Shown piece after piece: positions 1 through 64,000 of a stretch of DNA of 64,000 nucleotides. The notes under the pieces are model-generated. The model did no database searches. It was not told where the DNA came from and worked only from the letters and a program-made list of their open reading frames with translations. Source of the stretch: Vicugna vicugna (taxonomy: Eukaryota); NCBI GenBank assembly GCA_013265495.1, contig MU057584.1, forward strand, positions 784,608 through 848,607, read 5' to 3'. A program made the translations under genes and the position numbers. How positions within the stretch are numbered: the first letter of the stretch is position 1; the number at the start of each line of letters is the position of its first letter.

Positions 1-109
1 TGTAATACATATATGTATTTATATACATATTACTTGTATAATACACTACATGTTATATATCATTTACTATATATTATATTATTAAAAATAAGTTATAAAA
101 ACTTAACAA

Positions 110-418
110 ATTATATTTAAAAGAAAGGTAACCAATACTCAGAACTATCACTTCCTAATTATTTTACTACACTTAATACTTTCTGTGTTCGTGGAGTGAT
201 TTTTGTCTACTGTATCCACATAGTGGAAACACAATAGAATGATTTACTACTGCACAACTCTTCCCATTTCCCATCTCTGCATGATGTCATGTCAGTAGTT
301 TAAAACTGGCCATGGTAAGAGAATTTATACCACAGATTTTGGCAGTTACTGGCTGTAAATCAGGGCTTTTTTTTTTTTTTTTCTGAGAGCTGGTCATGTA
401 ACATTTAGCAGAACACTG
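110..418. mobile_element. hAT DNA transposon remnant, MER63-like
   Basis: Terminal part ...TTTTCTGAGAGCTGGTCATGTAACATTTAGCAGAACACTG and internal GATGTCATGTCAGTAGTTTAAAACTGGCCATGGT resemble the MER63 consensus as I recall it; left boundary approximate. Confidence 0.6.
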
Positions 419-439
419 CTACCAGCCCTGATGGTTCGC

Positions 440-1078
440 CTTCCAAACATTGCCACTCTTTCTCCCCATCCCATTGCAACCCCTCGCCCCACCCCGGCCT
501 GGACCGCTGCAGTTGCCCCTTCTCAGTCTTCCTCTCCCCTCTTTACCCACAGTCTGTTCCCCACACAGCAGCCAGAGGGATCCATTTAAGTCTGAACCTG
601 TCCCTTCTCTACTCATCACCCTCCCATGGTCTCCACCTCCCTCACGGTCAAAGCCAAAGTCCTCCCAAGGCTCTGCACGACCTGGCCACCCATGTCCCTC
701 GACCACTCAGCTCCAGTCACACTGACCTCCTTGCTATTCCTCCAACACATCTTCCCACCTCAGGGCCTTTGCACTTGCTGTTCCATCTGTCTAGAATTCT
801 TCCCAAGGTTGGCTCCTTCTTGTCGATAAGGTCTGAACCCCTGTCTAAGGTAGCTCCCCTCAGTCACTCTGTGCCACAACTCTTGTTTCTTGGCCTCATG
901 GGATTTTGGAATTATCTTGTTCTTTCTTGATTTCTGTGTTTCCTCCTATCTCCCCACCAGGCTGACAGCTCTGTAAGAGCAGTGACCTTGTCCATCTTAT
1001 TTATCACAGGAGCCACAGCTCCCCATATGGGTCCAGAACAACCATAAATATTTGCTGGATGGATGGATGGATGGATGG
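440..1078 (+). mobile_element. L2 LINE 3' remnant ending in (GGAT)n
   Basis: L2-like motifs CCACCTCAGGGCCTTTGCACTTGCTGTTCC and ...ATAAATATTTGCTGGATGGATGG. Confidence 0.65.
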
Positions 1079-1292
1079 TCAGGACCCTGGTGCAACTCCG
1101 TGTCAAGTCTTGACAGCACCCCCAAGACTTCCATCGGGGGTAATGCTGCCTGCTGTCTCTCACCATGTACCCATTTATCAAGCTCTTTCCATCTTTTGGA
1201 AAATGAGGATCTAGGGTGTCCAGAGATGTGCCCATGGAGGAACAGAGCCAGAGCTGCATAACCCGGGCAGTGTGTGGGGTGGGGGCTCTCAC

Positions 1293-1592
1293 CTTCCACG
1301 GAGAGTTTCTCCACCGCCCTGCGCTCACCGCGGGAGCAGTGCGGGGGCAGCGTGTAGCCCTTGATGCTGCGGCCCGTGCGGACACGGCTGCTGAGCACGT
1401 AGTTGGGGTCCAGGTCGTCTCCACCCTAGAGAGTGGGTGGGGGGTCAGGGCCCAGTGGACCCTCCTGCACGCCCTGCCCCCTCCCCAGCAAGACCAGGTG
1501 TCCCTCCAGGTCCTCCTAGCCAGCTTGGGCTCTCAGCTGCTTCCTCTGCCTCCTCCAGCCTGCCTCCCTCCCCTTCCCTGGCTCTGTCTCTC

Positions 1593-1631
<39 letters not shown>

Positions 1632-3064
1632 TTTATCTCTCTCCATCTCTGTGTCTCTGTTTTGTGCCTGCCTTCCTCTCTTTCTCTCCTCAACTCCCAT
1701 CTGTCTTCTGGGTCTCTGTCCCCCTCTTTCTTCCCATCCCCCTCTACATTTCTCCCATCTCTGTTTGTCTCTGTGTCTCTCTGGGTGTCTTCCCCACGAC
1801 CTCCTCCGTCTTCCCCCTTCCGGCCTCCCCTAGGGGCAGCGAACCTTGAGGTTCTCATGGTTGAGGTCGGTCTTATGCTTGTCGGTGGGTTTGTAGCCCC
1901 CGTGCCGGTCCTGGATGATGGGGTCGAAGAGGTCCTTGAAAACCACGTAGGACTCCTCGTCACCAGCCACACAGCCCACAGTCATGATGAAGGGGTGACC
2001 TGGGGGTCCGGGGGGAGGTCAGAGGTGCTTGTGGCCGGCAAGGAAGGCCTGGGCTTCTGGGTTCAGGATAGACCATGTGCACACGTGTGTGTGTGTGTGT
2101 GTGCGTGCATGCGTGTGGGTATTCACCCAACACCTCTGGGTCAGGACTGAGAAGGCTGAGTGTTGGGAGGAATGGGGAGGAAATACTGGGAAAGGTCAAA
2201 GTGGCATCTGGGGGCGGCGGTGGAGAATGCTGAGAACAGGACAAAGGAGGAATGGGGGGCAGTTACAAGGTACTGAAAATATGCCTCCTTGAGGTCCCCA
2301 AATCATGGAATCTTCCCCTAAAATTTTTCAGAACCTTAGATCATCAGCCCCCACGGATCATAAAGCACTTGAAAACACTTGTTTCCCACATGGGGAAACA
2401 GAGGCCTGGAGAGAAGTGGCCTCTCCACGCAATCACACGAAGACAAGTATTTGGTCTTCTGCCCTCAGTTCCACTTGCCCTGGCGGTGTGTCCTCAGAGA
2501 AAGAAACACAGTGCTCGTGACCCCTCCTCAAGAGTCTGAGCGCTCACTCCATGCCAGGCGCCACTCTATGTTTTCACACGTGTGTGTGTTTTCGCAGGTG
2601 AGGAAAGTGAGGCCGGGGAGAGTCAATGGCTTCCTCGGGGAAGTCTCACTTACACTCGCGTACATTTAGCGAGAGATTTACTATGTGCCGGCCCCATCCA
2701 CTTCACACCTCTCAATTCATTCGTTTCTCACAATAGCCCTGTGAGTATGGTCCATTTTTACAGATGGGAAGACTGAGGCCAGGGGAGGTGGGACCGAGGC
2801 CTGGCAGGCAGCCTTTGGAGTACCCCCGCCCCCACTCCTGATCCCCATGATGCTCCAGCGAGGAGGCTTACCTGGGTTGTCCACACCTGTCTGGATGACA
2901 TCGTCCAGAGTGAAGCCAGATGGAGTCTCCTTGTCTCGCAGCTTCTTGTAAATCTCAGGGGTCAGCGCCTTGGCCATGTGGTTGTTGTGCTTGCTGAGGT
3001 CTGGGTACTCCTCCTCAGACTTGTAGTTCAGCTTGAACTTGTTGTGGGTGTTGCCGAACGGCAT
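1293..3064 (-). CDS. CKM: Creatine kinase M-type, 5' part (coding exons 2-4; gene continues past the window start)
   Basis: Coding exons 3064-2872 (193 nt, [32 protein letters not shown]...VDNPG), 1999-1845 (155 nt, [17 protein letters not shown]...NLK) and 1425-1293 (133 nt, [24 protein letters not shown]...LSVE). All have GT-AG boundaries and consistent phases; Kozak context GCCACCATG. Confidence 0.98.
1597..1627. repeat. (CT)n microsatellite in CKM intron 3
   Basis: Direct reading of the CT run. Confidence 0.9.
2085..2103. repeat. (GT)n microsatellite in CKM intron 2
   Basis: Direct reading of the GT run. Confidence 0.85.
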
Positions 3065-4302
3065 GGTGGCGGTGTGGGGGGCCTGGTAAGCAGGTGAGGA
3101 GGGGACGATTAGCTCATATCCAGCAGAGACTAGCAAGAGAGCAAAACCAGGCTCTGGAGTCAGGCAGGCCTGACTGTCAGTCCTGACTCCTGTGCTGTGT
3201 GACTTGGAGAAAGAGCGGTTTCCTCTCTGAGCCCCTTCATCTTGACAGGATGCATGAGGAGTCTTGTGTCAGGGTCTTAGCTGTGCCTCATCTTGGCAGG
3301 TGACCCTGGACTAGTCACCTTGCTAGAGAGTTTCTCCAGCTGGAAAATAGAGGGGAGCACCCTTCAAGCCGGAGTAGACACTGTGGCATGTGTAGGAGTG
3401 TAGGTTCTAGAATTAGACAGCCTGGATTCAAATCTCAGCTCTGCCACTTACAAGCTGTGTGACCTTGGGCATGTTGCTTAACCTTGCTGGGCCTCAAAGT
3501 ACTCATCTGTGAAATGCGAGTATAATAACATTCACTTCATGGAGGCATTAAAAAGATGAAATAAGTTAATTATTTAAAGCACTTGGCGTAATTGGTGGCA
3601 CACAACAACAAGTATTATTTTGCTCAGTGATTATAATAATGATTATTAATATTAATTATTGTTAATTATTAATTTTTTTTTAAACTGTGAGGTGCTGGGG
3701 AGAAGATGGCAGGTGTTGCTGGAGATGAGTGTGTGAGCGAAGGAGGGACATTCTTTCCATAAGAGTTCTTGGGTTCTCAGTTGAGGGACGAGGGACCTTG
3801 GGGAAGGGAAGGCTGGGTGCCTGCCCCCACCTCTATTTGCTGACACCTCTCCTGCTGGGCATAGTTGAGAAGAACAACTCAGCCTCTAAGGTCGACAGAG
3901 CTGGGTTCAAATCCCACCTATGCTGTTTCCCAGCTGTGTGACCCCAGGCCAGTTGCTCAGCCTCTCTGAGCCTCTGTTTTCTGTGAACTGAGCCTTCCCC
4001 ATGGCCTTGCCAGGAGTATTCTTTGAGTTCAAGCATGTGGCCGGCTGAGCACAGGCCTTGGCTTGGAGCTGGGGCCCGGTACCTAAAGGAATGACTGCTA
4101 TTATTGTTATTATTACTTTAATCCACAAGATCCCGAAAGGAGGAGGTGGTGGCAGTGGGACACTCATTCCCAGCCCCAGGGATGGGAGCAGGAAGGATGG
4201 TGGGAAGGGGATGGGGACCGGGTGAGCTGAAGGCTGAGGCATCAGGCCAAGGGGGATGGAAACCCACAAAAGCCTTTGGAGTTAATGTCCAGGGTTGGGG
4301 AT

Positions 4303-4405
4303 TTATTTTTAGAGTCCGGCAGACTCCTCTACCACCCCCAGCTGCCACCCCCCGCCACATTCCAGGGACTCAGCTTGCACCAAGTCAGCAGGCCAGAGAC
4401 AGGTG
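4303..4405 (-). promoter_or_regulatory. CKM: CKM intron 1 small intronic enhancer (MEF2 plus two E-boxes)
   Basis: MEF2 CTAAAAATAA at 4303-4312 (minus) and E-boxes CAGCTG 4339-4344 and CAGGTG 4400-4405; same arrangement as the described MCK intronic enhancer. Confidence 0.75.
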
Positions 4406-5048
4406 GGCCAGGGTGGCCGGGAGGACGTACATGCAAGCCTTGGGGTTCAAGGGCTCCCAGCCTAGAAATCCCCCTTCAGAGCATGTCCCCACCCTCATCC
4501 CTGCTAGGGACATGCCAGGAGAGGGCACAAAGCAAGGTGGGTGAGCCCCAGAGCCACACAAACACATACACAAGGACCCCTCCACCCATCACACTGTAAA
4601 CAGAGCCACACATGCACACGTCACAGCGCAGGGACACCCAGGATACAGACACCCATGCAGGAGCCACGGAAATTCAGACGCAATAGGGACCCACAAGGTC
4701 ACCAAGGCAGAGACCCTGCAGAGAACTTGATAGACACCTCCCAGGGTTGCAGCGCCCAGTTCTGGTGACAAACCATCATGAACAAGGTCTAGCCTGCAGC
4801 CCCTTGCAGAAGGTGACAGCTGGCAGTTGTCAAGTCTCCTTTTGACTCTGGGATCCCTCCCCAGGACCCTGGGCTCGCAGGTGGAGGGGACTCTCTGACA
4901 CAAGGTCGACATTGCCACACACTGACCCATCTGTGTGTAGGAGGATGTGGGGGCCAACATGCCAGACCCCTTCCCGAGCCAGGTCGGCCTCTGGTACCCA
5001 TGGGGGCCCTCACTCTAGACCCCACCCTGGCTCCCACCCCGACAGTAC

Positions 5049-5135
5049 CTGGCTGGGCTGTGCTGGAAGGGGCTTTCTGTATCCTGGAGGCGACACTGAC
5101 CCAAAGAAGGACCTGCAGCCCTGGCCTTATATAGG
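5049..5135 (-). promoter_or_regulatory. CKM: CKM non-coding exon 1 (about 5100-5049) and TATA box
   Basis: TATATAA on the minus strand at about 5127-5133, roughly 30 nt upstream of exon 1; donor AG|GTACTG at 5049/5048; exon 2 acceptor CAG| at 3082. Confidence 0.85.
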
Positions 5136-5271
5136 GGGGGCCCGGGCTGTGCTATTGGCCAGGAGGGGCTGCCCCCTGGGACTGGGCTGGAGGGCAGCTG
5201 AGCATCTCACTTCACTGCCCGGGCATCGTGCCCACCCTGAACCCAGGCATGCCTTGCGTCCAGCCCCATGG

Positions 5272-5363
5272 CCTTGTATGGGCCGCCCCAGGGTCTGGGC
5301 CCAGGCCCCCCCACCAAGCCGATCCCCCGATCAAGTGCTGAGTTGGACTGGCGGGGACAGCTG
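5272..5363 (-). promoter_or_regulatory. CKM: CKM proximal promoter CArG-like box and E-boxes
   Basis: CCATACAAGG (minus, 5272-5281); E-boxes CAAGTG 5332-5337 and CAGCTG 5358-5363. Confidence 0.65.
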
Positions 5364-5862
5364 GCCCCCCGCCGGGGCCACGGGACAGTGTCAGGGACCG
5401 TCCCAGGCACGTAGAAGCCACGCTCCCCTGGCCCTCCACTAGGCCTCCAGCCTCTCTTCAGCCCCCAGTGGCCTTGACCCCAGCCAGTGGCACTTCCCTA
5501 GCCCTGCCCCTGGGGAAACCTTGCAATGGCCCCAGAAGGGACATGTAGCTGACTTTCCACAGGAGGAAACAGAGGCCCAGAGAGCCTGTGTGACTTGTCC
5601 GCTGTCACCCAGCTACAGGGAGCATATGACCAAAGTCAAGGTGGGAACTTGGCTGACCCCAGAAGCCTGTGCTTGGATGCACTTTCCTCCATGGGAGTGA
5701 CTGGGAGGGCAACAGAGGCTGTGCTGAGTTGGGGCAATTCAAACTCAAAGCCATATTGGAGGTGGTGGTCCCCTGTCCCACTCCAGTCCGCTGGCCTGGC
5801 GACACTGGAAGATTTCCGCCGCGCAGGGGACAGGGAGGGACTCGCGCTGCCAGGAATGGAGT

Positions 5863-6019
5863 TTATTTTTAGAGCTCGCTGCTGTCTTCTCTGGGAGACC
5901 CGAGGTGCTGGGATAGGGGATTGGCATGGAGGCAGGTGTTAGGGGGTGGGGTTGCCACGTGTCCAGGTTAATTATAACCAGGCATCTCTGGTGTCCCCAG
6001 GCCTTGCCTCCTTACAAGG
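5863..6019 (-). promoter_or_regulatory. CKM: Muscle creatine kinase (MCK) upstream enhancer
   Basis: Classical element order on the minus strand: CArG-like CCTTGTAAGG 6010-6019, Trex/Six4-like GACACCAGAG about 5986-5995, AT-rich GGTTATAATTAACC 5966-5979, left E-box CACGTG 5956-5961, right E-box CACCTG 5933-5938, MEF2 CTAAAAATAA 5863-5872. Confidence 0.93.
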
Positions 6020-6627
6020 GCAGCCACGGGCCGGGCTGGGCTGGGGAAGCCACCCACACCGGCAGGGGAAGGGGGCTGGGTGGCAACTGGGGTCAGAGCA
6101 CCGAACTCCGCAGATGCAGGCGAAGCAGGAGCTCTCAGCACCTCGACCGTGACCGTGACCATGACCGGGGACTTCAAGGGCTGAGGAGGAGATTCTGTGG
6201 AAGCTGGGATGGCATAAGGAAGCTGCTTCCTCAGCCTGGAGGGCGCCAAGATTGCAGGACAAGTGAGCGGGGCAAGTCCAGGGAACAGAAGTCCAAGCAG
6301 CGCCCAGGATTTAAATGAAGAGAAATTTCCTCTCTCTCTGGGGTTCCTTCCTCCTCCCAGGGCTCTCCCATTTCTTCCTGGGCAGCAGGGAACTGACCTA
6401 GGGAAAGGAGGTCCTTTCTACCCCTCTCTAGATTTCTTATAGAAGGGGGAATGCTTAGAAAATTTTTCCTTGGGGCCCAGCCCCTGACCTCTCCACCCAC
6501 TGTCCCCTCCCAGCAAGGTCACAGTAACAAAAAGTTCTCCTTCAAGGCTAAGGAAACTGAGGCCCAGAGAACTAGAACAAACTAGTCTAGAATCATTATG
6601 CATTTATCATTTCAACAATTATTTATC

Positions 6628-6910
6628 TAGACTCATAGACATAGAATACAAACTATGGGGGTGGAGGGTGGGAAGGGATAGACTGGGATTTCAAAATTGT
6701 AGAATAGGTAAACAAGATTATACTGTATAGCACAGGTAGCACAGGGAAATAGATACAAGATCTTATGGTAGCTCATGGAGAAAAAAATGTGACAATGAAT
6801 ATATATATGTTCATGTATAACTGAAAAATTGTACTCTACACTGGAATTTGATACAACATTGTAAAATGATTATAAATCAAAAAATGTTTAAAAAAAGAAA
6901 TTAAAAAAAA
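6628..6910 (+). mobile_element. 5'-truncated L1 3' end with TSD, inserted into an antisense L2
   Basis: L1 3'UTR motifs (AACAAGATTATACTGTATAGCACAGG; TGTACTCTACACTGGAA), A-rich tail, and TSD AATTATTTATC at 6617-6627 and 6909-6919. Confidence 0.85.
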
Positions 6911-8018
6911 TTATTTATCAAGCACTTACTGAGGACACAGCAGAAAATAACCAAGACCCCTGCCCTCATGGAGGTGATATTTTATTGAGGGTAAACAAGT
7001 AAATATACACTCTAATGTCGAGGGGAATGGGGCTTTAAAGGAAAATGAAAGAGTTAGTAAGGGATAGGAGTGATGGAACAGCAGAGGAGGTCAAGTCAGG
7101 CCTTTCTGGAGAGGTGACATCTGAGCAGAGACCAGAGGGAGCCAGCCATGTGGGCATCTGGAAGGGAGACAGCAGGTACAAAGGCCCTGAGGTGGGAGTG
7201 GCTTGGCATATCTGAGAGACAGGGAGGAGGCGGCAGGGCTGGAGCAAGTGGAGCAGAGGGGAGAGTGGGAGAAAGAAGATGAAGTTGGTGGGGGGACAGG
7301 AGCAAGCCTGTGGGGCCCTAGGGGCTGTGGGGCCTCCATCCCACTGTGGGTGGGATGGGAGCCCCCGGGGATTGTGAGCAGAGGAGAGACAGGATCCAGC
7401 CCAGCTCAGCCCCCTGGACCCTTAATAACCCCTTGTGGGGATATCTGACATTACTTTTGGCCACACAGCCTCAGAAACACTTTCTGTGCTTGCAGAGTTC
7501 CCCACCCTCTGACCCTCTCCTTTGAAGAAGCCAGAAATGTCAGAAACTCCATTTCCCAAAATCCTTTGCAGCAATGGCCCAGTCATGTGACCTTGTGTCA
7601 CAAGCTCCACCTCCTTTATCTCTTTGAGTCTCATAGAAAGAGTTGGCCTTGGGAACATGAGGACGCTCATCACATCTTCCTCCCCCCCGCCACCCCAGCC
7701 TCTGAGCCCATCAGTCTCAAGGCTTGTTTATCCCTCCTCCTACCCTAGCTCAAGACCTCCTCCACATCCCCACCTGCCCTAACCTCCTCCCGGGCTTCCC
7801 TGCTCCTGCCCTGGTCTTGCCCCCTCCAACCTACTCCCTACCTGCTGACCTCTCCTGTTCAGAACCTGCCTTGGCTCCCCAGTGACCTCAGGATAAATGA
7901 GTATTTGTTGACTAAGTAAATATTAGTAGCCTTATCAGGCAATTAGAAACCACTCCACCCAGCTTAAGCAGAAAGGGTTTTACTACCAGGTATTAGCTAC
8001 TTACAAAATTGGAGGGCT

Positions 8019-8406
8019 TTCTCCATCCTTTTACTTCTATGTTATTAAACCCAGGAGTTGAATTTATTGTTTTATCCTAACAAGTTTGTGATCCTGTGCT
8101 ACGTCTGGTACTATAAACTGTAGTGGATATTATTGTACTTCAAAAAGCTGGTCAGTAACTCCCATCTGTGAATTCCACATTTTACTGTGCTTGAAATAGT
8201 GATTTATAGCTTGTAGCACTTGCTTATTTGTCAACTTTAGCTCTTCCATATTTTAAGGACATTTAAACATCCCTTGTCCTATCATGATGACAAAAGCAGA
8301 ATGAAGCAGAATGTAATCTGGGGCGGCGGGGGAAGTCTTTGTACTTACTTGTAACAAGTTTTGTTTTTAAAGCTAATAAAGTTAGTTTTTTTTTAATCAA
8401 AAAAAA
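8019..8406 (+). pseudogene. Retroposed 3'-UTR-like fragment of unknown parent mRNA
   Basis: AT-rich, non-repeat-looking sequence with AATAAA 8375-8380, A-tract 8399-8406 and 12/14 TSD (AAAATTGGAGGGCT 8005-8018, AAAATCGAAGGGCT 8403-8416). Confidence 0.6.
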
Positions 8407-8544
8407 TCGAAGGGCTAAAGGAGCAGGCTGTAGGCTGGGCCTCCAGGAACACCTCTTGCCCCTGGAACCATGCTTCTTCTGGAGAACTGAACGTGCTGGA
8501 AGGAGGTTAGCATGACTGTTGAACGGCCACTCCACAGTGTCCAC

Positions 8545-9012
8545 CCTAACAGTATTTGTCTTTCTCTGTCTGACTTATTTCACCTACCGTAACGCCCTCC
8601 AGGTCCATCCATGTTGCTGCAAATGGCAAAATTTCATTCTTTTTATGGCTGAGTAATATTCCATTGTCTCCTACACCACATCTTCTCTATCCATTCATCT
8701 GTTGACGGACACATGTTGCTTCCATATCTTGGCTATTATAAATAATGCTGCTGTGAGCTTTGGGGTACATGTATCTTTTCTAATGAGTGTTTTTGGTTTT
8801 TGTGGATATATACCCAAGAGTGGAATTGCTGGGTCATATGGTAGTTCTTCTATTTTTAGTGTTTTGAGAAACCTCCATACTGTTTTCCACAGTGGCTGCA
8901 CCGATTAACATTTGTACCAACAGTGTATGAGGGTTCCCTTTTCTCCACATCTTTGCCAACATTTGTTATTTGTGTTCTTTTGATGACAGCCCTTCTGATA
9001 GGTATGAGGTGC
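8545..9012 (-). mobile_element. L1 ORF2 C-terminal/3'UTR fragment
   Basis: Minus-strand translation [32 protein letters not shown] is the L1 ORF2 C-terminus. Confidence 0.92.
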
Positions 9013-9044
9013 CTAATGGTTAATTCTTATGGTATATTTACTGA

Positions 9045-9150
9045 GGAGAGGTAATCAAGTTTGTTTTTTGGTGGATGTGCTGGGGATTGAACCCAGGACC
9101 TTGTGCATTCATAGGCAGGTGCTCTACCACTGAGCTATACCTTCTCCCCC
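9045..9150 (-). mobile_element. tRNA-derived SINE (camelid type)
   Basis: Minus strand GGGGAGAAGGTATAGCTCAGTGGTAGAGC...GGGTTCAATCCCCAG with A and B boxes. Confidence 0.85.
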
Positions 9151-9734
9151 CACCTTATGGTGCGTTAATGTCTATATATCAAGTACTCTGCCAACTGCTT
9201 TACATATATTAACTCACTAAGCACTCCCAACAATCAGGCTCCAAAAGGTTAAATAATTTGCTCAAGGTCACTTTGCCCCTGGAGGGGCAGAGCTGGGAGT
9301 CAAATGAACAGGGCTGCTGAGAGTGGGTTCAGGCTTCGGTGAAAATAATTTCCAGGCCTCTCACCAAAATCAGACTATCTTGTAAGCCCAGAGTCCCTTT
9401 CCAGGTCTCGGGGCCCTGATAATCTGTACCCACTTCCCCATGTCCCCTTCATCACCCTAGCCATCTGGCTTCAGGATTCAATCCCTGTATGTGTATTCAC
9501 CAATTTAATTCTCCAACAGCCCTACAAGGTGAGGATTGCTAATTTCCTCTTTACAAAACGGGGAAGTGAAGCCCAGATAGGTTGAGTCACTTGCCCAAAA
9601 TCACACAGCTGGGCAGCAGCAGAGCCAGACTGGACCAGGTAGTCACTCCCTTCCTGATTCCACCTCTTCATGCTGAAGCCTCATTTTACAGATGGATACT
9701 GAGGTTGAAAAAGGGCAAGGGATCGCAGACTTCT

Positions 9735-9940
9735 TGTATCCTGAGGTGGTAAAAAGTACATGGGAGCTTTGTGGGATCTCTCTTAAAAGAGCATCAGTCC
9801 CATTCATGTGGGCTCCACCTTCATGACCTAATCACCTCGTACTAATACCAAAGGTCCCAGCTGTTAAAAGCCATCATCTTTGAAGGTTAGGATTTCAACA
9901 CATGCATTTTGGGAAAACATGGACATTTAGATCATAGCAC
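9735..9940. mobile_element. MaLR (MLT1-like) LTR fragment
   Basis: CTTCATGACCTAATCACCTC...GTTAGGATTTCAACACATGCATTTTGGG...ATCATAGCA motif. Confidence 0.7.
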
Positions 9941-10332
9941 CAAGACACAATTCTAAGTGGGCAAAAGAAATAAATATACACCGATTGCCACAAAAATGCT
10001 GTGAAATGCACCATCCCAAAATGCAGGAGCTTGAAAATGGATGCAGGGTTAGCTGAGCTGGCTGATTTGGGTTGGGCTCAGCTGGGAAGCTTTGCTCCAT
10101 ACTACTGTATTAAAAAAAAAAACCCAGCAGGCTCAAAATGTTAAGCCCCTGTGTCACCAAATCAAGTGTGATCTTAAAGGAAACCTTCAACATGGGGAAG
10201 CTGGTCCAGAGACCCCAGGCCAACACAGCGGTAGCCCCACTTCCTCCTCAGGCAGCTTGGCCCAGTTTCCTTCTCTTTTTAAAACTTTTTTTAGGATTTT
10301 ATTTTATTAATTTAATTTAAAAAATTTATTTG

Positions 10333-10443
10333 GGGCCATACTTAGGTTTATTTATTTATTTCTTAATGGAGGTACTGGCGATTAAATCCAGGACGCCGTG
10401 CGTGCTAAGCAGGTGCTCTACCACTGAGCTATACCTTCCCCCT
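10333..10443 (-). mobile_element. tRNA-derived SINE (camelid type)
   Basis: Same head (GGTATAGCTCAGTGGTAGAGCACCTGCTTAGC) and TAAA-repeat tail. Confidence 0.85.
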
Positions 10444-12539
10444 CAGTTTCCTTCTCTTTAGATGGAGCAAGTCATAGTGCCAACTTCAGGGGGTGGCCCT
10501 ATGGACTCAGGGGCTCTGCTACTCCTTGGCTCTGTGACCTTGCACAAGTCACTTGACCTGTCTGTGCCTCATCTTCTCCTGTGGAACGAGGACAATCATA
10601 GCAACTACCTCTCTGGGTTGGTGTGAAGGTGAACAGAATTAATCTTCAAGACAAGACATGACATGGGGCCTGTCTTGGGTAAGAACTCAGAAATGCCAGC
10701 CCCAGTTGATGTTGGGCAAAAGTGCTTGGCCCAGGGCCAGTCTAAAGAAATGGTCACCTTACTTAACATCTTCTTTCAGCCTTTATCTCATTTAATCCTC
10801 ACCGCTTTGCTATGAGATGAGTGTGATCATCCCTGTTTTACAGATGAGGAAATAGGTGCTCAGCAAATCATAACTTGCCCCAGGTGACATGGAAAGGAAA
10901 TGTCAAGATCAGGATTGGAACTCAGATCTACCTGGCTCTAATTCCCTCCCCGCCCTACACATATATACATAGTGTTTATTGTATGCTGCTCTGTTCTAAG
11001 CCTTTTAAAAGGATTACTCATTAATCCCCACATCAGCATCACAAAATAGGTTACCTTTGTGAGTCCGGTTCTATAGATCAGGAATGTGAGGCCCAGAGAA
11101 GTTAGTTCTGGGTGCAGGAGTCACACGGCCAACAAATGACAGAGCAGAGATTTGCACCTGAGCCATTTGGTTCCGGTCCCTGCACTGCCTGGTAGTGGCA
11201 GATCCAGAACCAGTATCCACTGTCCTGAGGCCAAAACAATGGGGGTCAAGGTCTCAGCTGCCCCCTTCTACCTTGTTGCATGGAAGTATCTGGAGAAGTT
11301 AGATTGTGAGTTTGAGTTTTATTTTCCATCATTCAACTCAACACTCATGGTCCTGAGTGCCTTCTCTGTGTTCAGCCTGTGCTGGGTAGCACTGGGGACA
11401 CAGTGGGGACTGAGACTGCCTTGGCACTGTTGTCCCTGTCGGGGCTAACAGTTCTGTTTGGGAGACAGACAATTGATGATCCAGAATGGGTGAGGCTGGG
11501 ATTTGAGAGCCCAGGAGGCTGCAGGAGCCAGGAAAGGGCATCTCCTCCAGCCTGGTGAGGTAGGTGGTGGTCAGAGAAGTCTTCCTGGAGGAGGGAGCAT
11601 CTGCACCGAGGCTTGGCGACTAGAGAGCTGCGAGGGAGTCTGGAGCTGAGCGGCCCTGGAGGCTGAGAGAGGCCTGGTCCACAGACCAGCAGCGCTCTCT
11701 GCTGGAAGTATCCTGTAGTGCAGTGACCAGGGGTATTGTATTGCCTGGATTTGGCAAAGTTTTTGTTGAACTAAGTTCTTGTGATGCTAGAAGCCTGTGC
11801 GCCCAGCTTTGGCCAATTTATGTTTGTAGGACTTGATTCACTTACTCAGTTACTCAACAAATATTTATTGAGCACCTAACTTGGGCCAGGCTGTTCTAGT
11901 GCTAAAGAAAACGTGCTGACAATACAGAGCTCTGCCCGCAGGATCTGGCATTCTAGTGAGGGAGAACCAATAATATAATGCCCTAAAATCAGGAACTACT
12001 ATTTGCTAAATGCTTCCGATCCGTATATTAACTCATTCAATCCTCGCAGCCTTAGACTGTCCCCATTTTACAGATTAGGGAAACAGAGACACAGGTTAAG
12101 CTGCTTGCTCAAGGCCTGCACAGCCAGTAAGTGCTGAAATTGGATGTAAACCCAGAACCCAATTTTTAGCTTCGCTAATGATGTGATGTACCATAACAAG
12201 GTAGCTTAATTATAATGTTACATAATTTTAGGTCCTGAAAAGTTTTATTGACAAAATCAAGCCGAGGAAAGAGGTTGTGTTTTTGGTAAGAGGGTGTAAT
12301 TTAGAAGAGGCAGGCAAGAAAAGGCCTTTCTGAGGAAGAGGCCTTTGAAAAGAGACCAGACAAATATCGATATCTGTGGTGGAAAGAGGTCCAAGTAGGG
12401 GGCACAGCCAAGGCAAAGGGTTGGTGGCTGGCACTGCAAGGCCATCCGTCTGGGATCCAAGGTTTCCAAGATTCCGGGTTTCCAAGATTCTAGCTTCGCA
12501 GGGGCTCTGGTTTCCAGGCCTTCAGCGCGCTGAAATCGT

Positions 12540-13135
12540 CTCAGAATCGACGTGTCCTACAGGCTACCGGCTGGCGCGCAAGGTTCTGCTCTTCCCGCAG
12601 GGCCAGGGCCACTGCACTGGGCTTCACTTTCCGCGGGAGGGGTGGGGCGGGGGCCGGCCTCACCTGCGGGGGCGGGGCGATAGGTCGCCCCGCCCCTCGG
12701 CTCGAGACTAGGGGCGCAGCTGGAAGCGGCGGGGCGTGCGCAGCGCGGGCGGCACCGCGCAGTGGGAGCCGGAGCGGTCCGCGGTCAGGTGGGCGCCGGG
12801 AGTGCGGGGCGGGAGTGCCGGGAGCCGAGAGGATGGAGGTGGGGGCAGAGGATGTGGGCAGGGCCTGGCGCACCCCTGGGCCCACAGGCCTGATGAAAGG
12901 GGCGGGCCTTGGGGTCTCTGGACGCCCCTTGCCCAGCGGGCACCCCCGGGTCTGGAGGCCCAGCTGGGGCCGCGCCCCCTCCCCGGTGCGCAGGTAAACA
13001 GGAGCGAGGATGGGGCGGGGCCTGGGGAAGGGACGGGGCCCTTGGGACGGGGCCCTTGTGACGGGCCGGCAACGAACAGGCCTGGCGGCGGAGAAGCCAG
13101 GGTACCAGGGCCTGGGCCGGCCGGCCAGGGGTAAG
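12540..13135 (+). promoter_or_regulatory. KLC3: CpG island: probable KLC3 promoter and non-coding first exon
   Basis: CpG-dense with several GC boxes (GGGGCGGGG); candidate donor CAG|GTGGGC at 12788/12789. Confidence 0.65.
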
Positions 13136-13887
13136 TTGAGTGGTTTGAGGGGCTGGCCATGATGGAGGGGCCTCCTGCCTGCGAGTGTGTGCTTGTGCTT
13201 GTGCTTGTGCTTGAGGGATGGTGTACGAAGCTCAGGTGTGTGTGATGGTGTCAAGCTGTGGCTACAGGTGTGAAAGGGAGATGGACTGCGAGGGCACAGA
13301 GGGACTGTGCGAATGATGTGAAACCGATTCAGTGAAGTGAAAATGTGGGTGACCTCTGATTGTGTGTCTGTAATGCCTTGTGTGTGTGTTTGGCAGGGAG
13401 TTGAACTGTTTCTAGAATTGTGAGTGTGACCAAGAGGTTGTGTGGCCGTGGTTGTCTCTCTGCTCGTGAGATGGGTGAGGTGGCAGAGAGGTGGGCACTA
13501 TGGGGTACAGGATGGATGTATGGGGTGTGACTGTGATTATTGTTGTCAGCTGTGTGGTTGGGTGCACCTGTCTGAACACGTGAAGGGGAGTTTGCTTTTT
13601 GGAGGATGGTATGAATGGGAGAGCTGGTGTGTGTCTAGGAAACAACCTGAGTGATGTGTGGCTGTGGTCAAGCTGTATGTGTCGCCTTGACAGTTACTGC
13701 GTGAGGTTGTGTCTAGAACATTCGGCTCAGGATCTGAGATTGTGCATGATGTTGTGGGAGGTTGTATACGTCCACAAAATTGCAGGAGTAATGGTTGTGG
13801 TAGTCAGGATGACTGTCGATGAACTTGTGTGGTTGTGAGTCTGAATATTTATGTGACTTGCATGTGAAGTGTGAGACTATGGTGTGT

Positions 13888-14175
13888 TATACATATGCAC
13901 ACATATATACTATGTAGAGATTGATGTATACATGAGCACATAGATTGATACATACACAAGCACATATATATAGAGATATATACATGAGCATGTATACATA
14001 GAGGTTGATATATACATGAGCACATATATACATAGATTGATATATACGTGAGCACATATAGAGCACATATAGACATAGATTGATACATATGTGAGCACAT
14101 ATAGAGAGACTGAGGTATACATGAGCATATATATACATAGGGATTGATACATACACAAGCACATATGTACATAAA
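13888..14175. repeat. Degenerate AT-rich minisatellite (about 26-32 bp unit ATACATGAGCACATATA..ATAGATTG)
   Basis: Recurring GAGCACATAT and TTGATA(C/T)AT blocks. Confidence 0.8.
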
Positions 14176-14809
14176 GACTGATGGTGGTGACGAGGCTGCG
14201 GTATATAAAACCCACAGGATCACCTGCCTGCCCTTACCGTGTGTTTAAGTGTGTGTGATTATGAGCATGCGAGCAGGTGCAAAGAGCAGTGGGCTGCTCA
14301 TGGTGGGAACAGTCGTTTGAGTGAAGTAAGCCTGAGAGGGAGTGTGCGGAGAGCATCGGACTACCTCTGTGTCTCTGCAGCTGTCCGTGCCGTGAGCACC
14401 CGCTTGCAACAGTCTAAGAGTCTGCGATCAGGGGTCACTGGAGCGTCCGTGCGCGAAGCTCTGAAGTGCATGTGTGTGTGTGTGTGAGTCCCTGGCTGGC
14501 CGGGGCGGTGGAGGAAGTGGGGAAGGTGGTGACGGGTCCATGGCGAATCCTGGGAGAGTGTGTGTGTGTGGAGGTGGCGTTGGGTGTAGGATGGAGAGCC
14601 GGCTGCTTGCAGAACTGTGTGAGGGTGGGAGAGGGCATGTGTCATGAGCCTGAGTGCAAGGAGACAGTCAAATGGGAGTGATTTGGGATTTGGTTATATT
14701 TTTGCAGGTGACAGAGTTGAGTGAGGAGACAGGGAGGTAGTTTCTTCATTGCTGGCTTCTGTTTCTGAAAGGGAAATACACCTGTGTGTTGGGTTGTATT
14801 TTCTTTTTT

Positions 14810-14930
14810 GGGGGGGTGGAGGGTAAGTATTTGGTTTATTTATTTATTATTTTTAGAGGAGGTTCTGGGGATTGAATCCAGGACCTCATGCATGCTAAGC
14901 ACTCTACCATTTGAGCTATACCCTCCCCCC
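14810..14930 (-). mobile_element. tRNA-derived SINE (camelid type)
   Basis: GGGGGGAGGGTATAGCTCAAATGGTAGAG...GGATTCAATCCCCAG on the minus strand. Confidence 0.85.
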
Positions 14931-16121
14931 AGGAGCATAGATGCGCTATTTCTGAAAGAAGATTGTATTGAATGTATTTGTGTGTGCACCTGAGTTAGCG
15001 TGCTGTGTTAGGTTGTATTTTGAAAGGAAATGTGGATGGGTGTGAGTGTGTGTATTGTATTTTTTTTATTACTTTTTTAAAACAACTTTATTGAGGTATA
15101 ATTTCTGTACAGTAAACTACACATATTTCAGATGTACAATTGGATGAATTTTGATAGATGTATGCACCAATGAAACCACCACCACAATCAAGATACCAAA
15201 CATTTAAAAGAAAGTATGTGCATTGTATTTCTGAGAGAAGGACGTGTATTACGTTGTGTTTCTGAGGGGTGTGTGTGAGAAGGCATATATCTGAGACAGT
15301 GTGTGTGTATATTGTATCATATTTGAAAGAAGAGAAGAGTATGTGTTATTTCTGAGAACCCTCAGCTCTCACACAGCCAGGGTGACATCCGTGGGCCACG
15401 CCTGCCACACGTGTGTCCCAACACGCCTTGGGCAGGCTGGACCTGTCTGCAGCAGAGGGTGGAGCCTGTTTCCTCTGGGTCTGTCAGTTCCTAAGGCCCT
15501 GGGAGCCGCCACGTGGGGCCCCCTCCCTGACCTCTCCAATCTGGAGGCCTCCTCTGCTTCCAGCACCCCAGCCCCATGGCCCTCTCCTCCCGCCCCACCC
15601 CCAGTGGTCTGACTGGTTCCCAACAAAAACACCCTGAGAATGAGCTCACGGAGAGGCTGCCGCCTCCACACATACGTCCACCCCACACGCCCAGGAGGGG
15701 AGGGCATTTCCAGTCCCAGGTGACACAGCCCGGAGCGCTGGGCCAGGGTATCCGGGGGCCTTGGGGTGGGCAGGGCTGGCCGGGTGAACTGAGGGCAGGT
15801 GGGAGGCCAGCAGATGGCTGTTTGTCCTCCTTCGGTTAATTACACAGAGTGAGATTTTGGAGTTGCCTTCAGGGCAGGGCCCTGGACTGAGGACAGGCAA
15901 AGGGAGACTAGAATGTTCCCAGCTGTGGGCTGGCCGGGATGGGTGTGGGACAGGGTGCTGGCTGGAGTGAGGAGAGCATGGGAACAGAGGGGTGGCTGGG
16001 CTGGGCGGGTAGGGAGGGAGCTGGGAGGGGGCTTGTGAACCCTAGTGGCGTGGAGGCTGAGAGGCTGGCTTGCCTGGCCCTGGCAGTGACCCTCCAACCC
16101 CGGTCACCCCCAGGAGCAGCA

Positions 16122-21078
<4,957 letters not shown>

Positions 21079-21215
21079 AGTCGACTTGGCTGCAGCTTCT
21101 GGGGATGAGTGGGAGAGAGGTGGGCAGAGGGGAGTCTGTTCATCTCCATGGCTCTCCCCTGGCCTCCTGGGGGCCCCCACTATCTTGGGCTTTCCTGTTG
21201 CCCTCTCCTTCTGCA

Positions 21216-21221
21216 ATTAAA
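21216..21221 (+). terminator. KLC3: KLC3 polyadenylation signal ATTAAA
   Basis: ATTAAA about 140 nt after the KLC3 stop codon. Confidence 0.7.
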
Positions 21222-21354
21222 GGCTGTAGATTTGGCAGCCAGAACATCTGCCTCAGGTTTCCTCCCTCAAGGTGCCCTCTGAACCACCAGGATCCAGGGC
21301 CAGGTCAGACTCGGAGTCACCACAAACACCTTTTATGTTCCCAACCCCCTCACG

Positions 21355-38276
<16,922 letters not shown>

Positions 38277-39269
38277 GGCGCCGGTCGGGGCTTGAAGCAG
38301 CGTGGACCCGCCTCCTTCATGAATATTCAGTAAAGGCAGGATCCGCGGGGCAACCGCGAGGGGGCTACTTCAACCTTCGTCACGACGCCATTGGTTGATT
38401 CCTCCCGTCACTCCGGGGGGCGACGTAAATCGGGATAATACGCGTGCGCACGGAAAAGCAGGGGTAGGGGGGCGGGCTCCGGGAGAGGTGGTGCCGAAGG
38501 CATAGCTGAGGATCACCGAGTACCAAGAACAAAACATGAAAGGAAGAGAACAGAGAGAATCGATCCCACTCAACGGGATTCGGTCTTCCTGCATCTGTTC
38601 AGATTATCTGAGTAGCGAATACATACTAAGTTTCATCCTATTATATTCTAGATATTAAGATTTCCTCCCTCCTTTCCCCCCTACTTTAACAAGGTAGCCA
38701 GGGCTAGAATGTGGGAGGCCAGAGAGGGTTCCTGATCCAGTCTGGGGGATCAGGGAGGGCTTCCTGGAGGAGTTGTCTCTTTGAGAACTGAAGGTGAGGA
38801 GCAGGAGTGAGATAGGATAAGGTGGGGGAGACGACGCTGCAGGCAAAAAGGACACCATTGGAGGCAAGTAGAAACCAGAGGAGTAAGCAGCATGATGCTG
38901 CTGGAGTGCGACATGGGGAACACAAACTTCTCTGAAATAGAAGACACCAAGATTAACTCCCAACCACCTGACGTCACATGTATTTGCTCTTCCCAGTTTG
39001 TCTCCTTGTACATGGCACTGCAAGGAGCATTTCTGTGGCATCTCTTAAGGCTCAGAGTCACGTCAGCAACCTCACTAACTGGCTCAGCCCCCATCCCAGC
39101 CCTGCCCACTCTGGGTCCTCATTATCTGGGGATGATTCTGTCTCCCCCACCGGACTGTAAGCGGCAGGAGGGCAGGGCTGAAACTGTCTTGGTCACCGCT
39201 GTATGCCTTTTACCACCCAGTACAGGGTATGTAGAGTAGGGGCTCAATGAATATACGCTCAAGTCCCTC

Positions 39270-39424
39270 ACAGTCTGCCCTCTGTATCCGCGGATTCGGA
39301 ACCCGAGGACACAGAGGGCAAACTGTACTACGACATTTTATATGAGAGACTTCAGTATCCGCAGATTTTGGTATCCGCAGCAGTCCAGAACCAATCTTCC
39401 CGCTTATACCAAGGGATGACTGTA
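39270..39424 (-). mobile_element. Tigger/MER2-family non-autonomous DNA transposon
   Basis: Reverse-orientation relative of the 35578 copy; ends CAGTC...GACTGTA. Confidence 0.7.
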
Positions 39425-39560
39425 TTTCAATCTGCCGTTGATTGACCAGAACCTGCGGATAACGAGGGCCATGTGTATTCCATTCCTTTGAACACATCAC
39501 TACATCCAGCTTATGATCAAGGGAAGGGGCTACTCAAGGGTGTGAATACCAGGAGGGAGT

Positions 39561-39662
39561 GGGGAAGGTATAGCTCAAGCGGTAGAGTACATGCACAAGA
39601 TCCTGGGTTCAGTCCCCAGTACTGCCTCTAAAAATAAATAAGTAAACCTAATTACTTCCCTC
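39561..39662 (+). mobile_element. tRNA-derived SINE (camelid type)
   Basis: GGGGAAGGTATAGCTCAAGCGGTAGAG...GGGTTCAGTCCCCAG...AAACCTAATTACTTCCC. Confidence 0.85.
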
Positions 39663-39894
39663 AACACACACCTTAAAAAAAAAAAAGCCAAAAAATACCA
39701 GGTGGCAGGGGTGATTGAGAACCAATCTTAGCAATGACTCCTCCTTCCTCCTGGTCTATGTAGTTGCTGTTCCCTCTTGTCTGGAAGGCTTTTCCCTCTC
39801 TGCGTGGCTTTCTCCCTTGTCTCCCTCTTCCAGGTCCTTTCTCCAGCAAGGACTTTCCCTGACCACTCTATTTAAATAGGAATACTCCCTAGGT

Positions 39895-40890
39895 ATCTTC
39901 CCCAGAGATCTCCAGGCCCTGATCCCTGGAACCTATGAAGGTTCCATTATACGTGTCAACCAAAGGCAAAACAAAACACAGAAGGCTGCAGATAAGAAAA
40001 GTTTATTTGGAGTCTTAAGAATTGCAATTCAGGAGACACAATTTCCTGTAAAACTGAAGGAGTGCTCCAGGGAAGAGAGTCAGGGGCTTATAAGGAAAAA
40101 ATCCAACAAACAAACAAAAGCAAAAAGACAAAAGCACAAGGTTGTTAAAGTTGTCTGGCAAGAATCCTCATTGACTCTGATGCAAGCCAGGGGATACTTG
40201 TCCTTAGGCAATCAAGAGTTATTTTAGGGTAAGTGTCCCATAAATAGATAATCTGTCATGAGTTTTAGGGTAAGGGTCCAATAAGTATCTTGCATTTTTG
40301 GCAGTTGTTCTGGGTGTCTATGTTAAGACAGTAAGTGGTCAAAAGGTCAGATTCCATCAAGCCTGGGATGTGCATAAGTGATACTTCCTAGGTGACCTAG
40401 CCTCCCATTTCCATTTGAGAGAGCTCTTTTAGCAATACTGACTCCATTTTTATTTTCCTTCTACATATGGCAAAAGGGAATTTGCAGGTGTGATGAAGTT
40501 AAGGTTCTTGAGCTACCTGGGTGCCCTAAATATAATCACAAGTGTCCTCCTAAGTAAGAGAGAGATTCGACAGCAGGCCAGAAACAGAGACAATGTAACA
40601 CAGAAGCAAGACGCCAAGCTGTGGGCTTTGAAGTTGGAGGAAGAGGCAGAGCCAAGGAATGCAAGGAATGCAGCTCTAGAAACTGGAAAAGACAAGGAAA
40701 TTGATTCTTCCCTACAGCCCCAGGGCGGGCGGGGGAAGCGGGTGTGGAGTGCAGCCCTGCTAACACCTTGATTTCAGTCCAGTGAAACTAACTTCAAACT
40801 TCTGATTTCCAAAATGTAAGAAAATTAATGTGTGTTATTTTAAGCCTCCTAGTTTGGAGTCATTTGTGACAGTAGCCTAAGAAACAAATA
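39895..40890 (+). mobile_element. MLT1-type MaLR LTR interrupted by an ERV solo LTR
   Basis: GGCAAAAGGGAATTTGCAGGTGTGATGAAGTTAAGG, GAGCCAAGGAATGCA...GCTCTAGAAACTGGAAAAGACAAGGAAA, end GAAACAAATACA. Confidence 0.75.
39954..40465 (-). mobile_element. ERV solo LTR (512 bp)
   Basis: TG...CA termini, 4-bp TSD TACG (39950-39953) and TATG (40466-40469), AATAAA near the minus-strand 3' end. Confidence 0.75.
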
Positions 40891-41469
40891 CATTTCCAAC
40901 TACTAAAAAAATGATAATATTTCAAAAACACATAAATAAACCTAATTACCTCCCCCTTAATAAGACAAAAAAAAAAAGAAAAGAAAAGAAAGAAAGAAAG
41001 AAGAGAGGCAGAAGCCAAGGAAAATCACTCTCCAAGGTCATACCCTCGAAAAGGCCACATGGATTTCCAGTAGATAAAGCCCTTTTGAAGATGATCTCAC
41101 AAGCCATAATTTCAACACATGTGAGGAAACAATGAACCATGAGTGAGAACCAGCAGATATAACAAATTACAGAAGCAGATGGCCCCAAACTTCAGATAGA
41201 ATTATCAGACATATACTATAAAATAAAGAGGCTTAAGATGCTAAGAAACGTAAAAGAAAAATCCAAAACATGAAAAAAGATCAAGACACTACCAAAAAAA
41301 AAAAAAAAGGCAGGGGTATTTGAAAGAGGAAGAATTGGATTTACAGGCAGGAATCCTTTCTAAAGGAGCTACTTGAAGACTGGTTTGCCAAAAAAAGTAA
41401 CAATGGCGAGTACTTATTAAGTTAGAACGGAATCCAAAGAGAAGGAAGTCAATTTCTGTGCAAACTATC

Positions 41470-41475
41470 TTTATT
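41470..41475 (-). terminator. PPP1R13L: PPP1R13L polyadenylation signal AATAAA
   Basis: TTTATT on plus, about 530 nt downstream of the stop codon. Confidence 0.65.
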
Positions 41476-42000
41476 TATAAAGAAAAACTTCCCTGTTTTG
41501 TTATAAAACCAGCGTTGTGTGGAGGCACTTGATTGGGGAGAAGTGGGGCAGGGATGCTGGTAGAGACAAATGTGCCTGACCCGGTCCCTAAAGGCTACTG
41601 GTAAAGATGGGAGCGGAGGTGACTCCTGGGGAAATCCAGTAGAGGTGACCCATCCCAGACTCCACTAGGATGGCTGGTTGGCTTGGTTTGGGGGTAAGGG
41701 ACTCGGCAGTAGGAGTAGGAGGCACTTTGGACGGGATCTGATTTGGCAAATGTGGGGGTCTCTCTTGCCCCCAGTGATTCTCAGCCCCACCATGACCTCC
41801 ATTAGCTAAGGCAGATTTCTAAACTTAAGGCTGGGGTTCTCCTTCTCCCCAGGGCTTCCAGGGAAGCAGAGAGCTATTGGCAAGGATCCCATCCCTGCAA
41901 GGGCTTGGGGCGCAGAGAGATGCAGCAGTAACGGAGGGGGAGGTCTGGAGAAGGCAGTGCTGCTTCTTCCTGTCTCCCTTGGAAACGTCTTTTTCTCCAG

Positions 42001-45000
42001 CTAGACCTTATTCCTCTGAGGCTTCACCCTGGGGAAGAGCTGAGGGAAGACAGGATCTTCAGACACCAGGAGCTCCCCTCACTCCACCCTCAAATATAAC
42101 ACAATCACCAAATCCACCCCCAAACACCTGGAGTGTCTCCATCCTTCCATCCCTTCCTAGTAGACTCACTCAGCATCTCCCAAACCACATGGGAGTCCCC
42201 AAGTCCCCTGTCACCTCCATGCACCAGATGGAGCCTTGACGAAATGGAATATTCTGAGTTTCCCAAATGGCCAGAAAAAAAAAACCCGCTGGCCACCCCC
42301 TACCACCATGGCTGTCTAATCAGGACCCACTTCCACCTATTCCCCCAATTGAAGGAATCTTCTCCCCCAGGAATATAACGGGATCTTAATGGTCTCCTCC
42401 CCTAACTTAATAGAATCTCCCTCATTTCTACTATAATTTTATTAATGGATTCTTCCTCCCTCTGCCCAATGTGGTGTAACAGAAGCGCCCTCACCATCAC
42501 ACCTATGATATACAGTTCTTTAACTGCCTCATCTCTAAAATGGGATTCTTCATGGCTCCCCTTGGCTAAAGTACATTCTTCTTTACCTCCCCATGAATAT
42601 AATTCGGGATATTAAAAATATTTGATTGAGCATGAACCCATCAAATAACCAGTAAGACAGTACTGGTGAGTACCCCCACGAAGTACCACCAGTAAGGGCC
42701 CTCCCTTATTTTAGTGGACTCTTCCTCAGCTCCCCAAGACCAATAATGGACTCTTCTGACCTCCCCTCCTCCCCAATATAATGGACTGTCCCTCTTGCCC
42801 CTCTTTTTCCTGTAGGATCACCCTTTTCCTCAAACAGCAAGCAGGAGGCACGGTATCTCTTCTGGGCTCACCCCGAAGTAGTTACGGGGCACGTAGCCCT
42901 CCTGGCCGTGCAGCGTGGCCCACCACCAGTCGGTCTCCTCCAGTCCGTCCCTCCGAAGCACGGTGACCGACTCGCCCTCGCGGAAGGACAGCTCGTCCCC
43001 GAACTCGGCGCTGTAGTCCCACAGGGCGTACACCACCCCGTTGTGCATCAGCCCCATGCTCTGCTCCACGTCTGAAACATCAGACAGCAGGGATCGTAAG
43101 CGCGCAGTCCAAGGGGTCCACAAACACTCAAGGATAAGGGGACAGACACAGACCGTGGGATTTGGCAGGCGCCACCTGGGGACATGAGTCATTTGAAAAG
43201 TTGTGTACCCCTGTCTGGAGAGGGGAGCCTGAGCTGGAGTCAGCTGCAGGTACTAGCAGTCTCTAAAACACTGGGGTAAATCAAGATGGGCCACCAACCC
43301 CCGAGGCAGGGTCCGTGATCACACTGATCCCCCCTCCATAAAAGATAAATTTTCCAGAGAAGATGTAATAATTTTCCAGATAGTATAGCCCACCTGAACC
43401 TCCCCTACCCCCTTAAGTGGTTAAATTCCTATCAAGGATTTAGCCTCCTTTCCAGATGATAGTCCACCACGCTCCCCCTCTTTAGTGGTTCATTTCGCGT
43501 GTTCTCCTCTCCCCTCCCTTGCCACGCCTCCCCCCGTGCGCTGTCCTATCTCTGCTTCACGCTCACAGAACTCCCCCACGTCCCTGGCAGGTAGGACAGT
43601 AAAATCTTCATATGTCAGTCTCCACCTCACTGTGACAAAGGTGATCACAGTCTCCCTCCCCAAAGCTCACTGTCCTACTCCTCTTCAGTGGACCTTTTAC
43701 TTCCCGCCCCAGTGGTCCAGTCCGGATCTGCCACTGCCCACGGATAAGGCAGGTGTCACAGACCCATGGCTGCCACCCACTTTCTGCTGTAGCCCAGCAG
43801 ACTGTCCCGTAGTCCCTCTAGGGTCACCCCTCAAATACACTGCCCCACCTCCAGGTCCTACAGCCTGCCTTGGTCCAGCTCTGTGAAGCTCCGAACTCCA
43901 CCTTATGATACAGTTGGCGCCTCCAGGTGTGCAGCACAGACCCTAGGCACGCCCCCATGGTACAGTCTACCTAGTTCCTCCCATCACCTGTTTAGGTGAT
44001 GTGCCCCACCTCCTGGAGATATGTGACACAGCCTCATGTCTCCCTTCAAGTGGAAGTGTCCCCAAGCCTCTCCCCTAAAACCATGGCCTGCTCACCTGTC
44101 ACCTGTATGGTACTATACCTCCCACAGGTAGCACAGCCCACATGCCCAGCCCTATGCCAGGTGGATGGTATAGTTGGAACATCCAACTCCCCACCCCCGC
44201 CGATGCGAAACAGATAAAGCAGCCCAATCTCCACAAACCACTCCTCCCACAGGTGTCCAGCTTGCGTGGCACAGTCCTTGTACCCCTCTCCCTCGAAGGT
44301 GGCACCGTCTGCTCCCTCCTACACACACCCTTCTTGCACCTGCCAGTCCCCAACCCCTGCAGGTGGTCCATTCCGCTGGCCCTTCCTCTGTGATGCTGCC
44401 ACTTGGTTGATACAGCCCCTAGAGCTTCTCTCTAGGGAGCTGCAGTCTGCAGCTTCCCCACCCACCCCCAACCCAACACCTGCCAGCTGGACGGCCCAGT
44501 CCCAGCGCCCCCCTCCCCCAGGGGTGGCCCAGCCCGCCCACCGGGGCACTGCAGCTCTGCCTCGCACCTGCCAGGTAAGTGGCGCAGTCTGCGTAACCCT
44601 CGCGGTAAGGGTCACACTTCTCGATGGCGGTGGCGCCGTCACTGAGCGTGGTGGCGAAGATTGCCGCGCCGTGCTGCACCAGCGCCGTGCAGATGGCCGT
44701 GTCGTTGCACGACGCCGCGCAGTGCAACGGTGTCCTGGGCGTGGGAGGCATGCGTGAGAAGCCGCGAGGTCGCCCGCAAGGATCCCGACCCGCAGCGCCG
44801 TCCCCGCCCCACGTCGGCCACGCCGTCAGGGCTCACCAGCCGTGGCTATCGGGCGAGTTGACGTTGGCACCCGCCGCGATGAGGAAGTCCACGATGGGGT
44901 AGTTGGCGCCGCAGATGGCGTTGTGCAGGGCAGTGATGCCCTCCTCGTTGGGCTGGCTCGGGTCGTTCATCTGCCAGGGAGCGGGAGGCTCAGTCCGGCG

Positions 45001-48000
45001 GCTGCCACCCGGCCTCCCGCTCCTCCACCCCAGCAGCCCTGCTCTCTAGCAACACTCACCTCCTTCACCGCCTGCTGCACCACGTCCAGCTCCCCGGTCA
45101 GCGCGGCGTCCAGCAGCAGCACAAGTGGGTTGAGGCGCGCGCGGCGGACCTTGCGCGGGGAGCCGGCCTTCCGCAGCACCGAACGCATCTCCTGGGAACA
45201 GGGCCAGGGGCTTCAGTGGCTTGAGAGGATCGCTAACACATACATTACTCAGAGTGGGAACCAGAAGCTCAGGGACTTGACGGCAACAGCCCCAGGTCAT
45301 CCAACTAGACAGGGGTGTGATTGAAACTGAGGAATGTGCAGAGCCTGAGTCCAGAGGACCATGGGAAGGAGGGCCCCTCAGTTCTACAGCCTCTGGTTCC
45401 CTACAACAGTTAGAGAATCTAATGAATCGCAGGCCCTGAGACCAGAGAGGAAGCTGGGAGGCAATCAGATTGATGATTGTGGGAGCCAGATATTTCTTTT
45501 ACATATATATATATATATAAAAAAAAAAGCTATGAAGCACACCTGACAAGGTGTTACCAAGTGTTAATTCTGGATGTTTGGAATTAGAATGTTTATCGTA
45601 TTATTCCTTGTGGTTTCTTATTTTCGATTTTCAAGTATCCTCCTACAAAATCCATTTATTCTGAGCATGTAGCATTTGTGATTCTGGTCCTTGATGTCAA
45701 TGATTTCAAGATTCTGGAATTTGGAGATCCCAGGAGCCACTGGTTTCAAAATTCTCTGATACTCAGTTATTACAAGTTTCTAATTATGTTGTGAGTCCAG
45801 AAATGCTAAGTTGTGCCATTTCAAATTGCTGAAGACCCAAGGCACTGCATTCCCAAGATTCTGAGTGAGAACTTTAATATTTTATGGTTAGAATTTCATT
45901 CCAAAAGATTGCAAGGAAATACTCAAAATGTTAATCGTGGTTCTCTCTAGTGCTGTCACTTTGGCCTCATTCTTCTACTTGTTATTTATTTCCTCCAGCT
46001 TTCTGTGATGTTTGTTTATTCCTTTCTAGTGGAAAATATTCATTTGAAATAAAATTCTGTATTATGTTAGTGCACTAATTGGTGATTTTATGGTTCAAAT
46101 GATGAGCCTAATTTCTCATTTGGGTGACTTCAAGAATTAGTAATAACCAGGGTTTGTGTTACTAACTTTTCAATTTAAGATCCTGTTCAAACCTTCAGTG
46201 TTCAAGGATTCTGAAATTCCACAGTTCTGAGATTGTGATGCCAGGATTTAATTCTTGAATTCTGTGAATTTTCAAGTTTCCCTGTGATCAGGGATTCTAC
46301 AGTGAGGCCGCTTGACCATTTCAAGATGTTTTCATTCTCCTATTCTTGATTTCAAGATCCTGAGCCTCAATATTTCTTGGCTCCACTCTCAGAAGGGCCC
46401 AGGAATAGGCATTTTGGGGTCCACCTGGCCCCCACTTCTCATTCCTCTCCCTCCGTCTACCCACACTGAGCAATGAGGATTGTTCCATTTGACTACACCC
46501 CACACCCCCAGCCAAGATACCGAAATCAGACCAAGATCAGCAAGAGAGCATCCCCTGGTCAAATGATAACAATAATAGTAAGCAGTTGAGTGCCAGATGC
46601 TATTCTAGGCACTATATTATGTATTTAATCCTTATAGCAACCCTATGGTTAGTCTCATCCCCATTTTACAGATGAGGAAACCAAGACCCAGAGGGGCTAA
46701 GTGTCTTGTCCAGGGTTGTACCCCTGATTAGCTCAGCAGCTGATGCACTTAACCATGACACCCAAAGCCTCAGAGACCAGAGATTTGTTTTTGAAAATGT
46801 GAATGGAAGAAGCTCTGACTAGAGTCAGAAGATATCAACAGACTTGAACTGAGAGGTTATTTTGAGTCAGGGCTGGTGGGCCATTTCTAGCCACAGCGCA
46901 GGCTTGCTGAGGTGTAAAAGGAAAGAATGGATCCCCAGAGAAGGCGGACATGAGAGACTATGCCAACTAGGGAGAGAAATGGTGACTGACTTGATTCAGG
47001 CAGGTTTTTCAGATCCCAGAATAAACCCACTGTTGTGCCAAGATGAAGTCATTTCCAGGTTGTAAGACTCTAAGATTCCTAAAGGGGGATGTGGACAGGT
47101 TACTGGAGAGGAACAAAGAAAGTCTCAGTGTGGTCAAGACTTTTGGATGCCCCTCCATGCATGTTCTCCCTTTCCTCTGTACACGAGTACACTTAGATTA
47201 AAAACTACATTTCCCAGCCTCCCTTGCAGCTGGGTTCCTGGCCAGTGGGATGCAGTAGATTGTTTGCTGTGATATGTGCAATTTCCAGATTCTGTTCCAA
47301 AAGGGAAGGGATGCCTCCATATAATAACTAATATACCCCCAGTTCCTCCTGTATTACTTACCATGCTCTGTGGCTGCTCTGGTGGGCTGCTCTGGAGCGG
47401 GGCTGGGGGAGGTATGGGAGCTGGAGGGGCAGGAGCAGGGGGCCCTGCCCTGGCCTCAGATCCCTCAGTGATGGGAGACAGCTCCGGCTCAGGCCCCCCA
47501 GGCCCCCCATGACGATGGAAGAGGCGGCTGATGATCTGCTGGTACTGCTTTTTGTGGGTGGGGGGCAGGGCTACAGCAGGGCTCTGCTCCATGGAGCCCC
47601 TGCGTTTGAGGGGCCGTGGAATCTCAGCCAGCACCCGTGCCACCTCCTCCAGCTCAGGCACTGACTGTGCCTCGGGTGGCAGTGCTGGCTGCAGCCGTGT
47701 GGGACTAAGGGGCCGAGTGACAGCCCCTTCGTCTGAATCACCAGCCTCCAGCACTGGTGTCAGCAGCCCCTCCAGTTCTGGTTCAGGCTCTAACTCAGGG
47801 GGAGGTTTGGGGAGGCCTGGAAGGAACAAGAGCACAATCAGAGGAGGGGACTCTGGGAGACCCTCAAGACTTCCTCCCCACAACTTCCAGGACCTGCAAC
47901 CAGCACTTGATTTGCTGTGTGACCTCAGGGTAGCTCCTTGCTCTCTCTGGGCTATACTTCCCTGGGTTGTGAATAACAGACAATTATGACATCCCCCATT

Positions 48001-51000
48001 TATTAAGTACTTGGCATGCACCTTGTACTTGACATGCTTGTCTTATTGAATTCTCACCACTAACTTGGGAGGTAGATATATGGCCATTATCTCATCATCA
48101 TAGAAGGGGAAACTGAGTCTCCGAGAGGGCAAGTCAGTTACCTAAAGCCACACAGCTGGGATTTGAATTCAGTTCTATCGGACTCCAGAATCTCTGCTCC
48201 TACTGTCATGATAAGCTTGACTTTGTAAGAGTCTAAGAATTTCCTCTCCTAACAACTCAGGCAGAAAACTGCTAGGGCTAGAATCCTGGAGACTGATGAT
48301 CTCATGCCTCTCTAGTAGAGCTTCTAAAGTGGGTAGAAATAATAGTGATCACTCTTTATACATTATTTCATTGAATGCTCATCATAATCTATGGGGTAAA
48401 TATAATTAATATCTCTTCACAGATGAGAAAATGTAAGCTCAGATAGGTTAACTAATTTTATCCTGAGTCACCAGCAGGTCAATGGTGGAGAGGTGCTCAA
48501 AACCTACTCTGCTTAAATCCAAGCCCTGAGCTGGTTTCACACCAAAAAACAAACAAACAAACAAACAAACAAACAAAAAACCCTACTAATATGATAGCTA
48601 TTGAGGGTTTACTATACATCAGGCTGTATTTTAGGACTTTATATGGATTAAATAATCTAGTACCATATCCCAGAATAAAGATAGGTTCTATCATTATTCA
48701 CATTTTACATTCAAGGAAATTGAGGTCCAGAGAGGTTAAGTGACTTACTAAAGGTCACACAGCATAGAGCCAGGCAGTCTGACCCCAGGGTCCATGGTTA
48801 ACCACTGTGCTATCCCTAGCTCCTGAGCAAATTCCCAAGCCCATCTGGCCTCACTGTCTGCAGGGACAATGTCTGGGAATAGGTGTTTGGCCGAGATGGC
48901 TCCCCTAGTTGGTCTGGCCCCCAGCCATTTGTCCTCCCCTCACCCAGCCCTCTGGGGCTCCCATTGCTGACTCACCTTCACTCATAGGGGGCCAAGTCTG
49001 TTGAGGGGGTTGGGGGACTGGGGCAGGGGCTTGAGGCTGGGGTTGAGGCTGGGGTTGTAGTTGTGGCTGGGGCTGTGGGGGCGGCTGCGGCTGTGGTTGG
49101 GGCTGGGCCTGTGGAGGAGCCTGGGGCTGGGGAGGCAGCTTAGGCGGGGGAGCTCGGGAGAAGATGGGGGAGCCAGGGAGCATGGCCCTGCTGGCCCCGT
49201 GCTCCCAGAAGGCATTCTGCAGTTTGAATATTATTCCATATGGGGGAGCCAGGGAGCATGGCCCTGCTGGCCCCGTGCTCCCAGAAGGCATTCTGCAGTT
49301 TGAATATCATGCTGAGGGGGATGGGGGGCTGGCGGGGGGCCCTGCGGGGCTGGGGGCTGGAAGGAGGCATAGGGATGCGGCTGACAGGTTGCCAGTTTCG
49401 AGGCAAAGTCCCTGATGGTGCCGCGGAGCCCAGAGATCGGCGATAGCTGCCTACATCGGAACGCCTGTCGTTGGCCAGAGGAGAGACCTTGTAATTGCGG
49501 GGCAAAGTAGCGCTGGTGAGGTTGTCCTGGGGGAGAAAGAGGGAAGGAAGGAAGGAAGAAGGGGCTCAGGTGGGAAAAAGTTAGGAGTAACAGAATGAAT
49601 GCTAAGGGAGGGGAGGAAGGGAGGTGGGGGGTAAGGGCAAAAAGTGATGAGGGAGAGGAGGAGGAGAAGGGAGACAGAGAGGGAAAGAAAGAGGGTCAGG
49701 AAGGGGGACAGAAATCTAGGATAAAGGAAGAGCGAGGGGAAGGGTGCAGAAACTGCCGGCGCAGCCAGGAGGGGGAGACTAGACCTGACCCCATCCTTAC
49801 CCACCACCCCCTCCCCAAGCTTCTCTGGCCCCTCACCTTGCCGGTGGCCCCCAGTCCACCATCCAGGCTGCTCTCTCTCCAGGGTAACAGCTGCAGGCCC
49901 GGTGAAGAGGGTCGCGCAAAGACGTCCAGGCCTGCGAGAAGGGAATCATTAGGGTCTGGGGGACTCCTCTCCGGCTCCCCGATTCCTCCGGTCTCTCATT
50001 ACTCACGTTCATAGCTTGCTGTCTGTGAGGACTTCTTCTCGTACGCCACGTCCAGGTCAGACTCGTTCCAGGCTTTGGGGGGCCGCCGGCGCAGCGTAAG
50101 GTCATCTAGGGAGAGGTCGCCAATGAGGATGAGGGGGCAGGGAGACGCTAGCCCGCGCTCCTCCCACTCCTCGACACCCCACCTCCGCTCCCCGCCCTCA
50201 AGTTCGGCCCCCGGGCTCACCTTGCGCGCGCAGAGGCGGGGCGAAGGCGCTGCCGCCCGCGCCCAGTAGAGAGCTCCCAAAGGCCGCCGGCGCGTCGTAG
50301 GCTGCGGTCGGGGGGCGTGGCGAGGGCCCGCGCTCTGGGAAGAAGACCTGGGGCCCCTCCGCCAAGGGGCTGCCGCGCGGGGAGCCGGCACGACCCAAGA
50401 AGTCAAAGGGCGTGGGGGGACCCTGCTGGCGGAGCGGGCCCGAGCCCGGCCGCGGGGAAGGCGCACGGCCGAGGGGGCTGCCTGCGCCATCGAAGGCGCG
50501 GGGCCGGGGCGAGGGCGCGCGGTCCAGGCTGCCGTAGGTGTCCGGCTGCAGGTAGAGCGGGGTGCGCGGGGACGACGGCCGGCCCTTAGCGGACAGCGAG
50601 CTGTAGGGGAGCAGAGCTGGGGCGCTCTCGGAGCGTCCGAACGGGGTGTCTGCGCTGTCGGTGGTCGCCTTCCGGGGGGACCCGCGGTTGCCTAAGGGCT
50701 CGGGGACCGGGCTGGAACTGTACCGGGACAGCTGTGGGAAGGTCAGGACATTGAGGGGTCAAAGTAGACGTTGGTAGAGGGTTGGTAGGAGGTCGATAGA
50801 TGTGACGGAAAATCAATCCTGGGGGTTGGAGCTGGAGATTCTGGCAGAGAGCCCACGAGAAAGGTGTTGGGGAGACAGCCCTGAAATCAGGGCTGAGGTT
50901 AGCACATAGAGTGCCTTTGCGCCGCTTAGAATAAAGTCCCCTTTCCTTTCGAGAGTCCTGACCGATGTCCACTTCCACAGGTTCCCTCTATCAAGTGCCC

Positions 51001-51397
51001 TTTAATAGCCCACAACCTGCACAGCCCTATGGGACAGGCTTGCCTGGACTCCATGCGGAAATATACTGATTTTGAGGGCCAGGGTGGGGACGAGAGCGAG
51101 CAGTCTCACCCGAGCGGGGGCTCCGGCCTGCGAGCCAGGAGGCGTTGGTGAGTCTGACCACAGCGATTCCAGCTGCTTGGTCAGTTCGTCCACCTTAGCC
51201 GCCGCCGTGTCCAGCTCCATCTGCTTCAGGTCCATGTGCTTCATGGCCAGAGCTGGGCGGGCAGGAGTGGAGGTAAGGACCCAGACCTCTGGGCAGGGTC
51301 CAGCCTCTCCCCTCTGAGGGCCCGCCCCCTACCGCAGCTCACACTGAAAATTCAGATCCAGAAGGTCCCGCGAGCTCTGGAAAGCCTCGCTGTCCAT
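42001..51397 (-). CDS. PPP1R13L: iASPP / RelA-associated inhibitor; frame disrupted in exon 7 as assembled
   Basis: Exons 51397-51343, 51252-51110, 50731-50221, 50105-50007, 49931-49837, 49526-48976, 47816-47362, 45191-45060, 44970-44837, 44734-44568, 43071-42872, 42039-42001. Starts [29 protein letters not shown]; Pro/Gln-rich middle, ankyrin repeats ([22 protein letters not shown]) and SH3 ([17 protein letters not shown]...YVPRNYFG). Removing the 76-nt insert gives 2505 nt (834 aa). Confidence 0.95.
49164..49307. repeat. PPP1R13L: Perfect 68-bp direct duplication with 8-bp spacer in PPP1R13L exon 7
   Basis: 49164-49231 is identical to 49240-49307; spacer TATTCCAT at 49232-49239. Confidence 0.95.
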
Positions 51398-54300
51398 GGT
51401 GCCGGCCGGAGCGGGGCGCCTGCGGTTGGGGGTGCGGGGGGAGAGCCTTCTCAGAGCCCGCCCGCAGGGAACCAGGGGAAGCGAGGAGAGGGACAGCGCC
51501 TTTACTCTCCTAGTTCCTTCCACTGGAAGCGCTATGCGCCTCCACTTCCCTGGCTGGGAAATGTCAACTCCTGCAAAGCCCTCCTAGAAGGCTAAGGACA
51601 GTTCAGTCTACTTGGCTCCTTGTCTTTCTCGCTATCTCAGCCCTAAGAAGACTTGATCATTCCTTCAACAATTATCCACTGATCACCTAACTATGTGCCA
51701 GGCATTATAGTGAACAGCTGTTGCAATAATAATATCAATTACTGGATGCTCACTAGGGACCAGGAGACACTGACAAAGACTGGGGATCTTTTAAAAAATA
51801 ATGACTGTGCTGCCTATTATATCCCAGGGCCTGTGCTAGTTGCTTAAGGGTATAATGAAATAAAACAACCATTTATTGAGGGAACACTGCCCCCTAGAAT
51901 TGTGCCAAGTGCTCTTCTTCCATGATCAAAACCTCCATAGCAAGCAAGAAAGTGGGGGACCTTTTGTTCAGGGTCACCATGCAAGAAGTCCCCATATTGA
52001 CTTTTACACCTGGACCTAACTTTTCATTCTCGGTCATCTCCACCAGACTGGAGGGGCTCCAGAGGATGGGGACCACTCAGCTTCCTCTCCCCAGAGACGA
52101 CCTGGTTCACACGGACCCAGCATTAACAGGAAGAACAGGGAGGAGGCCAAGGAAGGCTGGGCCACTGTGGTCACCAGCCCAGTGAGAAGGAGGCAGGCCA
52201 CTGGGAACCAGTCAAGCCAGCACCATCCCCATCTCCATGGTAGCCGCCACGCCCGCCAGCCCTGCCACCTCCCCAGTGCACCAACCGACCGCTTACATTT
52301 GACTTAGGGTGAGGCGTGGGCAGCAGGGCGGGCTGGGGCGTGCTGATTCTGGCCTCTGTCTGGGAAGCCTCGGAACAGAACCTGTTGGGGCTGGTGGCTC
52401 ATTTGGGTGTGTTGGGAGTGTGTGACCTTGGGCTACAAGGCCCCTTCATTCCTTGGGCCTCAGTTTCCCCAACAGTGAAAGGAGGAGTCAAATCAGCTAT
52501 TCTGAGAAGCCTCCTCAATCTCTCAGAGGTCTAGATTCTTAAATTATAAACACCTTGAGATTGTAATTAAATTTCTACAGAACCTAAAACTGCCAGCCTG
52601 AGAGGCTATTGTTTAAAAGTTCTGAGACCAAGATTCTACCTTTTGGAACATTCTAGAATTCTCTACTTTGGCTAGTCTGGATTCCTCTGTCTTCCTGCTC
52701 CGAGTTCTACCTATACCAAGAGTCCAATGTCTTAAAAGTCTAGATGAATGTTTGGTACAGTGGAGTTGCTAAAAACACAATTAAGGAGCCAGACTTCCAG
52801 GGTTCAAATCAGGTGGTACCACTGTCCCATCTGACAAGAGTGCCTCAGTCTCCTGATCTGTAAAATGAGGATAAATAGCAGTCCACCTCAGAGGACTGTT
52901 GTGAGGATCCAACTGACCAGAAGGTGGAGAGGAGTTAAGATTCTGAGAATTGAGGCCTCAAAAAGTAGAGATTACAGGAATTAGAACTTATGTCTTTTAG
53001 GATCTATGAGATACACAGGAAACACTCTGGGTTCGTTGAATATTAAAATGAACCATCTATACTACCTCCAGTGCCAGCATTCTGGCAGGGAATGGTTCTT
53101 TTGGGGATTTCATTATTCCCAAATTCTAAGACTCTCAGGTCCCACGCTGACATCCTCTTGGTCTAAGGAAATGCCAAGGCTGAGCGTGGGACCGTCCGGG
53201 AGCCGATGCGGCAGAAGGGGGTGTCGGGGCCACCAGAGGGCGCTCCAGGTCACAGCCCGACCCCCGCCGGGGGGTGCTGACAGCGCCTGAGCTCAGACCC
53301 TGGGAATGCGCGGCGGGCCTGGGCAGGTGCCGCACCTCCTGCGGCAGGGGAGCGGGGGCCGGGTGGGGCGCGAGGGTGGCGCGGGCCGCGCCTCTGCTCC
53401 AGGCCCCTGTCCTCCACCCCCAGGTCCTCTCCGTCAGGCTCCCCCACCCTCCGCCCTTAGGTCTCCTTCCCGGCATCTTCTGCACCCCAGCCAGATTCTT
53501 TAGGGTTAAGAATCCGGGGGGTAGGGGGGGCGGGGAAAGGGTGGACTTCCTGGGGGAACCATCTTCAATGGGAATCGGGTCAGAGCGCCAGGCTGGGCTG
53601 GGAATACCCAGGTTGGAATCTTCCAGCTCTGTCAACACACTGATGCTGGGAGAGGCCCCACTCTCTCTGGGACTCAGCTTTCCCCTCTGTGAAATGGGCT
53701 AGGTCCCCTCCCTTCTTTAAACCTCCACCTTGGGCCAGTTATGCAGCTTCTCTGTGCCTCAGCTTCCTCGTGTATATTATGGGGGAATCAATACCTTCAC
53801 CTCAAAGAAGTGTGAGGTGTGAATGATAGAATTTATGTATAGTGTTTAGAACAGTGCAGGACACAAAGTGAAGTTCAGATGTAGAGGTTTCCTAATTCCC
53901 AGCCTTCCTTGGCTATTCATTAAGATAATTCAGAGCCTGGCACAGACTGAGGGCTGAAGACCCAAAGTAATTTTTTTTCCTCCAAAAGGGCTCTTTCAAA
54001 TCTGAGATTCTAAAAGCCCTGAGCTTTGACCCCTGGAATCTTGACTTCAGCCCTTGCATCTCAGAGCCCTAAATTCTCCCTGTGCTTTCCTGAGTTCGGG
54101 TCATCCCCAGTTCTGGCCCCTTCCAGGGCCTGGGTAGCCCTGGAACATTCCAAACAGAAGGTGGCAAAAGCCTAGTGTGTGGGCTGTGCCCACACTCCAA
54201 CCTCAGTTTCCCCACTGGACGAGGGAGAAGTCATTCCTCGGGGTGGGGTCAGGAAACCTTATTGGAAGTGAGACCCTTGGGTTGTTGCCAGAAACTTCTG

Positions 54301-55199
54301 TGGACAATGGGAACCATCAGTCTACCTGCCAGCCCTGAGCCTGGCATGCTGTGAGCTCTGTCTTGGCAGCCACGGTTATTATTTTTAATTTCATCTCAGG
54401 CTATCACCAAATGCCATTAAAGCCCAGACATTAGGAAGTTCTTTCTCTCTCCTGGGAACCCCCTGCCTCCCCCACCCCCTTGCTTAATCCCCTCACATGA
54501 CGCATGGGGGTGGAGAGAAGGGAGAGACAGGGCCCTGCCTCCCACAGCTTCAAGGACAGACACACACCTCCAGAATTAGCCTCTATCCTCCCTTATCTCC
54601 CACACTACTTCAGGTCAGCCAGATGGGGGTGGAGGTGACATTTCTCACCTCAGGGTCAGGGCCAGGAGCCCTAGGAGAAAAGTTAGTCAGATAATCCAGT
54701 TGGAGAGGATGGAATCCCGTCCCCCAGACAGCGGCTGAGGAAGGGGGAAGTCAAATACCTGATTCACAGTTCTGCTGCCCGGGTGACCTCTAAGCCTCAG
54801 TTTACCCCCATCTTCCGTAGGTAATGACTGTATAGTGCCCAGCCACGCAAGCCTTCCAGAATCGAACCCCACCTTCTGGAATTCTGTCCTGGGTTCTAAA
54901 ACACATTTTGCAAACCCCAGATATTTCCCACCTTTATGAGGCAATAGGAGGCCCCCCGCCCCCGCCAGGGGGCGCCCTGGGGCGGAGGTCCCTCCTCTGG
55001 TTAGGCAGGTCTGACACCCCGGTTAATGACATGTTGGGGATCGCGCAGCGGCACAGAGGAGGTTGGAGACCTGCCCTGCTTCCCTTACCCTCGGCCCCTA
55101 CCTTGGAACCAGACAGTGGGGGGAACGCTGGACACAGCCTCCAGAGGGACCCCGGGTGTTTGTTCTGCTTCATTTTAGGAACCCGGGTTCCACTATTCC

Positions 55200-57800
55200 C
55201 ACTCCACCCCTAATTCTGCTCGGAGGTCTAGAGATTCGGTCGAGAAAGCAGCTGAAGGGCGGCAGGGACGGCCGCCCATTCCAGAGCCCCAGCAGTCCGA
55301 GCCTCCCATTTCTGCCCGAAAGATTCGCTACCCCAATTCTACTCCAGGATTCAGGCTTCCAAGAGCCTCCAGTTCGAGGGACTCAGGAGCCCCAGCTCCA
55401 AACGTCTCCTCGAGACCAAGGCATCCGAGCCCTCTACTCCAAGAACTCAGGCATCTGAGCCCCCTTTTCCTTATGGCCAGTAAATCAGGCATCGCAGTTT
55501 CATTCTTCTAACGTCCCTGGCGTCTGCGCACCCCCAATTCTGCCCTGGGACCCGGCGTCCGAGTCTCCTCCCAGTCCTCCCAGAGACGAGAGTGTTGGGC
55601 TCCTTCAGAGCCGCTGAACCCGGGGAGGAGGGTGTAACTCACGGATCCGGGGCAGGTCTTGGTACCGGGGGGCTTCCTCCGGCTCCAGCTCCGGCTGCGG
55701 GGAGCAGAGGACGGGGCGGGGCAGGCGCCGGGAACAGGTTAGACGACGTGACTCCGACAGGAGGGAGGTGGGTCCCGGAGGGAAGGGGGAGACAGGGTCG
55801 CCTCGTGCACCTTGGGACTTGTAGTCCCAGAGGGGAAGGACGTAGACGGAGACTAACATTTGGAGTAGTCGCCCAAAGTCCATTTCACAGACAGGAAAGG
55901 TGAGGCCCAAAGGCAGAGGGCGACCTGACTACTTTAGAGTCCAGACTCCTACTCGCTGTGGCTGCAGGAGATGGACCCCTGAGTCCCTGCCGCACCCCTT
56001 CAGGCTGAGTTTCCCCCTTCTTGAATGAAGATCTGGATGCCACCAAAGAGGTAGAAGGTTACATAAATCTGGGGGAGACACATCCCTCGACCCCCAAGGC
56101 GGGGGATGCTAGAAATCAGTGTACCCTCGAGTCTCTGAGCCTCGATCTCCCCGTCGGTAAAAAGTGCAGTTTGGAACTTTACAGAATTTCCCAGCAACAG
56201 TGCCCGAAGTCAGAGGCTGGGACTACAATTCCCAGCAGCTTCCGCGACCAACGTCGGGCTCCTCCCCGCCTCGCGTTGTCTGGGAATTGTAGTCCCGGAG
56301 CCCTCAGGGGCGGCGCCCCGTGTCTCGCCCACGCGCGGGAACTGTATGGTAATCCCCGGAGGAGACAACGCATCCTCTTTCCCTGACCCTCCTTCCGCTC
56401 AGAAAAGCCGCTGGCTCCCTGAAAGGTGGGCACCCCAGTTCTAAAGTAGGATCAGAAATCTCGGCCGAGGGGGCGGGAATCAGCGCTGACACACCGGTCA
56501 GGAATGCAGTTGGGTCACCCTGTCTAGCCACCGTCCCGCGGCTCCGCCCGTCTCCCCACGCGGTGCGGTCCCTGTGGGAAAGGGCGTGAGCGCGTCCCCA
56601 AATCTGCGTCCACGTGCCGCTGTTTACACGCGCCCGGGGACAGGGAAGGGGCGCTGGTCGGGACTTCTACACCCTCTCCCTTTCTCTGAAGCTTTAGGAA
56701 TGTCCCTCACGCATGGGACTAAATCCTCGGGGTACTACCCGTGTCATTTGGTCCACAGCCTCTCCCCTTAGTTCGCACCTCCCCACGCGGGTCCAGCTCT
56801 CGAGTGCGGAGGCTCCGCCCCGGGATCCACAGGCTCCTCCCCGTATGTTTCCCGCTCCCCCGGAGTCCAGAAGCCCCGCCCCTAGCTGGTGCTTAAAGCC
56901 CTCGGGAGGAATTACCCCCATTCCTCCATTTTCTCACCTCTCCCGCTCAAGTTCTGAACTTCCGAGACAACTGGACCTCCCTAGAAGAGACTGTAACACT
57001 GAAAGCACAGGACTGCCAACCTAGACTCTTACCCGTCTCTTTAAGAATTCCAGACCAATCGATCTTCCTGTCTCTTTAAGAGTTAGGGCTTATCAATGTG
57101 GCTGCCCCTTTAAGGCAACTTTGGAGCAAATCATGTCCAAGTGACTCGGGGGATACCTGCAGGGACCTGGTGCGGCTCTAACTCCAGCCAGACAGCGAAT
57201 CAGCTGATCTCTGGAGCAGAAGTTTCTTGGAAAAGATATCTTTCTCAGGTGTCTGCTCTGCACGAGTGGAAATTTCCCCCATTTTTGTTCAGAGAGAGAG
57301 CGGTCTCCGAGCGACCCTCCCGCGCTCCCGCACCCCCGCACCACATGGACCCTCCCAGGTGAGGCCCCACCCCTTTGGTTCCACGTGGTCGGCGGCGGGG
57401 CCTAAGTGGCTGTGGCTGCTGGGTCTATGTGAGGCATGGGTCCCGGGACGGCGGGGACCCCATCCGGCGGTGAGTTGCTTCACTGTGGGTCGACGGGGTG
57501 CAGAGTTAGCTGGCGGGAGGAGAAAGGGGCGCCCTGCGGCGTTCAGACGGAAAACGGGACATCCTCGGAGACAGGACCTGCGGAGAGTGTGTCCCCCAGG
57601 GACTGGCAGGGTTTGGGGGGGGATTCCGGATGAAGGGAGGATATCTTTCGGGGGAGTACCGGCGGAGAGAACGAGGGTTGGATCGGCGGAAACAGAGGCG
57701 CCTTTGGGGAACAGGCCGGAGAGAGGAAAGATGTGGAGAGTGGATTGGGGCGGTCAAGAAGTTGGGGCCGACGGACCGATGGGCGCCTTGGAGGATTAGA
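55200..57800. promoter_or_regulatory. Bidirectional CpG-island promoter of PPP1R13L and POLR1G
   Basis: CpG-rich; candidate PPP1R13L non-coding exon donor CC|GTGAGT at 55643/55642 (minus); ZNF143-type ACTACAnnTCCCA motifs at 55812-55828, 56219-56235 and 56280-56296; CACGTG E-boxes. Confidence 0.75.
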
Positions 57801-59578
57801 CCGGCCGTTAAGTGTCAACAGACCCCCGGTTTCCCCTTCTGCAGGTGCTGCTCGGTTTTCTTGTCCCCCCAACTTTACTGCGACGCCCCCAGCCTCAGAG
57901 CACAGCCGATTCTCTTTGGAGGCATTGACGGGCCCAGATACAGAACTGTGGCTTATCCAGGCCCCTGTAGACTTCGCCCCAGACTGGTGAGTGGTCCCAT
58001 GCCACCTTCCGGGAATACTCCCCACCGTACGGACTGAATCTGGGGGAAATTCAGCAGGGCTTTCCTGGGGAATCCAGAAATGCTGCTTCTCAGCTCCTTT
58101 CCCCTGTCCCACTCAAAGAATCTGACCCAGCTTCTGTCTTCCCCCTTTCTCCCCTCAGCCTCAATGGGCGGCTCGTGCCTCTCTCTGGCTCCCAGACAGT
58201 GAAGGGCAAGTTGGCAGGCAAGCGGCACCGCTACCGGGTCCTCAGCAGGAGTGGCCCCCAGGCTGGAGGAGAAGCAACCCTGCTGGCCCCCTCAGCGGAG
58301 GCAGGAGGGGGCCTCACCTGTGCCCCAGTCCCCCACGGCAGCCTAAGGATCTTTGAGGGTCCCCAGGAAGCCCCAACAGGGACCCTGCTGCAGCCCATTC
58401 CTACAAGTCCCCCACCACAAATCCCCCCTGGCCTGCGGCCTCGGTTCTGTGCCTTTGGAGGCAGCACACCAGTCACAGGGCCTGGGTCAGTCTCAGCACT
58501 GAAGTCACCGGCCTTGGGGAAGAGAAAAAAAAAGAAGCATATGCCAGAGGCCTCAGTTCCTCAGGAGGCAGTGAATGAGCATGGAGCCCTGGAGGTGGAC
58601 ACAGCTTTGGGATCCCCAGAGATGGATGTAGGGAAGAAGAAAAAAAAGCAGCAGCTGGAAGAATTGGAGGTGACAGAGCCGGTGGCAACAGAGCCCGCTG
58701 CTGAGACGTTGGAGCCCCAGGGAGTGCTGCTCCCATCCACCACCAAGAAGAGGAAAAAGAAGCCCAAAGAGGTAGAAATGGTCAAGCCAGAAATGGGGAT
58801 GCTGAAGACAGAAGAAAAAACAGTGGAGCTGGAATGTATGGTTAAAACTGAGCCTCAGGAAGAGACAGTCCTGTCCCCTACCAAAAAGAGGAAGAGGCAG
58901 AAGGGGACAGAAGGGATGGAGTCAGTGGATGGGACGATAGTTGAGTCTCAGCTGCAGGTGAAGTTGGAGCCACAGGGGGAAGCCATCCCACCGCCATCTT
59001 CGAAGAAGCAGAAAAAAGAAAAGGGGTCCAGAGTGATGAGGGAGCCAGGGACTGAGGCTACAGAGCCAGAGATGAAACCCTTGGAGCTCCCAGGGGAAGT
59101 GATGGAGTCTGAACTGCCGCAGGAAGTGGAGCCTCAGGCTGAGGCAGCCCTGGCATCCACCAAAAAGAGAAAGAAAGAAAAACGGCAGAACGCGATGGTG
59201 GAGCCAGGGCCAGAGATGCAGCCCCAAGAAGAGGTGATGAAGCCTCAGCTGCCAGATGCCGTTGAGTCTCAGGCAGCTCTAGCATCCACCAAGAGGAAGA
59301 AGAAAGAAAGAGGGCACAAACCACCAGAGCCAGGGACTGAGATGATTAACCCACAAGGTGAGATGATGGAGCCTGAGCTGTTGGATGCGGGAGAGCCTGA
59401 GACCAAGGCAGACCCAGCATCCACCAAGAAGAGGAAGAAGCGGGGCCAGGAAAGCCAGGTGCCAGAGACAGTGTCCCAGGAGGAGATGCCAGAGCCACCA
59501 CTGAATTCGGAGCCTAGGGAGCCAGCTCCCATGGGACAGGAAAGGAAGCGGAAGAAGCCACAGCAGGATCCTGCCTAG
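57436..59578 (+). CDS. POLR1G: RNA polymerase I subunit RPA34 / PAF49 (CD3EAP, ASE-1), 531 aa
   Basis: Exons 57436-57469, 57845-57986, 58159-59578 sum to 1596 nt in frame: [10 protein letters not shown]...ELWLIQAP...[14 protein letters not shown]...[18 protein letters not shown], then a Lys/Glu-rich repetitive tail. Confidence 0.93.
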
Positions 59579-59716
59579 TCTCCTCCAGGGAGACTGACGA
59601 CTGCAACTAAGACAAGCTGAAGGTGGCCACCTGGGCCATCAGAAGGCGAGGGCAGAGAAGGGACCCTCCCAGGGACCGCACCAGCACATCCACGGGAGTC
59701 TGCACCAGGAAAATGC

Positions 59717-59722
59717 TTTATT
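59717..59722 (-). terminator. ERCC1: ERCC1 proximal polyadenylation signal AATAAA
   Basis: TTTATT on plus, about 30 nt after the ERCC1 stop codon. Confidence 0.8.
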
Positions 59723-59753
59723 GTTACACCGAGAGCCTCCTTGGCAGCTGAGG

Positions 59754-61669
<1,916 letters not shown>

Positions 61670-62011
61670 CTAGATTAATTTCATTTGCTGATGCTAAGAA
61701 TTCCAAACTCTAATACACAGAAAAATTAACTTTTGCAAACTGTCCTAAATGTCCCCTTGATTCAGTAACCCTTGCTGGACAGGTGCATCTTTACACATCT
61801 TCTTTGGCTAAGGGCCAGAGCTTAGGAGCCTGACCCACTGGGAGCCTTTCCATCTGAGCTGCCCTGGGCCAATGATTTTCATCTCTCTGGGCCATGGTTT
61901 CCTCATCTGTAAAGTGGGGTGGATGCCAGTGACAAATTAAATAAGTCCATTCTTTCTAACTGCTCAGAACCATGTCTGGCACTTAGAAGCCTATTTAAAA
62001 AATGTTAGCTG

Positions 62012-62108
62012 AGGAAGAGGGTAGCTCAGTGGTAAAGTACATGCTTAGCATCCACAAGGTCCTGGGTTCAATCCCCAATACCTCCATTAACAAAAAATAA
62101 ATAAGTAA
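62012..62108 (+). mobile_element. tRNA-derived SINE (camelid type)
   Basis: GGTAGCTCAGTGGTAAAG..GCTTAGCAT..GGGTTCAATCCCCAATACCTCCATT; flanked by the repeat AAATGTTAGCT (TSD-like). Confidence 0.85.
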
Positions 62109-62662
62109 ATTTTTTAAAAAGAAAGAAATGTTAGCTATTCTGGGAGGGAGGTCAGCACACTGAGCATTTGCACTGGGTCTGAGAGGGAAAAAACCCAGAA
62201 ATACACTTTATTTTCTCAGCCACAGGAAGACAACCTCATGAAGCTTTCAGCTCTCACTACTGAGAAAAATGAAGCTTTGAAAGCGCCTTCAAAAGGAAAG
62301 CTCCAGGCGCTGACTGCTGCATCTTTTATGGCAACTCACAAAACTTAATAATTGCCATTAATTTTCACATTAGGCACTAGTGTTTTGTTTTGTTTTGTTT
62401 TTTGACATGTAATTAACTGTTTCAAAGGTAGATGGAACAACGAAATCACTAAAAGGGTCTGTCTGTGTGCAGAGTAAAGGAGCCCAAGTTTATTTGCACC
62501 AGGAAAAAGCTGGCCTTTTTTCTCTTCGGAACTTGAGAATATTGAGTTGAGTGAAAGTAAATAAGGTGTTTATCCTGAGGCATTCTCTTAGCCTTCAAAG
62601 GTTAGCTAGTGAGCAATGTTTGTTGATTAAACATTGCTTTATATTGGTTTTTGTGTGTGTGG

Positions 62663-62775
62663 AGGGGAGATAATTAGGTTTATTTTTTTATTAATTAATG
62701 GAGGAACTGGGGATTGAACCTAGGATCTTGTGCATGCCAAGCACACGCTCTACCACTGAACTGCACCCTCCCCCA
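62663..62775 (-). mobile_element. tRNA-derived SINE (camelid type)
   Basis: GGGGAGGGTGCAGTTCAGTGGTAGAGCG...AGGTTCAATCCCCAG...AAACCTAATTATCTCCCC on the minus strand. Confidence 0.8.
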
Positions 62776-63156
62776 CCAAACAATGGTTTACATTCTTAAA
62801 AAGAACATTCATTTTTAAAATTTGGTGTTCTTCCCTGGGTTTTGCCGCTTTCCTCTCACTGCAGCAGGGATTATTATTGTTACTATTATTAATCATTTTG
62901 TTCAGGACACCAAGTTAGCACCCTATATCCGGTCACACCGTTTGCTTTCACTTTTGCTTCCTACAGTACAATCAGGACCTCCTTCCACATTCGCAGACGG
63001 AGCTCAACCCCATTTACCTAAGGGCTCCAAAATATTCCATAGTTTGGATATAAACACATGGGTAGTATTTCCCTTGTAGGGGCCTAGCTGCACTCTGTCC
63101 AAAGCTCTTTATGTTCAGAAGCTTCTGGGCTCCCTTGAGAGATCCTATAAGGCAGT

Positions 63157-63301
63157 TCTTTTCCTTTTCCCTTTTCCTTTTTCCTTTTTCCTTTTTCCTT
63201 TCCTTTCCTTTCCCTTTTTTTTCTTTTCTTTTCTTTTCTTTTCTTTTCTTTTCTTTTCTTTTCTTTTCTTTTCTTTTCTTTTCTTTTCTTTTCTTTCTTT
63301 C
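63157..63301. repeat. (TTTTCC)n/(TTTTC)n polypyrimidine microsatellite
   Basis: About 145 bp pure C/T tract. Confidence 0.92.
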
Positions 63302-63708
63302 GTTCTGTGTGTGTGTAAGAGGAGAAACTCTTAGATTGTGGGTAAGATTTACAGTTCTGGGGAAATTAGAGGCAACGATGGGGGAAAAAAACAGACACCC
63401 AGAGTTTTAAAGGGATAAGGAAGAAAACCAGCACACCGTCTTTTACCATAGCGAGCAAGACAGCAGCAAAAAGATACAAAGTGACATACAGGTGACAAAA
63501 TTGGGGTGACAGAGCCTTCCAGGAAACTGCAGTTGGAAAACACTCTGCGCCCAACTTTACACCTAGCCATTAAGAGCGTGAAGTGGCTGGTGCATCTTGT
63601 CGCATCTTTTCTGTCTAAGGGCCAGGGAAGCTCCCAGGAGTGGAAAGTTACCAGAGAAAACACCGTCTACTGAATCTATCTTGCAAACTTCCTTTTTTCC
63701 CCCCAGAG

Positions 63709-63894
63709 GGGTGCTCCATTCCTGAAAGTACTGCAGTACCAGGTCAATGCGTGGAATGGACGGAACAAGCTCCTATTCCAACTCCCTGCTCCCAAAAGCC
63801 ATTTACTGTATTGTCCTCGGATAGAGGATGTATCAGATAGTAAACTGATAAGAAGATACTACACCTGATCTTAGCCAAAAGGCCGAGAAGAGAT
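63709..63894 (-). pseudogene. RNU2: U2 snRNA full-length retrocopy (pseudogene)
   Basis: Minus strand reads ATCTCTTCTCGGCCTTTTGGCTAAGATCAGGTGTAGTATCTTCTTATCAG...GACCTGGTACTGCAGTACTTTCAGGAATGGAGCACCC. Colinear with U2 but with many substitutions, a 2-nt deletion and a damaged Sm site. Confidence 0.92.
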
Positions 63895-64000
63895 TACTTA
63901 TTTTTTTCAAACCATTACACACGGGGAAACGAGACCAGTAGCATTGAGTCACCTGCCCAAGATCACCCAGCTGGCAAGGAGGGGAGACAGCTCCCTCCAT

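Follow-up and report, generated by a model that had tools for sequence, protein, structure and literature searches.

Gene content and conservation of the PPP1R13L locus

The window, by which we mean the whole 64,000-nucleotide stretch of Vicugna vicugna DNA that was analysed, carries on its reverse strand the twelve coding exons of PPP1R13L, the gene for iASPP, also called RelA-associated inhibitor (Table 1). Exon bounds were set by exact peptide matches to the alpaca protein P0001 and are accurate to a few nucleotides at split codons. ERCC2 (XPD helicase) adjoins PPP1R13L downstream on the same strand (21358-37945, reverse), which is presumably the human gene order as well. Of the 760 residues of a deer XPD, 759 are covered by ERCC2 here and 747 are identical, and nothing points to a frameshift. 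The 90%-identity cluster of P0001 also contains ruminant ERCC2/XPD proteins (P0121, P0123, P0128 and others), and their presence there suggests that some member of the cluster is a read-through fusion model of both neighbours.

The translation of the sixth coding exon matched 161 proteins at E <= 0.001. Among the 120 of these that were listed, the named mammalian ones are RelA-associated inhibitor or PPP1R13L, and the top match among those listed is the Vicugna pacos relA-associated inhibitor (98%). Pfam places the ankyrin repeats (Ank) at 637-728 and SH3 at 771-820 of P0001 (834 aa), and residues 461-834 are encoded identically to alpaca by the exons of the window. C-terminal ankyrin repeats followed by SH3, after a proline-rich region, are the arrangement that marks an iASPP orthologue. 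Protein matches, exon mapping and Pfam domains all agree with the name PPP1R13L (iASPP) that had been given to the gene by an earlier, sequence-only reading of this DNA.

When read in the native frame, 832 of the 834 residues are those of P0001 (exact blocks 1-18, 20-362 and 369-834, together with the tblastn alignment), with residue 19, which spans a splice site, lying outside the exact blocks. The alpaca state is present at all five residues that distinguish alpaca from wild Bactrian camel, which places the genome in, or very near, the South American camelids. The exon site occurs once in the genome (2.03 Gb, 12,405 contigs), and this single match rules out a second gene copy or a processed copy. 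An old pseudogene is also ruled out, since every other exon encodes exactly the alpaca protein; the sequence-only reading had argued against old pseudogenisation from the intact downstream exons.

Table 1 Features of the PPP1R13L locus, in coordinates of the window
Feature	Position	Strand	Basis or remark
PPP1R13L (iASPP, RelA-associated inhibitor) coding region	42004..51397	-	exact-match mapping of alpaca protein P0001, tblastn, best database hit
PPP1R13L coding exons 1-6	51397-51344, 51250-51110, 50731-50222, 50106-50005, 49929-49837, 49526-48976	-	
PPP1R13L coding exons 7-12	47814-47362, 45191-45060, 44970-44836, 44733-44569, 43072-42872, 42039-42004	-	
Sixth coding exon of PPP1R13L	48976..49526	-	AG before 49526, GT after 48976; translation
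S363R base	49341..49341	-	codon AGG (Arg) for alpaca Ser363; C run on + strand longer (ggggggcCctg)
R368P base	49327..49327	-	codon CCC (Pro) for alpaca Arg368; G run on + strand longer (ggatggggGgctgg)
Upstream repeat copy (gene sense)	49240..49307	-	encodes native 23-residue stretch; repeat finding and TRF
8-nt filler	49232..49239	-	TATTCCAT on + strand, ATGGAATA in gene sense
Downstream repeat copy (gene sense)	49164..49231	-	out-of-frame reading, 22 residues; translation
Premature TAA stop from shifted frame	49140..49142	-	128 codons into the exon; translation

A perfect tandem repeat in the sixth coding exon

As assembled, the sixth coding exon is 551 nt long. The neighbouring exons require a length of 3n+1, so 475 nt are expected, which is the length left when 76 nt are subtracted; the exon bounds and the phase of the neighbours agree with the sequence-only reading on both figures. 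That reading had called the exon number 7, a label that would need an untranslated first exon to be included in the numbering, the exon being the sixth coding one in the window. The exon contains a direct repeat whose copies are identical on the + strand at 68 of 68 positions, separated by the filler, and the first base beyond either end already breaks the match; the perfect 68-bp repeat reported earlier at these positions thus stands as described. Tandem Repeats Finder (TRF) gives a period of 76, 1.9 copies and 100% matches. Direct-repeat search also yields an alternative, equally valid register of 71 nt with one mismatch, equivalent to an exact 71-nt duplication with a 5-nt insertion three bases off the junction. 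Within 352 kb of scaffold C452, to which the window belongs, this is the sole perfect non-microsatellite direct repeat of at least 36 bp with a spacing of at most 400 bp; the repeat is therefore neither a product of chance nor a general trait of the surrounding sequence. This count, like those of assembly gaps given below, is drawn from 352 kb of one scaffold and is not a genome-wide rate. The duplicated structure is present in the assembled sequence, and its origin is what we infer below. The same exon holds a degenerate 6/18/36-nt repeat at 49014-49132 (TRF), which codes its Pro-Gln-rich tract and whose protein is that of alpaca.

Translation follows the native frame up to ...AMLPGSPI (I397 in alpaca numbering), after which 32 foreign residues lead to the stop. 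The break falls at residue 397 of 834 and the stop comes before the ankyrin and SH3 domains, so that translation and Pfam coordinates both support what had been proposed for the frameshift, its stop and the loss of the two domains. Recessive PPP1R13L loss-of-function alleles are characterized by a reading frame that shifts or stops early, ahead of the ankyrin-SH3 module, and the genomic sequence here has this feature. As the stop falls in coding exon 6 of 12, the transcript should, by the general rule, be subject to nonsense-mediated decay.

Between 49155 and 49320 there is no GT dinucleotide on the sense strand, as had been noted before for the duplicated unit. With no GT and no AG/GY register, a clean intron inside the repeat is ruled out. 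Within the exon, the frame could be restored only by hypothetical GC-AG excisions 61-73 nt long; taking out 73 nt (49289-49217), for example, gives the native protein plus one Asn.

Two substitutions beside the repeat

Across the gene, the sole amino-acid differences from P0001 are S363R and R368P, which sit 17-34 bp from the repeat and outside the duplicated segment. Both are C/G transversions, and both extend a homopolymer. Position 363 is variable among homologues. At column 368, arginine occurs in 54, lysine in 31 and proline in none of the 85 homologues that have the neighbouring motif; these 85 were scored from 120 examined, the other 35 being without the motif by the pattern used. An APOBEC-type cluster was considered and ruled out, as both altered bases are preceded by G and not by T. 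The repeat, S363R and R368P fall within some 180 bp of a gene that is otherwise perfect, and three anomalies so close together point to a single local cause.

Composition of the filler

The first 5 nt of the filler reproduce, in inverted form, the GAATA of the left flank, and its last 4 nt likewise reproduce the ATGG with which the right flank begins, so that all 8 filler nucleotides are accounted for by inversion of the 4-5 nt next to them on each side. In a full enumeration of the 65536 possible 8-mers, 10 to 107 do equally well, for a flank reach of 5 to 10 nt; by this test, which was post hoc, the filler is non-random. Inserted bases templated from sequence near the junction, a mark of polymerase-theta joining or template switching, are thus found here. 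No microhomology was seen at the breakpoints, and no base is shared at the unit ends. Polymerase theta is described as producing inverted templated filler in real mutations by snap-back synthesis (PMC4912351); templated extension by this enzyme and a connection with tandem duplications have likewise been published (PMC4912351, PMC7368036, PMC8654963). By our own reasoning, inverted tips could also stem from fold-back read artefacts at contig tips.

Assembly quality around the repeat

The 352 kb of scaffold contain two runs of N, one of 76 bases and one of 48. The 76-N gap (C452:688806-688881, locus L002) lies outside the window, about 145 kb from the repeat, and the 18 nt just to its left are the same as the 18 nt just to its right, an exact direct repeat (CCCCCGCCCCTGCTTCCG). 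This gap represents two overlapping contig ends left unmerged, and the exact 18-nt overlap at its flanks establishes that unmerged ends exist in the assembly, in a very small sample (one of two N runs in 352 kb). The 48-N gap (C452:738402-738449) has no comparable flank overlap. There are no N bases in the 64-kb window, and the two copies of the repeat are separated by 8 defined bases.

The repeat and both gaps lie in sequence of 62-68% GC, compared with a mean of 51%; 11-22% of 200-bp windows are that GC-rich. Gap-free stretches in the scaffold run from 50 to over 208 kb, and these, together with the clean coding sequence of nearby ERCC2, indicate that the assembly is not generally sloppy. 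Assembly defects have been described as common in GC-rich exons (PMC9516821), and the literature knows a class of false 'homotype' duplications at contig boundaries that scaffolding places in tandem (PMC8081667).

Searches for an independent occurrence

Independent copies of the junction, the novel tail or the variant residues were looked for in several collections. For the novel tail (residues 85-128 of the frameshifted product), a search among proteins of 70-224 aa returned 3 candidates, none of which scored. The 95-aa native part had 4 matches among proteins of 52-167 aa, the best at 89% and none camelid-like. R363 and P368 occurred in no protein among the matches listed, the best of which reached 98% for longer proteins and 89% for short ones. 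Metagenome contigs gave 0 matches for the junction and 0 for the native upstream stretch. The site has a single match in the genome, which therefore holds no second haplotype contig for comparison. Literature on PPP1R13L in alpaca included nothing bearing on the repeat, and the work on goat skin that was found is irrelevant to it.

For the stretch 49120-49380, 24 public sequencing runs were listed, 20 of them with part of the stretch. The best five runs contained 0.50 of 22 sampled words, with none higher; this was word sampling only and was given no weight. A native allele free of the repeat and of both substitutions is expected to contain about 0.64 of all words, and the shares in the runs fit native alleles, a fit that we did not count as evidence.

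Known consequences of PPP1R13L loss

A homozygous PPP1R13L stop is reported to cause fatal infant dilated cardiomyopathy with signs in skin, teeth and hair, the loss being recessive and affected children dying before age 3, and heterozygous relatives were healthy, as were the 12 carriers identified when 200 people were screened (PMC5331242). The same account describes wa3 mice with wavy hair and fatal cardiomyopathy, and its references include the paper on the Poll Hereford cattle syndrome (Simpson et al. 2009). The biology on which the sequence-only reading relied, cardiomyopathy with woolly or wavy hair on PPP1R13L loss, agrees with this source (PMC5331242), where the loss is recessive in mouse and human and brings wavy hair and a fatal cardiomyopathy; the cattle part enters through its reference list. 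Given this recessive inheritance and the early death of affected individuals, an adult animal that was sequenced could carry a real allele only in heterozygous form. By analogy with the known models and their juvenile lethality, a homozygous null of relevance to fibre is implausible.

Origin of the repeat

The best explanation of these observations is that the extra 76 nt are probably a local assembly or consensus error and no part of the animal's genome. Two contig ends, or local consensus pieces, would meet inside the GC-rich exon and overlap by 68-71 nt, with a few wrong bases at their tips. Because of these bases the pieces would have been abutted and not merged, and the outcome would be a spurious tandem duplication whose copies are separated by a few junk bases; S363R and R368P would then reflect poor consensus near a contig end, and in the animal itself the exon would be 475 nt, as normal, and the iASPP protein intact. 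In favour of an error count the clustering of the two substitutions beside the repeat, the unmerged 18-nt overlap, which places this class of artefact in the same scaffold, and the GC-rich setting shared by the repeat and both gaps. The failure to find an independent copy of the tail or of the variant residues in the collections searched counts in the same direction, as does the published description of homotype false duplications (PMC8081667). So does the recessive inheritance with death of affected children before 3, as reported in PMC5331242, since a true allele would then have to be a rare carrier state. Identical tandem copies and an unmerged overlap elsewhere, both marks of false duplication, were found; an N or join mark between the copies was not. 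The lack of an N at the exon counts against an assembly error, as both other joins kept theirs and a gap-closing step must be assumed. The inverted flank copies that make up the filler, the long gap-free stretches with the clean ERCC2, and the perfection of a repeat that is alone of its kind in 352 kb count against it too. The choice offered by the sequence-only reading, a recent null allele or an assembly join artefact, keeps both its options, with the weight now shifted towards the artefact by the S363R/R368P cluster and the 18-nt overlap.

The alternative to which we give some credence, as a possible though less probable origin, is a real and recent loss-of-function allele of PPP1R13L, heterozygous in a healthy carrier and included by chance in an assembly that represents a single haplotype. 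One event of error-prone repair, which could have been polymerase-theta end joining or replicative template switching, would have made the duplication, the inverted templated filler and both substitutions, and the expected product is a degraded transcript or a 429-aa protein without ankyrin and SH3. A filler copied in inverted form from both flanks speaks for such an event, in agreement with the published snap-back synthesis, templated extension and tandem-duplication link of polymerase theta (PMC4912351, PMC7368036, PMC8654963), and so do the perfect copies, the long contigs and the absence of N at the site. All other exons are intact, as a young allele predicts, the stop falls upstream of Ank and SH3, and human carriers of PPP1R13L nulls are reported to be healthy (PMC5331242). 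Its prior is nevertheless low, since exonic duplications of 76 bp are rare in a gene whose loss is recessive and lethal, while defects of GC-rich exons are described as common (PMC9516821). The substitutions, being outside the duplicated segment and homopolymer-extending, also resemble consensus error, the site is single-copy in the genome with no second haplotype contig, and the junction, the tail and the variant residues occurred in no other sequence searched. A mutation of somatic or cell-line origin in the DNA that was sequenced, present in the reads and absent from the germ line, would share this junction evidence; nothing specific favours it, the event must have been clonal to reach the consensus, and we regard it as very unlikely. 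Hardly credible at all is a real duplication that is homozygous in the animal or fixed in the species, with the gene lost or rescued by unusual splicing within the exon. Frame-restoring GC-AG excisions can be drawn for it, but the repeat is without a GT donor, nothing supports the drawn micro-introns of 61-73 nt, homozygous loss is reported as lethal in the young of human and mouse (PMC5331242), and all other exons are perfectly conserved with alpaca.

Relation to known systems

The structure can be compared with three described systems. As in the homotype false duplications reported by the Vertebrate Genomes Project (Rhie et al. 2021, PMC8081667), a locus stands twice in tandem at a possible join in GC-rich sequence, and the scaffold of the window has an unmerged 18-nt overlap at an N gap. 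Unlike them, the window is without a gap, the spacer consists of 8 defined bases that are inverted flank copies, and the 68-71 nt involved here are shorter than the read-length overlaps described in PMC8081667. The internal tandem duplications ascribed to polymerase theta or template switching are alike in that a perfect short duplication is joined by inserted bases inverted from the immediate flanks; they differ in that the junction here is without visible microhomology and is known from one sequence. With the recessive PPP1R13L nulls (waved-3 and woe2 in mouse, p.Y747X and others in human cardio-cutaneous syndrome, and Poll Hereford cardiomyopathy with woolly haircoat), the assembled exon shares a frameshift or early stop by which the C-terminal ankyrin-SH3 module is removed. 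It is unlike them in being a candidate from one assembly with no phenotype, heterozygous if real, and broken further upstream. The Poll Hereford cattle allele is said to be a short frameshifting duplication too.

If the repeat is an assembly error, as we think probable, the practical point is small: the assembly mis-states one PPP1R13L exon, and genes predicted from it will falsely look truncated or yield a 'low quality' protein. A real repeat would mean that the animal carries an allele for a recessive lethal disease of heart and hair coat in a fibre animal, and a simple PCR test in breeding stock would be worthwhile. Camelid breeding populations would then hold an allele for recessive cardiomyopathy and abnormal fleece of the same kind as those of Poll Hereford, waved-3 and cardio-cutaneous syndrome. 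The junction, moreover, would offer a clean case of a polymerase-theta-type scar from the germ line, and a known class of alleles would gain a member, with no new kind of biology.

Other repeats in the window

Outside PPP1R13L and ERCC2, an AT-rich compound minisatellite lies at 13911-14166 (periods 24 to 105, 65-93% matches), and a (TTTTC)n microsatellite of about 21 copies occupies 63156-63300.
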